From IMG/VR virus record IMGVR_UViG_3300032046_000036, positions 1 through 51,684 of that record: a DNA stretch of 51,684 nt; one strand, given 5' to 3'. The notes under the pieces are model-generated. The model saw nothing but the letters and a program-made list of their open reading frames with translations. It was not told the DNA's origin and did not search any database. Source of the DNA: a virus (Duplodnaviria; Caudoviricetes). Shown here piece after piece: positions 1 through 51,684 of the stretch. How positions within the stretch are numbered: position 1 is the first letter of the stretch; each line of letters begins with the position of its first letter. The translations under genes and the position numbers were made by a program.

Positions 1-58
1 CCGCACGATGAACCAGTTCGCCCAATCATACTTTTCAGCCTTCATCATTTTGTCCAAA
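1..58. repeat. Terminal overlap with 51627-51684 (circular assembly); also present internally from 49990
   Basis: 58 identical bases at both ends; a reading frame continues across the join. Confidence 0.9.
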
Positions 59-165
59 AGGGACAGTGAGTCCCTTTCTTTTTTGTCCCACCACTCAATC
101 GCTTCCGAGCAGGGATTATTATCCTTAATCCACTGGTCGGTTATCAGTTCTGTTGTTGGTTTCAT
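1..165 (-). CDS. 5' part of Ala-repeat, Imm5-like protein paralog 1 (continues into 51168-51626)
   Basis: AAGGAG RBS, ATG at 165, MKPTTELITDQWIKDNNPCSEAIEWWDKKERDSL, homologous to the N-terminus of 49519-50154. Confidence 0.85.
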   Translation of the reverse strand, partial: MKPTTELITDQWIKDNNPCSEAIEWWDKKERDSLSLLDKMMKAEKYDWANWFIVR

Positions 166-515
166 TTTCGGTCTCCTTTAATTTGGTCTGTTTTAACGCT
201 GATTAAATTCTTGGGTGTTGGTTTGTAAGCCTTAAAACACTTATTACAAATATGGTCGCCATTATCAATACAATGAACAGATTGTCCACCTCTAAAAGGC
301 TTCTTACAACAATCACAATAATCTATACAACCTTCTTGGCAGATGCTACAATAAAGATTCTTTTCTATTTTTATTCTGCCAACTCTATCTGCTCGGGCAA
401 GATTAGAAAAAGTAACCTTTAAGTCGTGCAAATCGCTTACAATCTCGGCTCGTTGCTGACGGAGTAACTTTTGACATTCCGATAACGCTACTTTCTCAAT
501 TCCATCGTGTTTCAT
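162..515 (-). CDS. Cys-rich hypothetical protein
   Basis: RBS, several CxxC pairs; shares AEIVSDLHDLKV with 50428-50733. Confidence 0.75.
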   Translation of the reverse strand: MKHDGIEKVALSECQKLLRQQRAEIVSDLHDLKVTFSNLARADRVGRIKIEKNLYCSICQEGCIDYCDCCKKPFRGGQSVHCIDNGDHICNKCFKAYKPTPKNLISVKTDQIKGDRK

Positions 516-527
516 TTTAGTCTCTCC

Positions 528-851
528 TCATTTTCTTTCATTGCTTTTTTTAAGCATTTCTATATATTCAGTTAAACAGTGAGGGCAAAGTGAGGGAAGA
601 ATATCGGGTTCATCACGGGGTCTAACAAACCATCTATGTCCTCCAGCACATTCATAAGTTATTCTAACTATTTCTGACACACTTTCTGCTTTCAAAACTC
701 TCTTAAAATAAATGGGAATAGACTTTTTATTTATTGGTTTTTTACATTGTGGGCATTCTTTTAACAAAGACATTCTTGCTATAATCAATAATTCATCTGA
801 CCAACATTCGCAATACTTTCCTGAAGGGTCTTTATATTTCATATATCCCAT
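528..851 (-). CDS. Zn-ribbon hypothetical protein
   Basis: AAGGAGACCGAAAATG start, CPQC and CPHC motifs. Confidence 0.75.
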   Translation of the reverse strand: MGYMKYKDPSGKYCECWSDELLIIARMSLLKECPQCKKPINKKSIPIYFKRVLKAESVSEIVRITYECAGGHRWFVRPRDEPDILPSLCPHCLTEYIEMLKKSNERK

Positions 852-885
852 TTTCGGTCTCCTTCTTCAGGCTTGATTGCCTGAA

Positions 886-1236
886 TTAATCACTACTATC
901 CTCTCTTTTTACCCTACCACAATCACGGCAGGTAAATTCGTGGTAGCAATTACCAAGTTCAACAATCTTTTGGCACATCTGGTCGTGTGGGCAAGCCCTA
1001 TAATGGTCAAAATGATTTCCTCTTGAACAAGGAATACATTCCTGGTCAGGTCTTGTTTTAGAAAAAATACAACCCTTACAAGTTAATGGTTCAATTTCAT
1101 CCACCAGTTCGGCTTCTATTTTTATATAACCACCTTTCAGCGTTTCGGGAGGATATACTTTAATGTCCGACTTAATCCCGTGCTTTAGGAAATAATCCAG
1201 TAAATCGTCTATATGAAGTCTAACTTTAACCTTCAT
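886..1236 (-). CDS. Hypothetical protein, KVKVR paralog 1 with Cys-rich C-terminus
   Basis: AAGGAG RBS before MKVKVR; first ~47 aa nearly identical to 50428-50733. Confidence 0.75.
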   Translation of the reverse strand: MKVKVRLHIDDLLDYFLKHGIKSDIKVYPPETLKGGYIKIEAELVDEIEPLTCKGCIFSKTRPDQECIPCSRGNHFDHYRACPHDQMCQKIVELGNCYHEFTCRDCGRVKREDSSD

Positions 1237-1247
1237 CTTATCTCCTT

Positions 1248-1871
1248 TCATTTGCCTATCCGCTTAAATTCTATTCTCCATACCCAAGGGTTATCAGACC
1301 AAGCAAATCCTTTTTTACCACCGTTAATTTTCCCCCATAATTCTTGATACCATTGTCGGGCTACTTGGCTATAAGTTATTGGTTTTAATATATCTTGTGT
1401 ATTCCATCCTTTATTAAGAATATCATCATATGATAGGTTCCATCCCTCGCTAATAATATCATCGTGGCTAATATCCTGTAATTTCTCAACCTTAATACTT
1501 ATTATCTCCAACCATATTCGGGCATATTTCTTCGGCATAAAGATTGATGGTTTCCATTTATATAATTGTCCCCATTGATTTGTTTCATTATCAACCTTAT
1601 ACATTGGTTCAAATGTTAAGGGATTCTTTATCATATAAGTTTCTTTCACCCAGAGAATTTGCCCTACCTGAAATGGACAAATCCATTTTAAGCCATCTAT
1701 TAACAATCCATATTTATCCCACGCATACCACTTAGTTACAAGTTTTCCTATAGAAACAATGTCTTCTCTGATGGGTTGTGGTTTAATTATTCTACGGGTC
1801 ATCGTCTTTGTGTCATTCAATATCGCCTTTACCATCGGTGTTGACATTAGAATTGGTCTCTCTTTAGTCAT
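1248..1871 (-). CDS. ASCH/PUA-like conserved phage protein
   Basis: ERPILMSTPMVKAIL..KT.TRR, WKPSIFMPK..ARI and W..NPWVW.IEF family motifs. Confidence 0.75.
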   Translation of the reverse strand: MTKERPILMSTPMVKAILNDTKTMTRRIIKPQPIREDIVSIGKLVTKWYAWDKYGLLIDGLKWICPFQVGQILWVKETYMIKNPLTFEPMYKVDNETNQWGQLYKWKPSIFMPKKYARIWLEIISIKVEKLQDISHDDIISEGWNLSYDDILNKGWNTQDILKPITYSQVARQWYQELWGKINGGKKGFAWSDNPWVWRIEFKRIGK

Positions 1872-1935
1872 ATTAACTCACCTTAAATACTTCCATCTGT
1901 TTGGCTACCGAAGCCATTGCCTCTTTGTTGATTCT

Positions 1936-2529
1936 TTAGTTCAAATTATTTCCTGAACTTGATATATACCTTTTAATCCATACCCATTGCCATTGCGGAA
2001 GTTTTTTGTATTTATTGATTTCCTCTATGGTCAGGCAACGAACATCTATATGGATTATTCCTTTATTACCGTCTTTCTTTATCAGTCCCCCTGTATCATC
2101 CGCCAAATAATATCGCCCTAATATCTCCACACAGATTTCGCTACCATAGGGAATAATGCGGGGGTCAACCGCGCATCCTGTATTATTCTTTGCACTTTTA
2201 TTAAAAGCCGTTTTCCCTGCCCATCTTTTCTCTCGTGGCTCTTTCCAGCAATAATATGTTATCTTTGCTTTAGTCCTTTCCCACCCTTCCCTTAAATATC
2301 TTGGTGTCTTGTTTTTAGTGTCTTGTTCTAACTTTTCATAGGTCTTCTTGAGTATGGCATAGTTTATTTCTAACTGACTAATTCGGTGGGTCAAAGTTCC
2401 ATTATCATAGGTTATTCTGTCAATTATCTGCCTCTGAATCTGATTCTTAACCAGAAAGTATCCCACCAGAATAGGGAGTAATCCCACCCAGATAAATGAT
2501 ATTAGTTTGACTAATCCGTTTGATTTCAT
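1936..2529 (-). CDS. Membrane-anchored 3D-domain (MltA-like) peptidoglycan enzyme
   Basis: N-terminal TM and coiled coil; AVDPRIIPYGS, ADDTGG and HIDV three-Asp motif. Confidence 0.8.
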   Translation of the reverse strand: MKSNGLVKLISFIWVGLLPILVGYFLVKNQIQRQIIDRITYDNGTLTHRISQLEINYAILKKTYEKLEQDTKNKTPRYLREGWERTKAKITYYCWKEPREKRWAGKTAFNKSAKNNTGCAVDPRIIPYGSEICVEILGRYYLADDTGGLIKKDGNKGIIHIDVRCLTIEEINKYKKLPQWQWVWIKRYISSSGNNLN

Positions 2530-3464
2530 TTCTTCTTCCTTTTCTTGCTTCCCTTACAAACTGGACATTCCTTATAGCCGGAAATGGAACCACCCCCTAA
2601 ATTCTGAGGGACGGAAACTTCTACCGGCTGATTTTTATCTACTCCAGTCCCTTGACAGGCAGGACAGGTTTCTTCCTGTGCCTTTTCCCCCTGCGTTTTT
2701 TTTAGTATATCGGCGCGGTTAGTTAACCACCAATCTTTGACTGCCTTCAGAAAATCAAAGGCCGGGTGCCGGGGCTGGAACATCCCGTTTCCCGCTTCGT
2801 TAATTTTTTGTTCTATCAGGTTGGCAGGGACGCCATCCTTGAGGTGGTCTAAGAAGTAGTTTCTGGTCTTGCTTAGGGGAATACTATTGGAACATAACCT
2901 TTCATACTGGGTAGCCAGATATAAGGCTGTATGGTCTAATGCATTTATCTCTTTAGAGGAGGGGGAGGCTTCTTCTTTATCTATTCTATTCTGTTCTGTT
3001 CTATTCTGTTCTGTAGCAATTTTGGGGTCAAATTCCTTATCTGGCAAGGAGTTAGGTATAGACTTGTTCCGCACTTGTTCCGCACTTGTTCCACTTTTGT
3101 TCTCCTCTTGTTCCCCTTCTGTTCCAGAAAACTCATCCTTATCTTCAAAATCTCCCTTCTTCTTCTGTAAGTCTTTATATTTTCTTATGAGTAATCCATT
3201 CGGGGTTTTTATCAAAATGGAACGCTCTATTAACTTATCTTTTGCCTTTATGAATAAGGATATTTTTAGTTTCATATCTTCTGCCAAAACTTGGTCTGGT
3301 ATCGGTTGCCCATCCGGGTAACATAACATCCCTGCTAATTCTCCTTCTGTCCTTGCTCTTAATAGGAGTTGCAGATAGACCGATTGTTCCGTAAAATTGC
3401 ATTGCCGCAAGTTAATACTTGACAGTATCTTTTCACTCCAAAGACGAAGCCACGGGCGGGTCAT
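2526..3464 (-). CDS. Replication initiator (replisome organiser-like) with C-terminal DnaJ-type Zn finger
   Basis: RPWLRLW N-terminus, internal iterons and EQNR repeats, CPACQGTG...CPVCKGS. Confidence 0.7.
   Translation of the reverse strand: MTRPWLRLWSEKILSSINLRQCNFTEQSVYLQLLLRARTEGELAGMLCYPDGQPIPDQVLAEDMKLKISLFIKAKDKLIERSILIKTPNGLLIRKYKDLQKKKGDFEDKDEFSGTEGEQEENKSGTSAEQVRNKSIPNSLPDKEFDPKIATEQNRTEQNRIDKEEASPSSKEINALDHTALYLATQYERLCSNSIPLSKTRNYFLDHLKDGVPANLIEQKINEAGNGMFQPRHPAFDFLKAVKDWWLTNRADILKKTQGEKAQEETCPACQGTGVDKNQPVEVSVPQNLGGGSISGYKECPVCKGSKKRKKK
2980..3092. repeat. Putative replication origin: 3x ACTTGTTCC(GC) iterons (3062-3092) and CT(A/G)TT pentamer run (~2981-3014)
   Basis: Tandem repeats inside the initiator gene, as in lambdoid O-type genes. 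Confidence 0.6.
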
Positions 3465-3477
3465 TTTTCCCCCCTTC

Positions 3478-3741
3478 TTATTTGCCTGTTTGGACAGGCA
3501 TTATGACTGATGAACATTCCTCGCATTCCACTTTGTAGGGTATCTTGGTAAGTTCGGCAACCTTAACCAGGAACCTGGGAGATACTTTCTTGCCCTGAAA
3601 GAATGTCGTTACCACGCACTCCAGGAAGCCGGTGTGTCTTGCGAGATAAACTTGCTTTCTTTCGTTGACATCAAGCCACCGCCGAACCATCTTCTGGAAT
3701 GTCGGTCTATCAATGATACTTGTCGGAGTATTGGATTTCAT
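3478..3741 (-). CDS. XRE/Cro-like HTH regulator
   Basis: QVYLARHTGF...VTTFFQGK..S...LVKVAE pattern; directly downstream of a promoter. Confidence 0.55.
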   Translation of the reverse strand: MKSNTPTSIIDRPTFQKMVRRWLDVNERKQVYLARHTGFLECVVTTFFQGKKVSPRFLVKVAELTKIPYKVECEECSSVIMPVQTGK

Positions 3742-3767
3742 ATTTTGTCCCCTTTCATTACTTTATA

Positions 3768-3805
3768 ATTAAAACTTTTCCTTTAACTTTGTCAAGAAAA
3801 ACTTT
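3768..3805 (-). promoter_or_regulatory. sigma70-type promoter
   Basis: TTGACA (3795-3790), 16 nt, TTTAAT; preceded by AAAGTTTTTC. Confidence 0.6.
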
Positions 3806-3823
3806 GTTAATTTATAAAATAGT

Positions 3824-4015
3824 TTAGACCCATTCCGGAGCGGAATTCTTGATTGCTACCAGCCGGCTTTCCTGTTTCAGCCAGATGCCGTAATTACTAT
3901 TACACCGCTCGCAATGAATAATAATAAATTCTTCCTGGTTGTCAAAGATAACATCTATCACCTCGTTCTCGTGTCCGTTCGGACAGGTAGTTATGACATT
4001 AAATTTCTCTTGCAT
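3824..4015 (-). CDS. Small Zn-ribbon protein
   Basis: CPNGH and HCERC. Confidence 0.6.
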   Translation of the reverse strand: MQEKFNVITTCPNGHENEVIDVIFDNQEEFIIIHCERCNSNYGIWLKQESRLVAIKNSAPEWV

Positions 4016-4377
4016 TATCCCACTCCCTTAATCACTATCTGAGACCTTTCCCTTATCTTCCGTGCGATGGTCTTAAGATATCGGGAATGTTCAATATTAT
4101 TGACACCCATCGCGTGATACCGTAATGCTACGCGGTCTATCTCATCTGGGTTGGTGGCATAGTAGTAACCAGAATTAGAAGGTAAAATAGGTATTCCTCT
4201 TGCATTCAAAGTGCGGACAATTGACCGTAAGACCCTCAATGGGATTTCAAGGTCGGTTGCAATCACCTTGCGTGTCATTGCCCGCTCTTTGCCCTGGCAC
4301 CGGTTCTGAATTGCCCACAAAACAGATTGTTCGGTCTCGGCTGACCATTGTATCTCGTGCTGGTTTATTTCTGACAT
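4015..4377 (-). CDS. Winged-HTH DNA-binding protein
   Basis: RKVIATDLEIPLRVLRSIVRTL..RGIPI....GYYYA. Confidence 0.7.
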   Translation of the reverse strand: MSEINQHEIQWSAETEQSVLWAIQNRCQGKERAMTRKVIATDLEIPLRVLRSIVRTLNARGIPILPSNSGYYYATNPDEIDRVALRYHAMGVNNIEHSRYLKTIARKIRERSQIVIKGVG

Positions 4378-4379
4378 TT

Positions 4380-4565
4380 CTAAATCTCCTTATTATCCCT
4401 GCTTTCTTTTATCTCTGCTTCTAATCTAATCCGACAATCCTTACAGATTCCGTGCGTCAACAGTCCTCTCCAGTTCAGGGTCAGAACATTCATAAGGAAA
4501 TACCTGATGCTCATTTTCCTAAATCCCATAAACTTACCACACCAAGCGCATATTCGGAAAAGCAT
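4380..4565 (-). CDS. Small Zn-binding hypothetical protein
   Basis: CAWC and HGICKDC; RBS present. Confidence 0.65.
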   Translation of the reverse strand: MLFRICAWCGKFMGFRKMSIRYFLMNVLTLNWRGLLTHGICKDCRIRLEAEIKESRDNKEI

Positions 4566-4607
4566 TTATTTTTCTTTCTCCTAATCACAGTCAACCGATT
4601 CTGGATT

Positions 4608-4635
4608 AGAGGGGCGCCCCTCTCGGCGCCCCTCT
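4608..4635. other. GC-rich intergenic hairpin without U-tract
   Basis: AGAGGGGCGCC-CCTCTC-GGCGCCCCTCT. Confidence 0.55.
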
Positions 4636-4646
4636 CCATCCTATCA

Positions 4647-5897
4647 CTACGTTTCTTTGTCTCCTTGTGCAGGCGGATACTCAAAATACGGATTCCCTTC
4701 CTCGCCATACTTCAGGTTGCACGCCCCTTTTTGAAGGTCGGTCAGTTTCTCTATGAAATCGCCGGCCTCCTTGATAGTCAGGTCTGACGAAGTCCCTTTC
4801 TTGTAAAGAGCCATCATCATTGTTTTCCTTATAGCGGTGTCCAGTCTTAACTCGCCGCACAAGACGAATATCTTCTTGCCCTGTGCCTGTGTAAGGAATA
4901 ACGTCTGGTCATTACTGAGACCTCCACTGGTTTTCGGTATAGGCTTCATCTCCGGTTTTGGTTTTCCTTTCTTGCCTTGTTCCTGCGGTTTCTCGGCTTC
5001 TTCCTGCCCTGTCTGACTTGCTGGAATTTCCGAGGACTCCCTTACCTCCTCCTCATCGGTTACCACCACCGCATCCGTGTCTGCCCTCGGGTTATCATCT
5101 ATAGTCGGCAATAGCACCCTCTCAACCGAGGCTTTCGGTAGAATTCGTTCCGTATCTTCCCTATACCGCATAATGTCTTCAGGGGTATAGGGTAATGCCG
5201 GCGTATCCGCCTTGAGTCTGTATTCCATCCGTATCACCAGCGGATAATGGGTGGATTTGTGTTGCTTGCCCTTGTTGTCTGTATAGGTAATCTCCCTTTT
5301 CTCCCGCTTTAGAATCAAAGGCACCAGAGCGAATCTACCGAGCAATTCTTTGGCGAATTCAAGCCCAGATGACACATCTATCAAGGTGTTGCTTGAACCG
5401 GTAACTATCCGATAGACTCCACCCATATTGAGTCTGTGTAACATCACATAGAGAGTTCCTTGCTTGTTGCATTGGCCATCAGGATTATCAGGGCCTTTCA
5501 GTTCTTCACAGGGGCAATCCCGCACCATCCACTGCCTTGTCGCCTCATCCCACCGTGATGCCTCTATCCTATTACCCTCGCACTTGAGTCCATTAACCCC
5601 CCACCACCTCAAAGCCTGTGGGAAAATAGTGGGTATATCGTTAATAGGGAGCATTACCTCAAGTTCCGTGGGCTTCTCTCCATAAACCCGTTGCACTTCT
5701 GGTGGCACAATGAAGTAAGAGACATCGGATGGGTGGGAACAGAAGTCGCAGTATTCGGTTTGAGGGTGCTTGCATTTCGGGGAATTACCGCTCTTATTCT
5801 TTATGACGACCCCTAGTCTTATTTTACCTAACATCGGCAATCGTCTTCGCTCGGAAATTCCATCTATCGTGGAATATTTCCTGCCAAATCCTGCCAT
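4647..5897 (-). CDS. Gp3-like (recombination directionality factor-like) recombination protein
   Basis: RLPMLGKIRLG N-terminus, LKCEG and CPC..C motifs, GVYRI.T.S; adjacent to exonuclease. Confidence 0.65.
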   Translation of the reverse strand: MAGFGRKYSTIDGISERRRLPMLGKIRLGVVIKNKSGNSPKCKHPQTEYCDFCSHPSDVSYFIVPPEVQRVYGEKPTELEVMLPINDIPTIFPQALRWWGVNGLKCEGNRIEASRWDEATRQWMVRDCPCEELKGPDNPDGQCNKQGTLYVMLHRLNMGGVYRIVTGSSNTLIDVSSGLEFAKELLGRFALVPLILKREKREITYTDNKGKQHKSTHYPLVIRMEYRLKADTPALPYTPEDIMRYREDTERILPKASVERVLLPTIDDNPRADTDAVVVTDEEEVRESSEIPASQTGQEEAEKPQEQGKKGKPKPEMKPIPKTSGGLSNDQTLFLTQAQGKKIFVLCGELRLDTAIRKTMMMALYKKGTSSDLTIKEAGDFIEKLTDLQKGACNLKYGEEGNPYFEYPPAQGDKET

Positions 5898-5899
5898 AA

Positions 5900-6979
5900 T
5901 TATTTCTCACCCCCTTTCTTTTTTGATTGGTTACGGATATTGAGAATTTCTGACTGTGTAACCTTTAGGTATTTTGTCCTCTCCACTTCAGGAATAAGTT
6001 CCTTGTCAATCCATTCCCGTTTCTGCAACCGCAGGGTTATGATATACCTGTCCCCGACAAGCCCTTCCCTGACCCCCTGCTCGGCAAGGATATTCTTTAT
6101 CTTCCCTTTCAGTTCGTCCTTTTCCTTGTCCATATTATCAATGTGCATTTTAAGTTCCTGGTAGTGCCCGCAGAGGTCTTCTATATCACCAGCGAGTTCC
6201 TTGCCGACTGCCAATTGCTTGAATTCATCTTCTATTCCCTGCCAACAGATTTCCTTCCACCCACAGTAAGAGCAAGGGTAACTATTCCGCTCATTTAGGT
6301 CAAAGGGTCGCTTGGGCAGTTTCTTGTCCTTGACATAGGCCAGAACCTCGTCAAATTTCTGGCAGGCAGACTTGACTATGTTTTCGTAGACGGTATCAGG
6401 GTATTTTCGCTCATCGCCGATTGAGGATACCATTTCCAGTATCTTGAGAATATCTACCTGTTTGTTATATTCAAGTTTGAATTCAAGATATTGGGCCGTA
6501 TTTTTATTTTTAATAAGTAGGATAGCCTCGGTTATCTGCGGGTTCACTTCTTGTAATCCCCACAAATAAATAGCAGTTTGGGTAAAGTAATCTTTCGGAA
6601 ACCGTCCATCCCAGATTGCCTGAAAGGAAAAATGGGAAAGTGCCTTGTGTTCCAACAGATAATCCTTCCCCACCATATCTGTTATTATCCCGTCAATACT
6701 GCCTTTCCCCATAGGGGAAGGGCAATTCACCACCATCTGTTCTGAATGCACCACAAATCCGGACTTCCTTAGCCAATCCAGCGTCAGTTCCTCGTGCCAC
6801 CGCGAGTCATCCATAGTCAGGAAAAGTCTGTCCGATATGGGGTCTCTGGGCCTCCCCAGCCCCCAATATACCATTTGCCTCAAGCACCGTTCTGGCCCAG
6901 CCAGACTTGGACGGGGATTGAACTTATAGTTTTCTTCCTTATCAAAACCGGCAATTTTTGGAATGATTTCGGCCAACAT
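5900..6979 (-). CDS. Cas4-like PD-(D/E)XK exonuclease
   Basis: RPS..C.RQ, GSIDG, LLEHK, QTAIY and CSYC..KEIC Fe-S cysteines. Confidence 0.8.
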   Translation of the reverse strand: MLAEIIPKIAGFDKEENYKFNPRPSLAGPERCLRQMVYWGLGRPRDPISDRLFLTMDDSRWHEELTLDWLRKSGFVVHSEQMVVNCPSPMGKGSIDGIITDMVGKDYLLEHKALSHFSFQAIWDGRFPKDYFTQTAIYLWGLQEVNPQITEAILLIKNKNTAQYLEFKLEYNKQVDILKILEMVSSIGDERKYPDTVYENIVKSACQKFDEVLAYVKDKKLPKRPFDLNERNSYPCSYCGWKEICWQGIEDEFKQLAVGKELAGDIEDLCGHYQELKMHIDNMDKEKDELKGKIKNILAEQGVREGLVGDRYIITLRLQKREWIDKELIPEVERTKYLKVTQSEILNIRNQSKKKGGEK

Positions 6980-7012
6980 ATTCGCCTCCTTTCTTGCTCC
7001 TTATTGGAGCAT

Positions 7013-7051
7013 ATTAAAAACCTTTTCTTTGGTTTTGTCAAGGAAAACTTT
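7013..7051 (-). promoter_or_regulatory. sigma70-type promoter
   Basis: TTGACA (7041-7036), 17 nt, TTTAAT; preceded by AAAGTTTTCC. Confidence 0.65.
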
Positions 7052-7071
7052 ATTATTTTATACAATTATTT

Positions 7072-7419
7072 TTAGTCTATTTCCTTGACGACCAGTTTGT
7101 GTGGGTCAACACGAACATAGAAATCACCTATTTGGTTTTTGATAAAAGGCGTGTCCCTCATAATCTCTTTTATCTTGTAATTAAGCACCTTCTCCCGCTG
7201 ACTAAATTCCTTCCTTTGCCTGCGGGCAAAGACGAATTTCTCAAGCAGTTCTATCAATTCTTGTTCTTCCATAATTATATCCTTTCCCAAAATTTCAATC
7301 TCATTTCTTTGGAATCGCCCAGTTGTTCCTTCTACCAAAAATTCACCAGTTTCTTTGTAATAATGAATGACTTTATGAAGTTCATCCCCAAATCCCAGCA
7401 GTTTTATTCGCGCCATCAT
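7072..7419 (-). CDS. Hypothetical protein
   Basis: AGGAGGTG RBS, operon packing. Confidence 0.7.
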   Translation of the reverse strand: MMARIKLLGFGDELHKVIHYYKETGEFLVEGTTGRFQRNEIEILGKDIIMEEQELIELLEKFVFARRQRKEFSQREKVLNYKIKEIMRDTPFIKNQIGDFYVRVDPHKLVVKEID

Positions 7420-7423
7420 TTTA

Positions 7424-7618
7424 TCACCTCCTTTCCCACCAACCCCTAATTTCCTTTCCTCGGACAGTCTTGCAAAGTTCTCCGGATGTAAAGCCTTCCT
7501 TCATTAATGATTCTATATGTTCTTCGGAGTCCCCATCTAATCCCTGGTCTTTGGTTTTACTGAACCATTTCCAAGTAATCCAATTTTCAAGCCAAGTTTC
7601 GTTTATCATCTTTATCAC
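7424..7618 (-). CDS. Hypothetical protein
   Basis: AAGGAGG RBS, operon packing. Confidence 0.65.
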   Translation of the reverse strand: MIKMINETWLENWITWKWFSKTKDQGLDGDSEEHIESLMKEGFTSGELCKTVRGKEIRGWWERR

Positions 7619-7630
7619 CTCCTTATTTAT

Positions 7631-8059
7631 TTACCAAGTATCAGCCTTATTATATTCTGGCATTTCCCCTATAATCTCATAGGCAATATGGTCAATCAGC
7701 CGATTCAGTTTCTTAAGACTATTTAGGAAGTCTGTCGTCTCGCCCCCGTTGTCGCACATGTTATACCGTAACCCCTGGAGTGATTTATACAGTTCCACCT
7801 TATTCCTGTATGGCTGGACTTTCTTCTTAGACAAGGAACACAGTCCTTTGGGAATGTCGTCGTATTGACGCTGTGCAGTCATCTGGTTAGCCCTATACCA
7901 GTCATTGACAAGGGTGTCTATTGCATTGTCTAATCCGCCCTGAGATTTCCATCCTTCCGGATACTGGAAAAAGAACCCCAATTCACCAGCCCCATTAAGC
8001 CCCTTGAGGCTTTCTGCTATCATCAGAAATTTCTCCTCATCATATAATATGACTGACAT
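7631..8059 (-). CDS. Hypothetical early protein
   Basis: AGGAG RBS, 142 aa. Confidence 0.75.
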   Translation of the reverse strand: MSVILYDEEKFLMIAESLKGLNGAGELGFFFQYPEGWKSQGGLDNAIDTLVNDWYRANQMTAQRQYDDIPKGLCSLSKKKVQPYRNKVELYKSLQGLRYNMCDNGGETTDFLNSLKKLNRLIDHIAYEIIGEMPEYNKADTW

Positions 8060-8060
8060 C

Positions 8061-8258
8061 TTATTTTCTCCTTTCTTTTCCTATAATTGCCAATTTTTCC
8101 CAATCCAAAGAAGCCAATACCCTCTTTAATTGGACTTCCTTTTTATGGGAAGGCAATGCCTCCGCTCTCTTTGTCGCTTCCTTTATAGCCCTATCCTTTT
8201 GCCACCCCGGTCGGGCATTAGGATAATCCGCCTTTTTCCAAGACCGGTCTTTATTCAT
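8061..8258 (-). CDS. Hypothetical protein
   Basis: Tight operon packing. Confidence 0.6.
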   Translation of the reverse strand: MNKDRSWKKADYPNARPGWQKDRAIKEATKRAEALPSHKKEVQLKRVLASLDWEKLAIIGKERRK

Positions 8259-8263
8259 TTTAT

Positions 8264-8608
8264 CTATGTTTCTATAGGGACTTCTAAAAGAGTTAATTGA
8301 CAGGAAGTTCGGTGAACCAGCAAGTCCCTGATTTCCCTGGTATAAGGGGTTGACCCTACTGTCGTCTCTATTATCTCTTTATGGTCAGTTATTCGCAACA
8401 ATTCTTTGGCACGCTTCCCCCTCTTGATTATCTCCCGGATTTGACTTCTTGCCCACCACCTGTCGTGGTCTTTGGCTGTCTTGTCTTGGCTGTATTCTCT
8501 TAGGCTCTTAATATATTCTGCCTGTTGAGTCGGATATTTCAGCCAAGCCCTTATTCCAGCCCAGAAACTACGCCGTGCTAATTGCCTGTATGATAATCCG
8601 TTAGGCAT
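8264..8608 (-). CDS. Hypothetical protein
   Basis: Overlaps the upstream stop; GGAAGGGG RBS. Confidence 0.65.
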   Translation of the reverse strand: MPNGLSYRQLARRSFWAGIRAWLKYPTQQAEYIKSLREYSQDKTAKDHDRWWARSQIREIIKRGKRAKELLRITDHKEIIETTVGSTPYTREIRDLLVHRTSCQLTLLEVPIET

Positions 8609-9389
8609 CCCCTTCCCCTTTCTTTTCCGGCTCGGATTTATCTATCACTGGTGCTGGTTCATCTGTCGCTGTAGGCTTGTCCGCTACTGGCTCATCTATA
8701 CTTACTGTCAAAGGCATAAGTAATCCCCTTACCGTTCCCTGTTCTTGTGTGGATGACAGAAAACTCAAGGGCAATGTAGTGGGCTTGCCTTTCTTGCCCT
8801 TTTCCCGCCACATTGTTATTTTCACAGCACAAAACTTGTCTGATAGAGCAAAATGATGAAGCATATCGGCAAGCAATAACGGGTTCACCACAATCTCGCC
8901 GACCTTCTCTGTATTACTAATAACCTTTTCCTTACCGTCAATCTTCATCGTAGTGATGCCTTCTTTGGGAAACGGCATCTCATAATCAGGGTAATTGCCC
9001 TCTGTCGGTTCAATGGTAGAAATGGTCTTCTGCGTGCTATTAAGAGGAACGGTGGCAACCTTGACAACATTTTTTTCACCCTCTTTTTCTACCGATATTT
9101 GGGCGTGGTTTAATATCGGCAAGCCATTCCTCTTTTGTTTCGGTATCTCTCTGGCAATCCGCAGGCAATCTACCGCGGGGATAATTGTCTTAAAGTTATT
9201 CCCGCCCTTCAGTCCCGTATCAGGGAAATCTTCTTCGTTGTAACCTACCTTGAATTCCCCTACCACTAACCGCTTGCCATCACTGACAATTACCTTGCCC
9301 TTGTCAAACAACATTCCATTCAGAGCGTATCTTGACGCATCCGTGCTGGCAAGTTTTGCCAGGTCTAACATCTGCTTATTTACTAACAT
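8601..9389 (-). CDS. Beta sliding clamp-like domain protein
   Basis: ASTDASRYALNGM and VSDGKRL, EGNYPDY resemble DnaN domain motifs. Confidence 0.7.
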   Translation of the reverse strand: MLVNKQMLDLAKLASTDASRYALNGMLFDKGKVIVSDGKRLVVGEFKVGYNEEDFPDTGLKGGNNFKTIIPAVDCLRIAREIPKQKRNGLPILNHAQISVEKEGEKNVVKVATVPLNSTQKTISTIEPTEGNYPDYEMPFPKEGITTMKIDGKEKVISNTEKVGEIVVNPLLLADMLHHFALSDKFCAVKITMWREKGKKGKPTTLPLSFLSSTQEQGTVRGLLMPLTVSIDEPVADKPTATDEPAPVIDKSEPEKKGEGDA

Positions 9390-9682
9390 ATCTCATCTCC
9401 TTTTTCGTAATTCTTAACAAACTCTATTATTTCCTTACCAGTCGCATTGTCTTCTTCCAATGTCTGATAATGTGGGGTCTCTTTATCCTCATCTATCTTT
9501 TCCATTACCGCCCACTCTGGGGAAAGATAAATGCCTTTGCATACCAAATAACTTGTATATTTTCTCCCCCTTGTTTTCATTGCCCCATCTAGACAGATAA
9601 CCAACTGCCCACGACTGTGGTATGCTCTAACCCTGTAGGCTTTCCCTCCTTCTTTGCATATTTCTAAATCCACCTTAATCAC
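9383..9682 (-). CDS. Hypothetical protein
   Basis: Operon packing, RBS. Confidence 0.6.
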   Translation of the reverse strand: MIKVDLEICKEGGKAYRVRAYHSRGQLVICLDGAMKTRGRKYTSYLVCKGIYLSPEWAVMEKIDEDKETPHYQTLEEDNATGKEIIEFVKNYEKGDEIC

Positions 9683-9694
9683 CCCCTTTCTTAT

Positions 9695-10141
9695 TTATAA
9701 TATCTTCGCTTCCCGCATAGACTGATATTTGCCAAACCCAATTATGATATGGTCTAATACTTCAATATCAAATAATTTAGCACCTTCTTTTATTCGGATG
9801 GTTAATTTTATGTCATCATCTGACGGTTCGGGATTGCCTAACAGGTGGTTATGCACCAATATAATTGTAGTAGCATTACACAGTATTGCCGACCTCAAAA
9901 TATCCTTCGGGCTGAGAAGGCAAGCATTACCCGTTCCAATCCCTACTATTTGGTAATTCATTATCCGGCCTCTTGCATTCAGGTTCAAGACAATAAATTT
10001 CTCTTGTAAGTCATTCTTTAGTGCCTGAAATAATAGATATGTTTTCTCTGGACTGTCCATTATATCGGTGGGCTTGAATTTATATTCCCCTTTATTCCGC
10101 TCCCTTACCATCAGTTGTTTTACCCTAACAATATATGCCAT
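9695..10141 (-). CDS. RadC-like JAB/MPN domain protein
   Basis: QEKFIVLNLN, LVHNH..GNPEPSDDD, VLDHIIIG. Confidence 0.9.
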   Translation of the reverse strand: MAYIVRVKQLMVRERNKGEYKFKPTDIMDSPEKTYLLFQALKNDLQEKFIVLNLNARGRIMNYQIVGIGTGNACLLSPKDILRSAILCNATTIILVHNHLLGNPEPSDDDIKLTIRIKEGAKLFDIEVLDHIIIGFGKYQSMREAKIL

Positions 10142-10200
10142 ATTTATCTCCCGGCAGGGTGGGGAGGGTCGCTACCGCCCTACCCCACCCCTTGCCATTG

Positions 10201-10512
10201 CTAAACAATAGCACCGGCTGTAGCGTTGCCAGTGTTATCTTCCTTACAGGCAATTGCTTTCGCCCGTGCGAAAAGTAACCCCTTGTCAGTGAGACCTTCC
10301 TTCTCCAATTGCTCTATTGCCTGATGTATGTGTTCCCCCGTGACCTGTGTATTCTTCAGTTCGTGCAGGATATTCACCGCGGGTGCTTCACCATCCCTTA
10401 CTTTTTCTACGATGATGCTGACTACTCTGTTCAGGTTCACTATGAAATGGGTAGGCACTCTTTGGTCTTTCTCTTTGAACATCATCCTTATTGCTCGCTT
10501 GTTGACCAACAT
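10201..10512 (-). CDS. Hypothetical protein
   Basis: GGGGTG RBS. Confidence 0.65.
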   Translation of the reverse strand: MLVNKRAIRMMFKEKDQRVPTHFIVNLNRVVSIIVEKVRDGEAPAVNILHELKNTQVTGEHIHQAIEQLEKEGLTDKGLLFARAKAIACKEDNTGNATAGAIV

Positions 10513-10549
10513 TCTCTATCACCCCCTTTAACTATTTCTAACGGCAAGG

Positions 10550-10744
10550 TCATATTAAATTCTTATCAAGCCCTGCCACATTCAATAACAAAGTCTTTTC
10601 CACACGCCGGCATATTTTCCTGATAACCTTTCTCTGCTCGTATGCGTCGTTATTACAAGCATATAACTCTGACACTCCATTGACCACAACATTAAAACGG
10701 TTCAGTTTGTCTTGCCCTTTATAGGTTTTTATTTCTACTAACAC
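10550..10744 (-). CDS. Hypothetical protein
   Basis: AAGGAGGTG RBS, GTG start. Confidence 0.65.
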   Translation of the reverse strand: MLVEIKTYKGQDKLNRFNVVVNGVSELYACNNDAYEQRKVIRKICRRVEKTLLLNVAGLDKNLI

Positions 10745-10761
10745 TGTTTATCACCTCCTTT

Positions 10762-11136
10762 CTATTTAACCGACCCCAAGAACTCACCCATAAGGGCTTT
10801 CCTTTTCTTGAGGTCGTGAATTGCTATGCCAAAGCCAAACTCACTCGTTCCGCCTATGAAAGTAGGATGCACCGTGCCATCCCAATCCTTAATGAGAGTA
10901 TAAACGAAATAGCCATCATTCAAACGGGCTTTCTGCACCTTCAAAGGCTTAACCCCGATTTCTTTTAGTGCCTTCATTAATCGTTCCTTTGTGATTATCA
11001 TTTTGCAAGAAGAAAAGCAAGCCGAGGCGAGGGGAGTCAAATCCGATGAAAGGTTTGACCGTCCGGGCAATGGCAGTAGCCCAGACGAACTGCCCCGGCT
11101 TGCATTAAGTTTCTTTGGTGCTATTGATTGATTCAT
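10762..11136 (-). CDS. First early gene; 5' part doubles as a structured RNA leader (alternative start 11001)
   Basis: AGGGGAG RBS and ATG at 11136, downstream of promoter; in frame with MIITKERL. Confidence 0.55.
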   Translation of the reverse strand: MNQSIAPKKLNASRGSSSGLLPLPGRSNLSSDLTPLASACFSSCKMIITKERLMKALKEIGVKPLKVQKARLNDGYFVYTLIKDWDGTVHPTFIGGTSEFGFGIAIHDLKKRKALMGEFLGSVK

Positions 11137-11150
11137 CGGTTTCTCCCCTT
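11008..11150 (-). promoter_or_regulatory. Structured leader: three-way junction plus U-tract, containing an anti-RBS segment
   Basis: 12-bp P1 (11092-11103 with 11017-11028), two internal hairpins, 11030-11050 complementary to 11132-11149. Confidence 0.65.
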
Positions 11151-11161
11151 TCACTGCTCTC

Positions 11162-11200
11162 ATTATAAAGTTTTCCTTTAGAATTGTCAAGAAAATCTTT
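11162..11200 (-). promoter_or_regulatory. Consensus sigma70 early promoter
   Basis: TTGACA (11190-11185), 17 nt, TATAAT (11167-11162). Confidence 0.9.
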
Positions 11201-11341
11201 ATTATTATGTCAAATAAATCGGGGGTAATGGGTTTTGGCAATCCTTTGGTAGATAAGGAGTTGTGTGCTTTTCAGGAATGGGCAAAATATATTTTCAGTT
11301 TGTGTGCGGATTTTTAGGGCAGAAATTGACAGGGAAGGGGG

Positions 11342-11373
11342 AGGCAAGCCCACCCTTGCGAGTGGACTCGCCC
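11342..11373 (-). terminator. GNRA-capped hairpin in a pyrimidine-rich tract after the last late gene; possible end of late transcript
   Basis: GGCGAGTCCACTC-GCAA-GGGTGGGCTTGCC on the minus strand; no clean U-run. Confidence 0.4.
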
Positions 11374-11422
11374 GCAGGAACAAGGCAAGGCAAGGCAAGA
11401 AAGGAAATTGTTCCCCCCTTAA

Positions 11423-11986
11423 TTAACTCGGCTGACGAATTGATTTTAGGTCAGTCTTGATTGACTCATAGGTATTCATCGCTACCGCCTTGTTTCTCAA
11501 GATAGTGTTGATGGCGTCAATATACTTCCCGTTCTCCACGCTCTTTTTAACTTCCTCCACGCCCTCATATACCGATTTCAGTTTCTTATTCGCCAGCATC
11601 TTGCGGTATAGGGCATAAAGAAATCCACCAATAGACAGTGCAGTAGCCCCCCACGGCACATTATCCTGTATCTGCTTCTCAATGAATCCCCACAGACCAT
11701 CCGATGCCTCGTGTTCCTTTTTGGCATCATCGCGGGCTTCAATTGAGTATTCAGGGGAATACGGCACAGGTTTTCCCGGAGGGCCGAGATTGTCCGTCAA
11801 TACTTTGGTGTTAGCGACTATATCGGTTGCCACGGTCTTGATATTATCAGTTGCCTCAGGGCTTGTCAGAATAACTTTCCCAGCCTCACCGGTCTGGTGG
11901 ATAAGTTTCTTGTCCCCTTCGGTAACCATTGGAATGCATCCAATAACAAAGCAACACAATATAGCCAGAAAAATTGTTCTCCACAT
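11423..11986 (-). CDS. Lipoprotein with a second hydrophobic segment (possible spanin/lysis accessory)
   Basis: Signal peptide ending VIGC; WGATALSIGGFLYALY segment. Confidence 0.55.
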   Translation of the reverse strand: MWRTIFLAILCCFVIGCIPMVTEGDKKLIHQTGEAGKVILTSPEATDNIKTVATDIVANTKVLTDNLGPPGKPVPYSPEYSIEARDDAKKEHEASDGLWGFIEKQIQDNVPWGATALSIGGFLYALYRKMLANKKLKSVYEGVEEVKKSVENGKYIDAINTILRNKAVAMNTYESIKTDLKSIRQPS

Positions 11987-12003
11987 TCTTCTCACCCCCT
12001 TTC

Positions 12004-12138
12004 TTATTTCATCTTACCCCAATCTCTATAATATTTTATTTCATAATAGTTAACCTTCTTACGATAGAGCCACCTGATTACTGATATGGCTACCCATATT
12101 ATTACAATCCCGCCTGTTATACCTATGAAATACCACAT
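12004..12138 (-). CDS. Small single-TM membrane protein
   Basis: MWYFIGITGGIVIIWVAISVIRW followed by a basic tail. Confidence 0.55.
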   Translation of the reverse strand: MWYFIGITGGIVIIWVAISVIRWLYRKKVNYYEIKYYRDWGKMK

Positions 12139-12142
12139 AATT

Positions 12143-12643
12143 TTATCCCTCAAATGTTCTGAGAGCCGATGCTGAATATAACCTGAAATATCGGCCGTAA
12201 GCCGTGCTACCACTTGTAGCGTATAACCAGAATTGACATAAATCTCCAGCAGTCCAACCTGCGAAGTCTTGGTAAAATTCCACCCAGTCTAACGAACTCG
12301 TGTATTCTTGCCCTCCTACAAAAGCACCATTACGACACACCCCCCCATAAATATAGTGGTCATTCCCGGCTCTTCTTAACTGAAATCTTATCCGTAATGC
12401 ACCCTTATGCCCAAGAGTAAATTGTTTTTTCAGCGTCCAATCGGCTACTGAAAGACTAACCTCACCGTCGGAAGCGATAACAAGAGTTTCTCCTATTGTG
12501 AATTCCTGGTCGGACACATTGGCAAACGGGTATTTACCAGCACCAGCAGGTGTGCTGGCAAGACCCGTTAAGGCGGCGCCGGAAACCTTACCTGGTGTAA
12601 TTATAGTATCTAATCTTGCATCTGGAATCTTGGTTTCTGACAT
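12143..12643 (-). CDS. Tail fibre/receptor-binding-like protein
   Basis: Distal tail position; beta-rich aromatic C-terminal domain. Confidence 0.55.
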   Translation of the reverse strand: MSETKIPDARLDTIITPGKVSGAALTGLASTPAGAGKYPFANVSDQEFTIGETLVIASDGEVSLSVADWTLKKQFTLGHKGALRIRFQLRRAGNDHYIYGGVCRNGAFVGGQEYTSSLDWVEFYQDFAGWTAGDLCQFWLYATSGSTAYGRYFRLYSASALRTFEG

Positions 12644-12662
12644 AAAATTATTCTCCTATTTA

Positions 12663-13319
12663 TCAAACTTTAATAATTGAAATCTTTTCGCCGGCCTCTC
12701 TGCCCGTATTGAAGGTAATGGTAGTGCTGTTCGTTTCTATATAATCGTTTCCCGCGCCTACAACCATTAATATACCACCACTAAATACCAGTAATGTAGT
12801 TACCCCAGGTGTATAGGTAAAAGTCGTCAAAACAAATACCGTTTGAGTTCCAGTGGCTACGAAGTTCTCGCGCTTACTAAAATCACTTATCGCAGTATCA
12901 ACATATTGCTTGGTTGCGGCCTTCATTGCCGCATCGGGGTCTGCGTGCAAGGTAATATAGCCTGCCATTGTCCCGCCCGCTTTTGGTAACATCGTGTCAA
13001 CATATTGCTTGGTTGCGGCCTTCATTGCCGCATTGGGGTCTGCGTGCAGGGTCAAATAACCTGACAAAGTTCCGCCGGTCAATGGCAGGTGTCCGAGTTC
13101 CGTTGCCAAGTCCCCTAATACATACCAGTCCGTATTGGTCTCGTTCCTCACCTTGATGAGGGAATTGGCGGTGTCAATCCAGGGCTGGCCCGCTTCCATT
13201 ACGACAGGCTCAGTCGCCCCCAAAAACCAAGTCCGCACCGCCTCGTCTCGGTCAATGATTTTCTGCCGGCTGTCTGAAAGTAAATCGGTAGCGCTAATAC
13301 TCGGATATGTTTGACTCAT
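12663..13319 (-). CDS. Tail fibre protein with two GGT..G..TLHADP.AAMKAATKQYVD repeats
   Basis: Typical fibre repeat, 99-bp period at ~12895-13090. Confidence 0.75.
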   Translation of the reverse strand: MSQTYPSISATDLLSDSRQKIIDRDEAVRTWFLGATEPVVMEAGQPWIDTANSLIKVRNETNTDWYVLGDLATELGHLPLTGGTLSGYLTLHADPNAAMKAATKQYVDTMLPKAGGTMAGYITLHADPDAAMKAATKQYVDTAISDFSKRENFVATGTQTVFVLTTFTYTPGVTTLLVFSGGILMVVGAGNDYIETNSTTITFNTGREAGEKISIIKV

Positions 13320-13327
13320 ATTTCACC

Positions 13328-13846
13328 TCACTTTATTTTGTTAAGTTCTTCTTTGGTAAATCCTAATTCTTTCAGTTTTGATACGGTGGCCGTAACTGAC
13401 TTCTCTGAACCAAATAATTCACGCATAATTACCAGTAAATTACGGTTATCAGTTTCCGGTAATGAATCCAGTATTTCCTGTTTGGGTTCAAAGCCCGTCC
13501 TGTCCTTGATTATCTGCATAGCATTCTTCTTATTAAATCCCAACCTAATAAGCACTCTGACAAGGCAGGCTACCGCCCGTGAATCCCCGTTGTCCGAGCA
13601 TACCAAGACCTTGCCTTGTTGGGACATTGTTATGACAAAATCGCAGAGGTCTTTCTGCATCTCCGCATTCCAGTCTTGTTTCGGAGAGGGTTTATATCTC
13701 ATCATTACCGGGAGTCTGGTATTCTTGGGTAGTTCCTCTGTCTTTATCGTATCCGATAGGATAACTATCGCCTTATACTGTTGTGCAAGATTGCCCCTAA
13801 GAATCGTCTTGTCGCTTATCTGGATGTTCTTGATAATATCTTTCAT
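13328..13846 (-). CDS. Dual-specificity phosphatase-like protein with degenerate P-loop
   Basis: GKVLVCSDNGDSRA versus canonical VLVHCxAGxSRS. Confidence 0.6.
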   Translation of the reverse strand: MKDIIKNIQISDKTILRGNLAQQYKAIVILSDTIKTEELPKNTRLPVMMRYKPSPKQDWNAEMQKDLCDFVITMSQQGKVLVCSDNGDSRAVACLVRVLIRLGFNKKNAMQIIKDRTGFEPKQEILDSLPETDNRNLLVIMRELFGSEKSVTATVSKLKELGFTKEELNKIK

Positions 13847-13849
13847 AAG

Positions 13850-14041
13850 TTATTCTCCTTCATTCTCCTCGTATGTTGTCATATAAGCATCCATTTTGGC
13901 TAAAATATCTTCCCAAGTATATTCTGGTAATTCCAACGCAACTCTCAACGCATTAATCTCGTCTTTTACCAACACAAGAAGACACTTAACCCCTCTTATC
14001 CCAGTATATTTTGCTATATTACATTCTCCACACCAAGCCAT
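13850..14041 (-). CDS. Hypothetical protein
   Basis: RBS, operon packing. Confidence 0.6.
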   Translation of the reverse strand: MAWCGECNIAKYTGIRGVKCLLVLVKDEINALRVALELPEYTWEDILAKMDAYMTTYEENEGE

Positions 14042-14068
14042 ATCTTTTTTTCCTTTCTTATATAGTAA

Positions 14069-14674
14069 TTAAATATACCATCCAATCACCGTTACCTCTA
14101 AATCAGTATATTCTGCTTGAATCAAATAGTCCAGTTTTCTGTCCGAATCTATTGGAATAGTAAAATGCAAAGATGGACTAAAGATATTTGCAATTTGGGA
14201 AAACAATACTGCTCTATTTTTTGAATATGTAGCACTTCTTCTGATAGTCAAAACTTTATTGGCGGCCGTAGCATATCCAGCAATATCCAGCATTACTGCC
14301 TTGGCACCACTCGGGACAATCGCCGAAAGGTCTAAACCGTTAATGTGCCAAGTACTATCTCGGGTAAAATCTCCCTCTACAAAATCTGCCACATTGACAT
14401 CCCTTGGTGTATACAAAGTCCCTGTTTGCCATATCGTCCCGTTATACCGATAAAGACTATTCTCGTCATCTAACCATATATGCATCCCTTCTGTGGGGAC
14501 TGTAAATTCCCACTTATCCCCGACCCATGTGGCTATATTGTAATCCTTCCCTGCCCAACCATCCACCCCCGTGCCGTAGATTAGATACCTGTCACCCGTA
14601 ACGGGACTGCCGGGCGGTGTAAGAATGTCCTTGTCTTTTGCAGGATTCTGCCAGGAAAATCTTCTTATTGACAT
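14069..14674 (-). CDS. DUF2793-like tail-associated protein
   Basis: PPGSP..GDRYLI...G.WAGKD..IA.W...W.F..P.EG. Confidence 0.75.
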   Translation of the reverse strand: MSIRRFSWQNPAKDKDILTPPGSPVTGDRYLIYGTGVDGWAGKDYNIATWVGDKWEFTVPTEGMHIWLDDENSLYRYNGTIWQTGTLYTPRDVNVADFVEGDFTRDSTWHINGLDLSAIVPSGAKAVMLDIAGYATAANKVLTIRRSATYSKNRAVLFSQIANIFSPSLHFTIPIDSDRKLDYLIQAEYTDLEVTVIGWYI

Positions 14675-14676
14675 CT

Positions 14677-17600
14677 TTAATACCCCCGAACCACCCAATC
14701 TATCGTGGCATTTTGCGGGACTCCGTCCGAGTTAAAGACCCGCACCGTAAATCCGGTTACGGTCTTGTTACTTATCGTAAAAGTATCACCTTCCTCTCCG
14801 CCCTGTATTCCGATAGCCATAGCCGGAACAATCGTGAATGTCTTATTGAATGTTATATTAGCCCCCGCGGAATCTATAGCCACATCTTCCCCTGAATCAA
14901 AAATATCAGGCACATCTATTGTCGTATTCATCCTCTCAATCGTGAATAGATAGTCAAGGTCATTAGTGCTAACATCTACTCTGATTTGTATATATTGGAA
15001 TTGGTATTCTCCTACTATGAAATTCTGCCAGTCGCTCCAGGTGATATTGTCCAATGAAATCCTGAAACTCAAAGATGATGTTGCCTTGACATCTTCGGTC
15101 GGCCCCGCCCAGGTTTTAGTCTGTGCCTCGCTTGAGTTCCAAGCAAAAGTCGCCAGTTCCCAGGTCAGCGTAGTATCTCTTTGGTTACCCCGATAGTCTA
15201 TATATACCCTTGATGTAAGGTCGTTACCAACATCTATCACCGGAGTTATATAATACCCCGATGCCTCACCTTCGTCTAACTGCAGATTCCCGTCCCCGTC
15301 CATGGTCATATTAACCTTTTCTCCCGGCCAGTTCAATGCCTTCTCGTTTCTCTCCAGCACGACATTCTGGTTTATCCGCTCATCAACATCGGTAACATAT
15401 AGGGCAGGAGTCAAGGAGTATAAATCCGAGGTGTTCTTCGCCTTGACCATAAAGGTCTGGAGTCCGGGTGAGAAGTTCGTGGTCTGGAACCTGTTCTCGC
15501 TGATATTCTCCCCAAAGACAATGGCACTTTCCCAGTTACTTCCTACCCTGATTTCGTAACATTTCAAATCCTTGTCAGTAATTTCGTTCCATTCAAAATA
15601 AAGTATGTCGCCTATTCTGACTACCAAGAGACCGGTAATATCTGGGGGCCTAATGGTCTTGCCCTGGATGGTAATGGTATCCGAAGGTGATGATTCCGGC
15701 TTTTTCTTGGTGCCGTAAATTGACACGCTTGCCACCGCCACCTCATAGGTCTTGCCGTAAGAAACATTGTCCTGTATCACAGCATATCCCGTCTTTGATG
15801 TCCCTATATATTCCCAGTAACCTGTTCCCTGTTCCCGCCAGAATATGTCAGCATAGGCAACCTCGTTCTGCGAGGGCAGGATAAAATTGACATCAATGAC
15901 ATTCTTGAGCGTGCCATCATTCAAAAGCATCACGCGTTCACTCAATTCAAGGTCTGATATATCAGCAGGCAGTTTCAGAGGGTCTGGTAACTGCGTATAG
16001 GTTAGTTCCTCAAGGTCGCCGAAGGTATCGGCATAGATATTGCTGTTATACTCAAGGCCGATGATTTTTCTCGTGAGGTCGCTTGCCCTTGAGATTTCAA
16101 CAATCCGGAATGGTTTTACCAATAGACTGGTCTCACCAAAAGCGAATATCTCGTCATCTTCGGGTATGGTCGTCCAAGTGCCTACGATTGTCAATATGGT
16201 ATGTGTGCCGGGTATATTTGTAACTGTCTTTTCTTCCTGCGTGTCGTCTTTGTGCCTGACCCTAACCTTGTATGTCTTGGCCGGTTCTATGGTTACGGAC
16301 TGGTCAAGGGTAACACTCCCGGTTGTGCCAGATACCACCCTGCCCCCGTATCCCCACTGCGGAAGGTCGTGCTGGAAGTTTATCACATCACCAGGTTCGC
16401 AGGCAATTGCATCTATGCCAGCCTCAAATTCTATTATCCGCTTGAGGTAGCGGTTGACATTCAGATTGAATATCGCCTCCCTGTATGCCTGTGCGGGTCT
16501 GGTGATTCCGTATAAAGCCACCGTCTCTTTCCGGAAATCCTCGCCTGCGGCAAATGATGCCGGGTCTTCTATTGACACTATGTCTTGTTCATAGTCATTG
16601 CTTTCATTAAGAAACTGCACCTCAAGGAAGTTCGCCCTGTCCTTAATGGATGTGTATTTTATTTTCAACGAACCCTTAACGATATTGCCCATCGTGAACA
16701 ACTGGACGGGACTTTCCGCCTTCTCAACCTTAACTCTGATTTTCTTGCCTGACTTTATCAGGGACGCCCTTGCACTGGCACAGACGACATTTATCGCGTC
16801 CCAGGCCGACATAGACCCATCAAAGACTATGTTCAGGAGACACCGCTTGTGAGTCCCGCCTAACCCGTCAGCAACCAGCGGCGTATCGCAGTAGTCGGCG
16901 AAATCCTTGAATGACTGCAATACAATATCGGCAATATCTATATATTCCCCCAGTCCGTATCTTTTGTCTATCAGCAAGTCCATCAAACACCACGCCGGAT
17001 TATCGCTCCACTGCTGGGTGAAGGTGGGTGGGGTATCCCCATTCCATACCCATACCAATTTCCCCTTGACCTGTGCAGTTATTGTCGGCGTCCCCCCCGA
17101 CAGTTGCTCGGTTGCTACCGCCCTAACCGCTAAGAGGGCGATATTAGGATACTTGAGGTCATCATAGGTTGTCTCATTATGGCTTTCCCAATTGGAATTG
17201 CTGACGGTCGTGCTACCATCGTCTGCGGTAGTCCTTGTTATTTCTATGTCGTAAATGCCGATTTCCAGTCCGTCCTTGCGGTAGGTATAACTAAGAGCCG
17301 ACCTTGTCCTGTTTGATACGCTGAATATTACCGGTGTTGACCACGACCCGCCCGCCTTTTTGTGCCTGATTGAAAACGAGACTGCATAAGTCCCGTATCC
17401 GCCATCGCTCAAAACTTGATACAAGCCGGAAGGAAAATTGAGATTGATTTCGTATGCTTGAATCTGTCCCGTGGTTCTGGCAATGGGACTATTATAGACT
17501 AAGGCAACGCCCTGATAGACATTGGTGGTGACATTCCTAAAATCCTGGATTACCGACTGGTCGTTAGCACCTATTCTCGTGGAAACGAAAACCCCGGCAT

Positions 17601-18231
17601 ACTGGGATGCAGGATTATTATTTATCTTTATCCCGGAAGGAATGCTCCCGCCAGTAAGATTGTTCTGCTCGCCAGTCAATCCCGCTATGTCCTGAATACA
17701 ACCTTCGCATAGACCTATGAGCATATAAAGTTCATCTTTGTTGCTCTGCGGAGACCGATTGAATAACTGTATTATTTGACCCCCAACCTTGTGCTGTCCA
17801 TAGACCACTCCTATAGGCTGTCCGTTATGGGCAGTATTCCTTATCCCTTCAAAACCGTAAGTAACCGAGTCCGCAAATTCATCGGATGTGCTATAAGATG
17901 GAGCGGAAGGCTTAGAAGGTTTGCCTGTTGTTGAGCCGATTATTTTACCCACTACAAAAGGGATGATAACATAATATAATACAGTTGTAGCCAAGAATGA
18001 CGCAAGTGGTTTGATTGCTATCGTGATTTCATCACCATCTTTGGGAATAATATTATCTATTTTGTCCGAGTCAACTATGGTCTGATTATGGGCAACGCGA
18101 AGATTGAATTTATAAGGCAAGAAGTCATCAGGAATATATGACGACAATGGTTTGTCCAGCTTGCGGTCTGTATTATACAACCTACGACCTTCAAGTTCAA
18201 AGATGTTTTTGATTGTCTTGACTTTAATCAT
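14677..18231 (-). CDS. Central tail tip / host specificity protein (gpI-like N-terminus plus gpJ-like body)
   Basis: PIGVVYGQHKVGG, WSDNPAWCL.D, PGDVI, Fn3-like repeats; follows gpL/gpK. Confidence 0.9.
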   Translation of the reverse strand: MIKVKTIKNIFELEGRRLYNTDRKLDKPLSSYIPDDFLPYKFNLRVAHNQTIVDSDKIDNIIPKDGDEITIAIKPLASFLATTVLYYVIIPFVVGKIIGSTTGKPSKPSAPSYSTSDEFADSVTYGFEGIRNTAHNGQPIGVVYGQHKVGGQIIQLFNRSPQSNKDELYMLIGLCEGCIQDIAGLTGEQNNLTGGSIPSGIKINNNPASQYAGVFVSTRIGANDQSVIQDFRNVTTNVYQGVALVYNSPIARTTGQIQAYEINLNFPSGLYQVLSDGGYGTYAVSFSIRHKKAGGSWSTPVIFSVSNRTRSALSYTYRKDGLEIGIYDIEITRTTADDGSTTVSNSNWESHNETTYDDLKYPNIALLAVRAVATEQLSGGTPTITAQVKGKLVWVWNGDTPPTFTQQWSDNPAWCLMDLLIDKRYGLGEYIDIADIVLQSFKDFADYCDTPLVADGLGGTHKRCLLNIVFDGSMSAWDAINVVCASARASLIKSGKKIRVKVEKAESPVQLFTMGNIVKGSLKIKYTSIKDRANFLEVQFLNESNDYEQDIVSIEDPASFAAGEDFRKETVALYGITRPAQAYREAIFNLNVNRYLKRIIEFEAGIDAIACEPGDVINFQHDLPQWGYGGRVVSGTTGSVTLDQSVTIEPAKTYKVRVRHKDDTQEEKTVTNIPGTHTILTIVGTWTTIPEDDEIFAFGETSLLVKPFRIVEISRASDLTRKIIGLEYNSNIYADTFGDLEELTYTQLPDPLKLPADISDLELSERVMLLNDGTLKNVIDVNFILPSQNEVAYADIFWREQGTGYWEYIGTSKTGYAVIQDNVSYGKTYEVAVASVSIYGTKKKPESSPSDTITIQGKTIRPPDITGLLVVRIGDILYFEWNEITDKDLKCYEIRVGSNWESAIVFGENISENRFQTTNFSPGLQTFMVKAKNTSDLYSLTPALYVTDVDERINQNVVLERNEKALNWPGEKVNMTMDGDGNLQLDEGEASGYYITPVIDVGNDLTSRVYIDYRGNQRDTTLTWELATFAWNSSEAQTKTWAGPTEDVKATSSLSFRISLDNITWSDWQNFIVGEYQFQYIQIRVDVSTNDLDYLFTIERMNTTIDVPDIFDSGEDVAIDSAGANITFNKTFTIVPAMAIGIQGGEEGDTFTISNKTVTGFTVRVFNSDGVPQNATIDWVVRGY

Positions 18232-18635
18232 TTGTCTTTCAGGCAGTAATAACCGTGTATTACCTTCCCCAGCCTTGATAACCTGTTTAATACTACTCCA
18301 TATCCCTTGCCACAGTGCAAGACAGTATCGTCATCTACCACGATTCCGATGTGGGTAGGGAATGACGGCTTGTTGCCGAAAAGCACGATATCTAATAAAT
18401 CGGGCTTCTCGCAGGTTTTTAATCTTCTCCATTTCAGATGGTAGTTCTCAAGTATGGGATTCCCATTTTGTCTCGTCTCCCAATTCTCGTCATAGTCTGG
18501 CATAGGGTCGGCTAAAATTATTCCATTCCTACGATAAACTTCAAGGACAAGCCCGAAACAGTCCAGTCCTGTCTTTATATCCCGGCCCTTGTGCAGAAAC
18601 AATGTCCCTACCAATTCCTTGCAGTCGTTTATCAT
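18228..18635 (-). CDS. NlpC/P60 tail assembly protein (gpK-like)
   Basis: GLDCFGLV, THIGI and LHC catalytic motifs. Confidence 0.85.
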   Translation of the reverse strand: MINDCKELVGTLFLHKGRDIKTGLDCFGLVLEVYRRNGIILADPMPDYDENWETRQNGNPILENYHLKWRRLKTCEKPDLLDIVLFGNKPSFPTHIGIVVDDDTVLHCGKGYGVVLNRLSRLGKVIHGYYCLKDK

Positions 18636-19246
18636 CTGGTTACGAATCTCCCCGCAGGTATGCCGGGGAATCCACCGAATCTTGCTGTATTACTGTGAAC
18701 CCTGCATCCATTAGACTCGTCAAGGGTCTTGTCGCAGGAAGGTAATCCATCCGAATATCCGCATTCTGGACTTCTATAAACCCACCGGCACCTGCCTTTG
18801 ATGAACCGGTTACGGGGGAATTTGAGTCCAAAAAAGTTGTAATGCCCCAGCGTAATATTGGCAAGTTCCTGGTCGGCCGTAACCTCAACTATCTGGTAGT
18901 TGCCAAGGTCTATTGCCTGCGTGGTATCTATCCTATTAACAAGATATATCCTGACTTCGTTGCCCAGAAGTGCATCGTTCAGTTCCAGGTAAGCCATTAC
19001 CGACCTATCTATATTAGATACCGTCAGTGTTAGTGTCTCAAGGTTGCCCCGGCTGTTTTCCTTACTTTCACCTATTTGAATCGGGAAAGGGCTGTATTCG
19101 TGTCCGTCATAGGCTATCTTTTCTGAATGATTGGTCAGGTATAAGGCATCGGTATCGTTTATCTGAATGATAAATAAATGTGCATATGGGTCGGAGATAT
19201 TCAGTTTATTCTTCTGTAAAATTAAAGCGGATGGTATAATTTTCAA
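18632..19246 (-). CDS. Minor tail protein (gpL-like)
   Basis: YSPFP, LTVSNI, CRWVYRSPECGY..CDK..C..RFGGFP. Confidence 0.85.
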   Translation of the reverse strand: MKIIPSALILQKNKLNISDPYAHLFIIQINDTDALYLTNHSEKIAYDGHEYSPFPIQIGESKENSRGNLETLTLTVSNIDRSVMAYLELNDALLGNEVRIYLVNRIDTTQAIDLGNYQIVEVTADQELANITLGHYNFFGLKFPRNRFIKGRCRWVYRSPECGYSDGLPSCDKTLDESNGCRVHSNTARFGGFPGIPAGRFVTR

Positions 19247-19662
19247 TACAGTTCCTCCACCTCAAATTTTATATCATAAATATCGGGGTTCTTTTTGGTG
19301 ATGACTATGGTATCCTGGGCCACGCAGACCTTGATAGGCATATCCTCGTCTTCCGGCTCAAAGTAGAATACCTCTTCTGAACCAACCCTATCTGCCACAA
19401 ACTGGGCTATGGCATCACGCTCTGTCTTGCTACGATTGATAAAATTGAGTTCCAGTCGTCTGCGGGTTTTCCTGAACCAGGGGAAGGTCTGCACATAGCC
19501 CCTTTCAAACTCTTTCTCTATACCATAAAACCTATCCTCTACTGTGATGGTATAATCTGGCAAGTAGACAAAGGTTTCAATCGCACTTCCTTCCCCGCCG
19601 ACTGCTAATTCGGTATAGTTCGTAGGACTTGTTACGGTTGGTTGAGTCCCGCAATCCGGCAT
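19243..19662 (-). CDS. Distal tail protein (gpM/Dit-like)
   Basis: Directly after tape measure; F...R.G...F.F.P pattern, ends FEVEELY. Confidence 0.7.
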   Translation of the reverse strand: MPDCGTQPTVTSPTNYTELAVGGEGSAIETFVYLPDYTITVEDRFYGIEKEFERGYVQTFPWFRKTRRRLELNFINRSKTERDAIAQFVADRVGSEEVFYFEPEDEDMPIKVCVAQDTIVITKKNPDIYDIKFEVEELY

Positions 19663-19806
19663 ATCAAATACCTCCCAAAATCAGTTTTAAGGCATTTGGA
19701 TATAATATAGGTGATTTATTGCCTTATTCCATTCTTCTCTTACCTGTGCTTGCCTTTGCCCCACCAATAGCCTATAAAAGGGAATTTTAACCCTCTGATA
19801 ACGCTT

Positions 19807-21609
19807 TTATGACATAGACCGCCTGAAATCCCTATTTGACTGCATTGCCTCTGAGACCATCCCTATTACAAGCGACCTTCTCTTAACCAGAAGGTCGTCA
19901 AACCCACGTGTGTCATTGGCAAGAATATTGAAAGTTATATTAACCGCCCTACCACCACCTTCTGTAAATTTAACCGGTATGGAGCGGTTGTCCGGTAAGG
20001 GCACGACCGCTTCATTACGCCCGCCTTCACCGACAAGAGCAAGAGATGGACTTGATACTATGCCACCGTCTTGAAAGGCAGGGATGAATCCTGACATCCT
20101 GTTAATGATACCACCTTTTGCTTTTCTACCTATTGTGGGTGTTTCTATGAAACCTTTGCCTCCACCACCCCCACCGCCACCACCCCCTCCACCACCTGCC
20201 CCCGCTGTTACAAACATAGTAAAGAACTCGGCAACCATCTTCTGTGCCATTAAATCGGTTATCATCTTCAAGATAGACCTGAAGAAATCCTGGTAGGCTT
20301 TTCTTGCATCACCAGTTCGGAGTATGGTCTCGTAAGCCCAACTTGACAATCCCGCCCGCATATTATCAATAACTCCCTTGAAAGTCTTTTCCCAATTGAT
20401 GGCAGTATTAGTAGCATAACTCATAGCCGATGTCCAAGACAAACCCACATCCGCAGAGAAAGCCCTTGCATCACGGCTGAGTTTTTTCATTTCTTCCCCT
20501 ACAGTCTTCCACTCATTCGTGTTTTCTACATACTGTTCCTGCAACTTCTTGAGTTGATTTATTTCCTCTTGTATACTACCACCAGCGACAAAATATGCCT
20601 TTGCAATATCGTATTGTGCCTCAGCCTGTGTTCGTGAAACTTTTACCACTTCTTCTATTTTAGAAGGTATGCCCGTAATTGCTTCACCATATTCCACCCA
20701 TTTATCTGTCTCCGGCCCTAACTTTCCTGTTTTTTCCAACAATTTCTGATATTCCGTTAACTGTGCCCCCATTTTCTCAAATTGTTTTGACATCTCCTTG
20801 AATTTCAATGCAGACTTTTTTGTTATATCAAAATTTGCCAACTCATTAAACATATCCAAAGTGCCGGCAAATATCGCTGGGCCAATTCCCCTTACCGATT
20901 CCCAAAACATATCCCACCTTTTTCTCGCATCGTCTATCTTGTCAAGGGTTTCCTTACTTAACATTGGTATCTCTTTTGAAACTATTGCGAGCATCTTCTC
21001 AAAATTACCGCCGGCCTCAACAAAAATTTCTGATAGTCTCGCCCCTGCCTTGCCTAATAAGTCCTTTGCTATTGCAGTCCTTCTTGCTTCATTCTGCATT
21101 ATTCCTAATCTATTGACCAGCCTACCGAATACTTCCCAAAGACCGATTCCCTTATTCCTGACATCGTCAAAGGTTACGCCGAATTCCTCAAATTTTGCTA
21201 TTGCCTTCTCGTCTCCTTCTCTAACCCTATCAAGTTCTGTCGCCAAAGTAAAAAATCCCATCTGCAGTGTATTCAAGTCAAATCCGAATTTGACTGACAA
21301 GCCACGCAATATCTGAAATTGGTCGGTGGTCAGTGCCATAGAAGTAGCACCCTCTTTGACTTGCTGTGCAAAATTCATCACATCTTTGATAAGGAATTTG
21401 AATGCATAGGCAATGCCTTGGATGGTTGTTGGAACGCCTACAAAGGCAAGAAATGCGTTTCTGACATTGACGACCTGCTTATTGAGACTTGACATCTCTT
21501 TGGTTACTTCTTTACCCGCAGTGCCGGCACCTTTTCTGAATTTCTCCAATTCCTTTGACGCAAGGTCTCGTATCCTCAACAATATCTCAAGTGTCTTGCT
21601 GTCTGGCAT
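19807..21609 (-). CDS. Tape measure protein
   Basis: Helical 600 aa; C-terminal FQDGGIV..P.LALVGEGG.NEAVVPL; poly-Gly tract. Confidence 0.9.
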   Translation of the reverse strand: MPDSKTLEILLRIRDLASKELEKFRKGAGTAGKEVTKEMSSLNKQVVNVRNAFLAFVGVPTTIQGIAYAFKFLIKDVMNFAQQVKEGATSMALTTDQFQILRGLSVKFGFDLNTLQMGFFTLATELDRVREGDEKAIAKFEEFGVTFDDVRNKGIGLWEVFGRLVNRLGIMQNEARRTAIAKDLLGKAGARLSEIFVEAGGNFEKMLAIVSKEIPMLSKETLDKIDDARKRWDMFWESVRGIGPAIFAGTLDMFNELANFDITKKSALKFKEMSKQFEKMGAQLTEYQKLLEKTGKLGPETDKWVEYGEAITGIPSKIEEVVKVSRTQAEAQYDIAKAYFVAGGSIQEEINQLKKLQEQYVENTNEWKTVGEEMKKLSRDARAFSADVGLSWTSAMSYATNTAINWEKTFKGVIDNMRAGLSSWAYETILRTGDARKAYQDFFRSILKMITDLMAQKMVAEFFTMFVTAGAGGGGGGGGGGGGGKGFIETPTIGRKAKGGIINRMSGFIPAFQDGGIVSSPSLALVGEGGRNEAVVPLPDNRSIPVKFTEGGGRAVNITFNILANDTRGFDDLLVKRRSLVIGMVSEAMQSNRDFRRSMS

Positions 21610-21614
21610 ATTTA

Positions 21615-21985
21615 TCAGTCCTTTATCTGCAGGCTCTTAATCTCGTCATCAAAGACTTTAATCGCCTGCGTAAAAATAAACGCCTGGTCTAACATTCCAC
21701 CCTGCACCGGCAAATAGCCGTTCTTGTAGAAGTTGTAATACCGGATGAAGTTGACCGTGTCCGGCGTAATCAGTTTGACCGGACACCGATAAAACTTCTC
21801 AATCCCGGCACCGCCACATATCTTGCAGTCCGGATTCGTGCCTCCGCATCGGACACAGTCCATCTCAAACACGGGGATGGGGGCGTTGCCATCACAGCCT
21901 CTCTCCAGTCTCATCTGAGGGTTAGCGGAACAGGGTTTGCAGTCAAATTTTAACTTCCCAGTATAAAACCCTGCCCCGATTTTCA
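21615..21985 (-). CDS. -1 frameshift extension of the tail assembly chaperone (gpT-like, Cys-rich)
   Basis: Open -1 frame from the slippery site through MRLERG...YLPVQGGMLDQ. Confidence 0.75.
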
Positions 21986-22354
21986 GTTTTTTAGTTCGCC
22001 CTCATTGAGTCTGGTCTGTTCGGTAATGAAGTTCGCCAGTTCCGTGCGATAGTCCTGCCGGAGATAGTCCCACCGGTTGGCGTTCCCTTTGTCGTAGGGA
22101 ATCGGTTGCTCTTTCTTGTCCTTAAGGTTTTCCCACCCTGTTACCGCCACATCAAGTATGGCGAGCGTGCGAGTGCCCGTCTTGAAATGGAACTGCCCGT
22201 CCATATCAATGGTGGAATAACTGTCCTCTATCTGTGCCAATTCCCTTGCCGTAAGCACCTTGATTTTAAAGACGGTCTGCTGTTCCTTGGGCAGTTTTCT
22301 GTCATTCTTCAAAACATAATCCACTATCCTGCCCGGCTCTATTGCGATAGCCAT
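21983..22354 (-). CDS. Tail assembly chaperone (gpG-like)
   Basis: Between tube and TMP genes; VTGWENL; ends CTA AAA AAC TGA. Confidence 0.8.
   Translation of the reverse strand: MAIAIEPGRIVDYVLKNDRKLPKEQQTVFKIKVLTARELAQIEDSYSTIDMDGQFHFKTGTRTLAILDVAVTGWENLKDKKEQPIPYDKGNANRWDYLRQDYRTELANFITEQTRLNEGELKN
21986..21992 (-). other. Programmed -1 frameshift heptamer A AAA AAC
   Basis: X XXY YYZ immediately before the chaperone stop. Confidence 0.8.
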
Positions 22355-22406
22355 AGATTTCTCCTTTCTTGCCATCAATACCAATATAGGTCTGCCTTGT
22401 CCCTGA

Positions 22407-23330
22407 TTACAGTTGCTGGATGCTTATCTCGTCATCACCACTGTTGCCATTGAAAGCCAGTTCCATAGACGCTACATCAATCCCGTTCCTATCCGCGTCC
22501 TTCATACCCGTATACTGGACTTCCGGAGCCGTGATAACAAACTTGTTGCCATCAACACTACCCAGCGTTTCCGTGAATGCCATCTTCGTATCCGCCTTCA
22601 ATTTGGTAAGAAAATCATAGGTGGCAATCGGAACCATTTCTGGGTCTATTGAACCTTTCGGGTCTCTCTTGGTAATCACCGCCGACTTGTATCCGTCTGC
22701 CCCGTTTGCGTCATCCCGCAACGCTATCTCGTTGGCAATATCAATCGTCAATGCCGAGATGACGGTCGCATAGTTGTCAAGAGTCAGACTGGCATTGAGG
22801 AAGGCCGGCGGTATGGTCGTTGCCTCGGATACACTCGTAAGCATTGCCACAGTAGCAATGGAATCCAGAACTCCCGTAAACTCAAACTCCATCATCACTG
22901 GTTCACCTACCTTGTGGGTGAACTTGACTGTCCCTCTTGCACCCCTGATTTTCTTGCATATGCCGTCCAGATACAGTGCCATCGTCAGACAAGGTATGCT
23001 TGCGGATGCCGGGGTATAGGTGACTGATGTGCTTGCCGCTACGGTCTCTGTGAACCCACAGGCCTTGAGTAGTTTACCGTATGACGGTGCAGTCCCTTTT
23101 GCCCCTGACCCATGCAGGTCAACCTTGAATGAAATCTTGGATGCCCTCTGCCCAATCCTGCCGGCTTTCGGCGACAATGTCGCCCGTGATGGGTCTCGCC
23201 TGAAATACTTTATGTCCGGGTCATAACCCGCCTCATAGGTATTGCAAACCACATCCGCGGCCGCGAGGGCTATGGCTTCGCCTTCAGTAGTCTCAATCAA
23301 CGCCGCAACCTGACATCTGCGTCTAATCAT
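22407..23330 (-). CDS. Major tail tube protein
   Basis: LLKACGF.ET, GARGTV.F; position upstream of chaperone and TMP. Confidence 0.85.
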   Translation of the reverse strand: MIRRRCQVAALIETTEGEAIALAAADVVCNTYEAGYDPDIKYFRRDPSRATLSPKAGRIGQRASKISFKVDLHGSGAKGTAPSYGKLLKACGFTETVAASTSVTYTPASASIPCLTMALYLDGICKKIRGARGTVKFTHKVGEPVMMEFEFTGVLDSIATVAMLTSVSEATTIPPAFLNASLTLDNYATVISALTIDIANEIALRDDANGADGYKSAVITKRDPKGSIDPEMVPIATYDFLTKLKADTKMAFTETLGSVDGNKFVITAPEVQYTGMKDADRNGIDVASMELAFNGNSGDDEISIQQL

Positions 23331-23479
23331 TTATCCTCACCCCCTTCCTTTTTCTTTTTATTTTTGTCTATCACTGCCTTATTAGGGTCAGCGATAATTT
23401 TGCCATCCTTGTCTTTATAGACGGTGATGGCCTCGTTGACCGTCTCCGTGATTGGTTTTCCGTTTTCCATAAAACCTCC

Positions 23480-23929
23480 TTACCCCGCTGTATAGGGGTC
23501 GTTATATTTATGCCTGTAATGGATTTCTATCCTTATCTCAATCCCGCCATAGGGTTTGTTGACCTCGTTGTAAAAGGCGCTGTTACTTACCAGTTTGGTA
23601 TCAACCGCCACCCCGCCCCTTGTATAGTCAGTCATTAATGCCTTCTCCACATCGGCGAGCAAGGTATTGACTTCAACGCTAATGTCTCCTTGGTTTCTAA
23701 TCCAGCACTCAAGTATTATACCAAATTTGGTGGTATATTTGTCAAGAGGTTCTTGTGTTTTGGTCTCGTCGGCAGGGATTATGAGGATGGTCGGGAATTC
23801 CTGTATGTTCAGCCCCACCGTTTTTATCCGCTCCACCTTGCGGATGGTGGTGGTATAGGCAGGCGGAACCACCGCCTGAAGGGTGGTTACGATGTTCTTG
23901 ATTATCTTTTCCCTTACCGAGTCAGCCAT
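23480..23929 (-). CDS. Tail terminator (gpU-like)
   Basis: REKII..IV..L, LLADVEKAL..D.TRGG. Confidence 0.7.
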   Translation of the reverse strand: MADSVREKIIKNIVTTLQAVVPPAYTTTIRKVERIKTVGLNIQEFPTILIIPADETKTQEPLDKYTTKFGIILECWIRNQGDISVEVNTLLADVEKALMTDYTRGGVAVDTKLVSNSAFYNEVNKPYGGIEIRIEIHYRHKYNDPYTAG

Positions 23930-23930
23930 A

Positions 23931-24707
23931 TCAGTCAGTTCTTTTCTGTAGGATTATAGAGGCGCAGGTGAATAGGTTGCCCGGCGTCTCGTTTTTCCGC
24001 AGATATTTCAGATGTTTTTCTTCCCTCATTACTGGGTCGGCATAGACCGTGCTGTTACTTATATAATACTCAAACGGGTCGGCTATATCGTAGTCAGGCA
24101 CATCTATCGGAATGAGTATTCTCCTTAATTCACTGATAATACCATATAACAGTTCCTTGTGGTAAGTCCGGTAAGTATTGAAGTCCTTAACATAAAAGTC
24201 GCAGGTATGCCCGGTTATCCCTCCCGGCTTCAGCACCCTCGCCACTTCCTTTAATGCCCTAACCGTCTCCCTGACTATGTCATCATCATTCTTGAACTCG
24301 GCGATATGCTCAAGCACACAGACACTAAACACAAAGTCAAAAAAACCGTCATCTGCCGGCAGATTGAATATGGATGCCTTTTTGTATCTTATTCCTTGTC
24401 TCTTATACCACTCCAAGTCTTTCTTATCCGGCAGTATTATGTCCGTGGCATAAGCCTCGCATCCGTTCCTCGCAAGATAAAATGGCATCACGCTGGTTGC
24501 CGAACCTATATCCAGAACCTTCTTTCCAATCAGTGGGGGACGGAATTGGCATTCCCGTATTAACTTGGCATATTCCCAACCCCGTGTTGCCGACCAGGGC
24601 GGGTTCATCCCTTCCCTAACCAATTCATCACGCAGGCCACGAACCTCGTCTATCAGACCCCCGAACTGCATCACATCGCATTCCCGGAATACCGTATTGG
24701 CTTTCAT
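23931..24707 (-). CDS. Class I SAM-dependent methyltransferase
   Basis: VLDIGS, FDFVFSVCVLEH, RVLKPGG. Confidence 0.85.
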   Translation of the reverse strand: MKANTVFRECDVMQFGGLIDEVRGLRDELVREGMNPPWSATRGWEYAKLIRECQFRPPLIGKKVLDIGSATSVMPFYLARNGCEAYATDIILPDKKDLEWYKRQGIRYKKASIFNLPADDGFFDFVFSVCVLEHIAEFKNDDDIVRETVRALKEVARVLKPGGITGHTCDFYVKDFNTYRTYHKELLYGIISELRRILIPIDVPDYDIADPFEYYISNSTVYADPVMREEKHLKYLRKNETPGNLFTCASIILQKRTD

Positions 24708-25768
24708 ATTGTTATTCCCAAAATACCCTCAAGTTTCTTCTTCGTCTCTATGAATGAATATGTCTCTACCGTCTTATAGGCAAAGTCCACGACCTTTTTC
24801 CTGAACGCCTTGTCCTGCACAAGTCTGTATGCCTTTTTGAGGGCGTTTTCAATATTCCGGCAGTGGGGAATCCAGGTCTGGGGATACAGGTTGTATCCCG
24901 CCACGGAGCCGGAGCATACCAACGGAATCTTCAGGCCAGCACAGTCAAGGGCGAACTGGCCTCTGGTTTCAAGACAGTCCAGATGTATTCCCACCGTGCA
25001 TATACCCAATACTTTGATATAATCATTCCAAGGCATAACCGGTATTTCCTTTATTTCGTCTATTCCACATAGGGATTTGTAATAGTGATTCACCTCGTCC
25101 GTAGGCAGGGGATTGTTTGCAAATACCCAGACAGGCCAACCCGTTATTTTCTGTAATTTACCCGCCACATACAGGGATGAAATGGCATTGCGTTCCTCGT
25201 TGATGTTATAAAGTGACTTGCCAACTACGATAATGTTCTGCTGTTCTTTTGTAAACTGTTTGATGTATTCGGTATCAATAGGATGCTCTATGTCATAAAC
25301 ACGCTTGATTGTATCAATCGGGTGCGGGCGGTTAATATTGATTAAATCCCTGTCCCGCGTTATTACCTGCCAATATCCCTCGCTTTCCGGCAGTCCGTAA
25401 TGGAACACATAATCCGAAGCATTGACTATATCCATATACTTCTCTTTATTGGGAACGATAAAAGGATTCATCTGCCACCCGACTACTCCGTCAACATACA
25501 TAATCGTCTTGTATTTCCGTTCCGGATAGGCAACTATCTCAAGAAACTTGTTCAGTTTCTCATCCCGCTGGTCGGTCATCAGTAATAACATCACATACTC
25601 AAACTCCTGGCATTGCTGGGGTGTAATCCCGCCCCATTTAGCCACCTCGGTGGTGTTTTCCCAATCAGTGAAACACCTTACCCAATTGGAAAAGTTATTG
25701 ATGTAACTTTCCTTATTATTGAGCAAGTCAGCCTGGCTTATGTCGTGTATGAACAAGAATTTTTTCAT
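24704..25768 (-). CDS. Putative GT-B glycosyltransferase
   Basis: C-terminal ETRGQFALDCAGLKIPLVCS resembles the GT4-type E-x7-E/D region; context. Confidence 0.6.
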   Translation of the reverse strand: MKKFLFIHDISQADLLNNKESYINNFSNWVRCFTDWENTTEVAKWGGITPQQCQEFEYVMLLLMTDQRDEKLNKFLEIVAYPERKYKTIMYVDGVVGWQMNPFIVPNKEKYMDIVNASDYVFHYGLPESEGYWQVITRDRDLININRPHPIDTIKRVYDIEHPIDTEYIKQFTKEQQNIIVVGKSLYNINEERNAISSLYVAGKLQKITGWPVWVFANNPLPTDEVNHYYKSLCGIDEIKEIPVMPWNDYIKVLGICTVGIHLDCLETRGQFALDCAGLKIPLVCSGSVAGYNLYPQTWIPHCRNIENALKKAYRLVQDKAFRKKVVDFAYKTVETYSFIETKKKLEGILGITI

Positions 25769-25772
25769 AGAC

Positions 25773-26819
25773 TTATTCCTTAAAATTATTTATTCTCTGT
25801 TCAAGTAAGGTTATATCAAATTTACCAGTTTCATCACAGAAAATATAACTGGTATATGGTTCGTTTTTTACAATAGCCCAGTAATAACCACCTTCCTTCT
25901 GGAATCTATCCTGCGGAGTATATTTAGGAAATAGAGAAATGGTTTTAGTTTTGTATAACCACGCAATGTGCATCAGCCCACTGTCGTTACATATCATATA
26001 ATCGCTATTGGCAATAACCGAAACCTTCATCCGTATATTAGAGTCGTCGCAGAGGTATTTCACATGCGGATGACCCTTAAATTCCTTCAAAACCAAGACC
26101 ATATCCTTGAAGTCACTCTCGTGCAAGTCTGGATTTGATTCTCGTTCGGTTCCTAATATGGCAATCCTGTATTTTCGGTCAATCAACCATCTGATAATCT
26201 TATCTGCCATTGATGGCTTAATCATTCCCAACCCATCCCCGCTGAAGAAATGTATGGCAACCAATTTTTCGTCCACTGGACAGAGTTCTTTCTTTATGGC
26301 TTGTCCGTAAGTGGTCTCTTCCGGCTTGAGATATACTGTCGGTTCATCCATCTCAAAATAGTTTATGTCAAGTTTCAACTGCTGAAAGAAATCATCCATA
26401 GTAATTGTCCTTAACCGCGGGAAGGCCAGCAACTCATAGGCACGATTCACCACTCTCTGGAATACCACCTCATTAGGAATGTCCGGAAGATACTTGCCTA
26501 TTTCCGATTTCTTCCTACCCATAAGATTGGTAGCAAAGGCGTAGATATCCTGGTTAAGGAATTCCTGCCGACAGGCAACTATACATTCCAAATAAGGGTT
26601 GACATCAAAAAGAGCCTTGACTGATTCAATATTCCTTGCCGTATCCAAAAATAGATAGACTTTAAGATTAGGGAATACCGTCTTGATATGCCTTAATGCC
26701 CGCAGGTAATAACTGTCGTAGAGACGGTGGGTAAGGTCTCCCAAACCGCCCCCGTAATATAGGGACACCGAGAAGTCAATCTCATTCCCCATCCGCAACC
26801 ACTTGCTAATTGAATTCAT
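25773..26819 (-). CDS. GT9 (heptosyltransferase-like) glycosyltransferase
   Basis: GGLGD and ICNDSGLMHIA. Confidence 0.8.
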   Translation of the reverse strand: MNSISKWLRMGNEIDFSVSLYYGGGLGDLTHRLYDSYYLRALRHIKTVFPNLKVYLFLDTARNIESVKALFDVNPYLECIVACRQEFLNQDIYAFATNLMGRKKSEIGKYLPDIPNEVVFQRVVNRAYELLAFPRLRTITMDDFFQQLKLDINYFEMDEPTVYLKPEETTYGQAIKKELCPVDEKLVAIHFFSGDGLGMIKPSMADKIIRWLIDRKYRIAILGTERESNPDLHESDFKDMVLVLKEFKGHPHVKYLCDDSNIRMKVSVIANSDYMICNDSGLMHIAWLYKTKTISLFPKYTPQDRFQKEGGYYWAIVKNEPYTSYIFCDETGKFDITLLEQRINNFKE

Positions 26820-27496
26820 AACTTATCCTTGACTATGGCTAATGCCGTCCAGATGTATTTTTCGCACAATGGCTGGCACATAGCCTTCAATGTCTCTTTG
26901 TAATCCACCCTGAATCCGGCTTCCTCGCATTTCCTTGCCCACCAGAAAGGCGTCCTGATACAGAAATGGCTTATGTCCCTTTCCTTGGAGTTGTATTTCC
27001 TCGTTTCCTTACCATAAAAATTGTTAGCCGGCATCAGCAATCCCGCCCCGCCGGGCTTCAGTATTCTGTATATCTCTTTTAGGACATTTGGAATAAACGC
27101 CTTGTCAATATGCTCTAGAGTTTCCCTTGAGAATATATAATCAAACTGATTGTCCTTATAGGGCAACCCGTCAATTATATCGCACTGGCAAACCTGTTCC
27201 GGAATATGGGAATGCCTTATGGCGTATTCTGAAATATCAATACCCCTACAGTTATACCCCATCTTGTTCAGCCAATATACCACATTTCCCAGAGCACATC
27301 CTATGTCCAGTATCAAATCTGATTTTGACGGTTTTGCTATCTCTATGAATAATTCAGTCACTTCCTTATGAAACAAATTGTCAAGACTGAAAGCCGACTT
27401 ATCATACCAGCCCTTACCGGTCTCTCCAGCCCTAACAAAATAATCCTCGTTATAATAATTCACCCCTAATCTTTTGGGACTTTTATTTTCAGGCAT
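26816..27496 (-). CDS. Class I SAM-dependent methyltransferase
   Basis: ILDIGCALG, GIDIS, FD...ETLEH, RILKPGG. Confidence 0.85.
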   Translation of the reverse strand: MPENKSPKRLGVNYYNEDYFVRAGETGKGWYDKSAFSLDNLFHKEVTELFIEIAKPSKSDLILDIGCALGNVVYWLNKMGYNCRGIDISEYAIRHSHIPEQVCQCDIIDGLPYKDNQFDYIFSRETLEHIDKAFIPNVLKEIYRILKPGGAGLLMPANNFYGKETRKYNSKERDISHFCIRTPFWWARKCEEAGFRVDYKETLKAMCQPLCEKYIWTALAIVKDKL

Positions 27497-28422
27497 CGCT
27501 TAAATCCTTCTATAACTTCACTGACATTAATATCGTCAAGGCAGGGTGGTGGAAATACATTCTCTTTACCATTATTCCTTTTGCATTCCTTCCACGCACT
27601 CCAGCACGGGCAGTCCGGCCATCCATCCCCATTTTTTCTGTGCCTCTGTATCGGTATCATCTCGGAAAAATACTTCCCGTATATATCAAGGTCTTCACAG
27701 CCGAATATCGCCACGGTCGGCTTGTGCAGTCCGTTGGCAAGACAGAACATAGCAGTCGCCACCGTGATAACATAGTCGCACAGGCTTGTTATCGTCATCC
27801 ATTCCCGCAAGTTGATATTCCCGCCCAGCATAAGGACATTCCGGAGTGGAAGCGATTGACTGTGGAAGCATACCACCCCAAACCCGTAATCGTTGACAAT
27901 GGCGTCAACCAGTTCCTGCCACCTATCCAATGGCCAATCTTTGCTTGGATGGAAAGAAATAGGCTGTATCGCCACGATTGGTTTCGCCACATTCTCCAAT
28001 ACCTGACTGGCAAATCTTAGTTCCTCACGGCTGAAATTTATCAGCATATCGTGGTGCTTGAGTTCAATGCCAATATGCCTCGCCCATATATCGCTACGGT
28101 GCATATCAACATCCGGGGCTTTTGCCTGCTCGTATTCTCCGCACTTGTTTGTTATGTCCTTGCAGAACCCAAACCCTTCCCGTTCCGTTTCAAGATAGTT
28201 CACTACCCGGTCAATATGCGGATGGTCAGCCACCAATGGAAAGAATTCCGGCGGTATCGCATAGGTTATCTTCTTCCTTAACTTGGCTTTCAGGTCTTGA
28301 AATAGCATCCTCGTGTTAAGGATGTCCCCTATCCCGCCCTGTTGCCTGATGATAAGCGCCTCGCTTTTCTTCCCCTTGCACCTTATCGGAACGGTGGCGC
28401 TATTGCTGACTGTTATGTTCAT
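27466..28422 (-). CDS. GT9 glycosyltransferase with C-terminal Cys cluster
   Basis: GGIGD, SKDWP, PTVAIFG, CPCW..C...PCLDDI. Confidence 0.8.
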   Translation of the reverse strand: MNITVSNSATVPIRCKGKKSEALIIRQQGGIGDILNTRMLFQDLKAKLRKKITYAIPPEFFPLVADHPHIDRVVNYLETEREGFGFCKDITNKCGEYEQAKAPDVDMHRSDIWARHIGIELKHHDMLINFSREELRFASQVLENVAKPIVAIQPISFHPSKDWPLDRWQELVDAIVNDYGFGVVCFHSQSLPLRNVLMLGGNINLREWMTITSLCDYVITVATAMFCLANGLHKPTVAIFGCEDLDIYGKYFSEMIPIQRHRKNGDGWPDCPCWSAWKECKRNNGKENVFPPPCLDDINVSEVIEGFKRCLKIKVPKD

Positions 28423-28582
28423 ACTTCGTTTTCTGTTGTCTGATGAGTTTCTTTAACGCCCGTATCTGTTTGCTTAACCTATCATATTCCTTTGAAACAC
28501 ACATAAAACACAAAAACTTCCCCCCTATCCTTATGGGTGGAATTGTAAAATCCACCTTGCATCTTGGACAACGATAAGCCAT
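28400..28582 (-). CDS. Small Zn-finger protein
   Basis: CPRC and CFMC. Confidence 0.5.
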   Translation of the reverse strand: MAYRCPRCKVDFTIPPIRIGGKFLCFMCVSKEYDRLSKQIRALKKLIRQQKTKYEHNSQQ

Positions 28583-28594
28583 TATCCGGTCTTC

Positions 28595-28921
28595 TCAATT
28601 CGCGGGCATCCAACGCACGGTAACCGTAGGCGCCGGACTTCCGCCAGTGACGGAGATAAAGTTGCCTTTGATATACTTTACACACTTGTTCGCAATGTGC
28701 CTTAACTCGCTTGTGGTCGTCGTTGATGCATCAAGGTCATACCAGTTCGTCTCGTCAAGACTACCCTGGAGTTTGACACTACACGCCGAGGGGGCGCCAG
28801 TTACCTTTATCTCCCACGAGTGATTGGCAATGTTGTGGGGGACTTGCACCGCGTCGCCTTCTCCGACAACAGTCTTTGCATTCAACAATGTCTCTACCGT
28901 TCCCATTTTATAAGTCGTCAT
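28595..28921 (-). CDS. Small beta-rich putative virion protein
   Basis: VKLQGSLD..NWYDL; AGGAGG RBS. Confidence 0.6.
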   Translation of the reverse strand: MTTYKMGTVETLLNAKTVVGEGDAVQVPHNIANHSWEIKVTGAPSACSVKLQGSLDETNWYDLDASTTTTSELRHIANKCVKYIKGNFISVTGGSPAPTVTVRWMPAN

Positions 28922-28943
28922 AACTTCTGACCTCCTATTATAA

Positions 28944-30713
28944 TTATAAAACCTCCACCAGTTTCGTCTTTAACTGGTAATTCCCGTGCTGGCTTTTCTG
29001 CCAGGGAAAAGTGTCGTCGGCGAATCTGACCTTGATTTCGGTCTCACTATCAACAGGGGTATATAGCAAGACCCCGGCCCGCCCCTTCCTGTCTCTGAAC
29101 AGGTCAACCAGCCTATCTTTTGTAGATTTTGGGGCATTCTTCCACTTCAACTCAAAAGTCCTTATTTTCCTGTCGTGGACGGCCCGGCGAATGATTGCCC
29201 CGGTCGTAAAGGACGATTTCAACACCGCATATCTTTCCGTCTGCACAAACTCAAACTCCGGGGTGAGATTGAATATCGGCAAATCACCAGTCCCGCCCTC
29301 CTCAAGATAGTAATGGACATAGACATTGAAATTTTTCTCCCCCATTTTGATTAGGGTTATGATAATCGGGGCGTAGATTGATAAAGTAGTGGCATCATCC
29401 TCGTTGGAATAATCGCTGTCACCCGCCTCGTTATATGCCCGCACGCGGTAGTAATACTGGGTATTAGGTAGGACGGTCTTATCATTATAGGCCTCAACAT
29501 CGGCCCCGACAGTTCCTATCTGCGCATATTCACCGCCTGCCCCTGTTTTACGCTCAATTTTGAACCCGTCCTCATCACCCGAATTGTCATCCCAAGTAGA
29601 TTTCACCTCGCCTGAGGAAGCCGCCGTCGCCACCAAATTAGATGGCGGAGTCGGAGTAGCGGAGGAGTAGGTTATTTCTATATAAGGTCGTTTCATTGGG
29701 TCAACGGCGTAATTTCGTGAATACCACTCTGTCCCTCTACCATCCATATAAATAAGTGACCCAGTAAGCAGGAGATGTGTATTACTTCCCCAAGTTAATC
29801 CTGAAATAGGATTAGTTGCACCTGGCCCTAAATCCCAATTTTCCCAACCCCAAACACCTACTCCTAACGGACTATTAGTTGTGTCTACTATTGTTGCTGA
29901 ATAATCCCCACCTGCCGTAGCCCAATTACTTGCCCCATTATACTTATTCCAAGTTGCACCCAACTCTGTCCACGCTGTTTGAGTTAATTGGTGAACTTCT
30001 ACGGTAGTTATTTTTCCCCAATCATACCATTTATAAAGATATAGTTTTATCGCACTAATTGTTCCCGTTCCGCCTGGTAAAGTAAAGTGAATGCAACCAT
30101 TGATATTCTTGCTGGACAAATTGATGTGGACAGCGATACCCATATCGGTTCCGTAATTAGTATTAGGAGAGACTTTATAAAGGAAGGTGTCTTTATTGTT
30201 CGTTGCCGTAGTATCCGTTGCATCATAAGTCTTAATCGGATAAAGATTTTTTAGTGTCTCTGGAACGGATACAAATAATTCTTTATCCTTTATCTCAAAG
30301 GTAATTCTCTGGATAACTTTTTCATCTATTGTCTTACTCTCTGGCAGTTTAGCATCAAGATTCTTAAAAGGTTCAATCTCTTTCTTGCAGATGAATGGGT
30401 CTTTGAACCGATATATCCGTGTGCCTTTCTTATCAAAGCACTCAACTACCTTCTTATCATCAGAAACCTTTATCTCAGCCCAATCAGGTAAGTCTAAAAC
30501 TTTATGCGAAACTTCCCAAGCATCAAATACTATACCTTCGGGGAATGTTATATTAGGAATATCCTTAAACTTGTTATCCCAATAATGGAAGGCGTCCTGT
30601 CCGATAATAGCAATTCTCTTGCCGTTGCCAATATCAAAATGTTTGGTATTGTAATTGCGGAGACCAACCATCTCTGATTGCGGATTTTTTTGCCAGTCAA
30701 ATCTCTTTGCCAT
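28944..30713 (-). CDS. Multidomain virion protein: DNRLRE-like, Fn3 and C-terminal gpM/Dit-like domains
   Basis: DTFLY..PNTNYG, WTE..ATWN, RPYIEITY; P.NL.A..W.DNS..E.GFKIER..YYYRVRAYN; C-terminus resembles 19243-19662. Confidence 0.7.
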   Translation of the reverse strand: MAKRFDWQKNPQSEMVGLRNYNTKHFDIGNGKRIAIIGQDAFHYWDNKFKDIPNITFPEGIVFDAWEVSHKVLDLPDWAEIKVSDDKKVVECFDKKGTRIYRFKDPFICKKEIEPFKNLDAKLPESKTIDEKVIQRITFEIKDKELFVSVPETLKNLYPIKTYDATDTTATNNKDTFLYKVSPNTNYGTDMGIAVHINLSSKNINGCIHFTLPGGTGTISAIKLYLYKWYDWGKITTVEVHQLTQTAWTELGATWNKYNGASNWATAGGDYSATIVDTTNSPLGVGVWGWENWDLGPGATNPISGLTWGSNTHLLLTGSLIYMDGRGTEWYSRNYAVDPMKRPYIEITYSSATPTPPSNLVATAASSGEVKSTWDDNSGDEDGFKIERKTGAGGEYAQIGTVGADVEAYNDKTVLPNTQYYYRVRAYNEAGDSDYSNEDDATTLSIYAPIIITLIKMGEKNFNVYVHYYLEEGGTGDLPIFNLTPEFEFVQTERYAVLKSSFTTGAIIRRAVHDRKIRTFELKWKNAPKSTKDRLVDLFRDRKGRAGVLLYTPVDSETEIKVRFADDTFPWQKSQHGNYQLKTKLVEVL

Positions 30714-30768
30714 ATTATGTTTGGTATTCTATTACAAAGAATTCAACCTGAACTTCACCTCGTTCTGG

Positions 30769-31257
30769 TCATGAAGTATAATTTTTACGATGACATTTAA
30801 TACAAAGAGTAATGCCATTATTTATATCCCATAATGGAGTATAAATCATAGCCCCGTTATACAAAGAAAATAATGGCAAATTCCTTTTAATCTCATCTAA
30901 TAAAATGCTAAATGGTTTTATATGGTGGGCTTCTAATTCTCCACCAAATTGCCCACATTTTTGACAGATAAAATTATCTCTAATAAAAATATCTTGTCTC
31001 CATTTAGCATATCTTGAATGGGAGCGGATTATTAAACCGATTGCTGTTTTGCCACCTTTCCATTGATAATTTTTTTCTTTTAATGCTCCTTTTCTTGAAC
31101 CAACAGGATTAACCTTGCCCTTTTTATGTTGATTGCCAATCATCTGTATTCTATGTTTTTCTCTACATTCTTTAGTAATAATCCTATACTTATTTGCCTC
31201 GCCTATTTTATTGCGGGATTTTTCTGATAATTTATGGCCTTTTATAAATTTACCCAT
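30769..31257 (-). mobile_element. Free-standing NUMOD3-HNH homing endonuclease
   Basis: GHKLSEKSRNKI, WKGG, RDNFICQKCG..LEAHHIK..NGITLC.KCH; AT-rich. Confidence 0.9.
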
Positions 31258-31262
31258 AATTT

Positions 31263-31601
31263 TTATACTATTTGATTAAGCCTAAACTGGACTTCGTTTT
31301 GGTCTTTAAGATATTTTGGATGAATATCTATTAAGGTATCTCCTGCACTGTTGCGAATAATACATTTATAATTTCCATTCGTCCACTGCACCGCCGAAGT
31401 CGTGGCTATGGTAACAATATACCTGCCCGGTTCGTCGGAATCTTCCGTGAGTGAGATGTGGTCGTTGGTGCCTGAAATACTGCCCTTGGCCTTGAAAGTG
31501 GAATTGGAAGTGTCCCAATATAGACCATCAACCACTTTTTCTATACTGAAATAAATAGTTAATCCGGTTGTTATTTTTACAAGGTCAACTGTCATACTCA
31601 T
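31263..31601 (-). CDS. Hypothetical virion-module protein (HNH insertion target)
   Basis: AGGAG RBS; C-terminal codons duplicated at 30732-30776. Confidence 0.7.
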   Translation of the reverse strand: MSMTVDLVKITTGLTIYFSIEKVVDGLYWDTSNSTFKAKGSISGTNDHISLTEDSDEPGRYIVTIATTSAVQWTNGNYKCIIRNSAGDTLIDIHPKYLKDQNEVQFRLNQIV

Positions 31602-31611
31602 AATTTATCTC

Positions 31612-32193
31612 CTAAAATCTCTTGATGATTTCCCCTATGGCCGTGTTCAATACAACGGCAATATTATTTGCCTCTTGTTCCCACGTAGTAAACATTGAAA
31701 GTCTGGGTGGTATAGTAACACTCTTTACCAGCACATACATAGGCACACCATCCACCGTCCTCAGCAAGGGATTGCCGGCCCTACTCAATCCCCCAAACTT
31801 TAGGCCGGGGACATCACGCGGAGATTTGTATCTGCTAACCCCTGCCGCAGTTTTGGCTGGGCCAAGAGGTATTGCCAGGTATTTTGTGTTTCTTGGAACT
31901 ATCGTCCCGCCGAACTCGTGTATCGGTGCATACTTGCTGTCGGAGTATATGCTCAGGGTCAGGCTGTCTATGTTCTCACCAAAGACCACCCTACCGAAAG
32001 AACCTACCAAAGCCCCTGTCCGGCGGGCAAGCGATTTAATGCCCGCGCCCGATAACCGTTCCCTTGTCAGTTTGACAATGAACTCACCGCCTACCTGACG
32101 GAAAGCCCTGCCCATCTCACCGAATAGTTTAGCAGGGAACTCGGTGATGGCTTTGTTAAAACCGTCTGCGTCCAAGCGAATTTCTATGCCCAT
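31612..32193 (-). CDS. Neck/tail completion protein
   Basis: RRTGAL..S, YAPIHEFGGTI, SVTIPPR. Confidence 0.75.
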   Translation of the reverse strand: MGIEIRLDADGFNKAITEFPAKLFGEMGRAFRQVGGEFIVKLTRERLSGAGIKSLARRTGALVGSFGRVVFGENIDSLTLSIYSDSKYAPIHEFGGTIVPRNTKYLAIPLGPAKTAAGVSRYKSPRDVPGLKFGGLSRAGNPLLRTVDGVPMYVLVKSVTIPPRLSMFTTWEQEANNIAVVLNTAIGEIIKRF

Positions 32194-32201
32194 TCTTCCC
32201 C

Positions 32202-33008
32202 CTAACCTACCAGTCCTATTCTCTTGTATCCGCTCAATATCCGTTTGACTTCCGGTAGGAAATCAATCGGGTCATAGGTTGCTATTGAACCACCCTCTAT
32301 GCTCACATTCCGCAATCCAATTTCATTTTTACGCTGGAACTGGAATGCTGATTGCAGTTCGCAAGCATAGGCAAGGTCGGGATATGTAACCACAAGAGGT
32401 ATCTGGGTAACTGTCTTTAACTTGCTGGTGGCAGATGATGTTCCGCCGGTCAGGGTTTCCCCAATTTCAAACTCACCGCTGACCATTGTTATTGCTATAG
32501 CCGAGTCTGTCTGGCTTACCAGCAGTCCCTTAGCCCCGCTGAGATTGCCCGTGATTGTCTCGCCGACAACATATGTCCCGACTTTGGTTTCAATAGTCCC
32601 CAGCAGTCTATCTGCGGAAAGTGATAAGCCGCCCGTGTATTGAATCTTTAGCGAACCATCACCTGCCGAAACTGTATATCTGTCCATTTTAATTCTACCA
32701 GTTTCGGCTTCCACATAATAGTTGTCGGTATCAATCTCCGTTCCGCTTCCCCATTCCCTTGCCGTATCGTGCCATATTTTGAATGTCTGGTCAGTGTCTA
32801 TCGGCACACCCTTGACTACAAATATCCGCTGGTCGTATTCGGTGTCAAATTGTTCAGTCCGTTCCTTCTTCTCAATGTAGCGGTCAAAAAGAGGCGATTT
32901 TTCTATTGCCTTTGATACGGCATTGATAATCTGGGTGAAGATTTTGTCGTCAACAATCCCTTCATAGACGATTAGTTGTTTCACCCTATGTATATTTGTC
33001 AGGTTCAT
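32202..33008 (-). CDS. Head-tail adaptor with inserted GET.TG..S.A repeats
   Basis: I.AVS..IE, IQYTGG, PDL..AC, PEVK.IL..Y. Confidence 0.75.
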   Translation of the reverse strand: MNLTNIHRVKQLIVYEGIVDDKIFTQIINAVSKAIEKSPLFDRYIEKKERTEQFDTEYDQRIFVVKGVPIDTDQTFKIWHDTAREWGSGTEIDTDNYYVEAETGRIKMDRYTVSAGDGSLKIQYTGGLSLSADRLLGTIETKVGTYVVGETITGNLSGAKGLLVSQTDSAIAITMVSGEFEIGETLTGGTSSATSKLKTVTQIPLVVTYPDLAYACELQSAFQFQRKNEIGLRNVSIEGGSIATYDPIDFLPEVKRILSGYKRIGLVG

Positions 33009-33113
33009 AGCCTTGTTCCCCCTGTATAATGATATTATAATTGCATACGGGTTCTTTAATAACCCGTATCATTGGACTTTTGGGATTAGCAGAAATATCT
33101 GTTCCCGAAGCCA

Positions 33114-33326
33114 TTATTTCTTTGTCTTGGGATTCTTCACCGCCTTGTCGGTTGTCGGCTCATCCATCGCCTTCTGCAAGGTTTCCTTAACCTCCTCAAC
33201 CTTCCACTCCTGCCCTTTGATTCCATCGGCGGTCATCTTAATTATATTGCCCCCTATTTTGACCTGCCTGTTCGTTCCCTCTCCGATGAAGAAGGAATAC
33301 CCTGTCCTTACCTTGTATTCCGGCAT
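33114..33326 (-). CDS. Hypothetical head-module protein
   Basis: AAGGAGG RBS. Confidence 0.65.
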   Translation of the reverse strand: MPEYKVRTGYSFFIGEGTNRQVKIGGNIIKMTADGIKGQEWKVEEVKETLQKAMDEPTTDKAVKNPKTKK

Positions 33327-33426
33327 AATGCCCTCCTTTCTTGCTGGTTAATGTTCCTGTTCCTGTTAGTGAAAACTATATATAATGACTGGTTCGGGCC
33401 CTGATGACCCGAACCTTGTGCCTCTA

Positions 33427-33831
33427 TTAAGAGGCTGGTTTTATCTGGGCTTCACCCATTGAACACGACGCACCTACCAGGACGGTAGGACTGGAACCAC
33501 TCACAAAGGTGGTCGTCTGTGTGACCCGAATATACCTTTTCAGGCTTTTCAGGTCAACATCAATTTCCTTCACCGAATCGGCCGCAGTGATAGTCCCTGT
33601 GGCACCGCTCACATCCGCCGCATCGGAGAGGTTTGAGGCATCTCCGTGCTGGACTTTTATCGCCATTGACATACTGGTCGGAGACCCGCCAATTGCCCCT
33701 GTGATAACCGTCATAACCGCACTCTCATAACCCTTGCGGTCTATCACGGCACCATTCACCGCCGAACCGCCTGAATCCGACTGCGGACTCAATGCACGGA
33801 CAGTCTTGAGTTCACTACCTGTGTCTTTCAT
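33427..33831 (-). CDS. Head decoration/cement-like protein
   Basis: NG.VIDRKGYESA and KRYIRV; follows MCP. Confidence 0.65.
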   Translation of the reverse strand: MKDTGSELKTVRALSPQSDSGGSAVNGAVIDRKGYESAVMTVITGAIGGSPTSMSMAIKVQHGDASNLSDAADVSGATGTITAADSVKEIDVDLKSLKRYIRVTQTTTFVSGSSPTVLVGASCSMGEAQIKPAS

Positions 33832-33859
33832 ATCTTTCTCCTTATATTAGTAACTGGTT

Positions 33860-33889
33860 AAAAAGGGGCGGGTTGATTGCCCGCCCCTT
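33860..33889 (-). terminator. Intrinsic terminator after the major capsid gene
   Basis: GGGGCGGG-CAATCAA-CCCGCCCC-TTTTT. Confidence 0.8.
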
Positions 33890-33922
33890 CAACCCTTTGA
33901 CTTAAATACAACCCTTGATTGG

Positions 33923-35101
33923 TTACGCCAAGGCATCACTGCACAGGCAGAAGGATTCCGGATGCCTGAGAGCAATATCCACTTCCTGGATTATCCTGAC
34001 CCAGGTCTGGTTCTTCTCAAAAGCCTCGCCGGTCTCCATTGACGCCAATATTTCCAGTCCACCCCATTCGGCAATTATAAGGTCTGCCCAGTTACCGAAA
34101 TAGATTTCCGAACACACGGCTCCGCTTCCGCCTTTCACCAAGTTAATCGGAATCTGGGTGGTCTTCCTCACCGGGAATCCCGCAATGGTGAACTTACCAG
34201 GTGCGGTCGGGTCTGGCTGGAGATAATATTGCCCGTAAGTGTCCTTCAGTTTCCGCAGGGCATTCCAGGTTCTCGGATGCACCCCAAACCCCAACTTGCC
34301 GTCATCGGCATTGGCTAACTCAATTGAATAGAGCATATCATAGAGGTTATCAATAGTCGGGCTTGCTCCATTCGTGCCAAGTGCCAATGTGTTAATACTT
34401 GGGGTATTGGCAATACCCATCGGTTGGTTGGCAGTGCCACTGCCACGCAGGGCCGCAAGGTCAATCAGCCTCGCCAGAGTCAAGGCGATGTCGTTTCTGA
34501 CAAGCGCCTCGGCCGAGGGATTGGACAGTTTGAGCAATCGGTTTGACAGTTTCGTCATAGCCGACGCCTGTTTCGGGGTCAGACTCAACTGACCAAGGGT
34601 CGGGTCGCTAGCGGTGATTGCCGAGTTCTGCCCTACCCAGTAACCCGTTGCACCACCGGTCTGCTTCGGTATTTCTACCGGCGAACCGGTCAACCCGTCC
34701 AGGATGGTCGCACCCAGTTCACGAACCACTGTCTTTGCCCGAAGTAGTTCAATGACCTCTGCGACATACTCGGTTGGAACAATATATCCGCCGGCAGGCC
34801 CGGTATCCGTCCCGAGTGCTTTCCTTACCTGGTCTGAAACTTCCTTCTCAAACGGGGCATGGTCCCAGTTCTTAGTGGCTATCGCCACAATCATACGCTG
34901 GAACGAAAACTTGCCCTTGTTCTTGCCATCGTTGATGCCAGGGATGGATACTATCCTTGATTTATTAGCACCTTCTACCACAACAAGCCTCTGCTCCACA
35001 GACAAAATTTTCCCGTCTATTTCGCCAACTTGTGCGGAGACTTTACCCACGCTCTCATTAAGAGCCTTGAGCATAGCCAGTGCTTCTTCTTCCTTTGTCA
35101 T
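33923..35101 (-). CDS. Major capsid protein, HK97 fold
   Basis: GGYIVPTE, IP.QTG..GYWVG, LTPK, G.G..NQPMGI, FGNW. Confidence 0.95.
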   Translation of the reverse strand: MTKEEEALAMLKALNESVGKVSAQVGEIDGKILSVEQRLVVVEGANKSRIVSIPGINDGKNKGKFSFQRMIVAIATKNWDHAPFEKEVSDQVRKALGTDTGPAGGYIVPTEYVAEVIELLRAKTVVRELGATILDGLTGSPVEIPKQTGGATGYWVGQNSAITASDPTLGQLSLTPKQASAMTKLSNRLLKLSNPSAEALVRNDIALTLARLIDLAALRGSGTANQPMGIANTPSINTLALGTNGASPTIDNLYDMLYSIELANADDGKLGFGVHPRTWNALRKLKDTYGQYYLQPDPTAPGKFTIAGFPVRKTTQIPINLVKGGSGAVCSEIYFGNWADLIIAEWGGLEILASMETGEAFEKNQTWVRIIQEVDIALRHPESFCLCSDALA

Positions 35102-35115
35102 AACTTTCTCCTTTC

Positions 35116-36624
35116 TTATGGTTTAGGGTTCAGTTTATCATTAATCCCCTTGCCTTCCGTAAGGATAGCAGAGTAAAGGCTTTCCCCTTCGGTCTCTCCC
35201 TTAGGCTTATCGCCGGGATTGACCGGGGTTACCACTTTGCCTTCCTCAGGAAGTCTGGAGAGGATTTCCGTAACATTATCTTTTGTCAAACCAAGTTCAA
35301 TGGCCATACGGCTAATCGTATTAGTCATTCCATCAACTGCAACTAACATTTGTTGTATCATTTCTTCTATCTTAATTTCAGGGAATAACTTTGCCAGTTC
35401 TACTGCAGAGTATTCCCTGAATTCTGGCGCCTCTTTATCCCAGTGGACATAATGTCGTTTTAGATGGTTGAAAATTCCCTTACGGTCTCCCGCAGGAACA
35501 TCTATACCACCCCTCCCACCAAGCAATGCACCCATAGCCGCACGCACTCCACCCCATACCGCCTTGTTACCGCCATCCTTCCTGTGGTGTGGCAGTTTAT
35601 AGGATGCCCTTATGTCCGGGTTCGCACTGTCAACCCAGGCACATATCTTCTTGAGGACGTCCGGCTCTGTCCCCACGGTCTCAGCCGAGGCACTCCATGG
35701 TGCGTTCTCACTATCAAACCCGTAGTCGTGATAAGGAATAATGCCTTTTTCTATAGCATCCCCTTCAATATCACAATCCACTTCTTCTATATCTTTCCAT
35801 TCCGGCAATAACTCCCCTTTTCCTATATCTGGATGGTCGGCTACCCATTTCTTAGCAGTAGCCAAAGTCCACTCCGGCTTGGGGAATCTCAGGGCTTGGA
35901 TTTTCGTCCCGCCGGTAGGGTCTGTCTTCAAAGGGCCGACCAGCATAAAGATATTTACCCCCGGCATCTTTGCCCGGCGTATCCGCACGAATAAATCGGG
36001 ATTGCGGACGCGGTATCTTATCTCCGTCCAGTCTGGTTCGTCTTCCCAGATTTTCTCCGATATTTGTTCCCGTTCCTTACGGCTTATGAAAAACTTGTCC
36101 TCCATTACTTTCAGTTCTTCCTCATTGAATACCCCTTTTTGGAATGAATCAACCAGTGCATTGGGGTTGCACGGAATGGGGACAGCCGATAGTTCAAGTA
36201 GTTCCTGCGACAGAAAGTTCCTACCTCTTGCTATAGGATTGCCTTCTTCATCAAGCCTCGGCTCTGTCTTGTGTGGGATAAAACCTACCGAAGTCGCTTT
36301 CATAAACCCTCCACGATAAAGTTTGAAGATTGTATTGGCAAATGGGTAGGTATCCTTATCGGCAAACTTTATATTAAACCTTAACTTCCTGTCTTCCTTC
36401 TTTACCTCAACTGCCTTGCCGATGGGCGGTTGCTTGTAATCGTGAGCCCACATAAAGACGGGATTCTTCAGATAATTGTCAAGTTCCCATCCGTCAACCG
36501 AAATCACATCATCGTCGCGGTCAGGTGTTTCGTCAGAGCCAGTAAAAGACAATGTGTTTTCTTCGCCTTCTACTTCTTTGACCTCAAAATTAAATATCTT
36601 CTTCATTAGTTCTACCATATTCAT
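35116..36624 (-). CDS. HK97-type prohead protease with extra C-terminal domains
   Basis: DRDDDVI..DGW, NPVFMWAHD, SVGF, ELLELSAVPIPCNPNA. Confidence 0.9.
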   Translation of the reverse strand: MNMVELMKKIFNFEVKEVEGEENTLSFTGSDETPDRDDDVISVDGWELDNYLKNPVFMWAHDYKQPPIGKAVEVKKEDRKLRFNIKFADKDTYPFANTIFKLYRGGFMKATSVGFIPHKTEPRLDEEGNPIARGRNFLSQELLELSAVPIPCNPNALVDSFQKGVFNEEELKVMEDKFFISRKEREQISEKIWEDEPDWTEIRYRVRNPDLFVRIRRAKMPGVNIFMLVGPLKTDPTGGTKIQALRFPKPEWTLATAKKWVADHPDIGKGELLPEWKDIEEVDCDIEGDAIEKGIIPYHDYGFDSENAPWSASAETVGTEPDVLKKICAWVDSANPDIRASYKLPHHRKDGGNKAVWGGVRAAMGALLGGRGGIDVPAGDRKGIFNHLKRHYVHWDKEAPEFREYSAVELAKLFPEIKIEEMIQQMLVAVDGMTNTISRMAIELGLTKDNVTEILSRLPEEGKVVTPVNPGDKPKGETEGESLYSAILTEGKGINDKLNPKP

Positions 36625-36638
36625 ATCCTCCTATTATT

Positions 36639-38783
36639 TTACGGCGCCTTGCTTGGTAGTGCTATGCACCGACAGTTTATCACATTACCGGGTTCGCCTT
36701 CTATATCTGACGGGTATTTCAACCCGTTTGAGAATTTGTTACCAACCATTATAACCTCTCCATCTATAGCGTGGTTATAAGGGCTTGCAGGCGGTTGCCT
36801 GACGAATTCATCTCTTGCTGATAACCACTCGTGATATTCCATCCCTTCCATTCTCATAGCCAGAAACCGCGTGCCGGATGAGGTCTGTGCGGTTTCTGTT
36901 CGGGCTATGGTTAGGGAACGGTTAGATGTGAAATTAAATACCGTCTTTATCCTGTCCTGTAATTCGTTTATAGTTTCTTTGGCATTGATACCTTCCATCA
37001 GTGTTTCTCGCAGATTGCTTCTAACGGTGTCATTTATGCCGACTACTTTTATCAGTTTCTTGTTAAGAAATTCAATCATTTTAGGGTCTGTTAAGTTGAA
37101 CAGAAATAGTCCGCCAGTTTCTTCTGCAAGTTGCTGTCCTGCCATTGTCATAATCGTTTCATAAAGCGGTCTCGTTATTTCCTTCAACCGCTTATTCCAT
37201 TCCTCTTGTGCAAATAATATCTGGTCAATATCTGAAGCCTCAACCTTTATAATGTCTTTTCCCCCTTCAAGTCGTTTCAATTGGTTGACGCGTAATTCAT
37301 AGACATACCGTTTTATCTTGCTCTGGAATTTTTTCTCATTGGGGTCAAGTATTTTCTCTACATAACTATCCCAATATTTCTTGCGGTCTATTTTTAGTGT
37401 TGACTGCCTTCGGACTGTCTCCTGTGCAGGTGGCGTTCTGGGTGACTGTTCTTCACTACCACCAACCAGTGATGATGCAGGGACTAATGCGAATGGAATA
37501 AACGACTCATTACCCCATGGGACATCTTCAAGATTGAGTTCCAGTCTCTTATTTATCTTGTTCAAGGGATAGTGCATATCAAATAATATCTTGGCTGACT
37601 CAAGTTTTACCTTGAAGTCTTCCTGCAATGCCTCAATTATAGAAGTATCAAAGTATCCCCATATCTGACCACCTTCAATGAACTTAAAGAATTTCCCCTC
37701 AACCACATCCATTAGGTAGTTCATCTTGGGTATGAGATTCTTCTGCCAAAAGCCTTTGTCTTGGGAAAGGGCGGTGGCGAAATTTAGGTCTTCATAGACT
37801 GACAGTTCCGATTTCGGCACTTTGAAAACCGCCATAATTTCGTCCCGATTCCACTTCCTCTGCTCAAGAAACAGCATATCGGTATGGCTTAACTGCGTCT
37901 GCTGGTATTCAATCCCGCCCTCCAGCATCGCTATCCGTCTCGCCTTACCCGGCCCTTTGTGCCTATCTTCCCACGACTGTCTGATGGCGGTTCGCTGTTC
38001 TTCAGTAAGCCCTTGCGTGCCTTTATAGACCAGTATACCACCGGGGTCGGCAGAATTCTCAAAGAACGCCGAGTTCCATCTCATTGCGTTCCAGTCCTGG
38101 TCTATTCCCATCTTTGCGGCGGAAAGTGGGGACAGCCCCCTGTAATAATTATAGGGATTGAAATATTTGAACTGGATGACCTGGGCAAGAGTGAGGTTAA
38201 TCGGCTCTAACTTGTTATCTTCCCTGTATTCCCATCCTATAATCATATTGTTTTTGACAATGGGCTTGAATTTTCTTCCGCTGACCGGCCATATTTCTGT
38301 AGGCAAAACCTCGTATTTTTCTTCACTCCCTTTCGGCTTCTCCAGTAACCACATACACTCGCCATCCAGCCCCAGATAAATCATTGTCGCTTCCCATAAC
38401 TGGCTCCGGCTTATACTGGGATTAGGATTGAGGAAAAGGTCGTATATCTTGCCTTCCTCAATTATCTTCGGGCTTTTTACCTCTCCTTTTGCCAGTTTGA
38501 ATGAGACTCTGGCTATATTCTGAGCGATGGCATTGATGCATCCATAAACCCACGAGTGCTGTGCGTATGGTTGTGTGAGTTCGTTCTGACCAAGCCTCAG
38601 CCTCAGGGATTGGAAGAAAGTAAGGTCGTCAGGAAGCGTTCCTACTTGCGACCCCTTGACCTTGCCATAAAGGAATTGGCGGGTTGTCCTATCAAGCGGT
38701 TTTGTTTCAGTCTTCACCGCCTTGGATGGTTTCGGTAACCTGTATTTGACTATCCGTTTTATATCGCTTTTTTTATTACTCAT
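36639..38783 (-). CDS. Portal protein fused to Mu gpF-like minor head domain
   Basis: VYGCINAIA, RGLSPL, FFENSA.PGGIL, FKVP; C-terminal IARTET, W.SARD..VR, NCRC. Confidence 0.9.
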   Translation of the reverse strand: MSNKKSDIKRIVKYRLPKPSKAVKTETKPLDRTTRQFLYGKVKGSQVGTLPDDLTFFQSLRLRLGQNELTQPYAQHSWVYGCINAIAQNIARVSFKLAKGEVKSPKIIEEGKIYDLFLNPNPSISRSQLWEATMIYLGLDGECMWLLEKPKGSEEKYEVLPTEIWPVSGRKFKPIVKNNMIIGWEYREDNKLEPINLTLAQVIQFKYFNPYNYYRGLSPLSAAKMGIDQDWNAMRWNSAFFENSADPGGILVYKGTQGLTEEQRTAIRQSWEDRHKGPGKARRIAMLEGGIEYQQTQLSHTDMLFLEQRKWNRDEIMAVFKVPKSELSVYEDLNFATALSQDKGFWQKNLIPKMNYLMDVVEGKFFKFIEGGQIWGYFDTSIIEALQEDFKVKLESAKILFDMHYPLNKINKRLELNLEDVPWGNESFIPFALVPASSLVGGSEEQSPRTPPAQETVRRQSTLKIDRKKYWDSYVEKILDPNEKKFQSKIKRYVYELRVNQLKRLEGGKDIIKVEASDIDQILFAQEEWNKRLKEITRPLYETIMTMAGQQLAEETGGLFLFNLTDPKMIEFLNKKLIKVVGINDTVRSNLRETLMEGINAKETINELQDRIKTVFNFTSNRSLTIARTETAQTSSGTRFLAMRMEGMEYHEWLSARDEFVRQPPASPYNHAIDGEVIMVGNKFSNGLKYPSDIEGEPGNVINCRCIALPSKAP

Positions 38784-39096
38784 CTATACGGTTTAATTTT
38801 TCTATCATAAGATTGTGTGCATGGTGGGTCTCTGTTGCAAAGTCCTTGATTGATTGTGTCAAACTCATCTGTGCCTGTATGTTTTCATTAATGTGATTGC
38901 CCAAAAAGTTTTGATATTTCGCAGTAATTTCTTTCCTCTCTGTTGTTGCCTCGTCTAATGACTTGACAAATTGTGCTTGGATATTCTCCTGTGATTTGAC
39001 AAACTTTTTCACTAGCCACCCCAAGAAGGATAGAAGGATGACGATTAGTCCGGATTGAATCCCATAATCCTTTATGATAGTTGCGATTCCATCCAT
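38776..39096 (-). CDS. Single-TM coiled-coil protein (BhlA-like holin candidate)
   Basis: N-terminal TM followed by charged helical tail. Confidence 0.5.
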   Translation of the reverse strand: MDGIATIIKDYGIQSGLIVILLSFLGWLVKKFVKSQENIQAQFVKSLDEATTERKEITAKYQNFLGNHINENIQAQMSLTQSIKDFATETHHAHNLMIEKLNRIDE

Positions 39097-39110
39097 CTAC
39101 ATCTCCGTAT

Positions 39111-39146
39111 AAAAAAAAAGCCCGAATGATTCGTCATCACTCGGAC
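39111..39146 (-). terminator. Intrinsic terminator in the leader of the head/tail operon
   Basis: GTCCGAGTGAT-GACGA-ATCATTCGGGC followed by T9. Confidence 0.85.
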
Positions 39147-39166
39147 TTCGGTTCTTCCGTTAGTCC
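39143..39166 (-). promoter_or_regulatory. Candidate antiterminator hairpin (motif copy 1)
   Basis: GGAC-TAA-CGG-AAGAA-CCG-AA-GTCC shares GTCC with the terminator 5' arm. Confidence 0.6.
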
Positions 39167-39262
39167 TATTGGCGGGATTGACTGGCTTCTTGTTTTCTGG
39201 CTATTAGCCTAACTTTTTGCCTTCTCTGTCGCACCCGCCTAAATTGACTTAATTATGCTATA

Positions 39263-39290
39263 AGAATAACACCAAAATCTGACTTGTCAA
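39263..39290 (-). promoter_or_regulatory. sigma70-type late promoter
   Basis: TTGACA, 16 nt, extended -10 TG-T-TATTCT. Confidence 0.65.
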
Positions 39291-39340
39291 GTAAATTTTA
39301 TATTTTAGGTGAGATAATTTTATACTTTGTAAAGTATAAA

Positions 39341-39532
39341 CTATGATGCAACCAAACTTTTATTACCCTCAAACCCCTTTATATATCCTTCCAAAAACGA
39401 TTCCTGCCATAACAACATAACCCAACGCTTTAGGGCTTCTCTTTCATTACCAGCCAGACAGGGAAAACCATCTAATACCTTGTCAAGGTTACTAATATCA
39501 ATATCCGATATGTCACTTTTTGGTAATTCCAT
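39341..39532 (-). CDS. Hypothetical protein
   Basis: 63 aa ORF in operon orientation. Confidence 0.5.
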   Translation of the reverse strand: MELPKSDISDIDISNLDKVLDGFPCLAGNEREALKRWVMLLWQESFLEGYIKGFEGNKSLVAS

Positions 39533-39542
39533 ACTTTATATT

Positions 39543-39746
39543 TTAAGACTTCTGTTGCTCACTTATCTTCTCCATCCTGTCCTTTATGAGTCTTGTCCGC
39601 TCGCTTCTTATCCTGATGGCTTGGCCGTTCTCCACCTCAATTATCAGTTTCCCCCAGAAACCGTCCCTCAACACATCAGGGAGTTCCTCAAGCAGGAGTT
39701 CGTATAGAGCCTTCTTCCGCAGTTCCTCTTGCGTTGTTTGTGCCAT
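39543..39746 (-). CDS. Small DUF2292/YezD-like protein, candidate RNA-binding regulator
   Basis: AAGGAG RBS; helix then FWGKLIIEVENGQAIRIRSERTR, matching a [FY]G.l.I.v..G....I pattern. Confidence 0.5.
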   Translation of the reverse strand: MAQTTQEELRKKALYELLLEELPDVLRDGFWGKLIIEVENGQAIRIRSERTRLIKDRMEKISEQQKS

Positions 39747-39767
39747 TGTTTATCTCCTTCAGATATA

Positions 39768-40130
39768 TTATTTGTTGTCTCTGAACATCTCAAACAATTT
39801 AGCCAGACATTGCTCGTTGTTGAACTTGATTATCAATGACCCGCGCCGTTTTCTTGGATGCAGGTAAAAAGCACCCTTCATCACATAAGGCACTTCCCTG
39901 TCCTGAAGGGATTTCTTAAAATCCATCAATTCCTTTTGGCCTTCCTGTAATTGAGCGGTCATCTCTTTCCGGCTTTCCTGAAGCCGTATTGATATGTCCC
40001 TGACTTGCTCAACAATCCCTTCATTGAATTTAGCGAGAGCCATACTAATTCCCGCTATGTCTGTCTGTATCATTTCTCTCATAGCCTTTACCCTGGGGTC
40101 TTCTTCCTTTTTCTTAAATGGCCACCACAT
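39768..40130 (-). CDS. Coiled-coil hypothetical protein
   Basis: AAGGAG RBS before MWWPFKKK. Confidence 0.65.
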   Translation of the reverse strand: MWWPFKKKEEDPRVKAMREMIQTDIAGISMALAKFNEGIVEQVRDISIRLQESRKEMTAQLQEGQKELMDFKKSLQDREVPYVMKGAFYLHPRKRRGSLIIKFNNEQCLAKLFEMFRDNK

Positions 40131-40148
40131 AATTCTTTCTCCTTTCAA

Positions 40149-40340
40149 TTATTTGTCATTAGGAATTATACTTAATAAAATTATTAGCCCTATACCAACC
40201 ATTATCATTTCTTGGTCGTGCTGAAGTTTATAATGGTTGAATCGTTCGCGTTCGGTTGCACTTTCCGGGGGTTCACCAGTTACACATCCTGCTAATAGCA
40301 TTGTTGCTATTAGGATAATCACTAACAATATTCTTGACAT
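40149..40340 (-). CDS. Small lipoprotein with C-terminal TM
   Basis: LLAGC lipobox; MVGIGLIILLSII segment. Confidence 0.65.
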   Translation of the reverse strand: MSRILLVIILIATMLLAGCVTGEPPESATERERFNHYKLQHDQEMIMVGIGLIILLSIIPNDK

Positions 40341-40388
40341 CTTATTATCTCCTTTCAATTATGATTATAGGATTTCTCCTTTAATTTA

Positions 40389-40730
40389 TGGTGGAGGCGG
40401 GCGGAATTGCACCGCCGTCCATACGGACTTCCATAATAGCATCTACATCCATATTCAAGCGTTTTTTCTCAACGACTAACCGGTTGCTTGAACACCGATT
40501 AGCCATCCAGCAATAGTTTGTTTCAGGTATCCTACCTATTGCTATAGGAAACCATATCCGAAACTTTAGCGTCGCACCTGACTATCGGAGTCATCGGGTT
40601 TGACGAACGGCTATGCCGCTTTTCTTAAAGGTTCAGCAGTTAAGACTGCGACCGATTTTTAGCGTGGCCCTTCGGTCAACCACGGAATGCAACTATTACT
40701 TCCATCCGCTGTCGAATCTAATTCGCCCCC
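40389..40730 (-). ncRNA. ssrA: Complete one-piece tmRNA; tag (A)AEPLRKAA* at 40637-40611
   Basis: 5' GGGGGCG...GATTCGAC; 3' GGCGG-TGCAATT-CCGCC-CGCCTCC-ACCA; G3:U wobble; TAACT-GCT resume context; 342 nt. Confidence 0.95.
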
Positions 40731-40742
40731 AATTTGTTCGGT

Positions 40743-40841
40743 AATGGACATAGCCTCGTCAGAGTTTTTGATGGCAGTTGGGCGTCGTTACCACTGCCAC
40801 CGTTCTAACATCTCCTAACGACAAGGATGACTATGTCCATT
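40743..40841 (-). ncRNA. Unidentified ~99-nt bulged hairpin upstream of tmRNA
   Basis: 11-bp closing stem AATGGACATAG/CTATGTCCATT plus two inner stems. Confidence 0.5.
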
Positions 40842-40884
40842 TCCATAAATGCAGATGCTGAACTGCATATAAACTTAATTACTA

Positions 40885-42456
40885 TCATATCACCGATATT
40901 TTCGGCTCCGGCCCGAATCCTATATTTCTAATTTGCCAGCAAATAGCCCACGCTATTATAGTATCATCATAATCGCCCTCGTATTTACCTTCCCCACTAT
41001 CTTGAAAATTTCGGCATTCCGATAAGAATATCGGACAGTTAATCTTCATAAAATTGTTTTCAACCGCAGTCTTTATACCAGAAAGCATAATTGGTCTGGT
41101 CTTGAGGTTAGTCTGCCAGCCAAGTTTGACCGACTGGCCTACCGCGTCATAATCTCTGTGATAATAAAGCCGGGGATAATGCAGGACATTAAGTAGTGTA
41201 TTGAGTGTGCTATGCCCGTGATTATTCGCTTCTGGAGCCAGCCAAGCCGTATTATATTCATAGCCAAGTTTCGCCATTTTCTCGCCAAATACTTCCGGTT
41301 TCCACCGACCGTGCAGGCACGCAACCTGCTCTCCTGTTTCATAGTCAAGGACTCCGGCACAGGAGAAGTCTGAATTAGGCAGTCCTTCACCGACATCACC
41401 ACCTATAATATATTTATGTCCTACTATAGGTTTGACCCAGATAATCAAGCAACCATCCTCTTTGACTTCTATTGGTAATTTACATAAAGAAATAAGTGTG
41501 TTTATGATTGTTATATCAAAGTAATGTTGACCCGATACGACAAAAGCCGTAATGTCATCTTCTGGGTGTTCCTGTAAAAATAGTTTCTTCAAACCATTCT
41601 GTTTGCTTCTCCGCCACTTCAACTGTTCTGGTCTAATTGTTATCTGCCATTTCTCAGCCACCATCTTGATAAAATCCTTTTCCTCGGCAGTAGGAACTAT
41701 CTGTTCATCTTTCTCAAGAGATAATGAATTCGCTGGTTCTATGAACCAAGGCAGGAATATAGGTATCCAGTCGTTTCCACCCTTCTTTGCCTCGTCCCAA
41801 GTCTCAAAAAACCATCCCTTCGCCCCTTGTGCTGTGCCTTCCAGCACCACGGAACCGTATGGACAAGCCTCACATAAGCCGGCAATCAGGTTCGCTATGT
41901 CTTGAATATTCATAGAGTATCCAGTCTTGGTCTTGCCCCAGAGAGGAACCTCGCTCCCGTGAATACGCTGGAGTGTCATACTGCGCCCGAAAGACCTGTT
42001 TCCGGCTGTGCCAATATGGAACTTTGAATTGAGTTCTTTATACTCTATCTCCGCCTTGTTATCGTAATCCCTGACTGGTTTAATTTCTGGTAAGAGTTTT
42101 CGGTCAAACAGGTTGGCAATTCTGAATATTTCCACCGTGCTTGCCTTGTCGTGAGCAAGAGTAATAAGATTCTGGTTCTCCTTTGTCGCGGTGAGATAAA
42201 AACTTTCCGCCTGCTCTTCAGTTGTTATTCCACCTTGTCTGTATTTGAGCACAAGATAGTGTGGTAAGACACTGCTGTTCTTTTCTTGTCGTTTCTGTAA
42301 TTCTATCCTTTTCATCCGCCTGTATATTATCTGTGTTCGGTTGAAGAACAATGGAATTATCCGCTCCTTCTTGTCCCTAATGTAGAGAAAGCGTTGGATG
42401 TAACGGGCATCACTATTGAAAATATCCCTGATATTATTCGGTATTGTTTGTGTCAT
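40885..42456 (-). CDS. terL: Terminase large subunit
   Basis: VLKYRQGGIT Walker A, HGSE Walker B, EGTA motif, IGGDVGEG and DDTIIA nuclease motifs. Confidence 0.92.
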   Translation of the reverse strand: MTQTIPNNIRDIFNSDARYIQRFLYIRDKKERIIPLFFNRTQIIYRRMKRIELQKRQEKNSSVLPHYLVLKYRQGGITTEEQAESFYLTATKENQNLITLAHDKASTVEIFRIANLFDRKLLPEIKPVRDYDNKAEIEYKELNSKFHIGTAGNRSFGRSMTLQRIHGSEVPLWGKTKTGYSMNIQDIANLIAGLCEACPYGSVVLEGTAQGAKGWFFETWDEAKKGGNDWIPIFLPWFIEPANSLSLEKDEQIVPTAEEKDFIKMVAEKWQITIRPEQLKWRRSKQNGLKKLFLQEHPEDDITAFVVSGQHYFDITIINTLISLCKLPIEVKEDGCLIIWVKPIVGHKYIIGGDVGEGLPNSDFSCAGVLDYETGEQVACLHGRWKPEVFGEKMAKLGYEYNTAWLAPEANNHGHSTLNTLLNVLHYPRLYYHRDYDAVGQSVKLGWQTNLKTRPIMLSGIKTAVENNFMKINCPIFLSECRNFQDSGEGKYEGDYDDTIIAWAICWQIRNIGFGPEPKISVI

Positions 42457-42463
42457 TTCGCCT

Positions 42464-42964
42464 TTAGCCTCCGGCCGTTATCTGCTTGTCTTCGTTTATT
42501 ATCGTCTTGTATTCTTTCGCCCGACTCTGCCCGATTTCTTTTATCAATTTTTCTATCCCGCTCACATAATCGGGCCGGCTATCGGCCCCGCCGTAGAGGA
42601 ACTCAATCAGGCGGGTAATCTTGTCCACATCTCCGACAGTCCCCTTGAGTTTTTTATCCGTTATAAGATTTGTAAGGTATGCCAATGTTCCCTCTGCAAC
42701 CGCTATGTTTCTCGCCCTTATCTCCGCCTGCCTTTTACCAACCTTTTCTAATATCCTTATTCCCATTTTGTCCCAGTAAACCCTGCGTAATAATACCCAT
42801 TTTTCCTCCTTCGCCTTCCGTCCCAACTGTGATTGACTTATACTAAATTCCCCTGCCAATTCGTTCATAGACGGCTCGTCTTCCCTGTTGATATAAGCCG
42901 TTCTGATTGTCAGCCACTTGCCTTGGGTATTCTTCTGTTGAATTTTCCGTGTGTTTTTAGGCAT
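42464..42964 (-). CDS. terS: Terminase small subunit
   Basis: N-terminal HTH (SMNELAGEFSIS...KAKEEKW); directly upstream of terL. Confidence 0.7.
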   Translation of the reverse strand: MPKNTRKIQQKNTQGKWLTIRTAYINREDEPSMNELAGEFSISQSQLGRKAKEEKWVLLRRVYWDKMGIRILEKVGKRQAEIRARNIAVAEGTLAYLTNLITDKKLKGTVGDVDKITRLIEFLYGGADSRPDYVSGIEKLIKEIGQSRAKEYKTIINEDKQITAGG

Positions 42965-42988
42965 CTTCGGTTCTTCCGTTATTTGCCT
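42959..42988 (-). promoter_or_regulatory. Motif copy 2, covering the terS initiation region
   Basis: AGGCA-AA-TAACGGAAGAACCGAAG-A-TGCCT; outer stem includes TG of the ATG. Confidence 0.6.
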
Positions 42989-43107
42989 GTAATTCTCTGA
43001 TAAAGTAGCCGATAAAAAATCCGTATAGATTTAGCATTATCAAGATTATATGGCGACCTTAATAATTGTTCGTGCCACTCCCCGCAATCACTACAATTTG
43101 GCATATG

Positions 43108-43745
43108 TTATTTTTCTTTCAATAAAATAGGTTTAAGTTTAGCCCAATTAAGGTCTCTACCTTTGTTAAGACTATATTTGGCTTTAATCTGTTCATATTC
43201 CTTTTCCGTAGGCACTTCAAACCAGCACCATAACTGTTCCGGCTCTTGCGGAATACCATCCGGGTCAAATCCTTCTTCTTTCTGAAATGGTGGGGAAGTC
43301 AATTCGCTCAAAGATACATCCGGTATTAATGATGTTATTTCTTCATTAGTAAAACCAGTTATGTTAATATCTATTTTAGTGCTTGCCAGATTATCTAATA
43401 CCACTTTCAGTTTATCAAAATCCCATGTTGCATACTCATTGCTTCGATTATCAGCAATAGAAAAAGCCTCGGCTTCGGCTTTGCTCTTGAATTGTTGACA
43501 TAATACAGTTACTTTTCTAACACCAAGTTTGAGCAGGGCTTTCAGCCGGGTATGACCTGCCCTGATAACCTTATCAGGAAAACTTATTATAATAGGCACG
43601 CGGTAGCCGTGGCTTTTGATTAGGTCGGCTAACCGGTCTGATGCCTCATCATTCTGTCGTGGGTTTTGTCCCAAGCCAATAGCTCCTTGACTGGCATTTC
43701 CTTCAACCACATCTTGGGCATAGCAACATTTGTTTTATCTTTCAT
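43108..43745 (-). pseudogene. ParB/Srx-like domain protein with a 1-nt frameshift at 43664-43667
   Basis: AAGGAGG plus MKDK..EMPVKELLAWDK in one frame; NPRQNDEA..GYRVPIII..AGHTRL..IADNR in another. Confidence 0.7.
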
Positions 43746-43746
43746 A

Positions 43747-45099
43747 TTAACCTCCTTTTCTTAAAGATAATATATTACTGGGTATTCCTCTAATCCTACG
43801 TTTGGCTATGTCTATATATTCTGGACTGATTTCAATCCCTATGTAATGTCTGCCAAAACTTCTTGCCACTAGGCAGGTAGTCCCTGCCCCTGCGAACGGG
43901 TCTAATACAATACCACTATCAAAACTGGCGCCGCATCCACAGTCAGTAAGTTCAAATCCAATCTTCTTCTGAACCTGTTTGGTAAATAAAGTGTTGGTCG
44001 GAGATGCTTTTATCTGTTCACCTGTTTTATCACGCCATATTTTCTTTATTAGGCAAGGTGCTTTCTTCCAGATAACTATTCTTGGCTTACCACATTTCTT
44101 ACAGATAAATTTAGGGCAGGTTGCCCTAATTGGTATCTCACATAGTTGAGTCGGATAACTTGCGGCGTGTTTTTCGTCTAATGGACAAGTCGGAATAACC
44201 CATACACAACGCTTGTTACGACCTGTTGGGTTAGGGCGTAAATTCCTACCCGCCCTTTCTCCCATTACATATTGATTGGTCTTGGCTTTATATTTGCCCC
44301 TTATCATTTCCCCACCCCACCTGTTCAAAGATTTTGTATAAATATCAAATTGCTGGTCAAAGAAATAATCCGGGCTTTTGGTAAAGAAATATAAATACTC
44401 AAAATCAACTGTGAATCGGTCAGTAGCAGAAGCCGGCATACAATTAGGTTTTGCCCAGATAATGGTATTACGTCTAATCCAGCCTCGCTTTTGCATTTCT
44501 AATACAAACATTTCGGGAATGCCTACCAATGATTTTGATGTCATATAACGCCCTGGTGGAATAAATTGGGGTTGCCCCGGTGCATTAATACTATACCGAT
44601 TTTTGGTTTTTGTAGTTCTATTTTCACCACCAAATCCTTGTAAAGACCCACCGTAACTATCGGCAATATTAAGCCAGCACGAACCATCTCCTTTCAAGAC
44701 CCTCTTTACTTCATCCAAAATATCGCAGAGATGCTTGATGTAAAGCCCTGGGGTAGGCTCAAGACCTAATTCACCACGCCAAGCCCTACATTTTGAGCAA
44801 AAGGCACTGGGGCTATTCCCCCATCCGTGCAAACCCTTTTTAAGGGCAGTATGACTACTTAAAGCGCCACCTATACCCTGCTGGTTTTGATGGATTAACC
44901 GTGCCGTATAATTGACCCAGCGGTGTTGACAGCCGGTTTTGCTATCCCATATAATGGGATTTGTTTTATATGACCTCAGACTCCAATACGGCGGCGATGT
45001 TATAACTATATCTATTGATTCGTTAGGAATTTCCTTTAAGATTTCTAAGGCATTCCCCTGAAGTATGGTATCAATAATATCCTTAACTCGGTATATCAT
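43747..45099 (-). CDS. Beta-class amino (N4-C/N6-A) DNA methyltransferase with Cys-rich insertions
   Basis: ITSPPY, IIWAKPNCMP, H.A.YP, VLDPFAGAGTT; likely start MIYRVK. Confidence 0.9.
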   Translation of the reverse strand: MIYRVKDIIDTILQGNALEILKEIPNESIDIVITSPPYWSLRSYKTNPIIWDSKTGCQHRWVNYTARLIHQNQQGIGGALSSHTALKKGLHGWGNSPSAFCSKCRAWRGELGLEPTPGLYIKHLCDILDEVKRVLKGDGSCWLNIADSYGGSLQGFGGENRTTKTKNRYSINAPGQPQFIPPGRYMTSKSLVGIPEMFVLEMQKRGWIRRNTIIWAKPNCMPASATDRFTVDFEYLYFFTKSPDYFFDQQFDIYTKSLNRWGGEMIRGKYKAKTNQYVMGERAGRNLRPNPTGRNKRCVWVIPTCPLDEKHAASYPTQLCEIPIRATCPKFICKKCGKPRIVIWKKAPCLIKKIWRDKTGEQIKASPTNTLFTKQVQKKIGFELTDCGCGASFDSGIVLDPFAGAGTTCLVARSFGRHYIGIEISPEYIDIAKRRIRGIPSNILSLRKGG

Positions 45100-45115
45100 A
45101 ATTATTATTCCGCCT

Positions 45116-45532
45116 TTAGAACGGTATATTTTCTTCTTCCTCTTGCTCGTGATTCGGCTGGTCTTCCTCTGACCTCTGTTCCGGGAGAACAGCCTGTTTA
45201 TCCGTCTTGGGCAGAAACTGGACTCGCTGGGCAACTACCTCTATACTTGACCTTTTCTGCCCTTCCTTAGTCTGCCACTGATTCATACGCAACCGACCTT
45301 CCACCAAAGCAAGACTGCCTTTCTTGAGATGCTCGGCACAGGCTTCTCCCGTCCGACCCCACACAGTTACTTTGATAAACAGAACACTCTCTTTTTTTCC
45401 CCCATCTTGTGTCGTATAATGCTCATTAACCGCTAAATCAAAAGAACAAACCGCCTTTCCTTGTTGGGAATATCGCAATTCAGGGTCTCGCGTTAGGTTA
45501 CCCATCAGTATCACGCAGTTAAAATTAGCCAT
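45116..45532 (-). CDS. ssb: Single-stranded DNA-binding protein
   Basis: N.VILMGNLTRDPELRY, VEGRL, acidic IPF tail. Confidence 0.95.
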   Translation of the reverse strand: MANFNCVILMGNLTRDPELRYSQQGKAVCSFDLAVNEHYTTQDGGKKESVLFIKVTVWGRTGEACAEHLKKGSLALVEGRLRMNQWQTKEGQKRSSIEVVAQRVQFLPKTDKQAVLPEQRSEEDQPNHEQEEEENIPF

Positions 45533-45580
45533 ATTGTCTCCTTTCTTATATTGTTCCCGCTATGTCTGTTGCCATAAATG

Positions 45581-45958
45581 TTATGGATTCCATTCCAGTG
45601 GTTTCTGTGTATGCCACTCGCAAAAACTGATTTTAAGTATGTTCACGAAAGGTCTGATATTGTCCATTACCTGCAGAGCAAGTTCCTTTCTTGACTTCTG
45701 GTTGAGTTCACGAATCATATCCGCTAATAGGTCGTGGACAACTGCCAAGTTGTTAATCATTATTGCCCTCTGTTCAAGAGTTATTGCGAATTGTTCGGGT
45801 GCCGGGGCTTCAGATTGGTCTATCTGAAACTTCCCGTCTGGTAAGAGAATAATCCTGCACTTCCTGTTAGATAACACCAACCCGCTATCATCGTAGAGAG
45901 CAATCCAACCTGGGGGCAACCATTCACCTATCTTTATCGTTATTCCGAATAGTTTCAT
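45581..45958 (-). CDS. Hypothetical protein
   Basis: GGAGGTG RBS, ATGA overlap. Confidence 0.6.
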   Translation of the reverse strand: MKLFGITIKIGEWLPPGWIALYDDSGLVLSNRKCRIILLPDGKFQIDQSEAPAPEQFAITLEQRAIMINNLAVVHDLLADMIRELNQKSRKELALQVMDNIRPFVNILKISFCEWHTQKPLEWNP

Positions 45959-46233
45959 TGTCCACACCTCCACCCTCTTGCTATTGACTCCACACCGTCA
46001 TTTTCACACCAGCACGGCCTGAGGATAAACCCGCAACCGGCCTTCTTGGTTATCTCATCCAAATTCCGCTTGTAAAACTTGCAATGGGGTGGCTCCACTT
46101 CAACAGTGCCTCCACTTTCAACCACCTCGTGGACTGGCTTTTCATAGTGCCTACAACCGCCGATATTGGCAACATCTGGTTCCTTACCATTTATATTGAC
46201 AAAGAAAAGGCAGTATCGGACTGATTCAGTCAT
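45955..46233 (-). CDS. Cys-rich hypothetical protein
   Basis: Translational coupling. Confidence 0.6.
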   Translation of the reverse strand: MTESVRYCLFFVNINGKEPDVANIGGCRHYEKPVHEVVESGGTVEVEPPHCKFYKRNLDEITKKAGCGFILRPCWCENDGVESIARGWRCGQ

Positions 46234-46571
46234 TATACGAACTCCTTTAGTGGCATCGGTATCTTCTCATTTAGCGGGCGCCACAGGTGAAGACAATGTT
46301 TGTGATTGTTGATATAGTCCGCCTTCGCCGGATGTAACTGCATAGCCACCTCGTCATCTTCAAAGAACATTGACTTGATTATATTCATTATCCGCCAAGT
46401 AGGGGTCTTCTTCTCCGCCGATACCGATATATGCTCCCACCCCAGTCCATTACTGGCAATTACTTTGTAATCGTAGCCATCTATTAGGATAATAAAAGCC
46501 CCGTTATACTCATCGCCCCACTTTCCATAAAGGTTAACCCTATACTGATTGAGGTAATCAAGATTTCGCAT
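46233..46571 (-). CDS. Conserved phage protein (GWEHxSVS / CLHLWRP family)
   Basis: GWEHISVS..PTW..M..IK..FF..Q.HP..YIN.H..CLHLWRP. Confidence 0.75.
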   Translation of the reverse strand: MRNLDYLNQYRVNLYGKWGDEYNGAFIILIDGYDYKVIASNGLGWEHISVSAEKKTPTWRIMNIIKSMFFEDDEVAMQLHPAKADYINNHKHCLHLWRPLNEKIPMPLKEFV

Positions 46572-46587
46572 TTATAACTTCTTCCTC

Positions 46588-46644
46588 ATTTACGGTCATA
46601 AAGGCAACATCGCAAAACTGGAGAGGCGGTGTTCGGCGATTTTA
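46588..46644. repeat. 57-bp direct repeat of the MTase 3' end; second copy 47816-47872
   Basis: 55/57 identical by eye. Confidence 0.9.
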
Positions 46645-47351
46645 CAGTATTCCTCTGATATTTCTATGCCGATAAAACGCCTGCCTAATTCTTTACAGGC
46701 AACAGCGGTTGTTCCAGAACCGAGAAAAGGGTCAAGGATTAAGTCGTTTTCTTGAGAACACGCAACGATACATCGTTTAGGTATTTCGCTTGGGAACGGA
46801 GCAGGATGAGGATTATTTTTTTCAGGATTTATTCTCCAGATTTCCTTATAATGGAATGCCTCTGGATTAAATTTTGGAGAAAACCTTCCTTTCGTAATCC
46901 AGAATATATATTCAACTATAGGCATAAACCTTATCGGATCTAATACTGGACTATTTCCTCTGTCCCAAATAATCATTTGTCTTATATTAAAAGATAATAG
47001 CCATTCGTGGGGGAAAATTGCCTTATGATTAACTAATCTCGGCTTATGATTATAGAAAATACTTCCGTCATCCTTCAAAACTCTCAAACATTCCTCCAGA
47101 ACTTCTTTTTGATTTTTTTGATAATCCTTTTCTGGTAAATCATCCTTAAACTCTCCATAAGAAATTGCTGATTTAACCCAAGCGTCTTTTGGGTCATGCT
47201 TTTTATTAGCCGAATGTTTATTATACGGAGGGCTGGTAATCACAAGGTTAATACTTTTATCTGGTATATCTTTCATAACTTTAAGGCAGTCTCCACAGAC
47301 AACCTTATTTACCATCTGCGTCCAGTCGGTGATTTTGTTAAGTTTTAGCAT
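46596..47351 (-). CDS. Beta-class amino (N4-C/N6-A) DNA methyltransferase
   Basis: GDCL, ITSPPY, HPAPFP, ILDPFLGSGTT. Confidence 0.92.
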   Translation of the reverse strand: MLKLNKITDWTQMVNKVVCGDCLKVMKDIPDKSINLVITSPPYNKHSANKKHDPKDAWVKSAISYGEFKDDLPEKDYQKNQKEVLEECLRVLKDDGSIFYNHKPRLVNHKAIFPHEWLLSFNIRQMIIWDRGNSPVLDPIRFMPIVEYIFWITKGRFSPKFNPEAFHYKEIWRINPEKNNPHPAPFPSEIPKRCIVACSQENDLILDPFLGSGTTAVACKELGRRFIGIEISEEYCKIAEHRLSSFAMLPL

Positions 47352-47356
47352 ACCTT
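47307..47356. repeat. 50-bp direct repeat of the MTase 5' end; second copy 48816-48865
   Basis: 48/50 identical by eye. Confidence 0.9.
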
Positions 47357-47632
47357 TTTATTTTCTATCGGGAATTTATGACACAATTCATCAAAACAAA
47401 TCTTAAAAAAATCAGGCTTTTGTTCCAGTATTATCTTAAAGGCTGTTTGTATATAAAACGAGTGAATCTTGCTATGACAAAAATAATGGAGGTCAATTAA
47501 ATTGTCTGATTCATTATCTCCACCATATCTTTTAGGTTTAATATGATGAGTCCTTTTAACCAAACTTGTTTTACTTAAAATCTTTTTACAAAAAGGACAA
47601 ATATTCTTTTCCACCTTTGCCGATATATTCAT
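47345..47632 (-). CDS. HNH endonuclease
   Basis: CPFC..HHIKP..GG....NLI.L...CH..IH. Confidence 0.85.
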   Translation of the reverse strand: MNISAKVEKNICPFCKKILSKTSLVKRTHHIKPKRYGGDNESDNLIDLHYFCHSKIHSFYIQTAFKIILEQKPDFFKICFDELCHKFPIENKKVC

Positions 47633-47745
47633 AAAATAAAAAGGGCGTCACCACTCGGTAAAGAGAGGCTGAAGATTTGACTCTTCTGACGCCCTTCAGT
47701 TTTTGGAATTAAAGACATAGACAACCCCTCATTTACCGAGTTATC
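47629..47745 (-). promoter_or_regulatory. Structured leader with 29-aa leader ORF (47718-47629), terminator-like stem and anti-RBS
   Basis: AAGGGCGTCA/TGACGCCCTT plus U-tract; 47653-47670 complementary to 47723-47741. Confidence 0.65.
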
Positions 47746-47747
47746 CA

Positions 47748-47786
47748 ACAATAACAAATTCCCATAGAATGTCAAGAAAAATCTTT
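47748..47786 (-). promoter_or_regulatory. sigma70-type promoter
   Basis: TTGACA (47775-47770), 16 nt, TG-T-TATTGT; preceded by AAAGATTTTTC. Confidence 0.65.
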
Positions 47787-47789
47787 ATT

Positions 47790-48749
47790 CTACAGCAGAT
47801 AGTTTACCGAGCGTAATTTACGGTCATAACGGCAACATCGCAAAACTGGAGAGGCGGTGTTCGGAGATTTTATATATTTTATAATTCTTTTTGCTATCCA
47901 TTCGGCAACAGGCACACTAACCGCATTGCCTATAACTATTCCTCGCACAGAGTCCAGTTTGTTGTTGGGAATCCCTGTAATCTCTCTTTTTCTGTCGGTG
48001 TTAGTTTCCGTAATATAAGTGTCTTGCCATATAAAGGAAGCGTTGCCTCGTTTTCCTTGGTTGACAGTATTGGCAACGACTGTATTCCATTCGTTTCGTA
48101 ATGACCAACCTTTGTCCCCGTAAGATTTTGCTGTAAGGGTGTTAACTTTTGCGATAAGGTTTTCTCCGAATCCGAATTTACGCAACCGCTTATCATCTGC
48201 TCTAATTGTGTTAGCGATATACGTTTCAGCCGTTGGGTCTTGTCTTTCCCCGTCTCTTGCAGAAATACATAACCCCCTCTCCCCCATTTTTTGCTTCTTC
48301 TTATCATCCCCGCCACCGCCTTTTGGCTCAAATAATATTTCGGGTGGACAGATTTTTCCAAGACATCCGACAATGAACACTTTCTTGCGTCTCTGGGCAA
48401 GTCCGAAATATTGACTGTCCAGTAATCTATAAGACCACCCATAGCCGCTTTGGGCCAGCGTTTGAAGAACGATTGCCATATCCCTGCCTTCGTTAATGGA
48501 AAGGAGTCGGGGAACATTCTCAATAAGTAACCATTGCGGGATAAGTATGTTGACAATCCGCATACACTCAAAGAAGATAGAACTTTTTTCGCCTTTAAGA
48601 CCCTTGCCTTTTGGGTTGGCGTTTGATATGTCCTGGCAAGGGAATCCGAACGCAATAAGGTCAAGATGTCGGTATGTTTCGGGACTTTCGGCCAGTGCTT
48701 TTTCAAGACTTTCAAAGCATACGGCATTATTTCCACTTGACCGATACAT
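47790..48749 (-). CDS. C5-cytosine DNA methyltransferase subunit B (motifs IV-VIII and X)
   Basis: GFPCQD, ENV, QRRKKVF, GNAVSVPVAEWI; AGGAGG 6 nt before ATG. Confidence 0.85.
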   Translation of the reverse strand: MYRSSGNNAVCFESLEKALAESPETYRHLDLIAFGFPCQDISNANPKGKGLKGEKSSIFFECMRIVNILIPQWLLIENVPRLLSINEGRDMAIVLQTLAQSGYGWSYRLLDSQYFGLAQRRKKVFIVGCLGKICPPEILFEPKGGGGDDKKKQKMGERGLCISARDGERQDPTAETYIANTIRADDKRLRKFGFGENLIAKVNTLTAKSYGDKGWSLRNEWNTVVANTVNQGKRGNASFIWQDTYITETNTDRKREITGIPNNKLDSVRGIVIGNAVSVPVAEWIAKRIIKYIKSPNTASPVLRCCRYDRKLRSVNYLL

Positions 48750-48817
48750 TCAAATCCTCCTCTTTCTATCCCTAAGTCCATTCCTCCGCAACCGGAACAT
48801 AAACTAATAAATTTCAT
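47936..48817 (-). CDS. C5-cytosine DNA methyltransferase subunit A (motifs I-III, beta-like region, IX)
   Basis: SLCSGCGG, VEI, HTDI, SLSDVLE...KYYLS, RKLTPTEKERLQGFP. Confidence 0.85.
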   Translation of the reverse strand: MKFISLCSGCGGMDLGIERGGFECIGQVEIMPYALKVLKKHWPKVPKHTDILTLLRSDSLARTYQTPTQKARVLKAKKVLSSLSVCGLSTYLSRNGYLLRMFPDSFPLTKAGIWQSFFKRWPKAAMGGLIDYWTVNISDLPRDARKCSLSDVLEKSVHPKYYLSQKAVAGMIRRSKKWGRGGYVFLQETGKDKTQRLKRISLTQLEQMISGCVNSDSEKTLSQKLTPLQQNLTGTKVGHYETNGIQSLPILSTKENEATLPLYGKTLILRKLTPTEKERLQGFPTTNWTLCEE

Positions 48818-48860
48818 TTATCATCTGCGTCCAGTCGGTGATTTCGTTAAGTTTTAGCAT
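48804..48860 (-). pseudogene. Truncated copy of the 47351 MTase N-terminus (MLKLNEITDWTQMINEIY*)
   Basis: Direct repeat of 47307-47356; overlaps the C5-MTase start. Confidence 0.7.
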
Positions 48861-48922
48861 ACCTTAAATTTGAGCATTATCTATTTGCCTCGTAAAATGC
48901 TTCCGCAAAACCTTGTGGCATA

Positions 48923-49081
48923 TCATCTTTCCTTTTTCGGCACAAATCCAGGACTTGCGATAGAATATTTTCCACCCTTATCAGTTACAATTTTTACGAT
49001 AAAATCACGGCATCCACCTTCTTTAATTCGTTTGACTAAACTATCAATGAGTTTCATCTCTTCAACTGATAGTTTTTTCAT
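48923..49081 (-). CDS. Small hypothetical protein (52 aa, below the ORF-track cutoff)
   Basis: AAGGAGG RBS then MKKLSVEEMKLIDSL...PGFVPKKER*. Confidence 0.55.
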   Translation of the reverse strand: MKKLSVEEMKLIDSLVKRIKEGGCRDFIVKIVTDKGGKYSIASPGFVPKKER

Positions 49082-49094
49082 ATTAGCCTCCTTT

Positions 49095-49505
49095 CTACTT
49101 CTTGAGGTAGCCGTCTATGACCGCTTTGGCTTCCTCAAACCCGTGGCAACAGACGGCAAGATAACCTCGCTGGTTAAGTTTCTTCAGCCAGTCCTCTTGG
49201 ACAGAACTAAGTTGTTCTTTATCTATCTTTAGTTCAAGGAAAAGACTGGCATATTTTGTCCATTTATAATGTCCCTCCGCAAAAATCATTAAATCCGGAG
49301 TTCCAGGGGTATAACCCATTTTCTTTGCTTTACCGCCGGTTCGGGAATTTGTAATAAGTCCCCCCGGAGATATAGTAAAAAGCACATCAGGATATTGAAG
49401 TCGTAAATAGGATACTACCGCCATTTGTAGGTGTTGCTCATCGTGGCGTGGCTTCTTCTCCCGTTTCTCGTGTTCGTAGATGCCGGTTCGTGGGTTAAGT
49501 TTCAT
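49095..49505 (-). CDS. VRR-NUC nuclease
   Basis: E..LQ, G..PGTPDL, LFLELK, S..Q..W...L...GY. Confidence 0.85.
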   Translation of the reverse strand: MKLNPRTGIYEHEKREKKPRHDEQHLQMAVVSYLRLQYPDVLFTISPGGLITNSRTGGKAKKMGYTPGTPDLMIFAEGHYKWTKYASLFLELKIDKEQLSSVQEDWLKKLNQRGYLAVCCHGFEEAKAVIDGYLKK

Positions 49506-49518
49506 ATTTTATCCCCTT

Positions 49519-50154
49519 TCATTTGGTTTGATTTAACAACCCAAGTCCGTAATTTAATATCTTAAATTTCGTTGCCTCGTTAGTTGCCGCCGCATAAGCC
49601 GCATAAACCGCCTTAGCCGCATAAGACGCCGCCTTCTTAGCCGCATAAGGCGCCGCATTAGCCACCGCATAAGACGCCGCCTTAGCCGCATAAGCCGCCG
49701 CCTTAGCCGCATAAGACGCCGCATAAGACGCCTCATAAGCCGCATCAGCCGTATAAGCCGCATAAGACGCCGCATAAGCCGCATAAGCCGCATCAGCCGC
49801 ATAAGCCGCCGCCTTAGCCGCCGCATAAGCCGCCTTTTTATTTTTCGCTGACGGATTCTTAATACATTTCTTCGCCGCCTCTATCGCCTTTCTGGGACGG
49901 TCATCATCAGGATATTTGGTTTCATATAGGTTTATTACCTGTTCTGCGGCATAGACTGCATATGATACACAATCGTGATAAGTCATAATCCGCACGATGA
50001 ACCAGTTCGCCCAATCATACTTTTCAGCCTTCATCATTTTGTCCAAAAGGGACAGTGAGTCCCTTTCTTTTTTGTCCCACCACTCAATCGCTTCCTGACA
50101 AGGTGTATTCTTTGTAATCCATTTATCAGTTATTGACTTTATTATCGGTTTCAT
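49519..50154 (-). CDS. Ala-repeat, Imm5-like protein paralog 2
   Basis: YPDDDRPRKAIEAAK followed by AAYAA repeats. Confidence 0.8.
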   Translation of the reverse strand: MKPIIKSITDKWITKNTPCQEAIEWWDKKERDSLSLLDKMMKAEKYDWANWFIVRIMTYHDCVSYAVYAAEQVINLYETKYPDDDRPRKAIEAAKKCIKNPSAKNKKAAYAAAKAAAYAADAAYAAYAASYAAYTADAAYEASYAASYAAKAAAYAAKAASYAVANAAPYAAKKAASYAAKAVYAAYAAATNEATKFKILNYGLGLLNQTK

Positions 50155-50173
50155 TTTCGGTCTCCTTTCCTCT

Positions 50174-50419
50174 TTAGATAGTTACAAATTCACCATCTTT
50201 GGTTAGTCCATAATATCCTTGTATTTCAGGCAATCCATAAGCAAGAGCCAGTCTATGACATTCCTTTTTGGCATCAAATGTTGCTTGGTCTTTTCTTATT
50301 CCTTCGCCACAAGAAAAAACAATCATAGTCTCCCCTTGTTGCCACCCTTGAGTTACTAATCTAATTAGTTTTTCCTTATCTTCCTTTGTTACAAATACAC
50401 CAGTCTTATTCATTTTCAT
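50174..50419 (-). CDS. Hypothetical protein
   Basis: RBS, operon packing. Confidence 0.6.
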   Translation of the reverse strand: MKMNKTGVFVTKEDKEKLIRLVTQGWQQGETMIVFSCGEGIRKDQATFDAKKECHRLALAYGLPEIQGYYGLTKDGEFVTI

Positions 50420-50427
50420 TTTTCCTT

Positions 50428-50733
50428 TCATTTATCGGGGTTATATTTTACAATTAACTTATTTATATCCTCTGTCCACTTAGCAAGATTAGAGGGGTCA
50501 ACCTTTAAGTCGTGCAAATCGCTTACAATCTCGGCTTTTATCTGTTTGCATAAACCATCAATATATTTTGTTACCCATTCTTTTGTTGCCAAGTCATCCA
50601 CCAGTTCGGCTTCTATTTCTATATAACCCCCTTTCAGCGTTTCGGGAGGATATACTTTAATATCTGATTTAATCCCGTGCTTTAGAAAATAATCCAGTAA
50701 ATCGTCTATATGAAATCTAACTTTAACCTTCAT
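50428..50733 (-). CDS. Hypothetical protein, KVKVR paralog 2 (mosaic)
   Basis: N-half matches 886-1236; C-part shares a segment with 162-515. Confidence 0.75.
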   Translation of the reverse strand: MKVKVRFHIDDLLDYFLKHGIKSDIKVYPPETLKGGYIEIEAELVDDLATKEWVTKYIDGLCKQIKAEIVSDLHDLKVDPSNLAKWTEDINKLIVKYNPDK

Positions 50734-50745
50734 TTCTCTTTCCTT

Positions 50746-50940
50746 TCATTTGGTAGGGATTAAAATCCCCGATAAAAAATCCAATAATCTTTTGGCATCT
50801 CTTTTAGAATAATAAACCCAAGTAACACCCTTCCTATCCTTATTATATTCTTTTGACTGCAAACAAAGAGAACGCTTAAATTCTGTTGACCAATAGAACG
50901 CCCGATTTCCGTCTTTCCATTCTTTACGACTCATCCCCAT
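50746..50940 (-). CDS. Hypothetical protein
   Basis: AGGAG RBS. Confidence 0.55.
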   Translation of the reverse strand: MGMSRKEWKDGNRAFYWSTEFKRSLCLQSKEYNKDRKGVTWVYYSKRDAKRLLDFLSGILIPTK

Positions 50941-50963
50941 CTCCTTTCATTTTACTTCTCCTC

Positions 50964-51155
50964 TCATTTGATAGGTAATTCAATTTCAACAAGAAGTTCT
51001 TTTTCTACTTCTCCTGTATAAGATATAATCGCTTCTTCTTTAGTCTTCCAAAACCCTGTAGAAAACCATTGGGAGGTGTGGGGATAACAATAAGCCAAGA
51101 GATAATACTTCATTGTTGGGGGTAACTCTGTAACCGTTGCTTTTATTTCATCCAT
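50964..51155 (-). CDS. Hypothetical protein
   Basis: AAGGAG RBS. Confidence 0.6.
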   Translation of the reverse strand: MDEIKATVTELPPTMKYYLLAYCYPHTSQWFSTGFWKTKEEAIISYTGEVEKELLVEIELPIK

Positions 51156-51167
51156 TTTCTTCTCCTT

Positions 51168-51684
51168 TCATTTGGTTTGATTTAACAACCCAAGTCCGTA
51201 ATTTAATATCTTTAATTTAGTTGCTGCCATATTAGCCACATCAGCCGCCTTAAACGCCACATCAGCCGCCTTAGACGCCGCATAAGCCGCATCAGACGCC
51301 GCATAAGCCGCCGCATCAGCCGCCTTAGACGCCGCATCAGCCGCCTTAAACGCCACATCAGCCGCATCAGACGCCGCATAAGCCGCATCAGACGCCGCAT
51401 AAGCCGCCGCATCAGCCGCCTTAGACGCCGCATTAGACGCCTTAAACGCCACATAAGACGCATTAGCCGCATTTTTATTTTTCGCTGACGGGTTCTCAAT
51501 ACATTTCTTCGCCGCCTCTATCGCCTTTCTGGGACGGTCATTATCAGGATATTTGGCTTCATATAGGTTTATTACCTGTTCTGCGGCATAGACTGCATAT
51601 GATACACAATCGTGATAAGTCATAATCCGCACGATGAACCAGTTCGCCCAATCATACTTTTCAGCCTTCATCATTTTGTCCAAA
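51168..51684 (-). CDS. 3' part of Ala-repeat, Imm5-like protein paralog 1 (starts at 165 across the junction)
   Basis: Near-identical flanking domains to 49519-50154 with a different Ala repeat block. Confidence 0.85.
   Translation of the reverse strand, partial: LDKMMKAEKYDWANWFIVRIMTYHDCVSYAVYAAEQVINLYEAKYPDNDRPRKAIEAAKKCIENPSAKNKNAANASYVAFKASNAASKAADAAAYAASDAAYAASDAADVAFKAADAASKAADAAAYAASDAAYAASKAADVAFKAADVANMAATKLKILNYGLGLLNQTK

Follow-up and report, generated by a model that had tools for sequence, protein, structure and literature searches.

The window analysed here, meaning the whole 51,684-bp stretch of DNA, is a complete IMG/VR virus record with direct terminal repeats and a completeness rating of 100%. 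All long ORFs of this phage genome are carried by the minus strand, and the record encodes portal, prohead protease and major capsid proteins, tail-fibre-like proteins (12663-13319) and three DNA methyltransferases. The element that concerns us lies on the minus strand between the last structural/membrane-protein gene (11995-11423) and the first gene of a DNA-metabolism module, which comprises RadC, a clamp-like protein, a PD-(D/E)XK nuclease and a Gp3-like protein. Downstream of the element the operon runs in the order 71 aa, 64 aa, 103 aa and RadC. Neither a tyrosine nor a serine integrase (PF00589, PF00239) was found in the record rated 100% complete, and since no such integrase is detectable the phage looks lytic.

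Several further features of the record deserve mention in their own right. The phage carries a full-length tmRNA gene (40389-40730, minus strand; Rfam RF00023, 115.4 bits, model positions 1-374), for which ARAGORN gives the tag peptide AEPLRKAA*; this is a complete gene, unlike the 3′ fragment usual at integration sites. Within the same operon as the element, between the 103-aa gene and the RadC start (10145-10200, minus strand), lies another very stable structure: a hairpin rich in G and C (GGCAAGGGGUGGGG...CCCCACCCUGCC) and without a U tract, whose 171-nt region folds at -66.4 kcal/mol (z -3.7) and which may be an intercistronic processing or stability element. The spacer from the last structural-side gene to the promoter (11330-11420, minus strand) holds a (GCCTTG)3 repeat as well as a G-U-rich hairpin of 14 bp with a C/U-rich run behind it, and the upstream transcription unit may end here; overall this region shows no unusual stability (z -0.44). 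Finally, in the regions 49500-50770, 51150-51684 and 1-1240, tandem 9/12-nt repeats resembling GCCGCATAA are found within ORFs in 37 copies and two blocks, and the two ends of the record are linked by several 126-226-nt duplications that are 79-97% identical. The repeats and duplications suggest paralogous gene cassettes near the terminal repeat, and one ORF of this set matches Imm5-like/DUF6931.

The element itself begins with a sigma-70 promoter (11190-11162) that scores 12/12 and is the sole perfect match on the gene strand, the perfect pattern occurring twice in the window against 0.04 occurrences expected. From the spacing of the hexamers, transcription would start at about 11155. This promoter belongs to a set of four conserved copies (at 47790, 11190, 7040 and 3797), all on the gene strand, which have in common the TTGACA hexamer and the A/T-rich block upstream of it; the block is possibly UP-element-like. 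The other three copies (47790, 7040 and 3797) are situated 25-35 nt ahead of a gene start. The copy at 3797, which precedes an 87-aa ORF starting at 3741, is 79% identical to the promoter-to-start region at 11200-11140 over 61 nt, and the alignment of these two copies extends through the SD and the 'AUGAA'. Because the paralogous module starts the 87-aa ORF at 3741, we treat the SD at 11148-11143 and the AUG at 11136 as a genuine translation start. The initial annotation had described both the perfect TTGACA-17-TATAAT promoter and the start behind it, and both are present on the minus strand as described; what it had overlooked is that this module exists in four paralogous copies. At 47790 the copy stands at the head of the methyltransferase block, with its three genes (C5, 47790-48749; N6/N4, 46596-47351 and 43747-45234). 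On the minus strand no other promoter-like site occurs between 11162 and 10059, and therefore the genes for the 71-aa, 64-aa and 103-aa proteins and RadC would depend on transcription that passes the element.

Table 1. Features of the leader element and of the first gene behind it, in the order of transcription
Feature	Position	Strand	Remark
A/T-rich block upstream of -35 (ATAATAAAGATTTTC...)	11216-11191	-	conserved in the four promoter copies
-35 hexamer TTGACA	11190-11185	-	sequence pattern
-10 hexamer TATAAT	11167-11162	-	17-nt spacer from -35
SD GGGGAG of leader frame	11148-11143	-	paralogous to the SD of the 87-aa gene behind copy 3797
Leader start AUG	11136-11134	-	module SD...AUGAA
Leader frame, 53 codons from AUG 11136	11136-10978	-	no stop, in frame with the 71-aa gene
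P1 5′ strand (GCAAGCCGGGGC)	11103-11092	-	RNAfold
Hairpin 1, 9 bp, 10-nt loop	11087-11060	-	RNAfold
Hairpin 2, 8 bp + 1 bulge, 7-nt loop UUUCAUC (11051-11045)	11059-11036	-	RNAfold
Anti-TIR stretch UUCAUCGGAUUUGACUCCCCU	11050-11030	-	complementary to SD + AUG (11149-11129); forms helix A
Junction strand UCCCCUC (anti-SD)	11035-11029	-	0.85 unpaired in the three-way-junction fold
P1 3′ strand (GCCUCGGCUUGC)	11028-11017	-	RNAfold; 12 bp with 11103-11092
U tract UUUUCUUCUU	11016-11007	-	directly 3′ of P1
Second SD AAGGA	10989-10985	-	7 nt before AUG 10977; 0.94 unpaired in read-through RNA
71-aa orphan gene, start per source AUG 10977	10977-10762	-	typical codon usage

The frame that opens at the leader AUG crosses the whole structure and the U tract and then continues into the gene at AUG 10977. 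That the two are in frame without an intervening stop had escaped the initial annotation. We infer that the leader frame is translated. Its codon usage is non-coding-like and unlike that of this phage's genes, with a codon log-likelihood of -1.72 compared to 10.6 ± 4.1 for 469 in-frame windows of long genes, just one of which is as low; the 71-aa gene reaches 13.4 on the same scale. Chance leaves about 4% of off-frame windows of 53 codons open, so that the open leader frame alone is weak evidence either way. AlphaFold run on the single sequence assigned pLDDT values below 50 to nearly all of residues 1-47 of the frame, with low overall confidence, and the extension is thus predicted to be disordered if it is translated.

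Folding of the transcript with RNAfold recovers all parts of the three-way junction that had been drawn from the sequence alone, namely the 12-bp P1, the two hairpins and the U-rich tail; the junction spans 87 nt (11103-11017) and is followed by the U tract. This 87-nt core folds at -47.0 kcal/mol, whereas its dinucleotide shuffles reach -27.2 ± 3.2 kcal/mol (z -6.28, 0 of 200), and the MFE structure makes up 35% of the ensemble. The complementary strand of the core is weaker (-40.8 kcal/mol), and the same holds for the 150-nt putative transcript, with a z of -3.84 compared to -1.60 for its complement. Among 5159 overlapping 100-nt windows of the genome the one with the core is 4th by MFE and moves to 2nd once GC content is corrected for, which makes it one of the three most stable loci; the comparable ones are the tandem repeats at ~49.6 kb and the intergenic hairpin at 10135-10254. 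P1, which closes the junction, and the U tract fall within codons 12-43 of the leader frame. We predict that the U tract is a site of intrinsic termination, in which case an RNA of ~147 nt (~11155 to ~11009) would be released, close to the ~145 nt proposed in the initial annotation. The site is missing from the output of a simple terminator scan because that scan is restricted to loops of 3-8 nt.

Enclosed in this fold is the anti-TIR stretch, whose complementarity to the RBS and AUG of the same RNA had also been noticed from the sequence. The duplex between the two is worth -24.7 kcal/mol. When the downstream sequence is shuffled with its dinucleotides preserved, 1 of 2000 shuffles does as well; so do 13 of 1391 arbitrary positions, but not a single one of the 60 other starts of long ORFs (best -19.1, median -10.1). 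In the ensemble of the three-way-junction fold (fold B) the complement is displayed, the hairpin-2 loop (anti-AUG) being 0.99 and the anti-SD junction strand 0.85 unpaired. An ordinary GC-rich, self-complementary 5′ end of a gene for a 124-aa protein, with no regulatory role, would account for the open frame, but it would leave to coincidence that the excesses in stability (z -6.28), anti-start pairing (1 of 2000) and atypical codon usage (1 of 469) all occur together behind the promoter and end in a U tract; we regard such a gene as very unlikely.

The same pairing could instead act on translation only. In a gene with two starts, the upstream AUG 11136 would be masked so that mostly the 71-aa protein and little of a 124-aa form is made, and no termination would take place. 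The two AUGs share one frame uninterrupted by a stop, each has an SD, and the duplex that would mask the first of them is significant; moreover, the second SD and AUG 10977 are 0.94 and 0.88 unpaired, respectively, compared to a first SD that is about half paired. Left unexplained by a two-start gene is the presence of a 12-bp stem exactly before UUUUCUUCUU, and the extension that would distinguish the long form is non-coding-like (1 of 469 coding windows is as low) and predicted to be disordered. Control of translation alone is therefore unlikely in our view.

The position of the anti-TIR stretch has a further consequence, as read from the sequence: the gap between it and the P1 3′ strand is 1 nt. 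When the stretch is paired with the start region (helix A, fold A), a pseudoknot with P1 would need a 1-nt loop spanning an 18-bp helix, and for this reason helix A and P1 are mutually exclusive. The initial annotation had seen the fold and the antisense inside it and had missed this exclusion, by which the element reads as a switch rather than a terminator that merely encloses an antisense. Folding of the growing transcript is consistent with two states, as the MFE structure is fold A at +130 (-44.9 kcal/mol) and fold B from +140 (-50.1 kcal/mol), the flip from A to B occurring once the P1 3′ strand has been added. With each fold imposed as a constraint, A is at -46.3 kcal/mol compared to -50.1, -52.1 and -55.3 kcal/mol for B at +140, +147 and +150, respectively. 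The barrier from A to B estimated with findpath is ~21-22 kcal/mol, and fold A would therefore be a kinetic trap if it formed first. We also modelled ribosomes on the leader: a footprint on the start region leaves P1 intact, and P1 is lost with each of the footprints placed at codons 8, 14, 25 and 33. The element is real and statistically exceptional, and it has the anatomy of a bistable leader attenuator.

Our preferred reading, to which we give somewhat less than an even chance, is that the element is a cis-acting bistable attenuator which links occupancy of the leader start to termination. In this model, host RNA polymerase would initiate at about 11155 from the consensus promoter, and the nascent RNA would bear the SD and AUG of the leader frame. 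If the start region pairs with 11050-11030 (fold A), the start would be closed and P1 topologically impossible, resulting in read-through, after which the 71-aa gene would be translated from its own open SD. If the RNA instead adopts fold B, the 12-bp P1 would close the three-way junction right in front of the U tract and the ~147-nt RNA would be released. The choice between the folds would be made during the passage of the polymerase over +106 to +150 and would depend on the occupancy of the leader start and frame at that time. If a ribosome or other factor sits on the start, A would be blocked and B left, a ribosome translating into P1, hairpin 1 or hairpin 2 would melt B in a coupling of the pyrBI type, and an unoccupied start could be captured into A. 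P1 could accordingly be prevented in two ways, by helix A or by a ribosome translating the leader frame, and otherwise stem and U tract would stop transcription. As a general precedent, translation into or near an intrinsic terminator is reported to suppress that terminator (PMC4824070).

Two features of the element speak against an attenuator. P1 closes a multibranch loop, unlike the simple hairpin of the usual terminator, and the terminator scan makes no call; furthermore, the stop-less leader frame is fused to the gene, and the product could be a plain 124-aa protein. The modelling by nested MFE structures is also blind to the possibility that the local hairpin 2 forms faster than the long-range helix A, so that both the fold that wins in the cell and the direction of regulation given above are tentative.

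The two-state layout would also suit an operator or aptamer, in which P1 is stabilised by a small ligand or by a protein, such as the 71-aa product or some other early gene product, and the operon is thereby terminated or silenced, resulting in autoregulation with one burst of expression before the shut-off. The three-way junction is very well defined (MFE structure 35% of the ensemble, z -6.28), it competes with another helix as in a switch, and the first gene of the operon is a functionally unassigned orphan. However, neither a riboswitch nor a leader family of Rfam matches the element, and the 71-aa protein bears no marks of RNA binding, which together make a ligand- or protein-sensing device quite unlikely. 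At the gathering score, Rfam finds only the tmRNA in the window, with no match to a known riboswitch aptamer; with all 4227 families at E <= 10, the region 10700-11500 yields only two chance miRNA rows, both outside the element. For the 71-aa protein, neither the Atlas nor AlphaFold provided anything usable (mean pLDDT 47).

If the ~147-nt RNA is released, it could also act in trans by pairing with the start on later transcripts or on superinfecting genomes and so shut the operon off, in the manner of c4 and CI but unrelated to them. Its anti-AUG loop (0.99) and anti-SD junction (0.85) are displayed unpaired, and its own start is the best target among 204 SD-preceded starts (-24.4; next best -23.0; mean -11.6, sd 3.3). 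When the scan is extended to all 40-nt windows, however, the own start ranks only 5th and the scan is not discriminating; moreover, a target carried in cis should outcompete targets in trans, and neither a C4 match nor an integrase or lysogeny module was found. A trans-acting RNA of this kind is therefore improbable. The initial annotation had offered shut-off in cis or in trans. Supported in silico is a highly structured leader near the promoter whose terminator-like fold contains the complement of its own RBS and AUG; the trans alternative gains no specific support from a scan that places the own start 5th over transcript space. The RNA-based immunity proposed there is not borne out, since no integrase was detected and an immunity RNA would have no obvious use in a phage that looks lytic. 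We consider it very improbable that all of these activities are combined in an RNA-only timing or exclusion device of a lytic phage, with a conditional terminator, a start mask and a ~147-nt RNA that also silences the same start in trans on later or superinfecting genomes, again with no sequence relationship to c4 or CI. With an SD and an AUG but no stop codon, the terminated RNA of such a device would in addition be a programmed non-stop message, and the phage has a tmRNA gene of its own (40389-40730).

Relatives of the element were sought with the DNA, the frame, the neighbouring proteins and the RNA structure. A blastn search of 10700-11450 against the GenBank phages, in a setting for distant matches, gave no match. 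The 124-aa frame has no relative in IMG/VR, and its sole match among 5.8 billion proteins is the 71-aa protein of the window itself; a phmmer search of 1.84 billion representatives returned the frame itself, a low-complexity match and weak SBBP repeat matches only. The latter are repeated matches of residues 63-108 of the frame to SBBP beta-propeller repeat proteins (E 1e-6 to 6e-4). In the collections searched, the 71-aa protein is accordingly a singleton. Among the neighbouring proteins, RadC used as an anchor leads to one relative (36%), the 262-aa protein has no relative in IMG/VR or the GTDB genomes, and the 190-aa protein has none either. The major capsid protein leads to 13 loci of at most 56% identity. 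In five of these 13 records (L006, L007, L010, L012 and L013) the combined leader and gene frame of 124 aa is absent (0 of 5) and the promoter motif occurs at control level; the covariance model R1 has no match in four of them (L007, L010, L012 and L013; 0 of 4).

Built from the single sequence, R1 finds only the window itself. A DNA pattern for hairpin 1 matches 10 IMG/VR loci and an 18-mer pattern 4 metagenome loci, none of them leader-like beyond the seed. The pattern of the two P1 strands has 0 loci in IMG/VR and 2 in GTDB, and both of the latter were rejected as GC-rich coding sequence with an unrelated interior. As the DNA-pattern matches are all due to chance, there is no sign of a host repeat or MITE. 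Neither the RNA nor the 71-aa gene thus has a homologue in any of the collections searched. Among sequencing runs, the stretch occurs in a single one, a DNA run that is maybe its source; the contig in it is identical and the leader shows no variants.

Although the element is a single orphan sequence from a sediment metagenome, it would be instructive if the bistable attenuator works as modelled: ~150 nt of RNA, with no dedicated protein, would gate a whole early DNA-metabolism operon, and a translation start that is read by the ribosome would also serve as an antiterminator strand. The known attenuators would then gain a branched terminator in the form of a three-way junction and a leader frame that lacks a stop and is in frame with the gene. 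With its consensus sigma-70 promoter and self-contained leader, the element would also make a clean test bed for initiation versus co-transcriptional folding.

How does the element compare to known systems? The c4 RNA of P1 and P7 and the CI RNA of P4 are short structured RNAs from the leader of the operon they act on, and some of their single-stranded segments can pair with a stretch of the same transcript that bears an RBS. They belong to the immunity region of temperate elements and mature from the leader through RNase P, which leaves a tRNA-like end. The element likewise carries an antisense to an RBS in the same transcript (11050-11030 against 11149-11129, -24.7 kcal/mol). Here, however, the target lies upstream of the antisense, whereas in c4 and CI it is flanking or downstream, and the element has no match to the Rfam C4 family (RF01695) at E <= 10 over the whole genome, in a phage without an integrase or lysogeny context. 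The kinship with these RNAs suggested in the initial annotation is thus not upheld: the element is not a member of the c4/CI family.

In the lambda PR′-tR′ leader ('6S' RNA), antitermination by Q controls the late genes, and there is neither a translated frame nor an anti-RBS. Its strong constitutive promoter, with an intrinsic terminator ~150-200 nt further on and before a long operon, has a counterpart in the promoter and the putative terminator of the element, but the operon is a DNA-metabolism module here, and the Q-family antiterminators PF06530 and PF03589 have no match in the phage at E <= 1. In hok mRNA and in the long-range pairings of RNA phages, a translation start is masked by a distant downstream complement. 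The start of the leader frame would similarly be sequestered by a complement ~85-100 nt downstream in the same RNA; in contrast to those cases, the helix that masks the start has a terminator-like stem as its competitor, and there is no evident toxin-like product.

The E. coli pyrBI-type attenuator, in which the leader frame runs through the terminator, offers the most points of comparison. Both have a promoter, an SD and an AUG, and a leader frame that overlaps the stem and the U tract, and in our models a close ribosome melts the stem; the downstream genes have no promoter-like site of their own here. As in ribosome-mediated attenuators, the element has its own SD and AUG near the promoter and a putative antiterminator, helix A (the MFE fold at +130), that excludes P1. 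The leader frame differs from that of pyrBI and the classical attenuators in having no stop of its own, its 53 codons being fused to the 71-aa gene. The putative terminator stem closes a three-way junction, the anti-TIR helix represents an extra competing state, and no nucleotide- or amino-acid-sensing feature is evident. Overall, our modelling suggests that the element would act most like a ribosome-coupled attenuator, from which it differs in three respects: the predicted terminator is branched, the leader frame runs on in frame without a stop, and the competing strand is the translation start itself.

Follow-up and report, generated by a model that had tools for sequence, protein, structure and literature searches.

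A conserved RNA hairpin and a small-protein gene at a candidate antitermination gate before the head genes of a tailed phage

To our knowledge, mechanisms that time late-gene expression have been described for few phages beyond the models lambda, T4, and T7. In lambda, the late control region comprises the promoter pR', the 6S RNA, and the terminator tR', and the Q protein acts via a DNA site in the promoter. Lambda N carries an arginine-rich N-terminal peptide, and its RNA site boxB consists of a 5-bp stem with a purine-rich pentaloop. Antiterminators of the BglG/SacY/LicT type combine a CAT RNA-binding domain with PRD domains; their RAT target, with a consensus of ~29 nt, is a weak, imperfect hairpin upstream of a terminator, with whose 5' arm it has a few bases in common. 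ANTAR systems use two tandem hexaloop hairpins, the second of which overlaps the terminator, and phage Mu Com and T4 RegA are small phage proteins that bind mRNA leaders. Here, we analyze a phage locus in which a short, conserved RNA hairpin overlaps a terminator at the entry to the head genes. The comparative data point, with a probability of roughly 60%, to a transcriptional gate before the portal and head genes that would be opened by a 67-aa protein via antitermination.

The window, i.e., the whole stretch of DNA that was analyzed, is a complete IMG/VR virus record of 51,684 bp with a 58-bp terminal overlap, for which blastn identified no close relatives among 50,697 deposited phage records. 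All of its long ORFs lie on the minus strand. Following the direction of transcription, a ParB-like gene precedes a 41-aa ORF, the terS-like gene, terL (42456-40885), a tmRNA gene (40730-40389) that is the sole Rfam 15 match in the window reaching the gathering score, and ORFs of 69, 126, 67, and 63 aa. A gap of 244 nt separates these from a 106-aa ORF, the portal-MuF fusion gene, and the head and tail genes (Table 1). Whole-genome scans of the 51.7 kb revealed no terminator-like site elsewhere on the coding strand comparable in strength to the one in this gap. As it is the sole strong one and all genes share a strand, the late genes need read-through, by which alone the portal and head genes can be reached. 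The late operon layout proposed from the sequence alone was correct for the head and tail genes, which do lie behind the gate; terS and terL are located upstream of it.

Table 1 Features of the gate region and of the terS start in the window.
Feature	Coordinates	Strand	Remarks
Conserved RNA element copy 2, ends at the terS-like ATG	42958..42988	-	Exact 17-mer; CM R1 21.6 bits, E 1e-5
terS-like gene, 166 aa	42464..42964	-	PHROG terminase small subunit, weak, E 0.005; directly before terL
67-aa small protein gene (P0001), candidate trans-acting factor	39543..39746	-	ORF behind RBS GAAGGAGA
63-aa ORF, role unassigned, between 67-aa gene and promoter	39341..39532	-	Outside the conserved unit
Sigma-70-type promoter-like site TTGACA-16-TGnTATTCT	39263..39290	-	10/12 matches, extended -10
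Structured 5' leader part, long-range stem GGCGGG/CCCGCC	39171..39239	-	Lineage-specific
Conserved RNA element copy 1, candidate antiterminator	39139..39169	-	CM R1 35.3 bits, E 4e-11
Intrinsic terminator, 14-pair stem 39149-39117, then T9 (39119-39111)	39111..39149	-	Rho-independent type: GC-containing stem, then U-run
106-aa protein gene, hydrophobic N-terminal stretch, first gene behind the gate	38776..39096	-	Weak PHROG matches
Portal-MuF fusion gene, start of the head module	36639..38783	-	Pfam Phage_portal 1e-58, Phage_Mu_F 3e-9

The promoter, leader, terminator, hairpin, and 67-aa ORF described in the sequence-only reading are all present, and promoter and terminator are presumably active in the host. 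Leader and terminator together fold with a z-score of -5.28. The hairpin of copy 1, GGAC-UAA-CGG-AAGAA-CCG-AA-GUCC (39166-39143, minus strand), comprises an outer helix P1 (GGAC/GUCC, 39166-39163 with 39146-39143), the linker UAA, an apical stem P2 (CGG/CCG), the loop AAGAA, and the nucleotides AA behind P2. The 3' strand of P1 is at the same time the base of the terminator 5' arm, and in the minimum-energy fold its GUCC is paired within the terminator. Locally, the terminator fold reaches -20.9 kcal/mol versus -16.8 kcal/mol with P1 and P2 enforced, a cost of ~4 kcal/mol; under the enforced fold, only a 7-bp upper stem remains, set back from the U-run. Competition between hairpin and terminator for the shared GUCC, as originally suggested for this single locus, is borne out for the window as well as for 40 of the 53 aligned instances described below. 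The two helices are mutually exclusive, have a strand in common, and are conserved in relatives, which is the signature of a terminator/antiterminator switch.

Three related contigs were recovered by terL alignment, namely L023, L025, and L024 (a contig that also appears as L018 and L022), with terL identities to the window of 81%, 78%, and 61%, respectively; terL of L025 is split by an insert of ~1.08 kb. Their intergenic DNA does not align with that of the window. In each of them, the portal start is nevertheless immediately preceded by a promoter-like site, the core CGGAAGAACCGA(A/G), and an intrinsic terminator. With the window included, the whole lineage of four phages consequently displays promoter-like site, element, and terminator directly before the portal gene, bearing out the resemblance to the lambda pR'/tR' layout noted at the outset. 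The promoter-like site has 11 of 12 matches and TG in L023 and reads TTGCAA-16-TG-TATATT in L018/L024; that of L025, located before the element, was read by eye. L023 and L025 share 18 nt (CGGAAGAACCGAAGTCCG) identical to the window, with a different upper stem of the terminator, and L024 keeps CGGAAGAACCGAG, its terminator beginning inside P2, within the core CCG. The leader part with the GGCGGG/CCCGCC stem is not conserved in the AT-rich leaders of L023 and L025, and the 5' domain of the leader was rejected as an aptamer on this ground. Homologues of the terS-like gene are present in all three relatives, and homologues of the 67-aa protein occupy the same place in L023, L025, and L018/L024; as the four phages are syntenic, co-occurrence of protein and RNA within the lineage is not independent evidence. 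The small-protein gene directly abuts the intergenic region in L023 and L025, with no equivalent of the 63-aa ORF in between. This ORF has no Pfam or PHROG match below E 0.06, nor any tblastn match at E ≤ 1e-3 in seven related loci. The 106-aa gene is missing in L023, L024, and L025, where the portal gene directly follows the terminator.

The hairpin represents a widespread, structured RNA element for which Rfam 15 has no matching family. A scan of viral contigs for the 12-nt core followed by T6 within 15-45 nt returned 73 loci with 66 distinct instances, including that of the window itself; many of these loci show no relation to the window in terL or portal but share its architecture. Its consensus comprises a P1 of 4-5 bp, a 3-nt linker (UUA or UAA), a 3-bp P2, the loop AAGAA, and a subsequent A, with the 3' strand of P1 opening the terminator stem. 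P2 variants covary (CGG/CCG, CCG/CGG, GCG/CGC, CUG/CAG), and P1 sequences are diverse (GUCC/GGAC, GGC/GCC, GGG/CCC, CAGG/CCUG, and others). A P1 of at least 4 bp forms in 46% of 145 pattern matches of viral and genomic origin, compared with 24% when the halves are re-paired randomly. For covariation analysis, 53 instances were aligned, each selected for having a P1 of 4 bp or more, a paired P2, and a T-run, after removal of two obvious non-core matches; because of this selection for pairing, the percentage of paired cells in the alignment is inflated, whereas the diversity of pair types is unaffected. Both sides change in six of the seven pairs. The covariation score amounts to 0.506, versus 0.108 for shuffled alignments (0 of 500 reach the observed value) and at most 0.143 for slid partners. 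Overlap with the terminator, with at least 3/4 of the P1 3' bases pairing with the last 8 nt before the U-run, was identified in 40 of the 53 instances. The 13 exceptions include five probable false positives (L033, L043, L058, L073, L088) and also a subgroup, visible in L024, L040, L045, and L085, whose terminator overlaps P2 itself.

Prophages picked by their protein alone contain non-consensus cores that differ by compensatory changes: Bacillaceae prophage loci supply the P2 variants CCG/CGG, GCG/CGC, CUG/CAG, and CGA/UCG, together with the loop variants AAAAA, AAGAC, and AUGAA. In five whole Bacillaceae genomes, the RNA model yields exactly one strong match per genome, beside the small gene at the prophage site, and one match each was obtained in 8 of 44 genomes of that family. 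Pattern scans of bacterial genomes gave mostly chance matches, with only L119, L136, and L178 looking genuine. A search of viral contigs with the exact 17-mer was discarded, as its 16 loci are all unrelated, 13 sharing one identical context and 3 being apparently coding (NGRTEE). Rfam 15 contains no match to the leader at E ≤ 10 and none to nine other element-bearing loci, positions 2600-2850 of L239 producing only chance-level miRNA matches. Judging by titles or the beginning of abstracts, the papers retrieved with the 11-mer core include none on a phage regulatory RNA, and the titles listed for phage late-gene antitermination describe no such system.

Taken together, conservation of the shared strand, the late-gene position, tight and specific linkage to an upstream small gene, and a default energy favoring the terminator argue for a protein-dependent antitermination switch. 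A host-type promoter would start a transcript of ~145 nt, which by default would stop 15 nt short of the first late gene, at the strong intrinsic terminator. Because the bottom of the terminator stem is built from the 3' strand of P1, only one fold could form at a time, with the terminator predicted to be favored by ~4 kcal/mol. The 67-aa protein, probably made from the upstream terS-terL transcription unit, would bind the P2 loop and the linkers and thereby lock P1, leaving only the upper hairpin, away from the U-run, so that RNA polymerase would continue into the late genes. A promoter before the gate and a protein supplied by the terS-terL unit would constitute a simple timer. Binding of the protein to the RNA and the direction of its effect are what we infer from position and co-occurrence.

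The sequence-only reading also placed small genes of this kind beside similar hairpins. Co-occurrence counts support this, protein family and element being found together in both directions (19/23 and 18/25). Starting from the protein, the DUF3954-like sequence alone served to retrieve 23 loci from Bacillaceae genomes. The generalized element is found in 19 of these loci, 12-1706 nt downstream and on the same strand, and nowhere else in the 231,882 nt of the 23 loci, both strands included; two further loci contain the core without a T5 run. In the reverse direction, 25 viral instances were considered for which the upstream DNA spans 400 nt or more; 14 of them have a family ORF within 700 nt upstream and another four further upstream in the locus, yielding 18 of 25. 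The three genuine-looking Clostridia genome hits all carry a family ORF, 27-43 nt upstream. A search of Bacillaceae with the RNA model identified seven loci beyond the query genome's own, with the protein upstream in three, two of these apparently being the same DNA as L228 and L230; one of the seven is cut by a contig end and three lack a family gene (3/6 testable). Often, no more than 9-43 nt separate the stop codon of the small gene from the element; in the window, this distance is 383 nt and includes another ORF and the promoter.

Profile comparisons place the 67-aa protein, with moderate confidence, in a small-protein family that appears to bridge DUF2292 and DUF3954. The DUF2292 label originally attached to it does not survive as direct membership, as the profile PF10055 (DUF2292, YezD; cut-off 22 bits) gives no match to the protein at E ≤ 10, but a remote relation stands: the protein's own family (A2) aligns with a sister group (A6) in hhalign at 65% probability and E 6e-5, and three of the six A6 members match DUF2292 (best E 9e-4). 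Applied to six frames of the whole genome, the DUF2292 HMM retrieves nothing at E ≤ 10. The DUF3954 HMM (PF13128) does not match the protein either, and the alignment of A2 with the DUF3954-like group A7 is weak (probability 4%, E 0.0095). Likewise, the protein has no Pfam family at E ≤ 1, no PHROG match, nothing significant in NCBIfam, and only chance matches among PDB sequence profiles. Its AF2 model (pLDDT 82) comprises a helix (6-26), a beta-hairpin (32-50), and a second helix (54-66); a fold search with this model found no PDB match at E ≤ 0.001, the best viral match (E 0.006) being unnamed. The nearest ESM Atlas clusters carry DUF2292 with a feature score of 0.83 and a structural TM-score of 0.60, which serves as a lead only.

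Relatives of the protein are confined to five small ones in two very large protein sets (P0002 and P0004-P0007); a word-indexed search returned only the protein itself, an exhaustive search four relatives. Direct search of viral contigs revealed no direct homologues, a metagenome scan a single 1-kb contig, and genome scans with groups A2 and A6 no matches. Iterated family HMM searches of small ORFs upstream of RNA-picked instances identified 22 ORFs of 43-73 aa, located 9-383 nt upstream of the element and on the same strand. At E ≤ 1, 8 of 26 aligned proteins match DUF3954 (best E 2.1e-10) and 5 of 26 match DUF2292 (best E 9e-4). Both names are almost absent from the titles listed by literature searches, among which no function for either was found.

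The element might be a real gate that is read by a host factor, another phage protein, or a small ligand, with the small protein being a mere neighbor. Seven of the 25 RNA-picked viral contigs contain no detectable family gene in the DNA examined, and together with the three of six Bacillaceae loci they indicate that in some phages the factor may differ or lie further away. Furthermore, neither PDB profile nor fold searches matched the 67-aa protein to a known RNA-binding fold, and a core that is nearly invariant across very different phages would fit a conserved host partner. We nonetheless consider such a reader unlikely in view of the two-way co-occurrence, with 19 of 23 loci and zero background matches, and of the stop codons that so often lie close to the element; moreover, an element of this size (~25 nt, 3-bp stem) would be unusually small for an aptamer that senses a metabolite.

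The exact recurrence of the 17-mer at the terS start, also part of the sequence-only reading, was confirmed (42981-42965, abutting the terS-like ATG). A repeated 17-mer alone is weak evidence, as at least one also arose in 21 of 100 sequences simulated from the genome with a second-order Markov model; chance is nevertheless not the explanation for the core, because related phages retain it at both positions although their intergenic DNA cannot otherwise be aligned. Copies close to terS are present in all three contigs that reach the terS start (window, L023, L024), L025 starting inside terS. No terminator follows copy 2. Read off the sequence, a shifted outer helix GGCA/UGCC includes the AUG in the window and in L024, and the corresponding helix of L023, UGGU/GCCG, abuts the Shine-Dalgarno site. 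With its outer helix overlapping start codon or Shine-Dalgarno site, the same protein would probably act on translation at terS. These copies suggest that the same RNA may also serve in translation, whether to activate or to repress. If P1 formed at terS, the start codon would be masked; this runs opposite to the effect at the gate, and the antitermination model accounts for it poorly.

A strong promoter-like site, a transcript of ~145 nt, and a strong terminator are also what would be expected if the unit were mainly a small-RNA gene, comparable to lambda 6S RNA but having its own role, with the hairpin acting in trans, for instance by titrating a terS-leader-binding protein, with late genes being expressed via leaky read-through. 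The promoters before the element in L023, L025, and L024 are in line with such a role, as is a second copy that is identical rather than complementary, but no site complementary to the element exists in the genome. In many phages, moreover, the small gene lies 9-40 nt from the element, which leaves no room for a promoter of its own, and the conserved strand common to P1 and terminator points to a role in cis, rendering a small-RNA gene distinctly unlikely.

Spacing also bears on translation-coupled attenuation, where a ribosome ending the small ORF would cover the 5' strand of P1 and translation, not the protein, would choose the fold. Several prophages have a stop codon within a few bases of the P1 5' strand, and the distance from gene end to P2 is 12-21 nt in L239, L244, L233, L238, L236, and L242. 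This explanation is highly improbable given the 383 nt with an ORF and a promoter that separate gene and element in the window, gaps of 165-1706 nt in many other loci, and a protein sequence conserved as a folded domain. Finally, a double-stranded DNA site, such as a terminase pac/cos site or the operator of a late activator, was rejected as barely credible, for even though packaging sites often lie near terS in pac and cos phages, one copy abuts terS, and the core CGG-N5-CCG is an inverted repeat, compensatory substitutions in both stems keep pairing and not sequence, all matches are on the transcribed strand, and the element has a strand in common with an RNA terminator.

The genes behind the element were assigned in two sets. 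Among Bacillaceae prophages, 6 of 10 scanned downstream ORFs encode sigma-70 region-4 proteins of 150-180 aa. In 36 viral cases, from which L119 and L178 were excluded for their implausibly long open frames, the first ORF encodes a portal (4 cases), a sigma/GerE-type regulator (4-5), or a ChaB/head-protease protein (4-5), MuF, scaffold, capsid, and terL being found among the others. These identities indicate that the element marks the start of late or morphogenetic genes or precedes the gene of their activator.

We tentatively propose, at slightly less than even odds, that DUF3954/DUF2292-like proteins of ~50-70 residues are an unrecognized family of phage RNA-binding antiterminators that would read a minimal hairpin (3-bp stem, AAGAA loop, flanking A's) at a terminator or a translation start. 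In phages that infect Bacillaceae, Clostridia, and uncultured hosts, protein and hairpin would serve as a portable timer for the release of late structural genes or of the late sigma factor. If true, this would be the first function for both DUF2292 and DUF3954, and cellular proteins of the YezD/OscA type would be suggested as RNA-binding regulators. The present work adds a definition of the element that includes covariation in both stems, counts of co-occurrence in either direction, a connection to DUF3954 prophage genes as well as to late sigma factors of cultivable Bacillaceae, and, at terS, a second expression platform. The analysis yields a compact, searchable RNA signal and a candidate protein partner, with cultivable carriers among prophages of Virgibacillus, Heyndrickxia, Lysinibacillus, Gracilibacillus, and others. 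Should the pair work as proposed, late boundaries in metagenomic phage genomes could be better annotated, and a very small protein-RNA switch would be available to synthetic biology.

In comparison with described systems, the 67-aa protein resembles DUF2292 and DUF3954 in its similar size, its core of helix and beta-hairpin, and a G...G...E/R pattern. For the terS copy, Mu Com and T4 RegA offer a candidate parallel, in that the hairpin at the translation start would be the target of a small phage protein; the 67-aa protein contains no zinc-finger motif and is unrelated to them in sequence. ANTAR systems differ in that no ANTAR match was obtained in Pfam and that the element in the window is a single apical hairpin with a pentaloop. 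With lambda N and nut boxB the locus shares a small phage protein and a short hairpin with a purine-rich pentaloop, present as two copies in two leaders, whereas the 67-aa protein is devoid of an arginine-rich N-terminal peptide, the stem is 3 bp long, and the element overlaps the terminator that it would control.

The lambdoid late region is matched by a predicted constitutive host-type promoter, a short transcript that would terminate right before the late operon, and a candidate regulator gene located just upstream. Here, however, the signal is an RNA hairpin beside the terminator, and read-through would apparently be local, by a competing fold, rather than processive. No member of a Q, sigma, or RinA-type family was detected among the 56 ORFs scanned, which comprise 8 near the site and 48 non-structural ones outside the structural module of ~26 ORFs (14677-36624). 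From BglG and its RAT, the locus is set apart by a protein and neighbors without CAT or PRD domains (no Pfam family at E ≤ 1), by a shorter RNA of ~25 nt, whose apical stem has 3 bp and whose loop is AAGAA, and by being phage-borne and gating late genes, with no sugar-PTS control evident. What it has in common with BglG/RAT is an imperfect, weak hairpin placed just upstream of a terminator with which it shares bases, and a small module that would bind this hairpin and, by stabilizing it, prevent termination.

The gate, composed of the conserved RNA element and a terminator, is not followed by the same gene in all loci. In six Bacillaceae prophage loci carrying the small-protein gene (L223, L232, L236, L239, L240, and L244), a gene for a sigma-70 region-4 protein (150–180 aa) is located directly behind element and terminator. 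Because of this position, gate control in these six prophages would fall on the late sigma factor, with structural genes not being directly controlled.

Further features of the window are listed in the table below. The tmRNA gene is flanked by terL on one side and by the small genes on the other. As the corresponding region of the related phage contig L018 lacks an Rfam match, the gene looks like a lineage-specific acquisition. The third match to the covariance model of the RNA element falls within the portal coding sequence (peptide GLTEEQRTA) and is probably a coincidence. At terS, the 17-mer opens with the TAA that serves as the stop codon of the predicted small ORF. Large, near-exact internal duplications are present near the record ends. 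In the related contig L025, terL is interrupted between residues 299 and 301 by an insert of ~1.08 kb (1088–2166), which may be intronic, represent an intein-free homing element, or stem from the assembly.

Features identified in the window
Feature	Position	Strand	Details
tmRNA gene, full-length	40389-40730	-	115 bits with Rfam; tag peptide AEPLRKAA predicted by ARAGORN
Third RNA-model match, weak	37985-38015	-	14.6 bits, E 0.006; CUG-AAGAA-CAG
Predicted 41-aa ORF with CxxC motif	42980-43104	-	stop codon within 17-mer at terS
Duplicated pair	1-1250 vs 49990-50720		
Duplicated pair	49515-49975 vs 51164-51610		
Two GC-rich repeat arrays, period ~21 nt, GCCGCATAAGCCGC-like	49586-49820 and 51235-51420		within duplicated ORFs
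Long-range stem GGCGGG/CCCGCC with inner hairpins	39171-39239	-	5' part of leader; fold
-10-like hexamer CATAAT	39252-39257	-	at predicted transcription start, just past promoter -10

Folding of the entire window leader yields z = -5.3. The leaders of the related contigs L023 and L025 are AT-rich and devoid of the GGCGGG/CCCGCC stem, and L018 harbors a different GC-rich hairpin further upstream (5679–5745). The CATAAT hexamer may be a chance occurrence in AT-rich DNA; at lambda pR', a -10-like element of this kind gives rise to a sigma-dependent pause.

Follow-up and report, generated by a model that had tools for sequence, protein, structure and literature searches.

The window, by which we mean the whole stretch of 51,684 nucleotides that was analysed, is a tailed-phage genome. 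Its large open reading frames (ORFs) all lie on the minus strand, and PHROGs comparison identifies a terminase, a portal, a major head protein, a tape measure and a tail fibre J. DNA-modification genes are clustered towards the right end of the window; among them are two overlapping ORFs, A and B, together with two N6/N4 methyltransferase genes, an HNH gene and a VRR-NUC gene (Table 1). In the 495-residue product of the first N6/N4 gene, Pfam profile positions 1-179 are spread over residues 74-373; the spread suggests that the domain carries an inserted segment of well over 100 residues.

ORFs A and B overlap on the same strand for 814 nt (47936-48749), with frame B equal to frame A minus 1. 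Neither contains the other: A begins 68 nt ahead of B, and B runs 146 nt past the end of A. The protein collection holds only frame B for the window, and A is missing there. The longest plus-strand ORF of the region encodes 103 residues and gave no match in the comparisons made.

Two direct repeats lie at the edges of the ORF pair, so that each end of the C5 gene bears a copy of one end of the second N6/N4 gene, namely its first ~45 nt and its last ~57 nt. From the 50-nt repeat runs an 18-codon leader ORF that overruns the ATG of A, and the 57-nt repeat, read out of frame, forms part of the non-conserved tail of B. Judging from these repeats, a second copy of the N6/N4 gene seems to have had its interior replaced by the C5 gene.

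Table 1 Features of the A/B locus and its neighbourhood (positions in the window; pLDDT from the predicted models).
Feature	Position	Strand	Details
ORF A	47936-48817	minus	293 aa; motifs I-III, putative passenger, T element, putative passenger, motif IX
ORF B	47790-48749	minus	319 aa; leader, motifs IV-VIII, putative passenger, TRD core, putative passenger, motif X, non-conserved tail
Shine-Dalgarno match AGGAGG	48756-48761	minus	6 nt before B ATG, within A codons R-G-G
B start codon ATG	48747-48749	minus	spans A codons E23-C24; TGA just upstream in B frame
Module 1, motifs I-III (SAM-binding strands 1-3)	48665-48817	minus	frame A aa 1-51; pLDDT 86-93
Module 2, motifs IV-VIII (catalytic Cys, ENV, QRR)	48354-48668	minus	frame B aa 28-132; pLDDT 87-98
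Module 3, T element	48161-48379	minus	frame A about aa 147-219; selection over aa 156-191; pLDDT 76-86
Module 4, TRD core (conserved part of variable region)	48030-48092	minus	frame B aa 220-240; low monomer pLDDT
Module 5, motif IX	47957-48028	minus	frame A aa 264-287; pLDDT 86-88; aligns with M.HaeIII 255-294
Module 6, motif X helix	47856-47954	minus	frame B aa 266-298; contacts A 15-22 in co-fold
N6/N4 methyltransferase gene, first	43747-45234	minus	495 aa
N6/N4 methyltransferase gene, second	46596-47351	minus	
HNH gene	47345-47632		
VRR-NUC gene	49095-49505		
50-nt direct repeat	48816-48865		96% identical to 47307-47356 (start of second N6/N4 gene); abuts A ATG
57-nt direct repeat	47816-47872		96% identical to 46588-46644 (end of second N6/N4 gene)

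The motifs of a C5 methyltransferase are divided between two frames

Translation of ORF A yields the motif I, II and III strings and, close to the C-terminus, RKLTPTEKERLQGFP; that of ORF B yields FPCQD, ENV, QRR and GNAV. The C5 methyltransferase profile PF00145 matches A at residues 1-50 (profile 1-49, E 3.7e-15), with a second stretch at the A C-terminus, and matches B at residues 24-291 (profile 56-324, E 2.8e-33). All of the PF00145 motifs (F.G.GG, PCQ, ENV, Q.R.R, IX and GNAV) were found, shared out over the two frames, and no single polypeptide carries them all. The coordinates confirm the 814-nt overlap claimed in the original prediction, and the translations and the profile scan of both frames confirm its assignment of motifs I-III and IX to A and of motifs IV, VI, VIII and X to B.

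Comparison with known enzymes gave the same division. B aligned to residues 68-169 of M.HhaI, and the matches between a profile of the A family and solved C5 methyltransferases were confined to motifs I-III and pre-IX/IX, as in M.HaeIII 1-51 and 255-294. A Foldseek search of the PDB with the chain A model returned no match at E <= 0.001, its weak rows covering the first 47-85 columns, the N-terminal module only.

The ATG of B stands at the same place in 7/7 close loci, 105 nt before motif IV. It is built from the conserved E/K-C codons of A: among 65 A-family rows, 54 have C24 and 57 have E or K at position 23. A stop codon lies just upstream in the B frame at six of the eight loci examined. 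The perfect AGGAGG that had been predicted 6 nt ahead of the B ATG, in A codons for R-G-G, is present as described but is peculiar to this phage, the other six close loci having G-rich partial matches. No clear Shine-Dalgarno sequence was seen for the ATG of A in the window, and a promoter and terminator scan of 47500-49200 gave no usable result.

Both frames are open and conserved in independent contigs

Logan contigs of run X1 span 47700-48900 at a depth of ~20x with no differing letter and no gap. No RNA run was listed for this stretch. X1 is the only DNA run with it and is probably the source run, so this agreement excludes only assembler error as the origin of the layout. Seven more independent contigs repeat the layout, and for each frame so do about 100 protein clusters. 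Six of these loci (L001, L002, L081, L082, L083 and L241) match the window in their DNA: the frame map is the same, motifs I and IV are 155 nt apart, and both ORFs are fully open; two others, L161 and L162, are duplicates of L001 and L002. L012 bears the layout at a greater distance, with a 170-nt spacing and no ATG for B. This locus (L012:2145-3661) is GC-rich, carries motifs I-III, the T element described below and motif IX in the +1 frame, and has as its sole candidate B start a TTG preceded at 6 nt by AAGGA; a plain indel in a gene of the M.EcoHK31I type may account for the locus. Homologues that keep both frames open, which the original prediction asked for, were found among these DNA relatives; the internal Shine-Dalgarno sequence is perfect in the window only.

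A search with B gave 119 listed relatives besides the window protein, of which, scored by pattern, 114 lack motif I and none has motif IX. In the alignment of 105 rows, which includes 104 of the 119 hits picked for coverage, 94 rows start at exactly the Met of B and 101 have Met in that column. The search with A listed 97 relatives, with identity as low as 36% at about full length; by pattern, 37 of the 97 score motif I, the T element and motif IX without any other motif, and most of the others are partial forms or have an extra ENV match or motif X. Taken together, the B relatives and the A relatives indicate that gene callers give one frame or the other, contig by contig. A blastn search of the phage collection returned only 12 distant matches, each over 8-20% of the query.

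We also permuted synonymous codons in 2000 shuffles that kept the protein and the codon usage of one frame. With B kept, none of the 2000 shuffles left A stop-free in the window (mean 8.8 stops); the same was found at seven of eight loci, with P=0.0135 at L012. With A kept, none left B open in the window (mean 9.1 stops), and this held at all eight loci. Neither frame is open by chance.

Selection alternates between the frames over six modules

In a B-guided codon alignment of seven close loci, leaving out two duplicates and L012, which was too divergent and ambiguous, we scored which codon phase varies most. The most variable phase switches six times along the gene, with selection following the order A/B/A/B/A/B. 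The sign-test p-values are indicative only, as the seven sequences are related and the columns are not independent: frame A is selected over B 1-36, where A holds motifs II-III (p 0.016); frame B over B 37-132, motifs IV-VIII (p 3e-4); frame A over B 133-168, equivalent to A 156-191, the T element (p 0.003); frame B over B 220-240, the TRD core (p 0.035); frame A over B 241-264, A motif IX (p 4e-4); and frame B over B 265-298, motif X (p 0.0025), the phase being ambiguous at B 169-191, a stretch with no assigned content (p 0.66). Amino acid identity in each frame agrees with the phase test. Mean pairwise identity at motif IX is 0.76 in frame A vs 0.41 in frame B, and at motifs IV-VIII it is 0.60 in frame B vs 0.39 in frame A.

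The motif partition of the original prediction stands as listed, but its four modules are really six, with the T element of A and the TRD core of B added. The stretches between the modules are stop-free, are not selected as protein and are mostly predicted to be disordered, and we read them as passengers.

In the window the T element, which runs CSLSDVLE ... PKYYLS ... helix-hairpin-helix, lies in frame A just after the position of motif VIII. It belongs to no Pfam family and had no profile match among solved structures. Searching 1.84 billion representatives, we found 87 relatives at E <= 0.001, none of which has motifs IV and VI in the same chain.

The linker between motifs III and IV is missing

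Motifs I and IV lie 155 nt apart in the window and in 8/8 rows with the present layout. In single-frame relatives this distance is 186 nt in 78 loci, 204 in 40, 201 in 23 and 189 in 17. Counted in residues, motifs I and IV are 60-65 apart in relatives that carry I-III and IV in the same frame, compared with 51.7 codons here. The codon for A I51 (48665-48667) and that for B L29 (48663-48665), the residue that opens the strand before motif IV, share one base, so that a join at this first junction would leave no linker. Both the spacing and the overlapping codons bear out the earlier claim that the usual III-IV linker is absent. L007, whose motifs I and IV lie 156 nt apart in one frame, was considered as a counter-example and rejected: its shortening falls in the motif II region, and the III-IV linker is kept.

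Frame A of the window contains no -1 slippery heptamer, and seven loci have neither such a heptamer nor a homopolymer run in common. One record, P0057 (319 aa, 59% identical to B), has the first 41 residues of A running in frame into the B leader and then motif IV, without motif III. P0057 may represent a genuine fusion or result from an error of one base. It is one of the 119 listed B relatives, and a single chain with the B leader as connector, real or error, is therefore on record at least once.

Structure predictions for the separate chains and the pair

AlphaFold modelled chain A alone (65-row alignment) with confidence at residues 1-55, 155-215 and 270-293 and with pLDDT below 50 at 59-85, 96-151 and 219-265; the well-modelled parts coincide with the selected modules, and the remainder are the putative passengers. 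Chain B alone (105 rows) was confident at 11-145 and 270-300 and poor at 150-268, the variable region. Its leader, residues 1-27, is helical in the monomer model and is an exception among the passengers.

Three co-folding runs of A with B 1-300, a check suggested with the original prediction, gave a median ipSAE of 0.83 (range 0.81-0.87), and the best of three controls scored 0.00. Of the solved complexes, 58 of 80 reach this mark, as do 2 of 110 mismatched pairs. The runs share at least 59% of their contacts, with partner pLDDT of at least 61, and the contacts of lowest error join A 2-3 to B 30-33 and A 15-22 to B 279-287. These predicted contacts are the ones that the C5 methyltransferase fold needs: strand 1 next to strand 4, and the first helix packed against the helix of motif X. 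Single-chain relatives have been solved, so the score may come from the model's memory of these C5 methyltransferases. We take the co-fold to show that the two chains together resemble one such enzyme, a likeness and not a proof of binding.

Related loci divide the modules differently

In a motif-pattern screen of 321 sources, 94 of which lack the IV/VI anchor, we found three partitions in DNA: the T element alone in the +1 frame of genes with all ten motifs in their main frame (16 loci, including duplicates); the T element and motif IX in the +1 frame (four loci, one a duplicate: L003, L004 and L116); and motifs I-III, the T element and motif IX, as in the window. A sequence added after the screen showed a fourth at L321:1141-2460, where one ORF has motifs I-III, T, IX and X and the other only motifs IV-VIII and the TRD core. 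At several loci, L003, L004 and L005 among them, the second frame is open and selected across the C5 gene and supplies motif IX and/or a small accessory element.

Several further arrangements were observed. In genes that keep all ten motifs in one main frame, which include L005, L006, L007, L010, L019, L023, L077, L089, L101, L107, L113, L119 and L155, the +1-frame T element stands at a fixed 268-271 nt after motif IV and is better conserved than the main frame there; it looks like a separate small overlapping gene. The overlapping ORF of L321 begins 15 residues before PCQ and ends just before motif X, and just upstream lies the end of another methyltransferase gene that also has a IX-like motif and motif X in different frames. 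Motifs IX and X stand together in the +1 frame at L016, L026, L045, L046, L048 and L057, and at L016, the one locus of these that was read through, they form a separate ORF downstream of the stop of the T-bearing ORF; such a layout would mean that one enzyme is spread over three ORFs, or else that the variable region contains a frameshift. L171:1477-2234 belongs to a different small C5 subfamily, with motifs I-III in the +1 frame relative to motif IV, a linker of normal length and a P-T-P-T-A-type motif in the second frame.

We built a tree of the catalytic core from the 50 rows that were left once duplicates and stop-containing rows had been dropped. In it the window groups with L241, L001, L002 and L082 (support 100/97); L012 comes next, followed by two loci with the EcoHK31I layout, L004 and L116 (90/76). 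L081 and L083, despite sharing the layout of the window, fall elsewhere, on long branches, so that no single origin is demonstrated. The layout most likely derives from an EcoHK31I-like gene in which a deletion of ~31 nt cut the III-IV linker and moved motifs I-III to the second frame.

Discussion

M.EcoHK31I was reportedly described by Lee, Kam and Shaw in 1995 as a C5 methyltransferase made of two polypeptides. As outlined in two papers, this enzyme of E. coli HK31 has the target YGGCCR; its alpha chain carries motifs I-VIII, X and the TRD, its beta chain carries motif IX and is encoded wholly inside alpha in another frame, and activity requires both chains, part of the N-terminus of the second being dispensable (PMC2836561, PMC3404938). 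The account of M.EcoHK31I in the original prediction agrees with these descriptions. The A/B pair resembles that enzyme, as described there, in drawing two polypeptides from two frames of one DNA and in placing motif IX on the chain of the second frame. By the same description of M.EcoHK31I, the pair departs from it in three respects: motifs I-III are on the motif IX chain and the III-IV linker is gone; A and B each reach past the other, whereas M.EcoHK31I has a small gene inside a large one; and B lacks motifs I-III, unlike the large chain with motifs I-VIII and X. M.AquI, as described in PMC3404938, has motifs I-VIII on alpha and IX-X on beta, encoded by adjacent genes with a single cut in the variable region. 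It is likewise a natural two-chain C5 methyltransferase, which the window pair is predicted to be, but in that account it has no long dual-coding overlap, whereas the window has motifs IX and X in different frames and an overlap of 814 nt. A full-text literature search returned M.EcoHK31I and M.AquI as the only natural two-chain C5 forms, and no natural enzyme with motifs I-III on the second chain or family-wide two-frame layout. A two-frame C5 methyltransferase is thus an already known kind, and the new part is the allocation of motifs I-III.

We consider it likely, from the sequence comparisons and the predicted models, that one stretch of phage DNA gives rise to two collinear chains that form a single, obligate two-chain C5 DNA cytosine methyltransferase. 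Chain A, started at 48817, would provide the SAM-binding strands (motifs I-III), the T element and motif IX. Chain B, started at the internal ATG at 48749 behind the Shine-Dalgarno match inside the codons of A, would provide the catalytic core (IV-VIII), the TRD core and the motif X helix. The passengers over the other chain's modules would serve as long tethers, and the chains would assemble module by module into the usual two-domain fold, with strand 1 of A pairing with strand 4 of B, the first helix of A resting on the motif X helix of B, and motif IX of A entering the small domain. We infer that both chains are produced, that they bind each other and that they methylate DNA. The original proposal of a two-chain enzyme with its SAM-binding N-terminus on the motif IX chain is supported by the conservation, the open frames, the alternating selection, the missing linker, the lack of frameshift signals and the co-fold. 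Counting against the two-chain model are the strong Shine-Dalgarno sequence unique to the window locus, the ATG of A without a clear one, the in-frame join in P0057, and the poorly predicted variable region of B (150-268) together with the unclear phase at B 169-191.

A gene with at least three frame changes in 1 kb can resemble a pseudogene or the product of an error-prone assembly, and a simple indel could explain the distant L012, which lacks an ATG for B and has a spacing of 170 nt. That indels broke a normal methyltransferase gene and left a second frame open by accident is already contradicted by the present data, and we regard it as extremely improbable: a second assembly of the probable source run shows no differences, the same breakpoints recur in seven independent contigs at 45-77% identity, no shuffle of 2000 keeps either frame open, and selection tracks whichever frame carries the motif. 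The six selected modules do follow the canonical order of I-III, IV-VIII, variable region, IX and X, and P0057 is equivalent to a partly fused form, as might be expected if serial programmed frameshifts (-1, +1, -1, +1, -1) joined the modules into a normal enzyme of one polypeptide. However, a single chain by FRAMESHIFTING would require five efficient shifts, and these would have to occur without a -1 slippery heptamer in frame A of the window and without a shared heptamer or conserved homopolymer in the seven loci. Strands 3 and 4 are three strands apart in the class I methyltransferase fold, and the first join would put no residues between them. The ATG of B is kept in 7/7 loci, with a stop just upstream in 6/8, and A keeps its own stop. 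We therefore think serial frameshifting very unlikely.

Both proteins might also be made without forming an active methyltransferase, for example if the core on B were inactive and A acted as a regulator or decoy that binds SAM or DNA. The poor prediction of the B variable region would fit such a pair, and the T element in the +1 frame of all-ten-motif genes (16 loci) means that the second chain may have a role of its own. Yet the catalytic residues and all ten motifs are selected only in the frame where they are needed, the motif sets of A and B are exactly complementary, and M.EcoHK31I provides a precedent in which such a pair is active; an inactive pair seems unlikely to us.

An active two-chain enzyme, if made as we propose, would be the first natural C5 methyltransferase known to us with the SAM-binding and catalytic halves of its Rossmann-like sheet on separate chains. 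Its genes also offer a clean, testable case of same-strand overlap, 814 nt long, along which the selected frame changes six times. For split-methyltransferase engineering, it would indicate a naturally tolerated cut between motifs III and IV. Pipelines call one ORF only, so that the methylases of such phages seem truncated, with half of the enzyme left out of the record. The four partitions raise a broader idea, which we hold to be evenly balanced between right and wrong: the enzyme may be a "zipper" of two full-length collinear chains, in which either frame can be the folded one at each of six positions while the other is a disordered passenger, the allocation itself being evolvable. If this is true, short indels would shift modules between subunits without loss of function, a mode of evolution peculiar to long same-strand overlaps.
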